DNA of 64,000 nucleotides from an uncultured delta proteobacterium (GTDB lineage: Bacteria > Myxococcota_A > Polyangia > Haliangiales > Haliangiaceae), in the NCBI GenBank assembly GCA_963743525.1, contig CAVUQH010000002.1:288001-352000 (forward strand), written 5' to 3'. Below are positions 1-64,000 of the stretch, piece by piece. Made by a program: the position numbers and the translations under genes. Each line of letters opens with the position of its first letter. Position 1 is the stretch's first letter. A model generated the notes under the pieces. That model saw only the letters and a program-made list of their open reading frames with translations. It ran no database searches and was not told the origin of the DNA.

Positions 1-184
1 TCTTGGTCCTGGGCGCAAAGCTGCCCGACACCTGCTTGACGTAAACGACCGTGTCCTTCAGGTACTTGGCCGGCGTGGCGCTGACCTTGCCCTTGATGGT
101 GCCGCCTTTGGCCTGGGCGAACCCGGGTGCGGCGAACAGTCCACCGGCAATCACGAGCGCAGCTATCGTTATCTTGGTCTTCAT
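1..184 (-). CDS. Secreted protein, 5' part only (runs off window); resembles carboxypeptidase-regulatory-like/cupredoxin-associated proteins
   Basis: ATG at 184 overlaps upstream TGA (ATGA). Reads MKTKITIAALVIAGGLFAAPGFAQA-KGGTIKGKVSATPAKYLKDTVVYVKQVSG: Sec signal, then GTIKGKV...VVYV beta-sandwich start. Not in the ORF track. Confidence 0.65.
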   Translation of the reverse strand, partial: MKTKITIAALVIAGGLFAAPGFAQAKGGTIKGKVSATPAKYLKDTVVYVKQVSGSFAPRTK

Positions 185-1179
185 GGCTGGACTTCCTTCT
201 TCTTCGCGGCAGGGCTCGCGCCGGGCTCCGCACTGACATTGGTGGTGAGGTACGCGTACGCGGCCTCGATTTCCTGGTTGGACAGATATGGGAACGCCGG
301 CATTCGATTCTTGAACTTGCTCTTTTCGCCGTCGGTCGCCGCGACGTTTCCGGTGTGAACTTTTTGCGTGACCATCTCCAGCGGTCTGTCGGGGATGGTC
401 GCAAGTGACGGAACGATGTCCTTGGTCATGACCAGCTCATGGGCCCCAGGGCCTGTCGCCGGGTGACAGGTGTGGCAGGTTCCCTGGACGATCAGCTCGC
501 CCATCCTCTCCTTGGACTCGTGGATGCGCAGCGGGTGCTCGGCCTTCTCGCCCGCGAGCGAGCGAACGTAGGCGAGTATCGCCTCGATCTCCTTCGGCTG
601 AAGGTGAGCGAAGGGCGGCATCTTCTCGCCGCCCGCGTGCATCCGCTTGAGGATGTTCTGCTTGGACATGTCGGTGATCTGCGCGACCATGTCAGGTGCA
701 GGCGGCTTGCCCATCTGCTTCTCGAGCTGCGCGCTCAGCAGCGCCTTGGACGTGCCGCTGATGGTGCTGACGATGCCGGGAATCGTCGGCATGTCGCCCT
801 CGGCCGTTGGTCCGTGGCACGAGCGACAGCTGACGCGATAGAGATCGGACCCCGACACGACGAATCCGTTGACGCCGGGCTGCACGTCGGTCGCTGCCGC
901 CACCTCGGTCCCGCCCTGGTGGCCGAGCGGCGACTTCTCGATCTTGTCTTTGAGATACCCGACGATCCAGCCGGGCCCCTTCACCGGGGTGACCATGGAC
1001 AGATCGGCGTCGTACCTGGGTGCCGGCGGGGGTACCACCTCGGGGGTGGCGGCCGGCGGCGCCGTCGTCTCCTGATCGTTGGTGCTCGCCTGCGCGTCGC
1101 TGCGGTGGCAGGACGGCAGCGCCAGCACCGCCACTGACAACCACGCGAGGTGGCGTGCAGCTGTGACTCTAGTAGGCAT
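181..1179 (-). CDS. Diheme c-type cytochrome lipoprotein
   Basis: Two CxxCH motifs (CRSCH, CHTCH), each followed by an MP Met-ligand segment (KMPPF, RMPAF). Lipobox-like LALPSC. Start taken at MPTRV. Confidence 0.85.
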   Translation of the reverse strand: MPTRVTAARHLAWLSVAVLALPSCHRSDAQASTNDQETTAPPAATPEVVPPPAPRYDADLSMVTPVKGPGWIVGYLKDKIEKSPLGHQGGTEVAAATDVQPGVNGFVVSGSDLYRVSCRSCHGPTAEGDMPTIPGIVSTISGTSKALLSAQLEKQMGKPPAPDMVAQITDMSKQNILKRMHAGGEKMPPFAHLQPKEIEAILAYVRSLAGEKAEHPLRIHESKERMGELIVQGTCHTCHPATGPGAHELVMTKDIVPSLATIPDRPLEMVTQKVHTGNVAATDGEKSKFKNRMPAFPYLSNQEIEAAYAYLTTNVSAEPGASPAAKKKEVQP

Positions 1180-2572
1180 AGAGCAACCCGATGTTGATGC
1201 CCTCGATCTCCGGGCCGATCGAAGTGGTGCCAGTGGTGTCGGCCTGACCGCCCACGGCTTCCCAGCCGCCGTCCGGCGCACCAGAAGCGGCCTCGATCCA
1301 GCCGACGACCGTCATCTTGACGTTGGGGAAGATCAGCGCGGCGAGCCCCGGCATGATCCGCCAGTCGTTCACGCTGTTGCCACCGTCGGGCGACAGCTGG
1401 ACGAACTCGAAGCGAACCGCGGGAACCAGCCACGGGTAGACCACGTAGGACAGCTCCTCGTAGTCGGTCAGGGCAGTGGCCTTGCTGGCGGCCGGCCCCG
1501 CCTTGTCGTGCGACTCGAACTGGACACCGCCGTCCAGCTCCAGGGAACCCAGTTGCCCGCGGAAGCCGCCGCCAAAGGCCAGCGTGGTGTCCTTCTGGTC
1601 CACGTCACCGGCGTCGATGTAGTGCGAGACCGCGCGAGCGCCGTACGCGTCGATGGTGAAGGCGTTCTCTTCCCAGGGACGGCTGGCGTTGGTCGTTCCG
1701 GACGTGCCGCCATCCAGATCCATTCCGCCGATCTTGTAGCCTGCGTGCGCATAGACGTCTTGCGTGTTGTGGACGCCTTCGGTCGCACCCGCCATCAGAC
1801 CAGCGGAGTAGTCGAGGCGATGACCGATGACGCCGTTGAGCTCGAGGCGAGGGCTCGGGTCGGAGAGAATGAACGGATCACTCTGGCCGCCGAAGGCCGC
1901 GGTCACGCCGATCGCTGGCAGCGCGCCGTCGGCCAGGTAGGTCGAGTGGGGGCCGAAGCTGCTCAGAGTCGCGGCCGATTTTCCGACGATCAGGTTCGCC
2001 GCGTGGGCGGGCCCCGCGAGGTCGTTGAACCATAGAAATGCGTGCTCGAGCTCGACGCCGTCCGCTGAGAAGGCGAGCTCTCCGAAGTAGGTGGTGGAGT
2101 CCGACAGGCTACCGGCTGCCCAGACCTGGCCTTCACCGACCAGATCCTGCATCGTGAACGTCGTACCGCCGTCAGCCTTTCCAGCGCTGCTGTTCTTATC
2201 GGGGTGGAGTACGGCCTCACCGTTGAAACCGACCGCGATCGGTGCGCCGGCGAGAAGGTTGCCGGGCCAAACTGCCTTGGGGAACACCTTCTTGTAGGTC
2301 TCTTGTCCGAGAGCGACGGTGTCCTGTTTCCAGTAGTCGCTGTCAACACCTGGAAATCGAAATCCGTTTCGCCGGAACGCCTCCCCGAATGGATTGAGTT
2401 TGGGAAAGATGGTGTGGCAGGTGGTGCAGCTGGTCTGATACTTGCGCGCGAACGCAGGCACCGCGTGGGCCTGGGAGCTCATCAGCAGAACGAGCGCCGC
2501 GGCGACACCTCCTGCGAGCCCTGCTGCTACTCGATGCCTGCCTTGGTCAACGTCGATTTCACGGGTCTTCAT
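1169..2572 (-). CDS. Cyc2-like monoheme cytochrome c-porin fusion (outer-membrane beta-barrel)
   Basis: Signal peptide ending AHA, then VPAFARKYQTSCTTCHTIFPKLNPFGEAFRRNGF. Amphipathic beta-strands follow, with aromatic C-terminus LLYAY. GGAGG RBS before ATG 2572. Confidence 0.8.
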   Translation of the reverse strand: MKTREIDVDQGRHRVAAGLAGGVAAALVLLMSSQAHAVPAFARKYQTSCTTCHTIFPKLNPFGEAFRRNGFRFPGVDSDYWKQDTVALGQETYKKVFPKAVWPGNLLAGAPIAVGFNGEAVLHPDKNSSAGKADGGTTFTMQDLVGEGQVWAAGSLSDSTTYFGELAFSADGVELEHAFLWFNDLAGPAHAANLIVGKSAATLSSFGPHSTYLADGALPAIGVTAAFGGQSDPFILSDPSPRLELNGVIGHRLDYSAGLMAGATEGVHNTQDVYAHAGYKIGGMDLDGGTSGTTNASRPWEENAFTIDAYGARAVSHYIDAGDVDQKDTTLAFGGGFRGQLGSLELDGGVQFESHDKAGPAASKATALTDYEELSYVVYPWLVPAVRFEFVQLSPDGGNSVNDWRIMPGLAALIFPNVKMTVVGWIEAASGAPDGGWEAVGGQADTTGTTSIGPEIEGINIGLLYAY

Positions 2573-2605
2573 GGGAAAAACCTCCTGTGGTTTTCCCCTG
2601 GCGCG

Positions 2606-2621
2606 TGGAAGAAGCGTGCCA
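2606..2621 (-). promoter_or_regulatory. Possible sigma54 promoter (imperfect)
   Basis: Minus strand TGGCACG-CTTC-TTCCA versus consensus TGGCACG-N4-TTGC; the -12 GC is mismatched. Confidence 0.35.
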
Positions 2622-2781
2622 GCCCCACACTGCCGGTTTCGGGACCAACTCGCGCACTTCCTGCAGCGAAAGATCGCGAAGTGATCCGCCCCACGCAAGA
2701 CTGTCGCCTTTTTCGCAACGACGATGTCGCCCGAGATCCCGCGAGGCCACAACTGCTGGCCGCGAGGGCCAAACGCGCGAC

Positions 2782-3961
2782 CTACATGAAGTTGCGGGTA
2801 TGGAGCGCCGACAGCGCAGCTGCTTCTTCGCCGGCGAAACCGAGGCGCGCGAGGCGCTTCTTGCGTCCGTCGTCCATGGCGCGCTCGAGCTCTTGCACGG
2901 CGTCCCAGCCGCGGGCGAGAGCATCCGGCTCCCAGCCGCCGGCGGCCAGCAACACCAGCGCGTCGAACACCTCTTCGTTGAGCCCCGCGGTGTGGGCGAG
3001 CGCATCGTGGCGGCGCTCGATGGCGCTGGCCAGCCGGTTGCGCAGTGACGGATCTTCCTCGACGTGGCGAGACAGGTGGGCCAGGCCGAAGGCGACGTGT
3101 CGGGCCTCGTCCTGCGCGGCCAGACGCGACACCGCCTCGGTGACCGGATCCGGCGCGTGGTCGCGGAGGAACCAGAGCAGCGACAGGAAGCTGCCCTCGC
3201 CGAGCACCGACAAGCAGGAACGAGGCGAGCGCGAAATCCGGCTCATCGACCAGGGTCTTGAGCGACGCCTGTCCGCCGACCGTCGACAGCCCCAAGCGCG
3301 GGCGTTTCAGCAGCGCGCGGCGAGTGAAGACCTCGATGTGGCGCGCCTCGTCGGCCGCCTGAATCGCCAGCAGCTGGACGACTTCGCGGAAGTGGGGATG
3401 AATTCGCGCCGCGAACTTGGCCGGGACCACCAGCGCGGCGGTCTCGTTCTCGACCAGGTAGGTCATCACCTGGACGATGGCGTCCTCGACGTCGTCGGGA
3501 AGGTCGACCGCCGCGTCCCACGGGATCGCGGTGGCCGGATCCCACTGCGCGGCCGCGGCCTGCGCGTACAGGCGCCGGGCTTCGTCGGCCCACACCTCGG
3601 CGCGGGTGGCCAGCGGGAAGTCGAACGCCGGGCCGCCGGCTTCGACCGTGGCACCGCGGGCGGCCAGCCCCCAGTGAGCCGGCGCCCGGTCGACCACCGC
3701 GTCGACCTCGCCGGCCGGCTCGGCGCCGTGCCAGCGACCGATGTCGGCGTCGCCGCGGATGATGTGGCCGCCGCCGGGCGCGGGCGCGAAGCCGTGGCCC
3801 TGCGCGCGGCAGAAGCCGCGCAGGTGGACCGCCAGCTCCGGCGCCCGTCCGCGAACCTCGACCACGCCGCCCACCGGAACCCGGCGCAAGGCGCGCTTGA
3901 CCAGGAGGTGGCCGCCGCGGTCGAGGCCGAGGTCGCCCAGATCGACGACCGGGTCGCTCAC
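2782..3961 (-). CDS. TusA-like domain + ferritin-like diiron protein (one-base frameshift near 3212)
   Basis: N-terminus DLGDLGLDRGGHLLVKRAL...VEVRG...FCRAQGH looks TusA-like. Diiron pattern ENE...DEARH...EGSF...DEARH is split over two frames; FLL|SVLGEG rejoins if one base is removed. GTG overlaps the upstream TGA. Confidence 0.75.
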
Positions 3962-4812
3962 GCGAACCGCTTTGCCAGGGTGGCGACGAACGCCTCGATG
4001 GTGCCGAACCGCTCGATGGCCCGGGCCAGCAGCGCGTACTTCTCGGTGCGGCCCGGCTTCCACACCTTGAGCCCCTCGAGATCGAGGAGCGGGCGCACCT
4101 CCGGGTCGTCGTAGCGCATCGACAGGAGCAGCTCACGGAACTGCGCGATCAACGACTCGGGGGCGCCGTCGAGCACGGTGAAGTTGCAGTGGTCGTACTC
4201 CGCCGTCTGCGTGAGCACGCGGGTCGAGCCGGCCGGGATGGTGCCCTCGACGCCGAACGCCAGCAGGTTGCCGTCGATCATGCACGCGGCGTCGACCTCG
4301 CCGGCGAGCAGCGCCTTGGCCGCGTCGCGCTCGCCGCCGATGTGATCGCCGTGCTTGCCGACGAGGACGTCGAAGCGGCGCACGGTGAAGTCGTCGTGCG
4401 GCTCGAGCCCGAGCTCGGCCAGGTGCAGGAGCGGGATCAGCGTCGCCTGCGGCGAGTCGCCGGCGCCCACCGCGACGTTGCGGCCGCGCAGGTCGTCGAC
4501 CGACTGGATGCCGGAGTCGGCGCGGACCACGACCACGCTCGTCAGATCGCAGTCGGTGTCGCGCATGGCGATGGCGCGGGCGGTGCGGCCGACTTTGGCC
4601 GCGACCTTCTCCGCCTGCAGCCACGCCAGCGGCGAGTTCCAGGCGACGTCGAACTGGCCGGCGAAGTGGCCCTCCACCTGGCGCTCGTAGTTGGAGTAGA
4701 GGATGTAGTCGAAGTCGAGGCCGCGGTCGGCGAACCAGCGCTGGAAGCCGTCCCAGATGGTCACGACCTTGGGATCGTAGGCGACGGCGCCGAGAATCAG
4801 AGTGTCGGACAT
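3958..4812 (-). CDS. PhnD/SsuA-type substrate-binding-fold protein without signal peptide
   Basis: SVVVVRADSGIQSVDDLRGRNVAVGAGDS and DAAKALLAGEVDAA are typical PhnD-family segments. Starts MSDTLILGAVAY with no hydrophobic leader. Confidence 0.8.
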   Translation of the reverse strand: MSDTLILGAVAYDPKVVTIWDGFQRWFADRGLDFDYILYSNYERQVEGHFAGQFDVAWNSPLAWLQAEKVAAKVGRTARAIAMRDTDCDLTSVVVVRADSGIQSVDDLRGRNVAVGAGDSPQATLIPLLHLAELGLEPHDDFTVRRFDVLVGKHGDHIGGERDAAKALLAGEVDAACMIDGNLLAFGVEGTIPAGSTRVLTQTAEYDHCNFTVLDGAPESLIAQFRELLLSMRYDDPEVRPLLDLEGLKVWKPGRTEKYALLARAIERFGTIEAFVATLAKRFA

Positions 4813-4823
4813 GCGGTTGCTCC

Positions 4824-5942
4824 TCAGAAGACCGGCAGGCCGCAGATGGCCTTGCCGATGAAGTCGTACAGCTGATCGGTGGTCGGCGCCATCACGGTTC
4901 CGGCGCGGCCGTCGCGGAAGCGGCGCTCGACACCGACGTCCCCGCGGAAGGCGGCGCCGCCGCAGACGCGCATGGCGGTGTCGAGGACGGCGGTCGCCGA
5001 CTCGCCGGCCGCCGCCTTGCACTCGAGCACGCGCAGCATGACGTCCTCGCGCCCGTTCTCCATCGCGTCGACCGTGTCCATCAGCAGGCAGCGGGCCTGG
5101 TCGGTGGCGATGCGGATGCGCGCCAGGTAGGCGCGGATGGTCGGCAGGTCGGCCAGGCTCGAGTCCAGGTGCTGGTACCTGGTGCCCGAGGCGTGGGCGC
5201 AGGCGGCCTGGGTGGCGCCCTCCATCAGCCCGACCGCGCACGCCGAGGTCATGGCGTTGAAGATCGGCAGCACCACCTCGAGCATTACCTGCAGGCCGGC
5301 GCCGTCCTCGCCCAGACGCGCCGACTCGTCGACGACCACGTCCTCGGCGGCGACCGGCGTCGAGTCGTTGCCGCGCAGGCCGAGGCCGTCGAAGCTGCCG
5401 GCGATGGAGATGCCGCGGGCATCGCGCGGGACCAGCCAGATGGTGCTGGCGCCGTCGGCGGCCACCGGCTGGCTCGACCAGACGTAGGCGGTGCAGTGCG
5501 ACGCCGACGTCACCCAGCTCTTGCGCGCGTCGAGGTGCACGCCGTCGGCCTTCTTGCTCGCGCTGCTGACCGGCGCCCAGAAATGGCTGCGCGATCCGGC
5601 CTCGGAGAAGGCCAGGGTCAACAGGTGCTTGCCGGCGGCGTTGTCGCGGCGGAACGACTCGCTGGCGTACTTCTCGACCACCGCCGTGCCCGCGTAGTGC
5701 ATGCACACGACCATGGCCGTCGACCCGCACTCGCGGGCCAGGCGCTCGACCACCTGCACCGCCGCGCGCGGCCCCTGGCCCATGCCGCCGACAGCCTCGG
5801 CGCTGATCAGCCCGAGCAGACCGGCATCGCGAAGGGCGTCGATGGCGGCGCTGGGAAAGGCGCCCGTGCGGTCGACCTCGGCGGCGTTGGCCGCCACCAC
5901 GCCGGTGGCGATCTTCTCGACAGACTGCAGATAACTCGACAT
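4824..5942 (-). CDS. Acyl-CoA dehydrogenase family flavoprotein
   Basis: LAFSEAGSRS, RKSWVTSA, GLRGNDS, RVCGGAAF, ERRFRDGR motifs; GAGGAG RBS. Confidence 0.9.
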   Translation of the reverse strand: MSSYLQSVEKIATGVVAANAAEVDRTGAFPSAAIDALRDAGLLGLISAEAVGGMGQGPRAAVQVVERLARECGSTAMVVCMHYAGTAVVEKYASESFRRDNAAGKHLLTLAFSEAGSRSHFWAPVSSASKKADGVHLDARKSWVTSASHCTAYVWSSQPVAADGASTIWLVPRDARGISIAGSFDGLGLRGNDSTPVAAEDVVVDESARLGEDGAGLQVMLEVVLPIFNAMTSACAVGLMEGATQAACAHASGTRYQHLDSSLADLPTIRAYLARIRIATDQARCLLMDTVDAMENGREDVMLRVLECKAAAGESATAVLDTAMRVCGGAAFRGDVGVERRFRDGRAGTVMAPTTDQLYDFIGKAICGLPVF

Positions 5943-5943
5943 A

Positions 5944-5978
5944 CGGAGACTCCTCGGCGCACGCCGAGGCGGTCTCCG
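5944..5978 (-). promoter_or_regulatory. RBS-sequestering leader hairpin
   Basis: Minus strand CGGAGAC-CG-CCTCGGCG-TG-CGCCGAGG-A-GTCTCCG-T-ATG; the SD GAGGAG lies in the 3' arm. Confidence 0.55.
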
Positions 5979-6061
5979 CTCAGCGCGCGCTGGTTCGAGC
6001 CCGAGACCTCCCGGGCTTCCTGGGGATTCAGCGAAAGCGCTGGGTGAACATGCGGCGCAGT

Positions 6062-7417
<1,356 letters not shown>

Positions 7418-7427
7418 CGCCCGCGCA

Positions 7428-8351
7428 TCATAGTCGTTCCCCCTCCGGCGCGTCGGGGGAAAGCAGCTTCACCGCCCGCGAGGCCACGCGCTGCAGTCGA
7501 TGCGGGCCGACCAGGAAGATCGCCCGGGCAACGCCGTGCCCGCGCTCGATGCGCATGGCCGCCACCGCCGGCGCCAGCCCCAGCGCGCGGGCGATCGGAT
7601 TGCGCGTGCCCCGCTCGCGGGTGCGCTGGAGCGAGCCGACCAGCGACTGCACTTCGTCGCCGTTGCCGCCGCCGAGTACCGCCACCAGCGCCAGGTCGTC
7701 GGCGACGTCGGCCCACATCGACACCGATGCCGGGGCGACGTCGAGATCGAAGCGCGACGCCATCTCCACCCGGGCGTCGAAGCCAAAGCGGCCTGCGACC
7801 CGCAGCCACGCACCGCTGGCCTTGGCCGGCATCGCCTGCGCGCGCGTGACCATCAGCGTGGCGTCGTCGTCGAGCCCCGGCTCGCTGCCGGCCATCACCG
7901 CTCTCGCCCGCCCTACCCATTCGTCGGGTCCGGCCAGGCGCAGGCCGCCGCCCAGCTCGGCGGCCCCGGGCAGCGCATCGCCCCCGCGCACGGCGACCAG
8001 CGTCACTGCGTCCGGACTGCCGACGCGGTAGGCGGCGACCACCGCGGCGTCGGCACCGCCGACCAGGGCCACCGCCAGCGTGGCCACCGCGCCGCCGGTG
8101 CGGGCGATCTCCTGCACCTGGTCGCCGGGCAGCGCGGCGACGGCGGCGACCACCGGGCCGACCACGCTGTTGGCGCGCAGCCGGGCCAGGTCGAGCTCGA
8201 TCACCAGGTCGGCGCCGGCGGGAAGCGACGGCAAGATGTCGTCGCCGGCGGTGTGCGCGCGGTGCGGCACCTCGGGCGCAGCCGGCTTCTTGCCGGAGCT
8301 GCCGCAGGCGCAAACGCACAGCAGCGCCGCCGCCAGCGCGGCCGGCCTCAT
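7428..8351 (-). CDS. Hypothetical lipoprotein
   Basis: MRPAALAAALLCVCAC lipobox-like start overlapping the hisC stop; fills the gap between hisC and aroA. Confidence 0.7.
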   Translation of the reverse strand: MRPAALAAALLCVCACGSSGKKPAAPEVPHRAHTAGDDILPSLPAGADLVIELDLARLRANSVVGPVVAAVAALPGDQVQEIARTGGAVATLAVALVGGADAAVVAAYRVGSPDAVTLVAVRGGDALPGAAELGGGLRLAGPDEWVGRARAVMAGSEPGLDDDATLMVTRAQAMPAKASGAWLRVAGRFGFDARVEMASRFDLDVAPASVSMWADVADDLALVAVLGGGNGDEVQSLVGSLQRTRERGTRNPIARALGLAPAVAAMRIERGHGVARAIFLVGPHRLQRVASRAVKLLSPDAPEGERL

Positions 8352-9457
8352 CCCAGCACGGTGCGCAAGGTGGTGGCCACCCGCGCGCTCTCGGCCGGGG
8401 TGCCGACCGAGATCCGCAGACAGGTGGGCAGCCCCCACGCGCCCATCGGCCGAACGATCACCCCGCGCTCGAGCAGCGACTGGTAGACCGGCGCGCTGTC
8501 GCGACCGACATCGACCAGGACGAAGTTACCCAGGGATGGATAGGCGCGCAGCCCCAGCTCGGTGGCCGCCGCCGACAACAGCGGAATGCCCTCGGCCGCC
8601 GCCGCCGCCGAGCGGTCAACGTGGGCATCGTCATCCAGCGCCGCCAGCGCCGCCGCCTGCGCCACCGCGTTGACGTTGAACGGACGGCGCACGCGGTTGA
8701 TGACGTCGGCTACCCGCCGGTCGCAGATGCCGTAGCCGACGCGCAGCCCGGCCAGGCCGTAGATCTTGGAGAAGGTGCGCAGGGTGATGATCTGCGGATG
8801 GTCGGCGCGATAGGCCTGCGACCGCGGGTAGTCGTCGGTCATGCGCACGGCGTACTCGTGATACGCCTCGTCCATCACCAGCAGCGTCTGCTCGGGCAGC
8901 CCGGCGAGCAGGCGCTCGAGCTCGGCCACCGGCAGGTGCGCGCCGGTCGGATTGTTGGGGTTGGCGACGAAGACGATGCGGGTCTCGGGGGTGACCGCGG
9001 CCAGCAGCGCGTCGACGTCGCAACCGAGCTCGTCGGTGACGTCGGTGTCGACGAAGTTGACGGCGTAGGCCCGCGCCGCCAGCTTGTAACTGATGAACGA
9101 GTAGCGCGGCGCCACCACGCGATCGCCGGGGCGGGTGAAGGCGTGGGTGACCAGATAGATCAGCTCGTTGGAACCGGCGCCAAAGACCAGCTCGGTGCCG
9201 TCGACGCCGTGGGCCCGGGCGACCGCCTCGCGCAGCGCGAAGGCGTTGCCGTCCGGATACGCGTGGACGCCGGACAGCGCCGCGCGCCCGGCGTTGACCG
9301 CCTTGGGCGACGGCCCCATCGGGTTCTCGTTCGACGCGATCTTGATGATGTCGGTGAGCCCGAGCTCGCGCGAAAGCTCCTCGATCGGCTTGCCCGGCTG
9401 ATAGGCGGCCAGGCCGGCCAGGTGCTCGGGGATCAGCTTGGCCACGTCGAAGGTCAT
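8348..9457 (-). CDS. hisC: Histidinol-phosphate/aromatic aminotransferase
   Basis: KIASNENP, ANPNNPTG, DEAY, RTFSKIYGLAGLRVGY. Confidence 0.95.
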   Translation of the reverse strand: MTFDVAKLIPEHLAGLAAYQPGKPIEELSRELGLTDIIKIASNENPMGPSPKAVNAGRAALSGVHAYPDGNAFALREAVARAHGVDGTELVFGAGSNELIYLVTHAFTRPGDRVVAPRYSFISYKLAARAYAVNFVDTDVTDELGCDVDALLAAVTPETRIVFVANPNNPTGAHLPVAELERLLAGLPEQTLLVMDEAYHEYAVRMTDDYPRSQAYRADHPQIITLRTFSKIYGLAGLRVGYGICDRRVADVINRVRRPFNVNAVAQAAALAALDDDAHVDRSAAAAAEGIPLLSAAATELGLRAYPSLGNFVLVDVGRDSAPVYQSLLERGVIVRPMGAWGLPTCLRISVGTPAESARVATTLRTVLG

Positions 9458-10551
9458 GTCTCGTCTGCCTTTCGATACGAGCCGAGCACGCGGAACAGCT
9501 CGCAGAAGTCGGCCAGCTTCTCCAGCGCCGGCGCGACCGCCGGGTCGGCGGCGTGGCCGTCGATGTCGATGAAGAAGACGTAGTCCCACGGCTTCTGCCG
9601 CGACGGCCGGCTCTCGATCTTGGTCATGTTGATGCCGGCGTCGGTGAGCGGCTGGACCACGTGGAGCAGCGCGCCCGCGCGATCGGGCAGCGACAGGAGC
9701 AGGGTCGTCTTGTAGCCGTCGGTTGACGCCGGCACGTCGCCGGGCCTGGCGCCGAGGACGAGGAAGCGGGTGACGTTGTGACTGACGTCCTGCAGCTGGT
9801 GGCGCAGCACCGCCAGGCGGTGGAGACGCGCGGCCAGCTCGGCGGCGATCGCCGCGCCGCCGGGATCCTGCGCGGCCCGGGCGGCGGCGTCCGAGGTTGA
9901 CGGACACTCGACCAGGGTCGCCCGCGGCAGGTTGGCGTGCAGCCAGCCGCGGCACTGGGCCAGCCCCTGCGGGTGCGAGTAGACCCGCTCGATCGATCCC
10001 TCGGTCACGCCGGGCCGGGCCAGCAGACATTGATCGACCTCGACCGCGATCTCGGCGGCGATCGACAGGTCGGTCTCGGCGAAGGTGTCGAGGGTGTGAC
10101 TGACCACGCCCTCGGTCGAGTTCTCGACCGGGACGACGCCGAAGTCGACCAGCCCGCGCGCGACCTCGTCGAAGACCGCCGGGATCGACCCGCACGGCAC
10201 CGCGTCACACGAGGTGCCGAAGTGGCGCTTGACCGCCTGGTGGGTGAACGTGGCCTCGGGGCCCAGGTAGGCCACGCGCACGCCCTTCTCCAGACTGAGG
10301 CACGCGCTTATCACCTCCTGGAACACCGGCCGGATCGCGTCGTTGGGGAACGGTCCGGGGTTGGCCGCCTGCAGGCGGTTGACGATCGCCCGCTCCCTGG
10401 ACGGGACGTAGAAAGCCCTGCCGGACGCCTGCTTGCGCGCGGCGACCTCCTCGACCCGGCGGGCGCGGCGGTTGAGCAGATCGAGGAGCTCGTCGTCGAT
10501 CTGGTCGATCTCCCGGCGCAGGCGGGTCAGCTCGTCATCAGCGGCTGCCAT
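9454..10551 (-). CDS. pheA: Chorismate mutase / prephenate dehydratase
   Basis: LRREIDQID, YLGPEATF, PVENSTEG, SHPQGLAQC, NVTRF, KIESRP. Confidence 0.97.
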   Translation of the reverse strand: MAAADDELTRLRREIDQIDDELLDLLNRRARRVEEVAARKQASGRAFYVPSRERAIVNRLQAANPGPFPNDAIRPVFQEVISACLSLEKGVRVAYLGPEATFTHQAVKRHFGTSCDAVPCGSIPAVFDEVARGLVDFGVVPVENSTEGVVSHTLDTFAETDLSIAAEIAVEVDQCLLARPGVTEGSIERVYSHPQGLAQCRGWLHANLPRATLVECPSTSDAAARAAQDPGGAAIAAELAARLHRLAVLRHQLQDVSHNVTRFLVLGARPGDVPASTDGYKTTLLLSLPDRAGALLHVVQPLTDAGINMTKIESRPSRQKPWDYVFFIDIDGHAADPAVAPALEKLADFCELFRVLGSYRKADET

Positions 10552-10710
10552 TGGCGCGGAACTCTACTATATTTCAGGCGTTGGGCCGACCGCGGCCAGG
10601 ATGTGAAAGCACAGTTGAGCGGGAACCCCTGGTTACCCACCCAGTTCGCGGGTAACAAATTGCTACGCCGCGCTGTCTATGTAGGCAAACCGACTTCATT
10701 GGTGTCCAAG

Positions 10711-12093
10711 ATGAATCGCAGACGGTCTGTCATCACCAGCCTCATCGTGCTGGCCATCCTCGCCATCCCCACCCTCGCCTTTGCCGGCGAAGGCGGCGAC
10801 TTCTCCAAGTACCAGTCCCAGGGCACCGTCTGGATGTACCTGGCGACCTTCGGCTTCGGCTTCCTGACCTCGTTGACCCCGTGCGTCTACCCGATGATTC
10901 CCATCGTGGTCGGCGTCTTCGGCGCCCGCGACGAGGACGTCAGCCGGAAAAAGGCGTTCGTCCTGGCCACCATGTACGTGCTGGGAATGGGCCTCTTGTT
11001 CGCCACGCTGGGCCTGGTCTTCGCTCTCATCGGCAAGAAGTCCGGCTTCGGCACCCTGCTCGGCAACCCGTTCGTCGTGGTGCCGCTGGTGGTCTTCTAC
11101 GTCGCCCTGGCGGCGTCGCTGTTCGGCGCCTTCGAGCTCAACCTGCCCACCTCGCTGCAGAACCGGCTCAACCGGGTCGGCGGCCGCGGCTACGCCGGCG
11201 CCTTCGGCCTGGGCATGGTCGGCGGGCTGACCGCGGCGCCGTGCACCGGCCCGTTCCTGGCCGGTCTGATCGCGGTCGTCGCCACCACCGGCAACCCGGT
11301 CGAGGGCTTCACGCTGCTGTTCACCTACGCCCTCGGCATCGGCGTGCTGTTCTGGATCATCGCCGTGTTCGCGGTGTCGATGCCCAAGAGCGGCCGGTGG
11401 ATGGAGGCGGTCAAGAGCGTCGGCGGCATCGCGCTGCTGGCGGCCGCGCTCTACTTCGTGCGCCCACTGCTGCCCCTGGAGAAGATCCAGGACGCCCTGC
11501 ACTCGGGCAGCCACACCTTCCTCATCGGCTCGATCGTCATCGCGCTGCTGGGCATCGCCATCGGTGCGGTCCACCTGTCGTTCCACGATCGCTCCGCGGT
11601 CAAGGCGCGCAAGGGCCTGGGCATCGTGCTGGCGGTTGCCGGCATCACCGGCGCGGTCACCTCGATCATGACCCCGGACCGCTACCTGCCGTGGATCTAC
11701 AACGAGCAGGTCGCCTTCCAGCAGGCCAAGGCCGAGGGCAAGGGCGTGATGATCGACTTCGCCGCCAAGTGGTGCGGGCCGTGCAAAGAGCTCGAGCTGA
11801 CGTTCGGCTCCAGCCAGGTCTACGACCACATCATGGCCAACTACGTGCCGCTGCGCTTCGACGTCAGCAACGGCACCGACGCCGACGAGGCCCACCAGGA
11901 GAAGTACAAGGCGGCCAATCTGCCGGTCGTGCTGTTCGTCTCCCCCGACGGCAAGGTGCTGGCTCGCATCAACGAGTTCAAGAAGCCGGGCGAGTTCTTG
12001 AAAGTCGTGCAACCGGCGACCGAACAGCTGCACTCGGCGAGCAAGACCGCGCGGCTCGACGAGCCGGCCACGGTACCCGGCCAGGGCGGTTGA
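10711..12093 (+). CDS. dsbD: DsbD/CcdA-family transmembrane protein with C-terminal thioredoxin domain
   Basis: SLTPCVYPMIP and AAPCTGP transmembrane Cys motifs; C-terminal DFAAKWCGPCK. Confidence 0.88.
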   Translation: MNRRRSVITSLIVLAILAIPTLAFAGEGGDFSKYQSQGTVWMYLATFGFGFLTSLTPCVYPMIPIVVGVFGARDEDVSRKKAFVLATMYVLGMGLLFATLGLVFALIGKKSGFGTLLGNPFVVVPLVVFYVALAASLFGAFELNLPTSLQNRLNRVGGRGYAGAFGLGMVGGLTAAPCTGPFLAGLIAVVATTGNPVEGFTLLFTYALGIGVLFWIIAVFAVSMPKSGRWMEAVKSVGGIALLAAALYFVRPLLPLEKIQDALHSGSHTFLIGSIVIALLGIAIGAVHLSFHDRSAVKARKGLGIVLAVAGITGAVTSIMTPDRYLPWIYNEQVAFQQAKAEGKGVMIDFAAKWCGPCKELELTFGSSQVYDHIMANYVPLRFDVSNGTDADEAHQEKYKAANLPVVLFVSPDGKVLARINEFKKPGEFLKVVQPATEQLHSASKTARLDEPATVPGQGG

Positions 12094-12566
12094 TGACCCG
12101 GCTGGCGCTGGCGTGTGTAGCCCTCGCCCTGGTGGCGAGCTGCACCCGCGCCAGCGACACCGCTGCGCCTGCGCCCGGCAACCGCCAGGCCCACGCCGAA
12201 GCGCCCCGCGCGCTGCAGTGGGAGACCGACGAGCCGGCGGCGCTGGCCCGCGCCAGGCGCGAGGGTCGGCCGCTGGTGATCGACTTTCGCTCGGAGTGGT
12301 GCGCGCCGTGCCAGGAGCTGGAGGAGAAGACTTTCTCCGACGCCGAGGTCGCCCGCCTGCTGGCGACCCGCGCGGTGACCCTGCGCGTGGACGTCACCGA
12401 TGTGACCGATGCCCACGAGGCGCTGATGCAGAAGTACCGCGTCGAGACCTTGCCGGCGATCATCTTCTTCGACGCGGCCGGCAACGAGCGCGGGCGCATC
12501 ACCGACTACGCCAGGCCGGCGCAGTTCCTGGCCCGTGCCCGCGAGCTGCTCGGCCCGGCTACTTGA
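12093..12566 (+). CDS. Thioredoxin-family lipoprotein
   Basis: LVASC lipobox; DFRSEWCAPC; cis-Pro segment TLP; ATG overlaps the dsbD TGA. Confidence 0.88.
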   Translation: MTRLALACVALALVASCTRASDTAAPAPGNRQAHAEAPRALQWETDEPAALARARREGRPLVIDFRSEWCAPCQELEEKTFSDAEVARLLATRAVTLRVDVTDVTDAHEALMQKYRVETLPAIIFFDAAGNERGRITDYARPAQFLARARELLGPAT

Positions 12567-13203
12567 GCTGGAACTCGAAGCGCAGGCCCGCCAGCACCGA
12601 GCCCTGCACGCTGGTGTACTGGTTGCTGTTGTTGTTGGCGATGCCGTTCTTGAACATGTAGCCGGCCTGGATCGGGATGCGCAGGTTGAGCGACACCACC
12701 CGATTGAGCCGGTAGCCGAGCGCGAAGCTGGCCTGGACCAGGAAGCCCTTGTCGGTGACCTGGGCGTTGTCGAGCGGCGGCATCACCTGCTGGCCGGTGC
12801 CGACGCCGAAACCGGTGCCGATGCCCAGCTCGGCGTAGCCGACCTGGTAGACGTCGTCGCCCACGCGCTTGCCCTTTTCCAGGTGACCACCGCGCTGGTC
12901 ACCGAAGTGCATCTTCAGATCGAAGCCGAGCATGAACTGCGTCCACGTGCCGAGCAGGCCGCCGCTGCCGAGGTACTGGGAATGCTCGATCCAGCCGTCG
13001 ACCCACAGCACCTCGGCGCCGACCAGCGCGCCGTAGGTCGCACCGCTGGTGCCCTTGTGAAAGGCGGCATCCTTGGCATCGCCCGATACCCCGCGGCCCG
13101 CGGCACCGCCGCCCTGGGCAGCGGCGTACAGGGTCAGGATGTCGGCGCGCGCGGGCGCGGCCAGGGCGCCGAGAACGGCGCAGACCATGACGATTCGCTT
13201 CAT
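12559..13203 (-). CDS. Hypothetical outer-membrane beta-barrel protein
   Basis: Signal peptide MKRIVMVC...APARA; alternating beta-strands; C-terminus GLRFEFQLK. Confidence 0.7.
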   Translation of the reverse strand: MKRIVMVCAVLGALAAPARADILTLYAAAQGGGAAGRGVSGDAKDAAFHKGTSGATYGALVGAEVLWVDGWIEHSQYLGSGGLLGTWTQFMLGFDLKMHFGDQRGGHLEKGKRVGDDVYQVGYAELGIGTGFGVGTGQQVMPPLDNAQVTDKGFLVQASFALGYRLNRVVSLNLRIPIQAGYMFKNGIANNNSNQYTSVQGSVLAGLRFEFQLK

Positions 13204-13903
13204 AAGGAGTCTCCCAGGAGCGCGGCCAGACGGCGCGCTTCGAATCCTACTAGAACCCGGCCGTGGACGTCGATGACCGGCACCCAATCGGCGGCGACGC
13301 CGACTCGCGCCAGCACGCGCGCCATCTCCTCGGCGCGCGCCGGATCTTCTCGACGTCGACGAACTGATACTTCACCGACCGCTGGTCGAGATAGGCGCGG
13401 GTGTCGCGGCAGGCCGCACACCAGCTGGCGCCGTAGACGGTGACCGTCGGCCGCGCACGGACGCCGCCGAAGAGCCCCTCGACCGCGGGTACGGCGACGC
13501 GCGACGCCCGGCCCGGCGGCAGCGCGGCCAGTGCGCGGGCTTCGAAGTCGATGCGCCGCATGCGGGCGGCGGTGAACCGTCCGTCGGCATCCGGTCGGTT
13601 CAGATCGACGACCTGCACCGGAACATCATCCCCCGGCGCCGACCGGCGCGCCGTGGGAGGGATCACGCGCACCACCGTGCGCGACCGCAGCGGCACGGCG
13701 CCGGCCCCGCGTGCCCGGCGGAAGCGCCCGCCGAGATCGGCGTACTCGAAGGTGACGTCGTCACCGGTGCCCACGCGCAACAGCGCGTCGACGCCGCCGT
13801 CGTCCGCGGTGCCATCGCTCGTGCGTTCGCGCACGCGGCAGCCGGTCGCCGTGCACAACGCAACCGCGATCACCAGCGGCCGCCATCTCACCGCGCCCCT
13901 CAC
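13200..13903 (-). CDS. Glutaredoxin-domain lipoprotein (frameshift near 13346)
   Basis: VYGASWCAAC...VDVEK continues in another frame as DPARAEEM...VPVIDVHGRVLVGF, an NrdH/Grx-like ending. Confidence 0.75.
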
Positions 13904-13924
13904 AGGGATCGATCATAGCGCGGC

Positions 13925-14521
13925 TCAGTTGATCACCACGAGCTCGGTCGAGTCCTTGGCGCAGAAGGTCGCCGACAGGTCGTAGCGCTGCTGGCACTGC
14001 GGGCAGATCTTGGCGATGATCCCGGTCGGCTTGCGGTCGAGGCCGCGGGTGGTGACCGAGTAGACCGCCACCGCGCACAGCTCGGTGGCGTCGTGCGGGC
14101 AGAAGCGAACGCCGGCGTCGTACGAGCGACTGCAGCTGGGGCAGACGGTGCCTTCCTTGCGCCGCGGCTCGTGCAGCTCGTGGCGTGGAATCAGCGGGCG
14201 GGCATCGTGCGGGCAGTACGACAGGCCGGTGTCGTACTCGCGCCGGCAGGTGGGGCAGATCATGCTGTCGTCGCGAGCTACTTCCAGCCCGCCGCCGCCG
14301 CCGGCGAACGCGCGCGGCAGCTCGCGCGGCCGGGTGACGTACTCGACTCCCTCGACGTGAACATCGCGCCCCAGCGACACCCGGCGCGGCGTCGGGCCGG
14401 GCGTCGGCTCGGACTCTTTCGCGCGGCGGCGCAGGACCACGCCGAAGACGATCAGGAATCCGAGAATCAGAATCAGCAGCCCGGCGAGCGCGAGCAGCGC
14501 GAGCCGCGCGCCCGCAGACAT
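13925..14521 (-). CDS. Membrane-anchored protein with three CxxC-x10-CxxD zinc-ribbon repeats
   Basis: N-terminal TM helix, then CPTC..CPHD, CPSC..CPHD, CPQC..CAKD. Confidence 0.75.
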   Translation of the reverse strand: MSAGARLALLALAGLLILILGFLIVFGVVLRRRAKESEPTPGPTPRRVSLGRDVHVEGVEYVTRPRELPRAFAGGGGGLEVARDDSMICPTCRREYDTGLSYCPHDARPLIPRHELHEPRRKEGTVCPSCSRSYDAGVRFCPHDATELCAVAVYSVTTRGLDRKPTGIIAKICPQCQQRYDLSATFCAKDSTELVVIN

Positions 14522-14699
14522 GGAGCTCGATCCGAGCGTTATGCAGGTCCGATCGAAGAGGGAATACGTCACACGCGCCTCGGCCGACCTCGAGAGAGGC
14601 TTAGCATACCGCGCCGAGCCCGCCCCGCGACTGGAAAGAGCACCCGGCGACTCCCGCGACCCCGTGTGACGAACGCCGGTTTGCGCTATCGTCCGCGCG

Positions 14700-16430
14700 A
14701 TGAGCGACCTGGTGATCGGCGGTCGGCGCTCCGGCTCGGCGCGGCGCAGCATGCGGGCTGCGGCGATCGCCAGTCTTGCGGTCGTCTTCGCGCTCCTGGT
14801 CGCTTACATGATCTTTCGCCGCGTCGTGTCGTACGTGGTGCCAGAGGGGTCGGTGCCGGACACGCCGCTCATGGTTACCGGCACCGAGGGGACACCGTCG
14901 CGGCTCGGCTTCGGCGACTCGTCGCTGTCCTACTCCGGACACATCGCGGTGCTCCGACTTGTGGGGAAGCCTCACACACTGGGCGTCGCCCAGGGTCGAC
15001 TGCTCGGCGCCAGCGTCGGCGCGGTCGCCCGCACTCTCGAGCCGGCGGTCGACTACACCGTCTCCCGCTCCGGCCTGTTCGGCGACTCGACCCACTCGAC
15101 GCGGTTGCGCTGGCGCCAGCGAATGCTCGACGACGGCATCCCCGGGCATCAGCTGCTCGACATCGCCGGTGTGGTCCGCGGCGCGCGCAAGAGCACGGGC
15201 AGCGCACCGGAGTACGAGTCGTTCCTGCGCCAGCAAGCCGTGCTCGACGTCGGCACGGCGCCACCGTGGACCGAGGGCCGGCGCTTTCGCACCGTCGCCC
15301 GGTCGCTCGGCTTCGTCGCCACGTTGCGCGGCACCAGTGGCGATCGCCTGCTGGTCGGTCGCAGCTTCGCCTTGCCCGGCGCCGCCGACGAGGGCGCGAC
15401 CGCCGCCGAGAACTTGACGGTGAGCTTCGTCCGCGACTCGGGCGGCGAGATCATCCCGTTCGCCTCGATCGGCTGGCCCGGTTTGGTCGGCGTGGTCAGC
15501 GGCATCAACGCCGAGGGCATCGCCGTGATGGTCCATCCGGCGCGCGCTGCCAACGTACGAGTGACCCGCGAAGCGCAGCCGATTCCCCTGCTCGCCCGCG
15601 AGATCCTCGAGCACGCGCGCACCCTCGACGACGCCATCGCGGTGCTCCAGCACGGCGACCCGCTGGGCGCGGCAGCGGTGTTGATCGTCGACGGCAACGC
15701 GCGCAGCTGGGCGGTGGTCGACGTGACGCCGGGCGGCGTCGAAGCGCGCCGCGGACAGACCCCACCGGTGGTCACCGGCATCTTGAAAGCCGACGACCTG
15801 CAGAGCGATCCGGAGAACGATCGCGCGCAGCGGATCCGTCCGGCCGCGACCCGGGCCAAGCGGGTCGCGCGGATGTTGCGCGGGGTCATCGCCAGGCCCG
15901 AAGACGTGGCCGCGATCCTCCGCGACAGGCGCGGCGTCGACGACGCGCCGCTGCCGCTCGGTCACCGCGGCGCGGTGCAAGATCTGGCCGCGGTACACAC
16001 GGCGATCGTCGACGCCTCCGGCATGGTGCTGTGGGTCAGTGAGGGCCCCGGCGCCAGCGGCCGCTTCCGCGCCTTCGATCTGCGCTACGAGCTGCGCCGC
16101 GAGGGCGCGCGCCCTGCCCCGCCGCCCGATATCCCCGCCGACGCCGAGCTCGATCCGGGAGACGCCGCGGCGATCCTCGCCGCCCGCGCGGATCTGCGCC
16201 AGGCCCGTCACGCCTGGTCGGACGGCACCCATCGCCGCGCGCGAGAGCTGGTCCAGCGGGCGCTGGCGAGAGCGCCGACCCTGCCCGAGGCGCTGCGCAT
16301 GGCCGGTGACTACGCGCGCGCCGACGGCGACCACGAAGTGGCCGATCAGTTCTACCGGCGCTACCTCGAGGTCGGCCCCGACGACCTGGCCGCCGAAGAA
16401 GAGATCAAGGCGCTGCTCAACAACCTGTGA
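14700..16430 (+). CDS. C45-like Ntn-hydrolase domain protein with C-terminal TPR-like region
   Basis: N-terminal TM; LGVAQGRLL, IGWPGLVGVVSGINAEGIAV, AREILEHARTLDDA; helical TPR-like tail. Confidence 0.75.
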   Translation: MSDLVIGGRRSGSARRSMRAAAIASLAVVFALLVAYMIFRRVVSYVVPEGSVPDTPLMVTGTEGTPSRLGFGDSSLSYSGHIAVLRLVGKPHTLGVAQGRLLGASVGAVARTLEPAVDYTVSRSGLFGDSTHSTRLRWRQRMLDDGIPGHQLLDIAGVVRGARKSTGSAPEYESFLRQQAVLDVGTAPPWTEGRRFRTVARSLGFVATLRGTSGDRLLVGRSFALPGAADEGATAAENLTVSFVRDSGGEIIPFASIGWPGLVGVVSGINAEGIAVMVHPARAANVRVTREAQPIPLLAREILEHARTLDDAIAVLQHGDPLGAAAVLIVDGNARSWAVVDVTPGGVEARRGQTPPVVTGILKADDLQSDPENDRAQRIRPAATRAKRVARMLRGVIARPEDVAAILRDRRGVDDAPLPLGHRGAVQDLAAVHTAIVDASGMVLWVSEGPGASGRFRAFDLRYELRREGARPAPPPDIPADAELDPGDAAAILAARADLRQARHAWSDGTHRRARELVQRALARAPTLPEALRMAGDYARADGDHEVADQFYRRYLEVGPDDLAAEEEIKALLNNL

Positions 16431-16440
16431 CCGCGCGCGA

Positions 16441-17754
<1,314 letters not shown>

Positions 17755-17785
17755 CCGCCCCCGGTTGGAGTCGATTATTCCCCGA

Positions 17786-18237
<452 letters not shown>

Positions 18238-18259
<22 letters not shown>

Positions 18260-19389
18260 AGCACCAGCGCTCCGACCGCGAGGGCGGCGACTGCCACCAA
18301 CGTCCATGCTACCAGACCCGGGCGCGAGCTCTCTTCCAGTCGCGCGCTGGCCGGCCCGCCGGGGGCCTCCTCTGCCGACGCGGGGCCGGCAACCTCGCCG
18401 CGGTAAACCGGGTGCTGGCCGGTGGCCGGAATCGGTGGCGGCCCGGGGTCCTCGGCCAGGCCGGCCTTGGCCGCCAGCCGCCGGGCCACCCACGAGGTCG
18501 TGGTCAGGGCGCGGTCGCCCTCCTCGGACGGGTCGATCTCGGTGAAGCGGGGCAGGTCTTCCTCGCTGAGCGGCGGGCGCAGCCCCTCACCATCGAAGCG
18601 GGCGATGACGGCGGTGACGTTGTCGGGTGCGCCGGCGGAGTGGGCCAGGCGAATCAGGGTGTCGGCGGCCTCGTCCAGATCCGGGCAGGCCGACAGGGTC
18701 GCCCGCAGCTTGTCGTCGTCCACCGGCCCGTGCAAACCGTCCGAGCAGAGCAGCAGGGCATCGCCGCGGCGGACCTCGACCAGCGAGATCGACGGGTTGA
18801 CGTCCTCCTTCACCCCCAGCGCCTGCAGGATCATGTTGGCGTGCATGGTCTGCTTGGCCTCGCGCGGGGTCATGCGGCCGGAATGCACCAGCGCGGCGGC
18901 GATCGACTGATCGCGGGTGACCTGGGTCAGCGTGGAGCCGCGGTGGATGTAGGCGCGCGAGTCACCGACCTGGGCCAGGATGATCGCGTCGCCGACCAGG
19001 CCGGCGGCCGACACCGTGGTGCCCATGCCGTGGAGCGCGGGATCGCGGCTGCCCTCTTCGTGCACCCGGCGGTTGGCCAGACGCACCGCTCGGCGCAGGA
19101 TGCGGGCGTAGACCGGCCGCTCGTCGGTGACCCGGGCCGCGCGCATCTCGGCCCAGATCACGTCGGCGGCCAGCTTGCTGGCGACCTCGCCACCGGCGGC
19201 GCCGCCCATGCCGTCGCAGACGATGAGCAGCGGTCCGCGGCGAACGATGGTGCGCTTGTCCGGCTCCGCGGCCTCGATCGACTCGCCGGCGTCGAGGTCA
19301 CCGACCAGGAAGGTGTCCTGGTTGTTCGCGCGGATCAGACCGACGTCGGTCCGCGCGATCACCTCGACCGATACCGGCGGCCGGTCCAC
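18238..19389 (-). CDS. PP2C-family Ser/Thr phosphatase with C-terminal TM
   Basis: TDVGLIRANNQD, CDGMGG, MGTT, QVGDSR, LCSDGL, DNVT. Confidence 0.95.
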
Positions 19390-19392
19390 CGC

Positions 19393-20607
19393 CTACAAGC
19401 CGGGCTCGAAGCGGAAGAGCTGGTCGCCCATGCGCAGGTGATCGCCGCGACGCAGCTCCCACGCCCCGGACAGGCGCAGGAACGTACCGTTGGAGCTGTG
19501 CAGGTCTTCGATGACGCAGCGCCCGCTCTGCCAGCGCAGCGCGGCGTGGCGGCGGGACAGGAAGGCGTCGTCGTCGAACACCAGATCGCCCTCCTCGCGG
19601 CCGATGACGATCTCGGGGTCGTCGAGGAAGCGGACGTCGCGGATGCCGCCGTTGGGCAGCATCTGCATCAGCCGTCCCCACGGCTCGCGCGGCGGCGAGC
19701 CGAACATGTGCACGCCGTGGCGCACCAGCGGCGCCGCATCGCGCTCCTCGGCCGACACCTCTTCGAACCGCATCACCTCGCGACCGGCCAGGAAGTAGGC
19801 GCCGTCGGCCAGCGGCTCGGGGCCGGACAGCCGGCGGTAGACGCCGTTGAGGGTGTCGAGCGGCACCACCCGCGGCCCCTTGTCGCTGTGCTCCAGGCGC
19901 GCGTGTCGCGGCGCCAGGAAGGTGTCGTCGTCGAAGCAGATGTCGGCACCCGACCGGCCGACGACCACGAACTCGCCGCGCAGCGGGTAGCTGTCGCCGT
20001 CGGTGCCGTCGCGGTTGACCGACACCAGGGCGCCCCAGGAGACCGACGCCTCGACGTCGGTGGGACGATCCAGGCCGCCCCGTCCTTGCGGCGCCGCCAG
20101 GGTCTCGGCCACCGCCTCGCCCGAGGCGATGCCGGGCCGGGGAGGTGCTGCGGGCGGCGGTCCGCCCGGCGCTCCGCCAATTTGGCCGCCGACCTGCCCG
20201 GCCGAGCCGCCGAACGAGCCGCCGGGTCCGGGCGCCGCGGCGGGCGGGCGAACCGGGCCGCTGCCGCCGAGGCGGGATCCGCACTGCTGGCAGAAGGCGA
20301 AGCCGGTCGGCGTCTGGCCACCGCAGGTGGGGCACAGCTGCATCCCGCCCGCGCCCGCCGGCGGCGGCGCAGCCTGTGGCGGCGGTGCCACCTGCTGCGG
20401 TGCTGGCGCCGAAATCAGGCTGTTACCGCACTGGCGACAGAAATTCATGCCCGGAGGGTTCTGCGTTCCGCACTGGGCACAGTGCCCGCTGGACAACCCG
20501 GCGCCGCCGCTCGGAGTCTGAGCGGAAGCACTGAGGCGCGTGCCACAGTTCAGACAAAAGAGAGACCCTTCTGGACTTTCCCTACTGCAATTCGGGCAGC
20601 GAGGCAT
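19393..20607 (-). CDS. Zinc-ribbon + tandem FHA-domain protein
   Basis: Three CxxC..CxxC ribbons, Pro/Gly linkers, two FHA domains (VGRS..RHA..NG; IGRE..SRRHA..SNGT). Confidence 0.9.
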   Translation of the reverse strand: MPRCPNCSRESPEGSLFCLNCGTRLSASAQTPSGGAGLSSGHCAQCGTQNPPGMNFCRQCGNSLISAPAPQQVAPPPQAAPPPAGAGGMQLCPTCGGQTPTGFAFCQQCGSRLGGSGPVRPPAAAPGPGGSFGGSAGQVGGQIGGAPGGPPPAAPPRPGIASGEAVAETLAAPQGRGGLDRPTDVEASVSWGALVSVNRDGTDGDSYPLRGEFVVVGRSGADICFDDDTFLAPRHARLEHSDKGPRVVPLDTLNGVYRRLSGPEPLADGAYFLAGREVMRFEEVSAEERDAAPLVRHGVHMFGSPPREPWGRLMQMLPNGGIRDVRFLDDPEIVIGREEGDLVFDDDAFLSRRHAALRWQSGRCVIEDLHSSNGTFLRLSGAWELRRGDHLRMGDQLFRFEPGL

Positions 20608-20711
20608 TGGCCCTCCGGCGCGGCCGCAATCGCGTTTGCAACGGGCACGTCACCCTGTTAAACCCCGCCTGCAACGTAGCAAAACCCCGAGAAAAAGGTC
20701 AAGCTCCCGCC

Positions 20712-22058
20712 GTGTTCGACTACCCTCGCGCACCCCTTCGCGGTGCGCTCGCTACCGCCGTATGCGCCCTCGCGCTGACCGGCTGCATGCCGCCGCAGCC
20801 GCGCACCGCTCCTTTCCGCGCTCGCCCCGATTCGGTCCAGGCCGGCGATCTGCGCGGGCCGTTCACCGGCCGCGTGCTCGACGCCGCCTCGGGCAGCCCG
20901 GTCGCCGGCGCCATGGTCTACGCCACCTGGTCGCTCGATGACGGCCACGGCTCGGCCCAGCCGGCCGGCTACCGCGAGTACGTGACCTCGACCGACGCCT
21001 CCGGCCGCTACAAGGTGCCGGGATTCGCCAAGGTTGGGGCCCCCAACGGCAGCGTGACGCCCGGGGACGCGCGGATCACCGACTTCTACCTGGTCATCTA
21101 CAAGCGCGGCTTCGTCGGCTACCGCAGCGACCGCCGTTTCGACGACCTGGGCCCGCGGATGGACTTCGCGCAGAAGCAGAACAAGGTCCAGCTCGAGCGC
21201 TGGCGCCAGGAGTACTCCCATGCCCGCCACCTGCGCTATCTGGGCGGCGGCGCCACCCTGGCCGCGCTGACCTCGTGGGAGGTCGACGAGGCCGCCGCCG
21301 AGCTGTCCGGCGAGGGCAGCCACACCCGCATCGCCAGCGACCTGTTCCCCCAGCGCGGCAGCCGCCGCATCGTCGCCGCCCAGCTGATCGGCGAGGACGA
21401 CATCAAGCAGGTCACCAAGTACGACGGCAGCTTCGAAGCCGGGCCGCTGGGTGACGAGCCGGACACCGACGTCTACAGCTCGCAGCACTTCAAGGCGCTG
21501 GGCCGGCCGCAGTCGTACGACATCGCCGTGCGCATGTGGCAGCTGGAGCCGGCCGAGGCCGAGGGCCGCTACTCGGCGCTGGTCGACTCGTTGCCCGACG
21601 TTGACGAGCGCAACGAGATCGCGACCCGCTCCCTGCGGGCCAAGGAGAACAACATCTTCGGCGTCGCGTTCATCGACCGCGAGCGCGGCACGGTGGTGCT
21701 GCTGACCTGCGGCGACAGCCAGTGCAAGGACGACGAGTCCGCGGTCAAGCTGGCGCGCATCATGTACGACCGGATCGAGCGGAGCGTGCCCAAGCGCGCG
21801 GCGAGCGAATTGACGCCGGCGGACAGCGCGCCGGAAACGACGCCGGCGCCGGCCGAGGCAGCGCCCGCGGCCCCCAAAGACCAGCCCGCGGCCAAGCCGA
21901 CCGCGCCGACCGAGGCGGCACCGGCGAAGGACGCGCCGGCCGAGGCGGCACCGGCGAAGGACGCGCCGGCCAGGACCGCACCGCCGGCCACGCCGGCCAA
22001 GGCCGCCCCGGCAGATTCCAAACCCGCCCCCGGAAAGACCGGAGACGACGCGCAATGA
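20712..22058 (+). CDS. Lipoprotein with carboxypeptidase-regulatory-like domain and Ala/Pro-rich tail
   Basis: LALTGC lipobox; GRVLDAASGSPVAGA...TDASGRY. Start codon uncertain. Confidence 0.75.
   Translation: MFDYPRAPLRGALATAVCALALTGCMPPQPRTAPFRARPDSVQAGDLRGPFTGRVLDAASGSPVAGAMVYATWSLDDGHGSAQPAGYREYVTSTDASGRYKVPGFAKVGAPNGSVTPGDARITDFYLVIYKRGFVGYRSDRRFDDLGPRMDFAQKQNKVQLERWRQEYSHARHLRYLGGGATLAALTSWEVDEAAAELSGEGSHTRIASDLFPQRGSRRIVAAQLIGEDDIKQVTKYDGSFEAGPLGDEPDTDVYSSQHFKALGRPQSYDIAVRMWQLEPAEAEGRYSALVDSLPDVDERNEIATRSLRAKENNIFGVAFIDRERGTVVLLTCGDSQCKDDESAVKLARIMYDRIERSVPKRAASELTPADSAPETTPAPAEAAPAAPKDQPAAKPTAPTEAAPAKDAPAEAAPAKDAPARTAPPATPAKAAPADSKPAPGKTGDDAQ
21911..21970 (+). repeat. 2 x 30 bp coding tandem repeat (EAAPAKDAPA)
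   Basis: cgaggcggcaccggcgaaggacgcgccggc occurs twice in tandem. Confidence 0.85.
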
Positions 22059-23407
22059 GACGTTTTTTCGCCCTCGCCGTGGCGCTCACGCTGGCCGCGG
22101 CTCTGCGCCCCGCCGGCGCCTACGAAGCCGCCACCACCCACGCCGGGCTCACCGAGCAGGCGGCGATGCACTCCAAGCTGCACGATCGGCTGCGCAAGCA
22201 GTTCGGCTACGACCGCGGCCTGCTGCAGCAGCTGATCATCCCGCCCGCCGACGCGCCGGCGCTGTTCGCCGTGCTGCGGCTGAACAACCCCGCGCACGGC
22301 TTCGTCCCCGACGGCCGCGGGCGGCAGTCGGCTCTGTCGTGGCTGGTCGCCGGCTCGGCCCTGGCCGATAGTCCGGCGGCGTTTGCCGACAACCACTACT
22401 TCGATCCGCTGACCGGCAAGGGCTTCGACAACCATCCGTCGGCTGTCGACTGGGTGACCGACGCGAAGAACCCGATGGGCGTCACCGGCTTCCTCGCCCA
22501 GTACGCCAAGGCGGTGCGGGCCAAGACCCCGGGCGAGCGCGAGCGCCACCTGGCCGGCGCGCTGCTGGCCGCCGGCGCCGTCCTCCACGTGCTCGAGGAC
22601 ATGGGCTCGCCGTCGCACGTGCGCGACGACCACGAAGCGCACTTGCAGCAGGTGGGGCCCGACCGCCACGACGTCGGCTCTCGCTTCGAGCGCATCGCCA
22701 GCCTGGCCTATGGCCGGCTGGGCGTGCCCGAGCCAACCGCCGAGGTGACCCGCGACGACCTGCGCTCGTTCTTCACCGCCAAGGACGGCAAGGGTCTGGC
22801 CGACCTCACCAGCCGCGACTACTTCTCCGCCGACACTCTGCCCCGATCGATCGATCTCGAAGGTCGCGTGGGCAAGGACGAGCTCGGCCGCCTGCTGGCC
22901 GCCAGTGTCCGCCGGCCCGCGCCGGTGCCGCTGCCGCAGCTCGATCTCATCGGCGCGGCGCGCGGCGCGGTGACGCTGACCGGCGAGCGCGGCGAATGCC
23001 TGGCCCGCTACCGGGTCGAAAAAGCGCGCCTGCGCTTCTCCACCGACGACGACTGTGCGCTCGAGCAGCTGGCGCTGCTCCTGCCGCGCACCGGCGCCTA
23101 CGCCACCGGCCTGCTCGACTACCTGTTCCGCGGCCAGCTGGTGGTCTACGCCAAGCCGAGCGGCGTGTCGGCCGCGGTCGCTGGCGCCGCTGCCGGCGCC
23201 GGCACGCTGGAGCTGTTCTGGGACGACGCCAGCGGCGTGCGCACGTCGCTGGGCTCCATCAAGGTCAGCGGCGCGAGCCGCGGCAAGCAGCTGGGCAAGG
23301 TCGGCCAGGCCCCGCCCAAGGCGGTGCGCGTGGTCGCCCTGTTCGAGGGCGTGGACGCCAAGGGCCAGCCGCTGGTCGCCACCGGTCAGCTCGCGCTGAA
23401 GCAGTAG
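22055..23407 (+). CDS. Secreted protein with Zn-dependent phospholipase C / S1-P1 nuclease-like motifs
   Basis: Signal ending AGA; mature N-terminus YEAATTH; HYFDP; LHVLEDMGSPSH. Confidence 0.6.
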   Translation: MRRFFALAVALTLAAALRPAGAYEAATTHAGLTEQAAMHSKLHDRLRKQFGYDRGLLQQLIIPPADAPALFAVLRLNNPAHGFVPDGRGRQSALSWLVAGSALADSPAAFADNHYFDPLTGKGFDNHPSAVDWVTDAKNPMGVTGFLAQYAKAVRAKTPGERERHLAGALLAAGAVLHVLEDMGSPSHVRDDHEAHLQQVGPDRHDVGSRFERIASLAYGRLGVPEPTAEVTRDDLRSFFTAKDGKGLADLTSRDYFSADTLPRSIDLEGRVGKDELGRLLAASVRRPAPVPLPQLDLIGAARGAVTLTGERGECLARYRVEKARLRFSTDDDCALEQLALLLPRTGAYATGLLDYLFRGQLVVYAKPSGVSAAVAGAAAGAGTLELFWDDASGVRTSLGSIKVSGASRGKQLGKVGQAPPKAVRVVALFEGVDAKGQPLVATGQLALKQ

Positions 23408-24328
23408 CTAGCCGATACGCCGGGCCAGCTCGAGCACGGCCACGTCGCGCGGCGCCAGTGCGCGCGCCAGCGCGACGTGCTCGCGCGCGGCCTCGAGCTC
23501 GCCATCCTCGAGCGACTGCGCCGCCGCCTCGCGGTGGACGGCGACCAGCTCCGGCGCCCGTGACAGCGCCCGATCGGCGGCCTCGGCGCGGGACGCCTCG
23601 TCGTTCATCACCGCCGCCAGCCGGGCTGCGTGGGCCCAAAAGAACGGCGAGTGCTCGTACGCCGGGTTGGCTGCGGCGGCCTCCCTCATGTCGCTGACCG
23701 CAGCCGGCAGATCGCCCAGCCGCTCGGCGATACGCGCCATGTCGAACCAGGCCCAGGAAAAGGCCGGCCGCCGCGCCAGCAGCTCTTCCAGCTCGTCGCG
23801 CGCGCGATCGAGCTTGCCGTCGCGGACCAGCGCCCGCGCCAGGCGCCAGCGCGGAGCCGGGGCGCCCTTGTCGCGGTTCAGGATCTCCTCTTCGACCCGG
23901 ATCGCGGCGGCCGGCACCAGGTCGCCATCCTCGTCGAAGACGCCGTCGCGGAACTCGCCCTCGTCGTCGATCAACACCGCCTGACCCAGGACCCAGCCGA
24001 ACAACCAGCGGTCGAGTGCGCTGCCCTCTTCCATCCACTCGCCGCTGTCCTGCTCCATCCGCCAGACCGCGCCGGTGTCGCGGTCGACGGCGAGGTCGTC
24101 GCCCTCGACCTCGCCGATCATCCACCGGCTGCCGTCGACCACCGCCTCCCGCGACGACACCAGCACCAGCGCGCCGTGGAACAGCTCGCCGCCGTCGAAG
24201 ACGTGCCACACCGCGCGCAGCCCGCTGGGCAGCGCGGAGTCGAGCACCGCCTGCGGGGACTCCACGCGGTGGACCCCGTCGGCGTAGCGCGCCAATCGCT
24301 CGCGAACCCGTGTGGCCGCGTCGCTCAC
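23408..24328 (-). CDS. SMI1/KNR4-like domain + TPR protein
   Basis: ALPSGLRAVWHVFDGG, then IG...GD.LAVD..TGAVW; TPR-like helices in the C-terminal half. Confidence 0.6.
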   Translation of the reverse strand: MSDAATRVRERLARYADGVHRVESPQAVLDSALPSGLRAVWHVFDGGELFHGALVLVSSREAVVDGSRWMIGEVEGDDLAVDRDTGAVWRMEQDSGEWMEEGSALDRWLFGWVLGQAVLIDDEGEFRDGVFDEDGDLVPAAAIRVEEEILNRDKGAPAPRWRLARALVRDGKLDRARDELEELLARRPAFSWAWFDMARIAERLGDLPAAVSDMREAAAANPAYEHSPFFWAHAARLAAVMNDEASRAEAADRALSRAPELVAVHREAAAQSLEDGELEAAREHVALARALAPRDVAVLELARRIG

Positions 24329-24334
24329 GACGAC

Positions 24335-26374
<2,040 letters not shown>

Positions 26375-26486
26375 GGCCCGGCCCTCGAGGTGCGGTTGCG
26401 GTTCGGCGCCCGCTGGCGCAGTCCCCCTCTAAACGGGCTGAAACGTTACTAAATCAGCGGAGAACTGGTCAAGCTCGCGCGCCCGC

Positions 26487-26663
26487 TTACAGAACGGTCG
26501 TCAACGTGGGCCCCGGACCGGGCCCCGGAGGCTGCGGCTGGGCGCGCTGGGACGGCCACAGCGCGCGCTCGATGGAAGGGCCCCAGATCGCGGCCACCCC
26601 GACCCCCGCGATGAGGATCAAAGAGCCAATGATCACGATGTCGTGCCACCAACTGCGCCGCAT
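26487..26663 (-). CDS. Small single-TM hypothetical protein
   Basis: MRRSWWHDIVIIGSLILIAGVGVAAIWGPSIERAL, 58 aa, preceded by GCGGGCGGG; upstream of the ATPase gene. Confidence 0.55.
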   Translation of the reverse strand: MRRSWWHDIVIIGSLILIAGVGVAAIWGPSIERALWPSQRAQPQPPGPGPGPTLTTVL

Positions 26664-26724
26664 GTGCCCGCCCGCTTGAACAAAGCGTAGCACGGGCCCG
26701 TCGACCCGGGGCATGATGTCCTCT

Positions 26725-27309
26725 ATGCACGGAGCCCGCGCCGCCCGCCGGCTGGTCGTGGCCACCTGCGCCCTGGCGCTGGCCCACGCCGCCCCGGCCG
26801 AGGCCAAGAAGAAGGACAAGTACTACTACGAGGTCCACGACGTCTCCCTGGCCAAGGGAATCCCCGACGCGATCTCGACCGCCGTGGCCAAACAACTGGC
26901 CGAGCGGATCGCCGCCAACCCCGAGCTGCTGGCCCAGCTCGACGGCGCGCCCGACCCCGAGAAGACGCCCAAGAAGTTCAAGCGTTACTTGAAGATAAAG
27001 CACCTTCGTGCTTTCAAGGTCAACGTCGAGGTGACCGCCTACAGCCACGAGCTCGAGCCGATGCCCGAGCCGCGCCGCGGCCAGTACCTGACCGTGTCGA
27101 TCGATCTCCACGCCTTTGGCGAGACCATTCCCGACCGGGTGATGGCGTTCACCGGCAACGGCAGCGCCACCGTCAAGCTGGAGATCGGACGCAAGGTCAG
27201 GGATCGCGACTCCGAGGCCGCCAACCACGACGCCATCGAGATGGCCATCGACAAGGCGCTGGCCGAGTCGATCAGCAAGCTGCGCAAGGGACCCAAAGCA
27301 AAAAAATAG
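26725..27309 (+). CDS. Hypothetical secreted protein
   Basis: Signal peptide ending AEA; typical GC3-rich codon use. Confidence 0.75.
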   Translation: MHGARAARRLVVATCALALAHAAPAEAKKKDKYYYEVHDVSLAKGIPDAISTAVAKQLAERIAANPELLAQLDGAPDPEKTPKKFKRYLKIKHLRAFKVNVEVTAYSHELEPMPEPRRGQYLTVSIDLHAFGETIPDRVMAFTGNGSATVKLEIGRKVRDRDSEAANHDAIEMAIDKALAESISKLRKGPKAKK

Positions 27310-27347
27310 GTCGGGCCCCGCGCGGCGCCGGCCGCGGGGCCCCGCCG

Positions 27348-28259
27348 GTGCGCGCCGTCGCGCTCGGCCTCTATCCCGGCACTGCCGATGGCGACTACGA
27401 CCGGATGGTCAACGAGATCGCCGCGGTCGGCGCGACGCACGTCGCCCTGGTGGTCAGCTGGGCGCAGCACGACGTGCGCTCCGTGCGCATCGGATCGCGC
27501 CGGGACCAGACCGTCCCCGACGCCCTGGTCCAGCGGCTGGCCGACCGCGCCCGCGACCGCGGCCTCGCCGTCATCCTGTTCCCCATCCTGATCCTCGACC
27601 GCAACCGCCCCGGCGAGTGGCGTGGCACCCTGCGCCCGACCGACCCGGCCGTCTGGTGGCGCCAGTACGAGGCGTTCATCCTCCACTACGCCGACCTCGC
27701 CGCCGCCACCAGGGCCGATGTGCTGTTCGTCGGCAGCGAGCTGGGCTCGACCGAGGGCTGGCGCGAGCGCTGGCAGCACCTGGTTGGCCAGGCCAAGCGG
27801 CGCTTCACCGGCCGCATTGCCTACAGCGCCAACTGGGACCACTACCAGAAGGTCAGCTTCTGGCGCCGGCTGGACATCCTCGGGGTCACCGGCTACTTCG
27901 AGCTGACCCGCGACCACGACGCGAGAGTGCCCGAGCTGATGCGCGCCTGGGCCGTCGCGCGAAAGGCGCTGCTGGCCTTCGCCGCCGCGCGGCCCGGCCC
28001 TGCCCTGTGGCTATCCGAGGTCGGCTACGTCAGCCGCGACGGCGCCGCCACCCGACCCTGGGACTACACGCTGTCGGCCAAGATCGACCTCGAGGAGCAG
28101 CGACGCTGCTACGAGGCGCTGCGGCGAACCTGGACCGGCACCACCGAGTTGGGCGGCGTGGTCATCTGGAACTGGCTGGGCACCGGCGGCCCCCGCGACG
28201 GCGGCTACACCCCGCGAGGCAAACCCGCCGAGCGCGAGCTGCGAACCTGGTTCCGCTAG
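27348..28259 (+). CDS. Glycoside hydrolase family 113-like TIM-barrel protein
   Basis: WRGTLRP, VGSEL, YSANWD, GYFEL, LSEVGY, YTPRGKPAE. Start uncertain. Confidence 0.75.
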   Translation: MRAVALGLYPGTADGDYDRMVNEIAAVGATHVALVVSWAQHDVRSVRIGSRRDQTVPDALVQRLADRARDRGLAVILFPILILDRNRPGEWRGTLRPTDPAVWWRQYEAFILHYADLAAATRADVLFVGSELGSTEGWRERWQHLVGQAKRRFTGRIAYSANWDHYQKVSFWRRLDILGVTGYFELTRDHDARVPELMRAWAVARKALLAFAAARPGPALWLSEVGYVSRDGAATRPWDYTLSAKIDLEEQRRCYEALRRTWTGTTELGGVVIWNWLGTGGPRDGGYTPRGKPAERELRTWFR

Positions 28260-28310
28260 CCGGACGCACCCGAGCGAGGGCGAGACGTACTCGCCCCCGC
28301 CCCGGCCCGC

Positions 28311-28628
28311 TCACCGAATCAGCACGAACAACGTCGCCGTCACCCGGTCGAAGCGATCCATCAGCCCCGCGTCCAGCGCCTCCACATAGCCCATCGCCTC
28401 CGCGACCCGCAAATTCGCCACCGTCTCCCGCGCCGAGCCCAATGCACTGTCGTACCGCGCCCGCCGCGTACCGCCCCGACTGCCCTCGCCCTCGGCCAGA
28501 TTCAACACGATCGACATCGCCGACCGCCGCAATTGCCTGGCCTGGTCCTTGTCGTACGTCTCGATCTGCCCGGCCAGCCCCCTGACGTCACGAACCAACT
28601 CGATGCAAACAGCCTGAATACGAAGCAT
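28311..28628 (-). CDS. Four-helix-bundle protein (23S rRNA-IVP/bAvd-like family)
   Basis: QLRRSAMSIVLNLAEG...ALGSARE family signature; AGGAGAGG RBS before ATG 28628. Confidence 0.9.
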   Translation of the reverse strand: MLRIQAVCIELVRDVRGLAGQIETYDKDQARQLRRSAMSIVLNLAEGEGSRGGTRRARYDSALGSARETVANLRVAEAMGYVEALDAGLMDRFDRVTATLFVLIR

Positions 28629-28664
28629 CCGATCCTCTCCTTGCGAAAGTGAGGCATCCCCACC

Positions 28665-28748
28665 CGCCCAGCGCGCAGGCGGGGTCAAGAGCGCGAAGCG
28701 GCGCGCGCTCCGCGCGCGCGAACTCTTGACGCCGCCGAGCACTGGGCG
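28665..28748. repeat. Long imperfect inverted repeat (hairpin) upstream of the four-helix-bundle gene
   Basis: cgcccagcgcgcaggcggggtcaagag (28665-28691) pairs with ctcttgacgccgccgagcactgggcg (28723-28748); inner gcgcgcg-ctc-cgcgcgc stem. Confidence 0.85.
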
Positions 28749-28836
28749 ACGATCGAAACTCACGAGCGCGAGCCAGCCCCACCACCGCGGGGAAGCGAGC
28801 CGCAACCCCGCAACCCCGCGGCCCCGGTCCCAGCCC

Positions 28837-29340
28837 CGGAGACGGACCCAGACCCACACGCGGAGACGGACCCGGAGACGGACCCAGACCCGGACCCGGA
28901 CCCGGACCCGGACCCGGACCCGGACCCGGACCCGGACCCGGACCCGGACCCGGACCCGGACCCGGACACGGACACGGACCCGGACCCGGACCCGGACCCG
29001 GACCCGGACCCGGACCCGGACCCGGACCCGGACCCGGACCCGGACCCGGACCCGGACCCGGACCCGGACACGGACCCGGACCCGGACACGGACCCGGACC
29101 CGGACCCGGACCCGGACCCGGACACGGACCCGGACACGCCCCCGGACGCGGACACGGACGCGGCCCCGGACACGGACACGGACACGCCCCCGGACGCGGA
29201 CACGGACACGCCCCCGGACACGGACACGGACACGGACACGGACACGGACACGGACCCGGACACGCCCCCGGACGCGGCCCCGGACACGGACACCGGCGCG
29301 GACCCGGCCCCGGACGCGGAGACGCGCCCCCGCCCCCGCC
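28837..29340. repeat. ~80-unit hexanucleotide tandem array (GGACCC core; GGACAC, GGACGC, GCCCCC variants)
   Basis: Near-pure (ggaccc)n over ~28890-29120, degenerating at both ends. Confidence 0.97.
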
Positions 29341-29341
29341 C

Positions 29342-30532
29342 CTACTCGACCAGCTTACCCATCCGCTGCCACTGCTGCCCGCCGGCATACGACGGCCGCG
29401 TGGACCACCAGATGAACAACGCCTTGCCCTTGATGTTCTCGATCGGCACCGGGCCCCAGATCCGCGAGTCGCTCGACTGATCGCGGTTGTCGCCCATGAC
29501 GAACACGTGATCGGGCGGAACCACGTACTCCATCTCGCGCTGGCACTTCCCCGGCGCAGCCCGCTCGTTCACCTCCACCAGCTGCCCCTCGGCAGCGCGC
29601 GTCTGCGCCGGCGTGCGGCCCGGCTCGTCGGCGCCACGACAGCTGGGCTGGATGAAGGTCTCGCCCGCGCGGTTGACCCGGCGCCACCGGGTCGAGCTGT
29701 CGGGAAAGTCGTGCGGCCCGGGATCATCTCGCTTGGGTGACCGGACCGGGTCGTAGTAGGTGGTGTACGTGGCGTCGCCGTGGTGCTCGATCCATTTGCT
29801 GCAGCGACAGCTGGCCCACTGGTCGCCGGGCTTGGCCTTCGGGCACAGCAGCGACCCGTCGCGCGCCTGCTTGCCCACGCCCTGGGCGATCACCTCGCCC
29901 TGCTCCTCGAAGTCCCAATAGGCGCACGGGCTGGGGTCCAGCGTCTGCTGCACCTCTTCGCCGTTGACGAACAGCGTGTCGCAGCGGATCTCCACGTGGT
30001 CACCAGGCAGCGCCACGATCCGCTTGATGAAGTCCTTCTCCGGCTCGCACGGGTAGACGAACACCGCCACCTCACCGCGCCGCGGCTTGCGCCAGTCGAA
30101 GATCTTGGTGTTGGTGAACGGCACCCGCACGCCGTAGAGGAACTTGTTGACGAAGATGTGGTCGCCGATCTGCATGGTCGGCACCATGCTGCCGGACGGA
30201 ATCTTGAACGCCTCGATGACGAAGGCGCGCAGGAGCAGCGCGATCATCACCGCCATGCCGATCGACTCGGCGTACTCGCGCAAGGTCAACTTGCGGGCGA
30301 ACGACAGGTGTTCGTCGACCAGCTCGTCGAGGACGACCATGTTGGCGCGCAGCGCATCGCCGTCGCCCTCGTCCGCCGCGGTCGCCACCGCGTTCAGCCG
30401 CGCGCTCATGCCCTCGGCGATCGAGGTCGGCAGCCGGTCGCGGTGCCGGCGCAGACCGCGGCGAGCCTCGCGCGCGAGAGCCCTGGCTTCGCGGCGAACC
30501 TGGCGGTCCATCCTGGCAGCAGAAATCGCCAT
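29342..30532 (-). CDS. lepB: Signal peptidase I (paralog 2, Cys-rich insertion)
   Basis: FKIPSGSMVPT, DFIKRIV, MGDNRDQSSDSR. Confidence 0.93.
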   Translation of the reverse strand: MAISAARMDRQVRREARALAREARRGLRRHRDRLPTSIAEGMSARLNAVATAADEGDGDALRANMVVLDELVDEHLSFARKLTLREYAESIGMAVMIALLLRAFVIEAFKIPSGSMVPTMQIGDHIFVNKFLYGVRVPFTNTKIFDWRKPRRGEVAVFVYPCEPEKDFIKRIVALPGDHVEIRCDTLFVNGEEVQQTLDPSPCAYWDFEEQGEVIAQGVGKQARDGSLLCPKAKPGDQWASCRCSKWIEHHGDATYTTYYDPVRSPKRDDPGPHDFPDSSTRWRRVNRAGETFIQPSCRGADEPGRTPAQTRAAEGQLVEVNERAAPGKCQREMEYVVPPDHVFVMGDNRDQSSDSRIWGPVPIENIKGKALFIWWSTRPSYAGGQQWQRMGKLVE

Positions 30533-30536
30533 CTCG

Positions 30537-31937
30537 TCAGCGCACGATTTTGCCCACGCGTTGCCACAAGACGCCACCCGCGCGGGCCGGCTTCTGCGAC
30601 CACCAGATGAATAGCGCCTTGCCCTTGATGTTCTCGATCGGCACCGAGCCCCACTTGCGCGAGTCCTTGGAGTTCTCCCGGTTGTCGCCCATGGCGAAGA
30701 CGTCGCCGTCCGGAACCACATAGGCGACCTTGGGACCACACGGTCCCGCCCCCGGCGCATCGGCCGGAGCAAGCTTCAGGTGGGCGCGGGCGGCGTAGCG
30801 CTCGTCGGCTGTGATGTCACCGTCGGACGCCTTGCAGGTGGCCGGGTCCGGGAGCCACGACAGCACGTCGGCGGCCGACAGGCAGTCGGCGATGCGGCAC
30901 CACGGCTCGGCGCGGTATTTCTCCGACAGCTCGTGGGCCAGTGCCGCCGGCGACTCGCCCTGCAGTACCCGCCGCACCGCCGCCATCTTGTCCGGCCCGG
31001 ACGGCTCGACCGGGGTCCCGTCGGGCGCCAGCGCGTCGGCCATCCCCGGTCGCGGCAGCGACGGGAAGTCGTTCTCGCCGTAGTACAGCTGTTCCTCGCC
31101 GTGGCCCGGCCGCGACGGCAGATACGACCAGTAGGTTGCCCCCGTCCGCGGCTGCGCGCGCCGCTCCTCGCGCACCGGGCGGTCGGCGTCGTAGTAGACC
31201 AGGTCGGTCCGGCCCGACGGCAGATGCTCGGTGTACGCCGCCGCCGGACACAGGCCCCAGTGGTCGCTGTGACCGTAGTACTGGCACTTGGGGTCCCAGC
31301 CGTTGGCGTTGAAATCCCAGTAGGTGACGTGCGGGTCGGCCAGCGTGGTGTTGACCGGCTTGCCGTTGACCCACAGCTCGTCGCAGCGGACCTCGACGGT
31401 GTCGCCGGCGACCGCAACCACCCGCTTGATGTAGTCCTTGTCCGGATCGCACGGGTAGCGGAAGACGATGACGTCGCCCCGCTCCGGCTGGTGCCAGTCG
31501 AAGATCTTCTTGTCCGAGAACGGCAGCCGCAGGCCGTAGACCAGCTTGTTGACGAACAGGTGGTCACCGACCTCCATGGTCGGATACATCGACCCGGACG
31601 GGATCTTGAACGCCTCCAGCACGAAGGCGCGCAACATCAGCGCGATGATCACCGCGGCGCCGATCGACTCGACGTACTCGCGCATCGGCGACTTGCGGGT
31701 GAACGCCAGGTGCTCGTCGACCAGCTCGTCGAGACCGACCAGCTCGGTGCGCAGGACGTCGCCGTCACCGCCGGTGCGCGCCGCATCCAGGGCGTCGGCG
31801 CCCAGGCGCAGCTGGTCGCGGATCCCCGGCGGCACCCGGTCGCCGTGGCCGCGCAGCCCGCGACGCGCCTCCTTGGCCAGCGCGCGGGCCTCGCGCTCTA
31901 CGCGGCGGGCGATGCGGCTGGCGGGCATGACGGCCAT
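30537..31937 (-). CDS. lepB: Signal peptidase I (paralog 1, large Cys-containing insertion)
   Basis: FKIPSGSMYPT, DYIKRVV, MGDNRENSKDSR. Confidence 0.93.
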   Translation of the reverse strand: MAVMPASRIARRVEREARALAKEARRGLRGHGDRVPPGIRDQLRLGADALDAARTGGDGDVLRTELVGLDELVDEHLAFTRKSPMREYVESIGAAVIIALMLRAFVLEAFKIPSGSMYPTMEVGDHLFVNKLVYGLRLPFSDKKIFDWHQPERGDVIVFRYPCDPDKDYIKRVVAVAGDTVEVRCDELWVNGKPVNTTLADPHVTYWDFNANGWDPKCQYYGHSDHWGLCPAAAYTEHLPSGRTDLVYYDADRPVREERRAQPRTGATYWSYLPSRPGHGEEQLYYGENDFPSLPRPGMADALAPDGTPVEPSGPDKMAAVRRVLQGESPAALAHELSEKYRAEPWCRIADCLSAADVLSWLPDPATCKASDGDITADERYAARAHLKLAPADAPGAGPCGPKVAYVVPDGDVFAMGDNRENSKDSRKWGSVPIENIKGKALFIWWSQKPARAGGVLWQRVGKIVR

Positions 31938-31948
31938 GGATCGGCTAC

Positions 31949-33748
<1,800 letters not shown>

Positions 33749-33812
33749 GGGGGCGCTGCTGTCTACCATACTCGCGGGCGCCGCACTCGCGGACGGCGCG
33801 CCTGCGCAGGAT

Positions 33813-34004
33813 TCATTCGGGGCGGCGCTCGAACGGCAGCGGGGCCTGGCCGGGCAGGAGATCGGCGTACTTCTCCAGCACGAGGTCGATTCCCTGGCGG
33901 ATGTACTCGGCCATGGGCACCTTGGTCCGCTCGTTGAGCTGCTTGAGCAGAGCGTCCTGCTCCGGTGTGATGTACACCGTCGTGGAGACCTTCTTCCGCG
34001 ACAT
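33813..34004 (-). CDS. Ribbon-helix-helix DNA-binding protein
   Basis: [13 protein letters not shown]...[15 protein letters not shown]. Confidence 0.85.
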
Positions 34005-34121
34005 TTGCCGTTACCATACGTGGCACTACGTGCGCGGTCAATGTGACCGGCGCCAAGCCTGCTCGGTCCCGTGATCCGCTCCGCTTGCACGCGCCCCCGG
34101 GTGCGGCTACGCTCTTGAACC

Positions 34122-34908
34122 ATGGGAAATCACTTGGCCTCGTCCGCCCGCGGTCGGCTCATCGCAGTGGCGCTGGGCGCCCTGGCGTTGGCACCCGCGG
34201 CGTGCGGCGGCAAGAGCAAGCAGGTTCAGAACCCGTCCGAGGTCAAGGGCGACACCTCGCGCCCAGGTACCGGAGGTCGATCCCAGCCTGTGTGAGGCCG
34301 AGGGCAAGGACGTCGAGAGCTACGACCTCAACGGCGACGACAAGCCCGACGTGTGGAAGCTGTTCAAGCTCGAGAAGGACAGCACCGGCGGCACCTCGCG
34401 CATCCTCACCTGCAAGCAGGCCGACCTCAACTTCGACGGCAAGAAGGACTACGTGGTCGCCTTCAACGACCAGGGCGGCATCCTGTTCGAGAAGTTCGAC
34501 TTCGACTTCCAGAAGGGCTTCGACGCCTTCTACAAGTACGAGGAGATTGAGGGCGAGAAGGCCAAGAGCGCCCTCTACGAGGTCCAGCGCGACTCGAACT
34601 TCGACGGCAAGTACGACATCGTCGAGAAGTACGACACCAAGACCGGGCAGCTCACCGAGGTCCAGCGCGACACCAACGGCGACCTCAAGCCGGACGTGTG
34701 GGAGCAGTACGAAAAGGGCGAGCTGGTCGCCATCCTCTACGACGACGAGCCGTACGACGGCAAGGTCGACCGGCGCGAGGAGATCAAGAAGGAAGAGGAC
34801 GACAAGAAGCCGGCCGACGCGACCAAGGTCCCGGCCGGCCAGGACGCGGCCGCGCCCGCAGAGGGCAGCGACAGCGCCGCCGCCGGCGACCAGCCGGCGT
34901 CCAAGTAG
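34122..34908 (+). CDS. Lipoprotein with DxNxDG Ca-binding-like repeats (frameshift near 34265)
   Basis: MGNHL...LALAPAAC lipobox in one frame; EVDPSLC...[36 protein letters not shown] in the next. Confidence 0.75.
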
Positions 34909-35274
34909 CTACGGCGCGCTGGTTCCCTCGCGCCCGTACCGATCTTCCAGTCTGACCACGTCGTCGAGCTCCGGCGTCGACACCTCGACGATGTCGGTGT
35001 CCTCGAGCGCGGTCATCCGGTGGCGCAGCCCCGGCGTGACGTGGAACGGCACCCGCGGCTCGAGCACCGTCTTCTGCGGCGCCTCGCCCTCGCCGTAATG
35101 CTCGAACTCGATCCGCCCCGAGAGGACCATGATCGTCTCCTCTTTGACCTCGTGGTACTGCAGCGACAGGCTCTCACCCGCCTTGATGTGCAGGATCTTG
35201 CCCACGTAGCGGTCGGTCCTGGCCCAGATCAGCTCGTGGCCCCAGGGCTTGTTGACAGTCATCGGCTCGCTCAT
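34909..35274 (-). CDS. Cupin (mannose-6-phosphate isomerase-like)
   Basis: KPWGHE, LSLQYHEVKEET, RHRM, EVSTPELDDVVRLEDRYGR. Confidence 0.9.
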   Translation of the reverse strand: MSEPMTVNKPWGHELIWARTDRYVGKILHIKAGESLSLQYHEVKEETIMVLSGRIEFEHYGEGEAPQKTVLEPRVPFHVTPGLRHRMTALEDTDIVEVSTPELDDVVRLEDRYGREGTSAP

Positions 35275-35301
35275 TGCCCGCACCATACTAGCGCCCCAAA
35301 C

Positions 35302-35388
35302 CGGGGTCAGATCCAACTAATGAAACTTAGGCGCCAAGGATTTCGGGCGGGTGCGGAGCGCAAGTTTCAAAAGTTGGATCTGACCCCG
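35302..35388. mobile_element. REPIN/MITE-like 87 bp element with 27 bp terminal inverted repeats
   Basis: cggggtcagatccaactaatgaaactt versus reverse complement of the right arm cggggtcagatccaacttttgaaactt: 25/27 identical; AT-richer than the host. Confidence 0.7.
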
Positions 35389-36915
35389 CTATAGGCTGAA
35401 GCGTTTGTTGCCCATGAGCAGCTTGAACGCGCGCAGCATCAGGCGATAGGTCTTGCGCGAGTACGGGTAGTACCAGAGCTCCTTCTTGGCCGCGAAGCGA
35501 TCGACGTTGACGTGGCGAATCTCGCACAGGTCGCGCAGACCGATGACCGAGTGGGTGCGGCCGAAGCCGCTCATCTTCACGCCGCCCCACGGGGTCTCCG
35601 GGCAGCCGTAGGTGTTGAGCACGTCGTTGATCATCACCGTGCCGGCCTCGACCTGCCGGGCCATCCGCTTGCCCTTTTCGCGGTCCTTGGTGAAGACGTA
35701 GGCGAGGAGGCCCAGGTGCGAGTCGTTGGCCAGCTCCACCGCCTCGGCCTCGGAGGCGACGCGCATGATCGGCACGACCGGGCCGAAGATCTCCTTGCGC
35801 ATCACGTCCATCTGCTGGCTGCAGTTGGTCAGCACCGTGGGCGGATAGAACAGCCCCGGGCCGCCCGGGCGCGCGCCGCCGGTGCGAACCACGGCGCCCG
35901 AAGAAACCGCCGACTGGACCAGGCCGTCGACGTTGTCGATCTGCCGGTCCCAGGTCATGGCGCCGACGTCGACCTCACCCGAGGATGGGTCGCCCTGGCG
36001 CAGGCTGTCGACGTTGCGAACGATCCGCTCGACCAGCTCGTCGTGCACCGACTCGTGGGCGTAGACGCGCTCGACCGAGCAGCAGATCTGGCCCGAGTTG
36101 GCGAAGCCGCCCCAGGTGATGGCCGCCGCCGCGCGCTCGAGGTCGGCGTCGGCGCAGACGATCGCCGGCGCCTTGCCGCCGAGCTCCATGGTGCACGGGA
36201 TCAGCCGCTCGCCACATGCCGCGGCGACCTTCTGCCCGGTGGCGACCGAGCCGGTGAAGACGCAGTACTGGATGCCGCTGTCGATCAGCGCGGCACCGGT
36301 CTTGCCGCGGCCGGTGACCACCTGGAACAGCTCCGGCGGCAGTCCGGCCGCCAGGTAGACCTCCCGCGACTCCAGGCCGATCAGCGGCGTGATCTCCGAC
36401 GGCTTGAGCACCACGCCATTGCCGGCGATCAGCGCCATGATCACCTCGCCCATCGGAATCGAGAACGGGAAGTTCCACGGCGCGATGATGCCGACCACGC
36501 CGCGCGGCACGTAGTGGATGGTGCTGCTGCGGTGCTTGAGCAGATGCAGGCCGATCCGTTCCGGCGCCAGCATGCGCGGCGCGTGCTTGCAGAAATAGTT
36601 GGTCAGATCGGCGACCAGACCGACCTCGGTGTTGAGCGCCTCGACCGGCGTCTTGCCGCCCTCGGCGACGATCAGATCGATCATCTTCTCTGCCCGCTTC
36701 ATCAGCTCGACGCTGAAGCGGCGCACCCGGCGGCAACGCTCCTCGACGTCCAGCTTGCCCCAGTCGCGCTGGGCCGCGCGGGCGCGAGCTACTGCGGCAT
36801 GAACCTCCTCGGCGCCCATATCGGGAACGTCGCCCAGCGGTACGCCGGTAGCGGGGTTGATGCTGACGATCCGATTCGAGGCGATGTTCGGCGTGGCGGC
36901 CTGCGCAGATCCCAT
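35389..36915 (-). CDS. Aldehyde dehydrogenase
   Basis: APWNFP, KPSE, FTGS, MELGGK, GQICCS, EIFGP. Confidence 0.95.
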   Translation of the reverse strand: MGSAQAATPNIASNRIVSINPATGVPLGDVPDMGAEEVHAAVARARAAQRDWGKLDVEERCRRVRRFSVELMKRAEKMIDLIVAEGGKTPVEALNTEVGLVADLTNYFCKHAPRMLAPERIGLHLLKHRSSTIHYVPRGVVGIIAPWNFPFSIPMGEVIMALIAGNGVVLKPSEITPLIGLESREVYLAAGLPPELFQVVTGRGKTGAALIDSGIQYCVFTGSVATGQKVAAACGERLIPCTMELGGKAPAIVCADADLERAAAAITWGGFANSGQICCSVERVYAHESVHDELVERIVRNVDSLRQGDPSSGEVDVGAMTWDRQIDNVDGLVQSAVSSGAVVRTGGARPGGPGLFYPPTVLTNCSQQMDVMRKEIFGPVVPIMRVASEAEAVELANDSHLGLLAYVFTKDREKGKRMARQVEAGTVMINDVLNTYGCPETPWGGVKMSGFGRTHSVIGLRDLCEIRHVNVDRFAAKKELWYYPYSRKTYRLMLRAFKLLMGNKRFSL

Positions 36916-36961
36916 GGCGGGAGCCTACGGGCGGTGACACCACGCGTCAATCGGGAGCGAA

Positions 36962-37252
36962 TCAGTACGGATGGTGATGCCCGTTGGGCCCGGACATGTG
37001 CGGGTGCGGGTGCGGGTGGTGGTGGTGCCCGCCGCTTGGATGTGGGTGCGGTCCGTGGGGATGCTCGTGCGGTGGGTGCCGCGGCTTGGACCGGCGGTGG
37101 TGCTTCTTCACCGCCGTGGCCGCCGGCTTCTTCTTCGACTTCTCCACCCGCCAGGTGTGATGCGACTTCGCGCTCGACTGCGAACAGGCCACGGCCAACG
37201 CCGCCACGAGGATGATCAGCACGGCGCCGAGGATCGACTGCCGCAGCGTCAC
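36962..37252 (-). CDS. Small His/Pro-rich lipoprotein
   Basis: GTG overlaps the upstream TGA; LAVAC lipobox; 20 His in 96 aa. Confidence 0.7.
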   Translation of the reverse strand: MTLRQSILGAVLIILVAALAVACSQSSAKSHHTWRVEKSKKKPAATAVKKHHRRSKPRHPPHEHPHGPHPHPSGGHHHHPHPHPHMSGPNGHHHPY

Positions 37253-38931
37253 CGTTTCTTCTCCTCGGCCATCCGCCGCTTCAGCGCCTCGAGCTCGGCG
37301 TCGACGCCGCTCTTCTTCTTGCGCTTCTTGCGCTTGCTCGAAGGCGCCTTGCCGGTGGCCGTGGAGGTTCCACCGCCCTTCTTGATCCGCCGCAGCTCGT
37401 CTTCGATCGAAGGGCCCTTGCGCGGCGGCGGCTCCGGCTTCCAGCTCGGGTCGACCTTGGGCGCCGACGCCGCGGCGACCTTGGCGTTCATCTCGGCCTG
37501 CTCGAGCTGCTTGAGCTCGGACTGGATCTCGCCCATGTCGCGCAGCGCCGCGTGCATGCGCTCGCGCTCGACCTCGGCCCGCTCGGACGCCTGCCGCGAC
37601 AGCTCGGGGTCGCCCTTCTCGTCGGCCTTGAGCCGGCGCTGGTCCCACTTCTCGGCCGCCTCGCGGGAGGCGAACATGGTCCGCGACACCTGCTTCATGC
37701 GCGTGTCGAGCTCGGCGCGCAGGCGGGCGAAGTCGCTCAGGTCGGGAATGCCCTGCGCCGGCGGCGGCGACGACGGCGCCCCGGCGAAGCCGCCCAGATC
37801 TTCCAGCTCACCGGCCGGCGCCGTGGCCCGCGCTGCGGCAGCGGCGGCAGAAGCGGCGGCGCTGACCCGCGCGCTGGTCTCGGCGCGGGCGGCAGCCAGC
37901 CGCTCGTCCATCACTGCGTGCTTCTGCTCGCCGACGATCGCCACCACGTCGGCGGCGTTGGCCACGCCATCGGTGCCGATCAGCGAGTCGCTGCGCGCGC
38001 CCACGCGCAGCACCGCCTCCAGCGCCGACGAGATCAGCAGCGCGTTCTGCGCCTGCACGCCGATGTGCCGCTGCTCCAGCGCCTTGGCCCGACTGATGGC
38101 GCCGGCGTCGTCGGGCATGAAACTGACGAAGCGCGCGCCAACCGCCAGTGCCCGCGCCACCGCCTGCGCGCTGGGTCGGGCGACCACCACGTCGGCGGCG
38201 CGCCAGTAGTGCGCGGCATCCTGGCTGCGACCGAACAGCTTGGCCTTCATGCCCAGGGTCGGCACCTGGCGGCGCAGCGCCGTGGCAGCCTCGTGATCGT
38301 TGCCGGCGTCGAACAGGTAGACCGGCTCGGACTCGGTCAGCGACAGCTGCAGCGCGATCTGCGACGTCTCCTCGTAACCGAGGCCGGCCACCTCGACGAC
38401 GATGACCGGCACGTCGGGCAGCTTGAAGCGCGAGCGCAGCGACGCCCGCGACAGCCGGCCGGCGACGGCGTACGGGTGGGGACAGAACGGACCCATGGTC
38501 ATGATCCGCTCGCCGTCGATGCCGTGATCGGCCAGCGCGACTGCGGCCTCGTCGTCGACCACGAGGAAGCGATCGACGTCGGTGGCCGACCAGTCGCGCG
38601 CCGGCGCGAGCTCGTCGATCACCGCGACCACCGGCACCGGCTTGTTGGCGCCGTCGCGGGCCACGGTCAGCGCCTGCGCGGCACCCGGATCGAACGCGAC
38701 GATGACGTCGGGCGGGTTGCTCTCGAGCTCCTTCATCAGTCGGCGCTCGGACAGCTCGCCGGTCAACGCGCGCATCATCCGCTCGACCGCGCCCTGTGAA
38801 CGCGACCCGGCGCGGCCGACGTCGATCGCCCGCACGCGCATCTCGGTCACCTCGAGCGCGGCCAGCATCGGCGTGACCACCGCCGGCGACGAGCCGACGC
38901 TGGTGACCAGCAGCACCCGCGGCGCGCTCAC
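37249..38931 (-). CDS. GT-B (MGDG synthase/UgtP-like) glycosyltransferase fused to a PspA/IM30-like coiled-coil tail
   Basis: PPDVIVAF, PVVAVID, DRFLV, AADVVVARP (GT28-like); then KWDQRRLKADEKGDPELSRQA...VDAELEALKRRM (PspA-like). Confidence 0.65.
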   Translation of the reverse strand: MSAPRVLLVTSVGSSPAVVTPMLAALEVTEMRVRAIDVGRAGSRSQGAVERMMRALTGELSERRLMKELESNPPDVIVAFDPGAAQALTVARDGANKPVPVVAVIDELAPARDWSATDVDRFLVVDDEAAVALADHGIDGERIMTMGPFCPHPYAVAGRLSRASLRSRFKLPDVPVIVVEVAGLGYEETSQIALQLSLTESEPVYLFDAGNDHEAATALRRQVPTLGMKAKLFGRSQDAAHYWRAADVVVARPSAQAVARALAVGARFVSFMPDDAGAISRAKALEQRHIGVQAQNALLISSALEAVLRVGARSDSLIGTDGVANAADVVAIVGEQKHAVMDERLAAARAETSARVSAAASAAAAAARATAPAGELEDLGGFAGAPSSPPPAQGIPDLSDFARLRAELDTRMKQVSRTMFASREAAEKWDQRRLKADEKGDPELSRQASERAEVERERMHAALRDMGEIQSELKQLEQAEMNAKVAAASAPKVDPSWKPEPPPRKGPSIEDELRRIKKGGGTSTATGKAPSSKRKKRKKKSGVDAELEALKRRMAEEKKR

Positions 38932-39905
38932 CCGTAGACCTCCGGGTTGAGCACGGTCGGCGGCCGCTCGCCGGCAAGGGCGCGGCGGACCGCGTTGGCA
39001 CAGATTTCCCCCATGCGTCGTCTCGCAGTATACGTAGCCGATCCGGCGTGTGGGGCCAAGACCGCGCGAGAGCTGCCGAGCAGCGCCGGATGGACCGCCG
39101 GCTCGTTCTCGAACACGTCGATGCCGGCGCCGGCCAGCCGCCCGGCGGCCAGGGCCGCGCCCAGAGCGGCCTCGTCCACGCACGGCCCGCGGGCAGTGTT
39201 GACCAGCACGGCGGTCGGCTTCATCTGCGCCAGGGCCGCGGCGTCGATGAGGTGGCGGGTCCGGTCGGTGAGCGGGCAGTGCAGCGACACGAAGTCGGCG
39301 CGGGCCAGCAGCTGATCCAGCGGCACCCGGGCGACACCGGGCGGGTCGCCGGCATGATCGCGCTCCGAGGCCAGCGCCAGCACCTGCATGCCGAAGCCGG
39401 CGGCGCGGTGAGCCACCGCCCGGCCGATCCTGCCCAGACCGATGATGCCCAGGGTGGCCCCGCTCACGCTGACGCCGAGGTGCTGCCCCGGCTCCCAGCC
39501 GGTCCAGCTGCCACCGCGCACCAGGGCGTCGCCCTCGACGACCCGGCGCGCGGCCGCCAGCAGCAAGGTGAAGGCGAAGTCGGCGGTGGCGTCGGTCAGC
39601 ACGTCGGGCGTGTTGGTCACCGCGACGCCGCGCGCGGTGCAGGCGGCGACGTCAACGTTGTCGTAGCCGACCGCGAAGTTGGCGACGACGCGCAGGCGCG
39701 GCGCCACGGCCAGCAGCTCGTCGTCGATTCGATCGGTGAGCAGGCAGATCAGGCCGTCGGCACCGGCGACCGCGGCCAGCAACTCCGCCCGCGACAGGTG
39801 GCCCCGGGCCGGCTCGACGTAGCTCACGCCGGGGCCGAGGATCGGCGCCACCTCCAGCGGCAGCGCCGCCGACGCGACCACGTGCGCGTCCGAGCCCGGC
39901 AACAC
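38928..39905 (-). CDS. D-2-hydroxyacid dehydrogenase (glyoxylate/hydroxypyruvate reductase type)
   Basis: AVGYDNVD, NTPDVLT, GLGRIG, NTARG, DVFENEP, PHAGS. Confidence 0.95.
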   Translation of the reverse strand: MLPGSDAHVVASAALPLEVAPILGPGVSYVEPARGHLSRAELLAAVAGADGLICLLTDRIDDELLAVAPRLRVVANFAVGYDNVDVAACTARGVAVTNTPDVLTDATADFAFTLLLAAARRVVEGDALVRGGSWTGWEPGQHLGVSVSGATLGIIGLGRIGRAVAHRAAGFGMQVLALASERDHAGDPPGVARVPLDQLLARADFVSLHCPLTDRTRHLIDAAALAQMKPTAVLVNTARGPCVDEAALGAALAAGRLAGAGIDVFENEPAVHPALLGSSRAVLAPHAGSATYTARRRMGEICANAVRRALAGERPPTVLNPEVYG

Positions 39906-39950
39906 GCTGTGAACGTACCACGGTCGGGCGGCGTGCTATATAAGGTGGCC

Positions 39951-40913
39951 GTGACGGCCCGCCGGCTCCTCTGCCCCGCCCTCGTCGTGGTCGCGTTGGC
40001 CGCCGGCGACGCGCGGGCCCAGGCTCCCGGCTGGCTGGCCGCCGTCACCTGCGACCTGGGTAGCGATCCCGGCGACGCCCCGCGCGCCCGCGCGGACGAA
40101 GCGCAGCTGACCGAGCTGCGCGATTTCGGCTACAGCCTGCGGCTGGTCGGCAACAAGTCGCACACCCGCTTCCCCACCTACAGCTACGTCGCCTTCACCT
40201 TTGACGACGGGCCGTCGTACAAGACCACGCCGCTGGTGATGGCCGCGCTGGAGAAGTACGACATCCCGGCGACCTTCTTCGTCAACGCGGTGCACATCGT
40301 CGGCACGTCGCGCGGCGCCGAGAACAACCGCCGGACCCTGCGCGACGCCGTGCGCCGCGGCTTCCACATCGGCAACCACACCTTCCACCACAAGAACCTG
40401 GCCCACGCCCGACCGGCGTTCTTCCAGCACGAGATCGAGCAGAGCGCCGACGCCATCGAGCAGGTGATCGGCTACCGCCCGTACCTGGTCCGCTTCCCCT
40501 ACGGCGTCAGGACCCCGCCGCTGCGCGACTACCTCGACCAGGAGGGCTACGTCGAGGTGCGCTGGAACATCGACTCGGACGACTTCAAGATCCACGACCG
40601 GACCCGGCTGCGGCAGGGGGTGATCCAGCAGATCATCGACTGGAACGGCGGCGTGGTGCTGTTCCACGATCCCAAGCCGTGGACCGCCGCCGAGATCGGC
40701 CACATCTTCGACGATCTCGAGGCGGAGAACTGCCGCCGCCTCAAGACCTCGGAACCACTGCTACTTCCCGTCTCGCTGCACTATTTCGCTCGCGAGCGAA
40801 ATGGTAATCCACGCCCCGTTCCGGAGGCCGTTCGGGCCCGCACGCAGCACTACATCGAAGCGTTGCCGACCCGGTGCAAAGCCCGCATTGACAAAAGTAG
40901 GTCGAGCCAATAG
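39951..40913 (+). CDS. Secreted polysaccharide deacetylase (CE4/NodB)
   Basis: TFDDGP, GNHTFHH, RFPYG, VLFHD. Confidence 0.9.
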   Translation: MTARRLLCPALVVVALAAGDARAQAPGWLAAVTCDLGSDPGDAPRARADEAQLTELRDFGYSLRLVGNKSHTRFPTYSYVAFTFDDGPSYKTTPLVMAALEKYDIPATFFVNAVHIVGTSRGAENNRRTLRDAVRRGFHIGNHTFHHKNLAHARPAFFQHEIEQSADAIEQVIGYRPYLVRFPYGVRTPPLRDYLDQEGYVEVRWNIDSDDFKIHDRTRLRQGVIQQIIDWNGGVVLFHDPKPWTAAEIGHIFDDLEAENCRRLKTSEPLLLPVSLHYFARERNGNPRPVPEAVRARTQHYIEALPTRCKARIDKSRSSQ

Positions 40914-40967
40914 CTTCCGCGCGGTTTTCCAACGGGGCCCCTGGTGGGCCAGGGGGTATGGGCGGAG

Positions 40968-43826
40968 ATGAATTGCCGCGCCTGCGATAGTCCAAACCGG
41001 CCGGGATCGCGCTACTGCCAGCGCTGCTCGGCGCCGCTGCCGGCATCCTGCTACGGATGCGGGGCGCCGGTGCGCTTGGACGGCGAGCTGTGCTCGGCGT
41101 GCCGCACCGACCGGGTGCCCGAGGTCGACGCCGACGATCTGTTCCCCGATCGCGACGACGCCGACGTCACCATGATCACCACGGTGCCGTACGAGCTGCG
41201 CCCCGCCTACACCGGGCACGAGAGCCAGCTCGGCACCCTGGTCGAGGCGTTCCAGCGCAGCCGCGACAAGAACGAGCTTTCGTTCCTGGTGCTGATCGGC
41301 GAGCCGGGCATGGGCAAGAGCCGCACGGTCAAGGAGCTGGCCCGCCGGCTCAAGCGCGAAGACGGCGACACCCGCTTCCTCATCGGCTCCAGCGATCAGG
41401 CCGACACCGCTTACGCCGCCTTCACCCAGATCATGTCCGGGCGTTTCGGCATCATGCCGGGCGACCCGGCCGACGAGGCGCGCGAGAAGATCATCGCCGG
41501 CGTCTCCGAAGTACTGCCCGCCGCGCGGGTCACCGAGGTGTCGCACCTCCTCGCCCACCTGATGCGCATGCCGTTCCCCAACAGCCCGGTCGTCGGGCCG
41601 CTGGTGGAGACGCCGCAGCAGCTCGAGGCGCGCACCTTCATCGCCGTGCGCCGGTTCCTGGCCGCCGACGCCGACGCCGGTCCGCTGGTGCTCTGCTTCG
41701 AGAACCTCGAGCAGGCCGGCGCCGAGGCGATCAACCTGCTCCACTACCTGGCCGCCGGCCTGGCGTCGTCGCCGGTGATGGTGCTGGGCACCGCGCGCCA
41801 GACCGTCTTCGACCGGCACAAGAGCTTCGGCGAGGGCGACACGCAGCTGCAGCGGGTCGACATCGGCGCGCTGACCGAGGCCGAAGCAACCAGCCTGCTG
41901 CGCGAGCTGTGCAAGCCGCTCGACAACGTGCCGGCGCGCCTCATCGAGCACGCCAAGGTGCTGGCCGACTCGCCGCGGGCGCTGTTCGAGCTGATCCGCC
42001 TGCTCTTGGAGAGCGACGTCATCGTCCGCTCCGGCAGCATGTCGTGGCGGGTCAACGACGCCAAGCTGCAGTCGATGACCCTGCCGCGCAGCTACGACGA
42101 CGTGGTCGCCGCCCGTCTGGCGGTGATGAACGAGACCGAGCGCTCGCTCATCCAGCAGGCGTCCGTGGTCGGCGAGGTCTTCTGGCTCGACGCCGTGGTC
42201 GCACTGGCGCGCGTGGCGTCGCTCGAGACCGACGATCCGGACGGCCCGACGCTGGCCGACATCGCCAGCGCCGGCGACCACACCCGCGTGGCCGTCGCGC
42301 AGACGCTGGCCAAGCTGGTCGAGCGCGAGTGGCTGATCGAAGTGCGCCAGTCGAGCCTGCCCGGCGAGCGCGAGTACCGGTTCGCCTACCCCAACCTGTG
42401 GGGCCTGGTCTATCAGGGCATCGGCGACGCCGAGCGGCGGCTGTCGCACATGACCGTCGCCCACTGGCTGGAGCTGCGTCCCGAGGGACGCGGTCCGGCG
42501 GCGCAGGAAGAGGTCGCGCAGCACCTGGAAGAGGCAGGCGACACCGTGGCTGCCGCAGCCCGTTACCGCCGGTCGGCGCAGGCGGCGCGCAACCGCTTCC
42601 TCAACGACAAGGCGATCCGTCTGTACGCCCGGGCGCTGTCGTGTCTGGGCGGCCACGATCTGGCCGCGCGCATCCACCTGTGGCACGACCTCGGCTCGGT
42701 CTACGAGCTCAAGGGCGATTTCGAGCCGGCGCTGGGCGCGTTCGAGCGCATGCTGCGACTGGCCTGGATCGGCGCGTCGCGCAACAAGGCGGCGGTCGCG
42801 TTCAACAAGATGGGCCGGGTGTGGCGGCGCAAGGGCGACATGAAGCTCGCCCTCGAGTACCTGCAGCGCGGCGCCGAGATGTTCGAGCAGTGCGGTGACG
42901 CCCGCGGCATCGCCGGCTCGCACGACGACATCGGCCGCGTGCTCTACCTGATGGGCCGCTACGACGAGGCGTTCGAGCAGGTGACCAAGGGCCTGCAGCG
43001 CCGCGGCAAGGGCGGCGACAAGCGGTCGATCGCGCAGTCGCTGTCCAACCTGGGCAACATCCAGAAGGACCGCGGTCGCTTCGCCGAGTCGTCCAACTGC
43101 CACCAGGAAGCGCTCGAGCTGCGCCGGCAGATCGGCGATCGGGCCGGCGTCATCACCTCGTACAACAACCTGGCGGTGCTGGCGTTCGAGCTGGGCAACT
43201 ACGCCAGCGCGCGCAGCGGCTGGCTGGAGGCGCTGAGCGAAGCCGAGAGCATCGGCGCCCTGCCCCTGCAAGCGCTGGCGCTGTGCAACCTGGGCGAGCT
43301 GGCGCGCATCGAGAGCCACCACGACGAGGCCCGCCGCCGGCTCGAGGACGCCCTCGAGATCGCCGACGAGATCGACGAGGTGCAGCTGCAGGTCGAGGCC
43401 ACACGCAACCTGGCGTTGCTCGACCAGGAGCTGGGCAACGGCGACCGCGCGCGCGACCTGGCGCTGGACGCCCACCAGCTGGCGGCCACCGCCGGCCTGC
43501 GCGACAGCGAGGGCCGGGCCCTCTTGACCCTGGGCGCCGTCTTCTCGGCCAGCCTGTTCGACGCCGACGCGACCATCGTGTCGCCCGAAGCCCAGGCGGA
43601 CCACCGCCCGCGCGCCGAGGAGTACTTCGAGCGCGGCGTCGAGCTGCTGCGCAAGATCGGCAACGAGTCAGAGCTGGCCCGCGGCCTCGAGCAGTACGGC
43701 CGCTACAAGATCGAGCGCGGCGAGATCGGCGCCGGCAAGGATCTCCTGCGCGAGGCGCTGCTGATCTTCAGCCGCCTGGGCATGCCCCACGGCCAGGAAG
43801 TCGAGAAGGTTCTCCAGGCCGTCTGA
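40968..43826 (+). CDS. Zinc ribbon - STAND-type ATPase - TPR protein
   Basis: N-terminal CxxC pairs; GEPGMGKS Walker A; ASVVGEVF; many TPRs. Confidence 0.88.
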   Translation: MNCRACDSPNRPGSRYCQRCSAPLPASCYGCGAPVRLDGELCSACRTDRVPEVDADDLFPDRDDADVTMITTVPYELRPAYTGHESQLGTLVEAFQRSRDKNELSFLVLIGEPGMGKSRTVKELARRLKREDGDTRFLIGSSDQADTAYAAFTQIMSGRFGIMPGDPADEAREKIIAGVSEVLPAARVTEVSHLLAHLMRMPFPNSPVVGPLVETPQQLEARTFIAVRRFLAADADAGPLVLCFENLEQAGAEAINLLHYLAAGLASSPVMVLGTARQTVFDRHKSFGEGDTQLQRVDIGALTEAEATSLLRELCKPLDNVPARLIEHAKVLADSPRALFELIRLLLESDVIVRSGSMSWRVNDAKLQSMTLPRSYDDVVAARLAVMNETERSLIQQASVVGEVFWLDAVVALARVASLETDDPDGPTLADIASAGDHTRVAVAQTLAKLVEREWLIEVRQSSLPGEREYRFAYPNLWGLVYQGIGDAERRLSHMTVAHWLELRPEGRGPAAQEEVAQHLEEAGDTVAAAARYRRSAQAARNRFLNDKAIRLYARALSCLGGHDLAARIHLWHDLGSVYELKGDFEPALGAFERMLRLAWIGASRNKAAVAFNKMGRVWRRKGDMKLALEYLQRGAEMFEQCGDARGIAGSHDDIGRVLYLMGRYDEAFEQVTKGLQRRGKGGDKRSIAQSLSNLGNIQKDRGRFAESSNCHQEALELRRQIGDRAGVITSYNNLAVLAFELGNYASARSGWLEALSEAESIGALPLQALALCNLGELARIESHHDEARRRLEDALEIADEIDEVQLQVEATRNLALLDQELGNGDRARDLALDAHQLAATAGLRDSEGRALLTLGAVFSASLFDADATIVSPEAQADHRPRAEEYFERGVELLRKIGNESELARGLEQYGRYKIERGEIGAGKDLLREALLIFSRLGMPHGQEVEKVLQAV

Positions 43827-43852
43827 CCGGGCCGGGAGCGCGGGTCGGCGTT

Positions 43853-45274
43853 CTAGGTGGTGCCCTTCTTGTGGCGCTGGCGATAGGAGTAGGGGCGGCG
43901 CTTGGACTTGTCGTCGTCCTTGCTCTCCACCTCTTTCTTCTCGCCGTTGCCCGCGCCCGCGGGCGCTTCGGCCACCGGCGTCTCCACCGGGGCGGCCGGA
44001 TTCTCGTTCTCGCGGAACTCGATCTTCTCCAGCGGGTTCTCGGCGACCTGCACCTGATCGCTGGGCTCGAGCACGTCGGTCAGCCCGTCCATGGTGTGCA
44101 GGTCATCGAGGATGTCGTCGACGCTGGTGTAGCGCTCGGTCCGCGAGTCGCGGGTCATGCAATCGAAGATGTCGTCGATGCCCTTGGGCAGCCGGGCGTT
44201 GACCTCGGTCGGCATCAGGCAGCGACGGCCGGGCAGCTTCCGCGTGAGCAGCTCGTAGAAGATGATGCCCATGGCGTAGATGTCGGCCTGCGGCCCGGCA
44301 CCCGAGGCGTCGGTGTACAGCTCCGGCGCCATGTAGGCGATGTTGCCCATGCCGACGTAGACCTGCCGCGACCGCGCCGAGGCGTCGCGCTCGACGATGC
44401 GGGTGAAGCCGAAGTCGCTGATCTTCAGGTTGCCGTAGGCGTCGATCAGCAGGTTCTCGGGCTTGAGCCCGCGGTGGATGACCCGCTGGGTGTGGGCGGC
44501 GCGCAGGGCGTGCAGCGCCTGCAACAGGTAGCGCAGCGCCAGCGACACCGGAATGTGCTCGGCGTCGGCGATGAGCCGCCGGGTCAACCCGTTGGGCGAC
44601 AGCTCGGTGACCACGTACGGGAACTCGCGCTCGAGGTTGACGTCGTGGATCGGCAGGATGTTGGGATGGGCCAGGCTGGCCCACGCCCGAACCACGTCGG
44701 TGAAGCGGCGCACGATCTCGCCGCGCTGTGAGTCGCTGAAGAAGCCGAACAGCTCGCGGACTTCTTTCAGCGCCACCTCGCGGTTGAGCGGCACCTGGCG
44801 GGCCCGATAGACCGTGCCGACGCCGCCCGAGCCGATGGTCGCCAGCTTCTCGTAACGGGAGTCGAGAAGCTCGGACGAGTTTTGGATTTCCCCGCCAACA
44901 GTGGCGGTCGCGCGCCCTCCGGAAGACAACGGCGCGCTCAGGGATTGATGCTCGGACCTACGCTTGGCCCGGGCGTTCTTGAAGTGTTGCACCGCGCGCT
45001 CGGTGAGCTCGGTGAGGTTGCCGCCGTTGACAATCTTTTCCCCCTCGGCCGTCACTTCCAGCGTCTCGGTGCCGCGGTCGTGCGCCAGGTAACCCGCGCT
45101 GGTCAGGAACGAGATGTATTCCGAGAACGGAATCGACACTGCTCCCTCGCACACGCGGCGGATGTCGTCATACCGATTCTGGCGCCCGTACCGCGCCTCG
45201 GCCATGACGTTGGCGAGGATGAAGCGGGACTCCTCGCACAGAACTTCTTTGGTGACCTTGGTCCGCCCCTCCAT
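43853..45274 (-). CDS. Ser/Thr kinase-fold protein, likely pseudokinase, with N-terminal wHTH-like domain
   Basis: GSGGVG, VALK, HRGLKPEN, DFG, YMAPE. Confidence 0.85.
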   Translation of the reverse strand: MEGRTKVTKEVLCEESRFILANVMAEARYGRQNRYDDIRRVCEGAVSIPFSEYISFLTSAGYLAHDRGTETLEVTAEGEKIVNGGNLTELTERAVQHFKNARAKRRSEHQSLSAPLSSGGRATATVGGEIQNSSELLDSRYEKLATIGSGGVGTVYRARQVPLNREVALKEVRELFGFFSDSQRGEIVRRFTDVVRAWASLAHPNILPIHDVNLEREFPYVVTELSPNGLTRRLIADAEHIPVSLALRYLLQALHALRAAHTQRVIHRGLKPENLLIDAYGNLKISDFGFTRIVERDASARSRQVYVGMGNIAYMAPELYTDASGAGPQADIYAMGIIFYELLTRKLPGRRCLMPTEVNARLPKGIDDIFDCMTRDSRTERYTSVDDILDDLHTMDGLTDVLEPSDQVQVAENPLEKIEFRENENPAAPVETPVAEAPAGAGNGEKKEVESKDDDKSKRRPYSYRQRHKKGTT

Positions 45275-45307
45275 GCGCGGAAATTGTAGATTTTCCAGCA
45301 GGCCCAA

Positions 45308-45751
45308 TCAAACTACCGGCGCTTTTTCACGCGCCGGAGGTGGTCCTTCCCGGACCAGACGGTCGATCAGGGGGGCGTCAGCGGGCAAAACGTCGTACTG
45401 CGCCAGCTCGGGCGGCAGGCACCACGCGAGGTCCGCGACCTCGACCGGGCGCGCGGTCTGACCCGCCGCCAGGGTGCATCGGTAGACCAGCATCACCAGC
45501 TCGAAATCCGGGTAGCGGTGGTAGAGAACCTCCCAGATCCCGCCTACCTGGACCACTGCGCCGATCTCTTCCCGCAGCTCGCGAGCCAGCGCCTCGACGG
45601 GGCTCTCGCCCGGCTCGACCTTGCCGCCGGGCAGCTCCCACTGGAGGGCCAGCGACTGGTCGGCCCGGCGCTGGGTCAGGAGGACCCGATCGCCGTCGAC
45701 CACCAGGCCGGCGACCACCAGGAGGCGCGGAACCGTGCTCTCATTCTCCAT
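45308..45751 (-). CDS. MutT-like NUDIX hydrolase
   Basis: WELPGGKVEPGESPVEALARELREEIG Nudix box. Confidence 0.92.
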   Translation of the reverse strand: MENESTVPRLLVVAGLVVDGDRVLLTQRRADQSLALQWELPGGKVEPGESPVEALARELREEIGAVVQVGGIWEVLYHRYPDFELVMLVYRCTLAAGQTARPVEVADLAWCLPPELAQYDVLPADAPLIDRLVREGPPPAREKAPVV

Positions 45752-45824
45752 GGTTACCGGCGGAGCTTAGCCCGGCTCGGACGTTGACAGCACCCGGTCC
45801 GGCGCCTAGATTCCCCGAGCGCCA

Positions 45825-46340
45825 ATGAAGCTTTACGCAGGTAAAATCGACACGATCGCGGGCGAGGTCATCACTCGGCTGGTCAACGACGGGGACATCG
45901 AGGTGTCCGACCGTCACGAGGCCGAGCTCGACGTCGCCTCGGTGCTCAAGGAGTACCTGCGCGTCAACCGCGAGCTCACCGAGCGCGCCAAGGACATCCT
46001 CGAGATCCGCGGCCTGGGCTACAGCGCCCTCGGCCGGACCAAGCGGTCGCTGGCCGAGCAGAAGGACTTCGGCCTGGGCGAGGAGGGGATCAACTGGATC
46101 GTCACCCAGACCCTCGAGCTGTTCATGCAGTCGGCCCACATCGAGGAGATCTTCGCCGAGGACATCGCCCTGCGGCGCAAGATGAAAGAGATCCTCCAGC
46201 GGCACATGGCGGTCGACGAGGAGCTCGACCGCGAGGTCCGCCAGCGCATCCGCAATCTCGAGGAAGGCACCAGCGCCTGGGACATCGAGTACAACCGGGT
46301 GATGGACCAGATGAAGAAGAAGCACGGGATCGGCGAGTAG
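45825..46340 (+). CDS. DUF507-like protein
   Basis: MKLYAGKI...ELDREVRQRIRNLEEGTSAWDIEY pattern. Confidence 0.7.
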   Translation: MKLYAGKIDTIAGEVITRLVNDGDIEVSDRHEAELDVASVLKEYLRVNRELTERAKDILEIRGLGYSALGRTKRSLAEQKDFGLGEEGINWIVTQTLELFMQSAHIEEIFAEDIALRRKMKEILQRHMAVDEELDREVRQRIRNLEEGTSAWDIEYNRVMDQMKKKHGIGE

Positions 46341-46539
46341 CGCCGGGCCCGCTGCGGCGTGCGAGCCCGGATCATTCACGGGAGTCGCACGCCCTCACCG
46401 AGTCCTTGGCCCCGCGGCGCGATTTTCGCCCTTGCGAATACAACCAGTATTCGCAGCGGTCGAGAAATCAGGCCGCGAAACCAATTCCTTCGGCGATCAT
46501 CGCGCGCCCCCGCAAATGATCCGGGCTAACCTTCCTGGC

Positions 46540-47385
46540 ATGCCGCCCTTCCGCCGATTCGATGGCCGCGTGGCGCGCGGCGTCCCGGCCTACCGGCGCA
46601 TGATTCCGTTCCTCATGCGCGGCAAGAACGAGTCCGCGGTGCTGTTCGAGCAGACCGTGGACCTGTCGCGCACGCTGCCGTGGCTGGAGCAGCGCAACCG
46701 CGGCGCCGACGATCACGCGACCTTCTTCCACCTGCTCCTGGCGGCGCTCGGCCGGGTGCTGCACGAGCGGCCGCGGCTCAACCGGTTCGTGTCGGGGCGG
46801 CGGCTGCACGACCGCGACGGCGTCTACATCTCGTTCGCGGCCAAGAAGCGGATGGACGACGACGCGCCGCTGTCGGTGGTCAAGCGCCGCTTCGCCCGGG
46901 ACGAGTCGTTCGACGACGTGGTCGCGGCGCTGCACGGCGGCATCGACGAGGCGCGGTCGAACCGCGAGTCGTCGGTCGATCGGGAAGTCGGCCTGCTGTT
47001 GCGCTTGCCGGCGCCGATCCTCGACGGCGCGGTCCGCCTGGTGCGCGCGCTCGACGCGGTCAACCTGGCCCCGCGCGCCCTGCTCGAGCACGACCCGATG
47101 TACACCAGCGTGTTCGTCGCCAACCTGGGCAGCCTGCGGATCGACGCCGCGTATCACCACCTGTACGAGTACGGCAACTGCCCACTGTTCTGCACCCTCG
47201 GGCGCATCGAGCAGATGCCGATGGTGGTCGGCGATGGACGGGTCGAGGCCCGCTGGGGGGTGAAGCTCAAGTTCACCTACGACGAGCGGATCGAGGACGG
47301 TCACTACGCGGCCCAGGCGATCGCGCGCCTGTGTGACTACCTCGAAGAGCCGGCCGGTTGGGCCGGGGGCGAGATCCCCGGCTGA
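46540..47385 (+). CDS. Stand-alone 2-oxoacid dehydrogenase acyltransferase (E2 catalytic)-like domain
   Basis: VANLGSL; TYDERIEDG in place of canonical DHRxxDG. Confidence 0.75.
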   Translation: MPPFRRFDGRVARGVPAYRRMIPFLMRGKNESAVLFEQTVDLSRTLPWLEQRNRGADDHATFFHLLLAALGRVLHERPRLNRFVSGRRLHDRDGVYISFAAKKRMDDDAPLSVVKRRFARDESFDDVVAALHGGIDEARSNRESSVDREVGLLLRLPAPILDGAVRLVRALDAVNLAPRALLEHDPMYTSVFVANLGSLRIDAAYHHLYEYGNCPLFCTLGRIEQMPMVVGDGRVEARWGVKLKFTYDERIEDGHYAAQAIARLCDYLEEPAGWAGGEIPG

Positions 47386-47549
47386 TCCGCGCCCCGGCGC
47401 CGGAATGATTGGGCAGTTCGATCGAATTCCGCAGTGGTGGCGCGGGGTTTTGTGGGCCGTGCGTGTCCCCCCCCGGGGCGGGGCGGTGGGTCCCAGGGCA
47501 GTGGGCTGCGGGTTGCACCAAGTGTGCGGATCATTGGGGGTGGCCCGCG

Positions 47550-47565
47550 TGGCACGCGGGTTGCT
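47550..47565 (+). promoter_or_regulatory. Sigma54 promoter
   Basis: TGGCACG-CGGG-TTGCT, an exact consensus match, 40 bp upstream of AGGAG-ATG 47605. Confidence 0.8.
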
Positions 47566-47604
47566 CACCATAGATCGTAGTGAACGACAGCCGGGGGTAG
47601 GAGC

Positions 47605-49071
47605 ATGATGTACCGCTATGGCGACGCGACGCCGTTTCCGTTCGACGACAACTTCATAGAGACGATCGTCGCGGCGACCGAGGCGTGCGTGGGGCTGTTT
47701 CTGGCGGACATGGAGGCCGAGGAGCGCCGCCGCAAGGTGGACCAGATCCGCACGCACGCCGACGAGGAGCTCAAGCGCCTGGCGGTGCTGGGGCGGGCGG
47801 TCAACGCCAGCATCCGCCCGATGCTGCCGTCGGCCAAGGCCGAGCGGACCAGCGAAGCGACCGCGCAGCGGATCCAGCAGTTGACCGATGCGGCCGTGCG
47901 CCAGGCGACGATCGGCGTCGAGCGGCGACGCGACGCAGCGATTCGCGCGGCCATGGGCAACGACGTCGCCGAGATGGTGGTCGAGTCGCTGGCCAAGCTG
48001 CTGGTCGCCCACCAGCTGCCGAAGACGAAGTGGCTGATCCGGTGGGTGTACGACGCCGCCCAGGGAACGCCGGCGGTGGTGCTGCGCGCGCTCAACGCGG
48101 CCTGCGACCTGACTGCGGAGTTCACCTGCGCCCTGCCCGACGCCCACACCTGGTCGGGACCAGTGCGCGTCGGCGACCTGACGCCGCATCTCGAGATCGA
48201 GCTGCAGCGCGAGCCGACCCTGCTCCGGCGCAAGAGCGTCGGCAGCCAGCGGCTGCACAAGTACTACATCGTCGAGGCCGAGCACTCGCCCGACCGCAGC
48301 GCGTTCGAGCTGCGCCGCTACCACAACAAGCCGTCCGACGGCTTCCGGGTGGTCATGCGCGAGGAAGACCAGGCGTTGCCGCGGATCACCCGCATTGCCG
48401 CCGACGGCAGCAAGACCGGCAACACGCTGACCATCTCCGGCGACGCCGCCGTGGCGCTGGACGCCCTGTGGCAACAGATCGAAAAGGGCCTGCACGACCT
48501 CCGCCGTCACCGCGACGCGCTGGTCAGCGGCGCGTTCGAAGAGCGCGGGCTGGAGTTGACCGAAGAGCCGGCGCAGGTGGCCGAGGCGCTCCTCGGCACC
48601 ATCGCCCCGGTGGTGCGCGAGATGCGCCTGCGCAGCCGCGTGCCCGGCGAGCTGATCCTCAAGCGCGACACCGGCGACGGCCGCCGCGAGGAGCTGTTCG
48701 TGCCCCGCGCCCAGCTCGAGGCCAAGTTCGCCCCGCTGCCGGAGCGCTACCAGCGAGTGTTCGAGTCGGTCGGGCTGTCGTCGGAAGCGACCACCGAGTT
48801 CGTCGGCCGCGAGTTCCCGCTGGCGGTCCCGCGCGGCCCCGAGCAGGCGCCGCGCCGCCGCCGGGCCACGCCGGCCCACGCCGCGCCGCCGCCGCCACCG
48901 CGTCCGCCGACCATGTCGAGCTTGCCGGACCTGCCGATGCCACCGGTGAGCGGATCGATCGACGACGACGATGACGACGAGCCGACGGTGTTGCCGGCGC
49001 CGGCCATCCCGGCCGAGCGCTCAGGTCGGATCGCCCGAGTCGACACCGACGCGATCACCGCGACGGCGTGA
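47605..49071 (+). CDS. Hypothetical protein (coiled-coil N-terminus, Pro/acidic tail)
   Basis: 488 aa ORF with RBS and sigma54 promoter; coding-like codon use. Confidence 0.85.
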   Translation: MMYRYGDATPFPFDDNFIETIVAATEACVGLFLADMEAEERRRKVDQIRTHADEELKRLAVLGRAVNASIRPMLPSAKAERTSEATAQRIQQLTDAAVRQATIGVERRRDAAIRAAMGNDVAEMVVESLAKLLVAHQLPKTKWLIRWVYDAAQGTPAVVLRALNAACDLTAEFTCALPDAHTWSGPVRVGDLTPHLEIELQREPTLLRRKSVGSQRLHKYYIVEAEHSPDRSAFELRRYHNKPSDGFRVVMREEDQALPRITRIAADGSKTGNTLTISGDAAVALDALWQQIEKGLHDLRRHRDALVSGAFEERGLELTEEPAQVAEALLGTIAPVVREMRLRSRVPGELILKRDTGDGRREELFVPRAQLEAKFAPLPERYQRVFESVGLSSEATTEFVGREFPLAVPRGPEQAPRRRRATPAHAAPPPPPRPPTMSSLPDLPMPPVSGSIDDDDDDEPTVLPAPAIPAERSGRIARVDTDAITATA

Positions 49072-49814
49072 GCGCCTCGCGGACCTCGGTGGCGACCATC
49101 TCGGCGAGCAGCGCCAGTAGCTCGTCGCCCTCCGCCGCCGTCGCCTCGGCCGGGGCGCCGGCGTAGGCATCGGCCATGCCCATCTCGGCGAAGTTGACGA
49201 TACCGGCGCCGAGCTTCTCCGACAGGCTGATTGGCACCTCGGGCAGCGCCGCCCGCGCCCGGTCGTCGACCAGCTCGGGCCGGGTGGCCATGACGATCGA
49301 CGTCTCGTAGCGGCCGGCGTGGCAGGCGCCGCTCTTGAACTCGGCGCTCAGCGTGCGCGCCCAGCGCCGGGTCAGCGGACAGGCCACCGACGCCCGCCCG
49401 GCCCCGAGGCCGGCGATCGCCGCGCGCACCGCGCGGTCGTGCTCCGGCTCGAGGTGATTGTTGACCAGGCAGACGTGATCGACTCCGGTGGCCAGATAGC
49501 CGCTGACCACCGAGTGGAGGAACAGGGTCAGCGCCTCGCCCGGCACCGACACCGCGCCGGCGAACCTGGCCGCGCAGTGGGTGACGCCGTACGGCACCGC
49601 CGGCGCGATGCGCGCGATCACGCCACCCTGTTCCAGCGCCGCCGCCGCGCGCTCGGCCGCGGCCACCGAGATGATCGTGTCGGCCGCCAGCGTCATGTGC
49701 GGGCCGTGCGGCTCGACCGAGCCGACCGGCAGAAGCGATCGCCAGCGGCCGCGCGTCGGCGACCAGCGCCGCGAAGCTGCGGGTGTTCTCGGCCTCCAGG
49801 GCGAAGCGGCTCAT
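49055..49814 (-). CDS. Creatininase-family amidohydrolase (frameshift near 49735)
   Basis: LPVGSVEPHGPH, DT, NNH, HAGRYETS. Confidence 0.85.
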
Positions 49815-51494
49815 TCGCTCGGGTTCTCCCCCGCCGCCTCGCGCTCGCGCAGCAGCTTCTTGTTGACCTTGCCGCGGTCGTTGCGCGGCAGGTCGTCGAC
49901 GAAGATCACCCAGCGCGGGTACTTGTGCTTGGACAGCCGCGAGCGAACGTGTTCCTTGAGCTCGTCGCGCAGCACGGCACCGCCGTCGGACAGCCGGGTG
50001 CGCGCGGTCTCGGCGACCATGACGAACGCCTTGGGCTTGTCCAGCCCGTCGGAATCCGACGCGGGAATCACCGCCGCCAGGGTCACCGCCTCGTGGGCGA
50101 TGAGGCACTCCTCGACCTCGAGCGGCGCCACCCAGATGCCTCCGGACTTGAACAGGTCGTCGGCGCGGCCCTGGAAGTAGAGGTAGCCGGCCTCGTCGAC
50201 CGAGAACAGATCGCCGGTGCAGCACCAGTGGCCGTGGAAGGTGCTCCAGCTCTTGTCGCGGTCCTCGAAGTAGCCCAGCGCCACGCTGTCGCCGCGCACC
50301 CACAAGACGCCGACCTCGCCGGGCGCCACCGGCGCCGCGCCCGGTCCGTCGGCGCCCTGGGGCAGGACCCGCAGCTCGTAGCCGTCGACGACCCGGCCCA
50401 GCGAGCCGGCGACGGATGTCGCCCGGCCGGTTGGAGCAGTAGATGTGGAACATCTCGGCCGAGCCGATGCCGTCGTAGACGTCGCAGCCGAAGCGGCGCG
50501 GTGAAGCGCTCGCAGCAGCGCCGGCGGCAGCGCCTCGCCCGCGGACAGGTGGAAGCGCACGCACGACATGTCCAGGCGCGGCTCGCCGGCCGCCGCGCGG
50601 GCGTCGTCGTAGTCGAGCAGCTTGCCCAGCATGGTCGGCACGTTGGTCACCACCGTCGGCCGGTACATCTCGATCGCCGCGGCCAGGGTCTCCGGCGGTC
50701 GGCCGCTCGGAGAACAGGCCGACGGTGGCGCCGACGGCGAACGGGAACCACAGGTTGGTGCCGGTGGCGTAGCCGAAGAACAGCCGCGGCACGCTGACGG
50801 TGACGTCGCCGCGGCGGTAGCCGACGGTCTGCTTGGCGTAGACCTCGGTGTTGAAGGCGAAGTCGCGATGGGTGTGCATCGCCGCCTTGGGCCGACCGGT
50901 CGAGCCGGAGGTGAACAGCCACACGCACTGGTCGTCGCGGCGGGTGACCGGCAGCGCGGCCTGCGAGGTGCGGCCCCGATCGATCGCCTCGGTCAGCGCC
51001 AGCGTCTCCCACCGGCGGCCGGCCAGCTCCGGCGGCACCACCACCGGCGCCTCCGGGTCTTCGCCGGTCGCGGTCTCGGGCACCAGCAGCACCGCGCGCA
51101 GCTCGGGCACCCGCTCGAAGGTGTCGGCCAGCGCGACCGCCACCGACGGCGTCGTCACCACCGCCGCGGCGCGCACGTACTCGACCACGTAGGCCAGGTC
51201 CGGCTCCGGCGCCACCGGGTTGCCCATGGTCACGGTGGCGCCGCTGGCCAGGGTGGCGAAGATCGACCAGGCGAACGGCGGCGTGTCGGGCAGCACGGTG
51301 TAGACCCGCTGCTCGCGGGCGACACCGGCGTCGACCAGGTAGCGGGCCAGCGCGGTGGACCGCTCGGCGACGTCGCCGTAGCTCCAGGCCCGCGTCGCCG
51401 TAGCGAATCGCGGCGGTGTCGGCCAGGCCCTCGTTCAAGCGATCGAACAGCCAGTAGTCGGCCAGGTTGAAGTGGTCGGGGAACCGGGTCGTCG

Positions 51495-51498
<4 letters not shown>
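49811..51498 (-). CDS. Benzoate/2-aminobenzoate-CoA ligase family (about four frameshifts)
   Basis: FPDHFNLADY, FTSGSTGRPK, DGIGSAEMFH, TGD, GRADDLFK, PR..GK spread over several frames. Confidence 0.85.
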
Positions 51499-52634
<1,136 letters not shown>

Positions 52635-52640
52635 GTCCGG

Positions 52641-53459
52641 CTACTCCTTGGCCACGTCGGCGCCGACGAAGCGCGGATCGCGCTTCTCCTTGAACGCCTC
52701 GTGGGCCTCGCGGAAGTCCGGGTACTGCATGCAGATCGCCTGCGCCTGGGCCTCGGCCTCGAGCGCCGCGTCCAGCGTCATGCCGTGCTCGGACTCGATC
52801 ATCTGCTTGGTCATGGTGTGGGCCAGCGCCGGCCCGCGCGACAGCTCCAGCGCCCACTCGCGCGCCAGCCCGAGCGCCGCCTCGCCGTCCGGCTCGATGC
52901 GGTTGACCAGGCCGATGCGCAGCGCGTGCTCGGCGTCGATGATGCGGCCCATGAACAACAGCTCGCTGGCGTTGCCCAGCCCGACCAGCCGCGGCAACAG
53001 GTAGGCGGCGCCCATGTCGGCGCCGCACAGGCCGACGCGGGGGAAGATGAAGCCGAAGCGGGCATTGGCGGCGGCGATGCGCAGGTCGCAGGCAGCCGCG
53101 ATCACCGCGCCGGCGCCGACCGCCACGCCGTTGACCGCGGCGATCACCGGGCGGCGGACGTCGCGGATGGTGCCGATCAACCGCCCGGTGGTGCGGGTGA
53201 AGTCGAGCAGCCCCTTCATGTCGCGGCCGAGCAGGCGCTTGATGATGTCGTCCTGGTCGCCGCCGGAGCAGAAGCCGCGGCCGCGCCCGGTGATGACGAT
53301 GGCGCGCACCTCGTCGGCGTGGTTGAGGGCCTCGAAGGTGTCGGCCAGCTCCTGGTAGATCTCGAAGGTCAGCGAGTTGAGGCGCTCGGGGCGGTCGAGG
53401 GTGATCTCGGCGACGCCGCGGGTGACCTCCATGGCAAACGTGGTGGGCGACGGATACAT
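52641..53459 (-). CDS. Enoyl-CoA hydratase/isomerase family
   Basis: FCSGGD, AVNGVAVGAG, GLCGADMG. Confidence 0.92.
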   Translation of the reverse strand: MYPSPTTFAMEVTRGVAEITLDRPERLNSLTFEIYQELADTFEALNHADEVRAIVITGRGRGFCSGGDQDDIIKRLLGRDMKGLLDFTRTTGRLIGTIRDVRRPVIAAVNGVAVGAGAVIAAACDLRIAAANARFGFIFPRVGLCGADMGAAYLLPRLVGLGNASELLFMGRIIDAEHALRIGLVNRIEPDGEAALGLAREWALELSRGPALAHTMTKQMIESEHGMTLDAALEAEAQAQAICMQYPDFREAHEAFKEKRDPRFVGADVAKE

Positions 53460-53461
53460 GC

Positions 53462-53869
53462 TCACTCCTGCAGCAGCGAGGCGACGGCCTCGATTTCGAC
53501 CATGGCGTCGGGATGGACCAGCTCGTTGACGCCGACCAGCGCCATCGCCGGGTAGTGCTTGCCGAACCGCTCGCGCCAGATCGGCCCCAGCTCGGCGGCG
53601 GCGTTGCGGTACGCCGCCACGTCGGTGACGTAGATGGTCATCTTGACCACATCGGTGGCAAAGCCGCCGGCGGCGACGACCACGTCGACGACGTTGTCGA
53701 GAGCGCGGGCGAACTGGGCGACGAAGGCCGTGTCGGCGAAGGTGCCGTCCTTCTCCCAGCCGATCTGCCCGGCGATGTACAGGGTGCGCCCGCTGGTGAC
53801 CACGCCGTTGGCGTAGCCGCGCGCGGGGGGAAAGTGTTCGGGGTGGATGACCGTGTGGCGCTCGCTCAT
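53462..53869 (-). CDS. RidA/YjgF family protein
   Basis: GYANGV, IAGQIG, YPAM, VEIEA. Confidence 0.92.
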   Translation of the reverse strand: MSERHTVIHPEHFPPARGYANGVVTSGRTLYIAGQIGWEKDGTFADTAFVAQFARALDNVVDVVVAAGGFATDVVKMTIYVTDVAAYRNAAAELGPIWRERFGKHYPAMALVGVNELVHPDAMVEIEAVASLLQE

Positions 53870-54633
53870 TTGAGAATCGCTCCTCCGTCGATGACGATGG
53901 CCTGGCCGTGGATGCTGCGCGCGGCCGGCTCACACAACGTGGAAACCAGGTGGGCGACCTCGTCCGGCTGGATGACCCGGCCCTGCGGGCTCATCCTGGC
54001 CAGCGACGCCGCGGCGTCTTCGCTCGAGCGACCGGTCTTTGCCGAGATGCGGCTGACCGCCTCCTCGAACATCCGCGTCTCGACCCAGCCGGGGCAGACG
54101 GCGTTGACGGTGACGCCGGTGGGCGCCAGATCGATCGCCAGCGCCCGGGTCATGCCGACCATGGCGTGCTTGGACGCGCAGTAGGCGGTGCTGTAGCGGT
54201 AGCCGGAGACGCCGGCGTTGGACGCCAGGTTGACCACCCGCCCCCAGCCGGCCTCGATCATCGGCGGCACCAGCGCGCGGATCAGCCGGAACGCCGCGGT
54301 GCAGTTGATCTCCATCATCCGGTCCCAGGCCTCGTCGGTGACCTTGCCCAGCGGCGCGCTCTCGGCGATGCCGGCGTTGTTGACCAGGATGTCAACCCGG
54401 CCCAGCGCGCCCGGCAGCGCGGCGATCAGCGCGTCAACCGACGCGCGATCGGTGAAGTCGGCGGCCAGCGCGACGCCGTCCAGCGCCGTGGCGACCGCTT
54501 CGATCTCCGGCCTGGTGCGTCCGGTGACGCCGACCGTTGCGCCCATCGCGGCCAGCCGGGCTGCGATCGCCGCGCCGATGCCGCGACCACCGCCGGTGAC
54601 CAGCGCGACCTTCCCCTCCAGGGACTCCGCCAT
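53866..54633 (-). CDS. Short-chain dehydrogenase/reductase
   Basis: TGGGRGIG, NNAG, YCASK, CPG. Confidence 0.95.
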   Translation of the reverse strand: MAESLEGKVALVTGGGRGIGAAIAARLAAMGATVGVTGRTRPEIEAVATALDGVALAADFTDRASVDALIAALPGALGRVDILVNNAGIAESAPLGKVTDEAWDRMMEINCTAAFRLIRALVPPMIEAGWGRVVNLASNAGVSGYRYSTAYCASKHAMVGMTRALAIDLAPTGVTVNAVCPGWVETRMFEEAVSRISAKTGRSSEDAAASLARMSPQGRVIQPDEVAHLVSTLCEPAARSIHGQAIVIDGGAILK

Positions 54634-54686
54634 GGCCGCGGTTTAGCACGAAACGCGGGGCGTTTCGCCCGGCCAGGGAGGCGGAA

Positions 54687-55849
54687 CTAGCGCGTGGCCG
54701 GAGCCGGTGCGGGAGCCAGGCAGGGATCGGCGGGCATCGCCGCGATCCAGTCGCGGATGAGGGCGACGCCCTCCTCGTGCACGACGTGGCGGCCGAGCTC
54801 CGGCATCATCACCGCCGGGTCGGTGCTGTCGATGCGATAGACCAGGATCGAATGGTCCGGATCGCCGGGCACGATGTCGTACTGCAGGCCGCCGGAGCCG
54901 GGACCGGCGGCGACCGGGGTCTTGCAGATGCCGAAGTCGTACGGCGTGACCTGCGCCGAGCGCAGATCCAGGCCGCTCACCCGGGCGGCGCCGCCGGGGT
55001 TGTGGCAGTGGGCGCAGTTGATGTCGAGCCAGGCGCGGGCGCGCTGCGTCGACGGTGCCGGTGGTGTCGTCGTCGAACACCGCGTCGCGCGGTGCGTCAG
55101 CCGGGTCGGCGGGCGCGCCGGTCAGCATGCCCAGGTCGGCGAAGTGGGTCAGCTGGTTCTCCGGCCCCGCGCCGTAGTCGAAGTCGCGGTTGATGTGCCG
55201 CGCCTTGGGACCGATCGGACCGAGCACGTCGACCTGCTCCTCGTGGCACTGCTTGCACTGGTTCTTGTTGGGAACGACGTAGTCGACCTGGCGCTGACTG
55301 CCGTCGGTGTGGATCCAGCTGATGTGCTCCTGCGCGCCGGCCACCGACAGCCGGGCGTCGGTCTGGTCGTCGTTCCACACGTACGGCAGCCCTTCCCAGC
55401 CGCCGTCGCGGTGGATCAGCAGCCGGGTCTCGATGTGCCGGATCGGTCCGTCCGGCTGGCGCATGTCGTCCGGGATACGAGAAGGTCTTGAGGATCACCG
55501 CGCCCTCGGGCAGCGAGAACGAGTCGGTGTCGTCGTAGGTCATCGTCTCGCCGTCGGCCAGATAGATGAACCGGCTCTTCCACGCGTAGTCCGAGAACAG
55601 CGGCGTGTTGAGGTCGTACGGCACGACGCGATCGTTGGCGGTCAGCGTCGCCAGGTCGTCGCCGACGAAGAAGCGGTAGCTCGACAGCCACCGGCACGGG
55701 TCGGCGGCCGGGTCGAAGCTGACCCCGTCGCCGGCGGCGATGGCGCAGACCTCGGCGTTGGCATCGCCGGCATCGGGGGCGCCGTTGCCGCCGCCCTCAC
55801 ACGCGGCGAACAGCCCCAGCGCCGCCGCCAGCACCGCCCCCGCGCGCAT
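54687..55849 (-). CDS. SO2930-family diheme cytochrome c lipoprotein (frameshifts near 55047 and 55472)
   Basis: LFAAC lipobox; YDLNTPLFSDYA, IETRLL, CKQCH, NCAHCHNP, MMPELG. Confidence 0.85.
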
Positions 55850-57112
55850 CAGTTGCTCCCGGGCAGGACCACCTCCGGCAGGGCCGGATGGCTGCAGTCG
55901 TGCGCCGCCAGGTCGAGGCTGACGCTGGCGTAGTCGTTGGGCACGTCGAGGCTGGCGTAGTCGGCGTCGCCGTTGTTCTGGATGCAGGTCTTGTAGTCCG
56001 CGGGCAGCTGGCCGCTCACCGCCAGGTCGGGATCGACGTAGCCATCCTCGACGATGTCCGGCACCACGATCGGCGCCGGCATGATGGTGGTCAGCGCCTG
56101 CACCACCAGGAAGCCGAGCCCGCCCATCGGCTCGTCGCCGCCGCCGCTGAAGCTGTTGTCGTGGATGTAGATGGTGTCGCTGTACGGATCGTAGTTGGTG
56201 TCGGCGTAGTCGAGCATCAGCGTCAGGTAGCTGATGATGCCCAGGTTGACCGTGCCGTTGTCGCGGATGCGATTGCCGAAGATCTCGACGCTGTGGCCGG
56301 CCATGACGGCGATGCCGGTGCCGCGCGGGACGTTGCCGACGATGTTGCCGGCCGGCGCGAAGTTGTCGGTGCTGTTGTCGTAGATATCGTTGTCGAAGAT
56401 GCGGCAGCGGTCGCCGCGCTCGCGCTGCAGGCCCGGCAGGTTGAACACCAGCACGCCGCCGGTGTTGTTGGTCGCGGTGTTGCCGTGGACGTCGGCGTCG
56501 CTGGTGTTCTCGATCTCGATGCCGGCGACGTTGTTCTCGGCGCGGCTGTCGCGGACGATGACGTACTGCGACTGGCCGACGTAGATGCCGGAGTCGGAGG
56601 CGCCCACGGCGACGCAGCCGTCGATCAGCACGTGCTGGCACTGCACCGGGTACAGGCCGTAGCCGCCGTTGCCCGGGTCGGGGCCATTGGTCCACTCGGC
56701 TCGCGTGCGGCGGAAGGTCACGCCGTCGGCGCCCTCGACCTTGATGGCGTCGCCGACGGTGTCCTCGACCGCGATGTCTTCGATGGTGAAGTTGTCGGCG
56801 GTGACCAGGATCCCCTCGGCGCCGTCGGTCTGGTTCGCGAAGCTGAGGACGGTCTTGTCCATGCCGCGGCCGCGGATGGTCACGCCGGCGACGTCGAGGG
56901 ACAGCCCCAGCGTCAGGTCGAAGGTGCCCTTGTTGAACAGGATGATGTCGCCAGAGGCGGCGTTGATCAGCGCCTCTTGCGCCTGGGTCTGCGCCTCCGG
57001 CCCGGGGTCGATCTCGATGCACGGACCGTTGGGCCCCTCGCACGGCTGGGCACCGTCCCCACAACCGACGGCCACCAGGGCCACGGCAGCACGCAACGTA
57101 AACTGATTTCAT
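55849..57112 (-). CDS. Parallel beta-helix lipoprotein (partner of SO2930 family)
   Basis: YGLYPVQC, GASDSGIYVGQS, NVAGIEIENT, NNTGGVLVFNLP. Start is ATG 57112 with an indel near 57090, or TTG 57096. Confidence 0.88.
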
Positions 57113-57206
57113 GTTCACCACTCCCGACCTGAACGTCCATCGCACGGCTAGGCGCGGTGCGTCAATAGCTCTGTTCTGAACCGGCGTAGCCTGTTAGAAG
57201 GATGAC

Positions 57207-58196
57207 ATGAGCACCCTGATCCACCCCGCTGACGCCCTCTTCGGCGGTGAGAGGCCGTTCCCCGTCATCCCCTCCTGCGAGCACTTTGCCGGGTCGGAAA
57301 AGCTGATCGGCAAGGCGTTCGGGTTGCAGGAAAAGCTCGGTCCCATCTTCGACATCACGATGGACTGCGAGGACGGGGCTCCGGCCGGGCGCGAGAAGGA
57401 GCACGCCGAGATGGTCGTGGCGATGCAGAAGTCGGACGCCAACCAGCACAAGATGGCCGGCATCCGCATCCACGATTACACCCATGCGGCGTGGAAGCAG
57501 GATGTCGACATCGTGGTGCCGGGCGCCGGCGACGTCGCCGCATACATCACCATCCCCAAGCCGACCGCGGCGTCCCAGGTGGCCGAGATGATCGGCTACA
57601 TCCAGAAGGTCGCCAGGGACGCGGGCATCACCCGCGAGATTCCCATCCACGTGCTCATCGAGACCCACGGCGCCCTGCGCGAGTGCGAGACGATCGCCGC
57701 CCTGCCCTGGCTGCAGGTGCTCGACTTCGGCCTGATGGACTTCATCAGCGGCCACCACGGCGCGGTGCCGGCGTCGGCGATGCGCTCGCCGGGCCAGTTC
57801 GACCACAAGCTGGTGGCGCGGGCCAAGGCCAACGTGGTCGCCGCCGCGCTGGCCAACGGCGTCATCCCGGCGCACAACGTCACCCTCGATCTGAAGAACG
57901 TCTACCAGACCTACGACGACGCCCGCCGGGCCAACCAGGAGTTCGGCTTCCTGCGCATGTGGTCGATCTATCCCGCGCAGGTCAAGCCGATCGTCAACGC
58001 CATGGCGCCGGACTTCTCCGAGGTCACCACCGGCTGCGAGATCCTGCTGGCCGCGCAGCAGGCGAGCTGGGGTCCGATCCAGCACGCCGGCGAGCTGCAC
58101 GACCGCGCGACCTATCGCTACTACTGGGAGCTGATCCAGCGCGCCCACCTGTCGGGGCAGTCGCTGCCGGCCGAGGTGCGAGGCTGGCTCAAGTAG
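57207..58196 (+). CDS. HpcH/HpaI aldolase / CitE-like lyase
   Basis: DCEDG, IRIH, IPK, LIET, DFGLMD, WSIYPAQ. Confidence 0.85.
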   Translation: MSTLIHPADALFGGERPFPVIPSCEHFAGSEKLIGKAFGLQEKLGPIFDITMDCEDGAPAGREKEHAEMVVAMQKSDANQHKMAGIRIHDYTHAAWKQDVDIVVPGAGDVAAYITIPKPTAASQVAEMIGYIQKVARDAGITREIPIHVLIETHGALRECETIAALPWLQVLDFGLMDFISGHHGAVPASAMRSPGQFDHKLVARAKANVVAAALANGVIPAHNVTLDLKNVYQTYDDARRANQEFGFLRMWSIYPAQVKPIVNAMAPDFSEVTTGCEILLAAQQASWGPIQHAGELHDRATYRYYWELIQRAHLSGQSLPAEVRGWLK

Positions 58197-58199
58197 TCG

Positions 58200-58808
58200 C
58201 TAGACGACGCCGGCCTTCTTCTTCATGCTCTCGAGCAGCTCGGCGTAGCTGGTGCTCTTGACCACTTCGGCGATCTCGCGCGTGTAGCGGGTCACCAGGT
58301 CCTCGCGGTTGCGCTCGCGCGCATCCTCGAGGCTCTTGTACAGCATGATGAACGCCCGCTCGGCGTTGACGAAATACTCGACCACCGCGATGACGGCGCG
58401 CGCGGTCGAGGTCGCGATCGACCGCGACGCGTCGGCGAACGAGAACAGCTTGCCCTCGGAGTTGCGCACCTCGATGACCACCTCGCCCACCGAGTCGGCG
58501 CCGCTCGACCGGCTCTTGGTGTCGAGACGGGCGATGACGTGGAAGTTGGCCAGCTCGATGGTCTCGAGCGACTGGTATTCGATGGCGTAGCGGCCCATGA
58601 GCGCGCTCATGAGGGCATCGACCATGCCGCAGCCCTCGCCTTCGACGGTCTGCTGGTTGCCCTGGGTATCGACCGTGTCGACCCGGACCTTGCTGGTCTC
58701 GGTATCGAGCGTCTCCTCGAGGGTCAGCTTGAGGATGCTGAGCTCCAGATAGTTGTTGCCGAGCACGCGACGGATGAGATCGCTGTTGAGCTGAGGGCGC
58801 TTGGTCAC
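58200..58808 (-). CDS. Stand-alone LeuA/CimA regulatory-domain-like protein
   Basis: GEGCGMVDAL...L..FHV...GADSVGEVVIEV resembles the GxGxGPVDA...GxDAxxEV pattern. Confidence 0.6.
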   Translation of the reverse strand: MTKRPQLNSDLIRRVLGNNYLELSILKLTLEETLDTETSKVRVDTVDTQGNQQTVEGEGCGMVDALMSALMGRYAIEYQSLETIELANFHVIARLDTKSRSSGADSVGEVVIEVRNSEGKLFSFADASRSIATSTARAVIAVVEYFVNAERAFIMLYKSLEDARERNREDLVTRYTREIAEVVKSTSYAELLESMKKKAGVV

Positions 58809-58876
58809 GTATCGATCATACCTCAGCGCGCGTGACCGCGCCTCCCCGTCATCCAGCCTCTGCTACCATTCGCGAC

Positions 58877-59970
58877 GTGTCGGTTTCACGCTGCGTCGAG
58901 ATCCTGGCCGAGCTGATCGGCTTCCCCACCCAGAACCCGACGGGCGACGAGGTCGCGCTGTGCGAACGGCTGGCCGTCTTGCTCGACGAGCGCGGCGCCG
59001 ATCAGTCCGAGGTCGTCGAGGTGCCGCGCGATGCCGGGCGCTCCGGCTACGTCTACGCGCGATTCGGCGAGCCGCGCCTGCTGGTCAACGTCCACGTCGA
59101 CACTGTGCCGCCCAACACCGGCTGGAGCCGCGATCCGCACCGAGCCGAAGTCACTGACGACCGTGTCATCGGACTGGGCTCGGCCGACACCAAGGGCGCC
59201 ATCGCCTGCGTCCTGCGCGCGCTCGAGGCCGCCCGGCCGGACGGTGTCGGAGTCCTGTTCAGTGGCGACGAGGAGCTGGGCACCGGCGTCGTGCCGGTCT
59301 TCCTCGCCTCCGAGCGCGCCGCCGGCATCGAGCGGGCGATCGTGTGCGAGCCCACCGGTCGCGCCGCCGGCACCCGCCACCGCGGCGTCGGCGCCTACCG
59401 CGCCCGCTACCGCGGCCTCGGCGGACACTCCTCCGGCGCCGATCACATGCCCAAGCCGGTCGTGACCATGGCCAGGCTGGCGCTCGAGCTCGACGAGATG
59501 AGCCGCCGCTGGCTGAGCGAAGGCCCCGACGACATGAAGGGCCTGTGCACCAACGTGGCGTCGCTCGACGGCGGTGTGGCGTTCAACGTCGTCCCCGACG
59601 CGGCCAGCCTGACCTGGTCGGTGCGGCCCCCGCCCGGCTTCGACGCGGGCCGCTTCGCCGCCGAGCAGGCCGAGGCGGCACGGCGCGTCGACCCGGCGAT
59701 CGAGATCGAGCAGGTGCTCGACCACCTGCCGTTCCAGACCCGCGACGTCGAGCCGTTCCGCGCCCTCCTGGGCGACCGGGTCAGCGGCTTCACCGGGCTG
59801 CAGTTCTGGACCGAGGCCGCGGTGCTGTCGCAGGCCGGCATCGACGCCGTGGTGCTGGGCCCCGGATCGAATCGAGCAAGCACACACTGCCGACGAGTGG
59901 GTCTCCCTCGACGACCTGGCCTGGGCCGAGGAGCTGTTCACCCACGTGTTCGCGAGCACCCGCGCATGAA
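58877..59970 (+). CDS. argE: Acetylornithine deacetylase, M20 family (frameshift near 59870)
   Basis: HVDTVP, GSADTKG, DEE, CEPT, GHSS, FWTEA; corrected end GPGSIEQAHTADEWV. Confidence 0.85.
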
Positions 59971-61092
59971 ACCGGACGAGGTCGTCCTCCGCTTCCTCGA
60001 GAGCACCGCGCGCCCGGCGGAGGCGGCGCAGTACCTGTCGCTGTTTCGCGCCGAGCGGCCGGAGAGCTTCGCCACCCTGGCGGTCTCCGACACCGTCATG
60101 CGCGAGGACGGCGGCGCCCTGGTCACCGACCTGCGCTACCTGTCGCGCCTCGGACTGACCCCGGTGGTGGTGCTCGGCCTGCTGTCGCCCGCCTGCGCCG
60201 AGGCCGACGCCGAGCGCCTGCGCGATCGCCTGGCCGGCGACGTCGGCGTCGACGTGGTGGCGCCGGAACGCGCGCAAGAGATGGCCCGCGCCGGTCGAAT
60301 TCCCATCGTGCCGCTGGCCGCACCGGCCGACACGGACGCCCGCTGGGCGGTGTTCGGCGACATGGTCGACGCGCTGGCGGCGCGCAAGGTGATCTTCGTC
60401 GGCCGCCACCCGGGGCTGGTGCCCGAAGGACGTCGGCCGCCGTCGATCGTCAACATCACCACCGAGCTCGATGCGCTACTGGTGCCCGGCGTGCTGCCGC
60501 CCGGACAGACCGCGCTGCTGGCGCAGGCGGCGAAGCTACTCGAGCGGGGCACGCGCCGGCGAACCGCGTCGGTGACCTCGCCACTGGAGCTCCTGCGCGA
60601 GCTGTTCACCGAGCGCGGCGCCGGAACTCTGTTGCGACTGGGCTCGCGCGTGCACCGCTTCGCCGCCTACGCCGACGTCGACCGCGAGCGACTGGTCGCG
60701 CTGGTCGAAGGCGCTTTCGACCGCCGACTGCTGCCCGGCTTCTTCGACCGCGCGCCCGACGCGATCTACCTCGCCGACGACTACCGCGGCGCCGCCATCA
60801 TCGAGCAGACACCGCTGGGCGGCTATCTGAGCAAGTTCGCCGTCGGTCTGGCGGCCCGCGGCGAGGGCGTGGCCCGCGACCTGTGGCGGGTGATGGAGGC
60901 CGACTACCCGCGGCTGTTCTGGCGCTCGCGAACCGACAACCCGATCGCCAGCTGGTACGCCCAGCACTGCGACGGCCTCCAGCGGGGCCCCGACTGGTGC
61001 GTCTTCTGGCGAGGCGTTGACACCGACGAGATCCCGCAGATCGTGGCCCACGCCCGGGCCGCGCAGGTCGATCTCGGCCCACTCCCGTGTAG
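59967..61092 (+). CDS. N-acetylglutamate synthase-like protein (truncated AAK domain + DUF619 NAT domain)
   Basis: LLRELFTERGAGTL, YLSKFAV, GEGVARDLW, LFWRSR, NP..WY. ATG overlaps the argE stop. 3' end uncertain: TAG 61090 needs an indel, otherwise it runs to 61264. Confidence 0.75.
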
Positions 61093-61133
61093 GTGGCCCT
61101 GGGGGCTAGACCCCCACCTGAGGACAGCTCTCC

Positions 61134-61737
61134 CTACTCGTCGTCGGGGGTATCGCCCGGCATCCCCTGGGTGCGCTTCTTCAGATCGAGGATCGACATG
61201 GACGCCTCCATGTCAGTGTCCAGGTCCGGGGCGTCGTCCTCGTGCCAGGTCAGGTTCTGCATGACCCGGATGACGCACTGCTCCATGGTGGGGTTGTTCC
61301 ACTCGCTGGAGACAAAGGTCACATCCGAGGTGGTGGCCGTCCCGTTGTGGACGTGGAGCTTGTAGTTGATGTGGACCCGCTCGAACTTGCCTGGCTCGCC
61401 GTGGTAGCAGTCCGAGGCCGCCTTCATGACGTGCTGCGGGACATCCCCGCCAACGAACAGCGACTCGCGGTGAACCTGCTGTGCGTGAGCCAGGCGCTCC
61501 TCCTCCGTCATGTTGGCGACGTTCCGGAGTGGCTGGCTCGGTGGCTGCCGGGGAATGCCTGGGCAGCGGAACCCGCGGACCCGGCACCGGATGGGGTGCC
61601 GCCGGCTGCGCGGACGCAGCCGGGGCTACCGCCCTCGGTGTGTCAGGTGTAGGTGGATCGGAGTTGATCTCCCACAACAACGCCACGATGGCGATGGCGA
61701 CTCCGGCTCCCAGCGCGACGAGGGCCCAGCGGGTCAT
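61134..61737 (-). CDS. Membrane-anchored hypothetical with TonB-C/AgmX-like C-terminal domain (frameshift near 61520)
   Basis: TM, Pro-rich linker, then DCY...EQCVIRVMQNLTW. Confidence 0.6.
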
Positions 61738-61963
61738 CTCCAGCTCCCGTGATACCGGGGTGCGCCGCCCCAGGCAAGGGGACAGTTCCGCCGAGGTCAC
61801 ACGATTGCACGCCTATTACAAGGTGATGTCATCAAACACGGGGTAACCCCGTCTTCTGACAGGCTGCTCCCCACGGGTGACCTCGGGTCCCCCCTCCCCA
61901 TGTGGGACTCTGTCCCCCCACAGATCTCGGCTGTAACAGCCCTGAAATACAGCATAGGCCCTC

Positions 61964-61979
61964 CGGCACACCCGTTGCA
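61964..61979 (+). promoter_or_regulatory. Sigma54 promoter
   Basis: CGGCACA-CCCG-TTGCA, ~70 bp upstream of ATG 62052. Confidence 0.65.
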
Positions 61980-62051
61980 CAAAGAACCCTCGTCACTGCA
62001 CCAGCTCACTCTCCCCACCCATCGCCGGGTTCCACAGGAGGCAAGGGAAAC

Positions 62052-63845
62052 ATGACCCCCAATCTTCGCAGCATGATGCTCTCGGGTATCGCCCTGCTGC
62101 TCGCCGTTCCGGCGGCGCAAGCAGCAAGCACTCACTCGGACGTCCAGACTCTCCTCATTCGGAACGGCGAGAACGCCGGTATCACCCGGCGCGGATCCGA
62201 CGGTCGCGACCGTCCGCTTCAGGATGCCTACCCGGGCTCCGAGCACTCGGCGCTGATGCAGCGCGACGACGGCACCATCATGATCTTCACGATGGCGACC
62301 TACGAGATCAACGGCCAGCTGCCCAACCATCGCATGCAGATGCTGTGTGCCGAGATCAACTTCGACTCGATGGCCGGCCCGCAGGTTTCGACCCTCAAGT
62401 ACGTCACCAACCTCAACGGCAACCGCTACCGTAACGCGAACCACATCCGCGTGACCAAGGTCTTCGGCATGCCGCTGGTGACCTTCAACTACGCGCCTGA
62501 CAATCGCGCTCGTGCCTACCAGCAGGTGTTCGGCCCCGGCTGCACCCCGCTGTCGGACATGACCGAAATCATGCGCAGGAACAACGACGACTGCTCGGAG
62601 ACCGACGCCGAGTCAGGCCGAAATCATCGTCAAGCAGGACGGCGACACCGCGTACCTGGCCTCGGTCCACGGCTGCAACGGCAACGGCACGCGACGATGC
62701 GTGGATGGCCGGCACCTCGGTCACCAAGCTGGCCGACGGCACCTTCAACATCAAGAAGATGTGGGCGCTCTCAATCGAGCCCAAGGAAGAGCGCATCGCG
62801 CCTGAAGATCATCCCGACGACGATCGCGAACATGGTCGTCGCGTGCGGTACCGCGGGCAACACCCAGCCGCCCAACAAGGGCGTCCGCTGCTACGGCGTC
62901 AACTACGACACCAACGGCGAGCAGGGCGAGAACGCCAACTCGCGCCTGATGTGGCGCCAGTACATCGCCGAGCGCGATGGCGAGACCTACTACACCAACA
63001 TGCGCGCCGCTCCGATCCTCGACTCGACCGGCGCCCCGACCAACATGGCGATCGCCGACTACCAGATGCTGACCCAGCGCCGCCGCCGCGGTAAGGGCAC
63101 CGCGCAGCTCAAGGCTGTCGCCCTCACCTTCAAGGCCGACGGCGTGGACGTCATGAACGTCGCGCAGGACAACCTGTTCCCGGCCTCGGACGCCACCCAC
63201 GCGTCGATCTGCCAGACCCAGTACGGCACCACCGGCCAGGAGCAGTCGGTCGCGATGCTCATCTCGAGCTCGGTCAACGGCGCGACTGGCGCGTTCGGCA
63301 CCGGCGAGTTCGTCAAGTACGACCCGACGACCCGCATGATCAACCCGATCCAGAAGGTCGGTCTCAAGGCCGCCATCGACAACGCCTGGCTGCCCAACAT
63401 CTACGGCGGCAACCCCAACACCCAGGGCCGTAACTTCGTCAGCTGCTTCAGCGGCATCAAGAACCCGGGCTACCACGTGACCGGCGGCTACATGAGCGAC
63501 GTCAAGAACTTCGTCGCCGTCCCGGCCAACACCCGCCGCATGCGCGAAGGCGCCACCATCGCCGAGGACAAGCTTGCCCTCGAGCTGGTGCTGGTCCCGA
63601 CCGTCATCGACGAGCCGGCCTCGACCGACCCGACCGACCCGGGCACCACGGATCCCACCGATCCGAACAACAACCCCGACAACCCCACCACCCCGACCGA
63701 CCCGACCAATCCGACCGACCCCGGCAACAACAGCGGTAGCGGCGTCGGCGGCGTCGGCGGTTGCAGCACGGGCGCCTCGGGTGGCGCTGGCTCGCTGGCC
63801 TTCCTCGGCCTCGCGCTCCTTGCCATCCGTCGTCGTCGCAACTAA
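62052..63845 (+). CDS. MYXO-CTERM surface protein (compensating indels ~62615-62800)
   Basis: Signal peptide; PTDP/NP-rich stalk; GGCSTG...LAFLGLALLAIRRRRN sorting tail. Confidence 0.88.
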   Translation: MTPNLRSMMLSGIALLLAVPAAQAASTHSDVQTLLIRNGENAGITRRGSDGRDRPLQDAYPGSEHSALMQRDDGTIMIFTMATYEINGQLPNHRMQMLCAEINFDSMAGPQVSTLKYVTNLNGNRYRNANHIRVTKVFGMPLVTFNYAPDNRARAYQQVFGPGCTPLSDMTEIMRRNNDDCSETDAESGRNHRQAGRRHRVPGLGPRLQRQRHATMRGWPAPRSPSWPTAPSTSRRCGRSQSSPRKSASRLKIIPTTIANMVVACGTAGNTQPPNKGVRCYGVNYDTNGEQGENANSRLMWRQYIAERDGETYYTNMRAAPILDSTGAPTNMAIADYQMLTQRRRRGKGTAQLKAVALTFKADGVDVMNVAQDNLFPASDATHASICQTQYGTTGQEQSVAMLISSSVNGATGAFGTGEFVKYDPTTRMINPIQKVGLKAAIDNAWLPNIYGGNPNTQGRNFVSCFSGIKNPGYHVTGGYMSDVKNFVAVPANTRRMREGATIAEDKLALELVLVPTVIDEPASTDPTDPGTTDPTDPNNNPDNPTTPTDPTNPTDPGNNSGSGVGGVGGCSTGASGGAGSLAFLGLALLAIRRRRN

Positions 63846-63884
63846 CCCTCCCCCAACCATCCCGAACTACGGAGACCACCGACC

Positions 63885-64000
63885 ATGAAGAAGCAGAATC
63901 TAATCGCTGTCCTCGCGGCGATGATGCTGGCGGCCTCCACGGGGTGCATTGGTGGACTGGACTCGGTCAATCCCCCTGGGACCCCGGACCCGACCCCGGA
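63885..64000 (+). CDS. Lipoprotein, 5' part only
   Basis: GGAG RBS; MKKQNLIAVLAAMMLAASTGC then a PTP-rich linker. Confidence 0.75.
   Translation, partial: MKKQNLIAVLAAMMLAASTGCIGGLDSVNPPGTPDPTP

Follow-up and report, generated by a model that had tools for sequence, protein, structure and literature searches.

A dispersed four-helix-bundle gene cassette with hexamer arrays and a predicted single-strand DNA promoter hairpin in a Haliangiaceae genome

The window analyzed here is a 64,000-nt stretch of contig CAVUQH010000002.1 (positions 288,001 to 352,000) from an uncultured delta proteobacterium of the Haliangiaceae (assembly GCA_963743525.1; 8.55 Mb, 97% complete; genome G000). At positions 28260..29341 of the window, two convergent protein genes are separated by about 1.08 kb whose contents are read on the minus strand. 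The initial annotation had described this interval as a hexamer array starting right after the lepB stop, an 84 nt hairpin, a ribosome binding site and a gene for a 105 aa protein, and we found every part in its place, with the array directly 3' of the TAG. The features are as follows:

29342..30550 (5' end approximate), minus strand: lepB-like signal peptidase I gene from the ORF list, its TAG stop forming the left boundary
28819..29341, minus strand: hexamer array, mainly (GGGTCC)n grading into GTGTCC, GCGTCC and GGGGGC, from TRF, composition and word counts
28774..28818, minus strand: G-rich linker, resembling the linker of a few other copies
28643..28773, minus strand: conserved leader preceding 17/17 copies, from nhmmer and alignment
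28665..28748, plus strand (the gene's template strand): imperfect 84-nt hairpin with a two-armed top, a predicted fold from DNA folding
28726..28731, plus strand: TTGACG, -35-like, in the non-template arm of the folded hairpin, with partner GTCAA at 28684-28688
28748..28753, plus strand: -10-like GACGAT, whose A-11 is the first base left unpaired by the fold; TACGAT, TACCAT or TACCCT in other lineages
28649..28653, plus strand: GTGAG, which can pair with CTCAC at 28759-28763 and close a bubble of about 11 nt; predicted RNA start
28634..28642, minus strand: Shine-Dalgarno AAGGAGAGG, from the sequence
28311..28628, minus strand: four-helix-bundle gene, 105 aa (TIGR02436 / PF05635; Xcc0516- and Avd-like fold), from the ORF, profiles and a structure model
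28278..28296, unstranded: small 3' hairpin with a 7-bp stem and no T tail; comparable short hairpins follow many copies
27348..28259, plus strand: convergent flanking gene (GH113-like in the initial annotation), its stop forming the right boundary

The name lepB is that of the first reading of the sequence, and the gene is identified here by its ORF and an orthologue rather than by a profile; the orthologue, 87% identical, lies in G001, a genome of the same genus in which the GH113-like protein has an 82% identical counterpart. In the same part of the window (29342-32204), a lepA-like gene precedes a tandem pair of signal peptidase I-like genes, and both members of the pair are kept in G001. 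The small hairpin at 28278-28296 is also present as claimed, the loop quoted for it being the plus-strand reading.

The assignment of the 105 aa protein to the four-helix-bundle (IVP/bAvd-like) family holds. Both profiles match above their cut-offs (TIGR02436, 44.1 bits vs 24; PF05635, 42.9 bits vs 33.8), and the structure model (pLDDT 96) folds into a four-helix bundle with helices at 4-23, 27-49, 52-78 and 87-104. Among known folds, the best two matches are 2GSC (Xcc0516; TM 0.89) and 2RLD (BT_0352; TM 0.83), and the model aligns to bAvd with a TM of 0.71 at 10-12% identity. The cassette proteins are basic, with net charges of +2 to +10. By analogy with 2GSC, the homopentamer described in the available text of PMC4990558, the Avd-like protein is likely a basic pentamer, and after the example of bAvd it probably binds the single-stranded cassette. 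The four codons reported as overused in the gene all exceed their genome-wide frequencies: among 104 codons, TTG occurs 6 times and AAT, AGT and ATT twice each, compared with 0.56, 0.17, 0.15 and 0.25 per 100 codons, respectively, in our own gene calls. GC3 is 0.84 in the gene vs 0.91 in the genome. The median pairwise dN/dS over 136 pairs of cassette genes is 0.29, and the four-helix gene is under purifying selection. A search for related loci by protein patterns found seven in metagenomes and none in genome contigs or viral contigs.

The array has a period of 6 over 28819-29320, with 83.7 copies and 83% matches by TRF, and its minus strand contains 245 G, 174 C, 102 T and 1 A, in agreement with the G-rich strand of the initial annotation. 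Its length is taken from the assembly: contigs of four public runs partly cover the gene and the leader, and none of them spans 28828-29331, the records apparently being cut at that repeat. This absence from the coverage of the public contigs would fit an assembly artefact, yet the array is degenerate and graded, and comparable arrays border homologues in numerous independent genomes, which makes an artefact hardly credible. The repeated word varies among copies (GGGTCC, GCGCCC, GGGGAC, GGGGAT, GTGCTC, GTTTGG and GCGGGC) and tracks the gene tree by eye, with GGGTCC-type words in the clade of the studied copy and GGGGAC or GGGGAT in another. Depending on the copy, the array lies upstream of the gene, downstream of it or on both sides. 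An array is present within 700 nt of 17/18 TIGR02436 genes vs 242/7088 genes genome-wide in our own crude gene calls. The expected enrichment of arrays near TIGR02436 genes is thus borne out, while the word is not fixed and arrays flank RAYT and HNH genes too, and are therefore not specific to the four-helix gene. The mRNA-sense strand of the array folds more stably in only 11/17 arrays; among the 17, G4-like runs occur on the mRNA-sense strand in nine and on the opposite strand in two.

Hexamer arrays also accompany other elements of the genome. A second multi-copy element carries an HNH endonuclease gene with a 6/12-mer repeat inside it and a GCGGGC array ahead of it, its frames apparently broken (G000:C12:674885-676644, L419, and about nine similar sites, e.g. 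C2:119272-120491). An IS3-like element has inserted into hexamer arrays on at least three occasions (G000:C8:780690-781900, C8:916940-918180 and C2:120470-121730).

Of the 18 TIGR02436 genes in the genome, 17 are close homologues of the cassette type, with 54-97% amino acid identity to the studied copy. A leader of 125-130 nt, found with nhmmer, precedes every one of the 17, and additional matches consist of one decayed copy and one fragment; the leader hairpin is therefore linked to four-helix loci at all cassette copies, a linkage that the initial annotation had proposed examining. Convergent junctions hold 13 of the 17 copies, compared with about 18% expected, and orientation relative to the replication strand is not significantly biased (12/17, p = 0.14). 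Homologues occur in 32/60 relatives, often in many copies each. In several relatives (L008, L009, L013, L017, L065, L066, L068 and L080), paired convergent or divergent four-helix genes each have their own hairpin leader. The 18th TIGR02436 gene (G000:C3:251250-252440) is of another, intervening-sequence-like type, surrounded by inverted GTTGAC/GTCAAC arrays and without the leader. There is no transposase or reverse transcriptase in cis in the cassette, and the 97% complete genome has no match to RVT_1 (PF00078). The view that repeat, hairpin and gene form one dispersed multi-copy unit without such enzymes in cis is supported by these 17 copies, by the lack of RVT_1 matches and by gain and loss relative to G001.

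Cassettes have been gained and lost between related genomes. In G001, with flanks that are 79-95% identical, 16 of the 17 sites can be compared and none has an intact cassette: nine are without a trace (gaps down to 0 nt), three have a REP-like palindrome and four have relics. The lepB/GH113 junction, where empty sites had been sought in relatives, is one of the relics, with 65 nt in place of 1077. Because it keeps 21 nt of the 5' end of the leader, a cassette stood at this site before the species split. G001 has cassettes at two other sites, one of them internally deleted, and for one of the two the matching G000 site is clean. Over leader and gene, the studied copy is 97% identical to a copy on C22 whose site in G001 is empty, a match that suggests recent copying of leader and gene without the upstream array. 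No clear target duplication was seen at the 16 sites compared with G001 or at the clean G000 site, a test limited by 10-13% divergence of the flanks, and no terminal inverted repeats, other terminal repeats or circle were found. A GTAG/TAG target motif was considered and proved uninformative: at convergent junctions of this genome, 57% of stop codons are TAG, and GTAG at the stop is itself frequent (23%).

The cassette could alternatively be a neutral passenger of repeat-rich intergenic DNA, spread by array recombination and decaying, its hairpin and arrays having no joint function. The majority of the approximately 96 array sites in the genome have no four-helix gene, relics are common and words differ between copies, as such a passenger would have it. 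However, array recombination does not fit the several empty G001 sites without any array, down to the 0-nt gap, and neither the dN/dS of the gene nor the covariation of the leader across lineages is that of a decaying bystander. We consider this explanation very unlikely.

The core stem at 28665-28748 is highly stable as RNA (-62.7 kcal/mol, z = -3.4, with 0/200 shuffles as stable). As DNA, the fold of the plus strand pairs TTGAC with GTCAA and stops at -12, so that the unpaired stretch begins at A-11. The two arms are unequal. On the template strand, the upstream arm has A-11 in 28/28 and T-7 in 27/28 distinct arm pairs, and other lineages show complete TAnnnT boxes; the gene-facing arm instead carries G at -7 in every pair (28/28) and a GGGTGG-like sequence at the -10 position, with variable positions between. 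Duplex DNA therefore holds a gene-facing -35 without a -10, while the folded single strand holds both. In five arm pairs, TTGAC is kept on the gene-facing arm, which is also the search anchor, and the other arm departs from it; this is as expected if the -35 box is read mainly on the template strand, as is generally the case. Stem positions beside the boxes are paired in 26-29 of 29 distinct hairpins by several pair types, indicating covariation. The top loops on the plus strand are mostly GNA triloops, a stable DNA motif, with five copies including the studied one deviating in the first loop. Folding energy slightly prefers the template strand in 16/17 copies, by 0.1-4.4 kcal/mol, and the GTGAG/CTCAC pairing that closes the bubble belongs to the minimum-energy fold in just 5/17. 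With a G at -12 and a non-template spacer of 16 nt, the promoter of the studied copy may be weak. The same boxes make a possible duplex promoter pointing away from the gene. Rfam returned a best E of 1.8 for the studied locus, far below gathering, and nothing for five phage and IS loci.

From these sequence features, the hairpin is best read as DNA, a predicted single-strand promoter on the template strand of the gene, rather than as an RNA leader. The initial annotation had joined hairpin and repeat in one unit; the linkage to the gene stands, and the opposite strand, as a single-stranded promoter, fits better than its RNA reading. On balance, we think it probable that this is a transposase-less cassette whose hairpin is a promoter used only on the single-stranded template strand. 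The folded plus strand would present a paired -35 and an unpaired -10, and RNA polymerase would start about 25 nt before the ATG.

A hairpin acting instead in a read-through mRNA, where it would gate translation and be bound by the Avd-like pentamer for autoregulation, seems unlikely to us. Copies do lie behind a co-oriented gene in 16 of 17 cases (two read by eye), and the leader folds well as RNA, yet the conserved bases coincide with the promoter boxes. The stem covers the Shine-Dalgarno in many distant relatives but leaves it outside in the subfamily of the studied copy. In addition, bAvd binds an RNA stem-loop via flipped-out bases, according to the available part of bioRxiv 10.1101/2023.10.23.563531; the same hairpin, however, occurs without a four-helix gene in phages and at IS ends. 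The two roles are compatible, since RNA started inside the 3' arm would escape the lock.

Distant relatives provide a second view of the two arms. Among 65 distant leaders, 34 were anchored (24 distinct), with a few anchors wrong and the copies related rather than independent. The GG-N10-GC sigma54 spacing is split over the arms, the upstream arm carrying the second G in 23/24 and the gene-facing arm the A in 22/24, and rpoN is present in 58/61 genomes. In G015, all seven copies examined have the ATG 10 nt past the box and no Shine-Dalgarno, and they appear leaderless from the predicted sigma54 start. Across 48 long distant hairpins, isolated mismatches on the mRNA strand are A-C in 80 cases vs G-T in 36, and C-T in 77 vs A-G in 33; although the copies are related, this skew favors folding of the other strand, and it argues against an mRNA hairpin, as the mismatches are mostly not of the G-U kind. 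A conserved mismatch, when repaired, moves towards the sigma54 consensus, which also argues against action in mRNA. Sigma54 normally requires an activator even on opened DNA, as stated in the accessible portion of PMC7057263.

The hairpin is also found away from four-helix genes. A pattern of the 3' arm located it in a Comamonadaceae record (L154 / L183:14130-14260), ahead of an unrelated gene, a CX5R phosphatase-like ORF; 34 of the 38 GTDB matches to this arm lacked the partner arm and were discarded as chance. In viral contigs, 120 matches to the boxed arm have the partner arm upstream in three and downstream in none, and a stricter viral scan added one further genome, giving four small phage genomes (L417, L403 (=L309), L220 and L415 (=L201/L322)). 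A Microviridae capsid gene is present in three of them and a Rep_trans initiator gene in the fourth. Each of the four carries the hairpin between genes, on the coding strand and with the predicted polarity, an outcome of 1 in 16 by chance for this sample of four. The -10 boxes are canonical (TACGCT, TACACT, TATAGT and TATGAT), and the phage hairpins share the signature TTGAC..CGAGCAC..TAnnnT. In the virions of these phages the packaged strand is the coding one, so the promoter fold would form on the very strand that occurs by itself, where it would prime second-strand synthesis. The phage genomes are likely single-stranded, and the sequence makes the hairpin a candidate RNA-polymerase-primed minus-strand origin of the Microviridae and the Rep_trans phage. 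A literature search combining all key terms returned no paper on RNA-polymerase priming in Microviridae. The protein of the cassette has no match in the viral contigs.

Followed from the Comamonadaceae hairpin, further instances lie just past IS256 and IS110 transposase genes and a relaxase gene, and also in front of an IS21-like gene (L184:5990-6110; L277, L278 and L279 near 2001; L197; L251; L404; L408). The L184 version is matched by 59 plasmid records; plasmid matches H21 and H22 are below significance for the L154 query, with H21 showing the hairpin by eye. In PLSDB, the best plasmid match to the cassette hairpin has an E of 0.1. A linear Streptomyces plasmid carries a related hairpin roughly 600 nt from its terminus (L280:3001-3110).

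Occurrences downstream of IS110, IS256 and relaxase genes would suit a hairpin that is solely a priming or nuclease-recognition signal (sso/ssi, primosome site or HUH target), with the gene expressed by read-through and the boxes serving primer synthesis or pointing away from the gene in duplex. The RNA made in the four phages would be antisense to the genes and so a primer only, and the conserved internal mismatch GAGCAC/TGCGC falls in the spacer, where sigma70 reads little. In the cassette, by contrast, a strong Shine-Dalgarno and an ATG follow the predicted start, and the apparently leaderless G015 copies begin at the predicted sigma54 start. We judge a role limited to priming or recognition to be quite improbable.

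With the hairpin as a single-strand promoter, its RNA would be the mRNA and, after the example of Frpo, would probably also prime second-strand synthesis on an excised single-stranded intermediate. That intermediate might be cut and joined in trans, for which array-flanked RAYT (Y1 HUH) enzymes would be the best candidate. The genome has 12 Y1_Tnp matches, nine over the cut-off. RAYT genes lie behind hexamer arrays at seven sites (G000:C2:231772-233300 and six others), two of which have a nearby CTGAGC..GTCGAAGG palindrome; this REP-like palindrome is found also in G001 cassettes and at three empty sites. The link of RAYT genes to cassettes via arrays and palindrome is suggestive only. The Avd-like protein might bind the single-stranded cassette, and the arrays might move together with the gene and lengthen by slippage. 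A fuller picture, a minimal mobile single-stranded DNA cassette that combines a fold-back promoter/primer shared with single-stranded DNA phages and IS ends with an Avd-like ring recognizing arrays and recruiting a host or RAYT nuclease, is conceivable, though we hold it only tentatively.

The closest precedent for the hairpin is Frpo/ssi of F, ColIb-P9 and pESBL, where, in the available sections of PMC9849209, PMC11541004 and PMC12672017, an imperfect stem-loop rebuilds -35 and -10 from one strand and the duplex is proposed to be silent; Frpo is described there as both promoter and primer site (PMC9849209, PMC12672017). The cassette strand likewise folds into a stem-loop with -35 and -10 aimed at the gene, and a gene-facing promoter is absent from the duplex sequence. 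In contrast to Frpo, the cassette is chromosomal, multi-copy and GC-rich, drives a four-helix gene, has relatives with a sigma54-type version, and lacks both a conjugative leading region and plasmid homology better than E 0.1. The pT181 sso is an RNA-polymerase-primed single-strand origin, as given in the accessible text of PMC5714925. These origins and the cassette have in common a one-strand hairpin for host RNA polymerase, and the phage homologues of the hairpin would be of this kind; the cassette hairpin differs in its chromosomal setting without a Rep gene. The minus-strand origin of M13 is likewise primed by RNA polymerase on a single strand.

The protein belongs to a known family, with profile scores above cut-off and a fold close to 2GSC and 2RLD, while the cassette is not an intervening sequence, DGR, IS/MITE or REPIN, and is Frpo-like without being Frpo. 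Unlike the ORF-bearing 23S rRNA intervening sequence, in the part of PMC4990558 available, it lies between two protein genes, has no rRNA match or enclosing inverted repeats and has a single upstream array; its gene, with a strong Shine-Dalgarno and under purifying selection, differs from the decaying Coxiella intervening-sequence ORF of the same source. The protein shares its fold and basic charge with bAvd (4DWL, 8UB7; bioRxiv 10.1101/2023.10.23.563531, in part), yet DGR components are missing from the genome in that there is no reverse transcriptase match and no template or variable repeat. IS elements, MITEs and mobile insertion cassettes differ in that no transposase in cis, terminal repeats or clear duplication were found for the cassette at 16 sites. 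The cassette resembles REPIN/RAYT and IS200/IS605 elements, as the available text of PMC6006769 presents them, in being non-autonomous and intergenic, in its preference for convergent junctions and its one-strand hairpin, with array-bearing RAYT genes in trans; it differs by carrying a gene and promoter and by lacking a GTAG-footed REP pair at its ends. A strict REP match was found in 0/17 copies, with degenerate ones seen by eye. In mainly open literature, without supplements and in part as excerpts, we found no published description of the cassette.

Stand-alone four-helix-bundle (IVP/S23p) genes occur widely and lack an explanation. If they are carried by transposase-less cassettes that are switched on only in single-stranded DNA, the function of these genes becomes directly testable, and the shared hairpin would point to an unrecognized signal for priming in Microviridae and at the ends of IS110 and IS256. 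If the reading is true, single-strand promoters would reach from plasmid leading regions to chromosomes as a cross-phylum family with sigma70 and split-sigma54 forms, and the orphan TIGR02436 family would gain a function.
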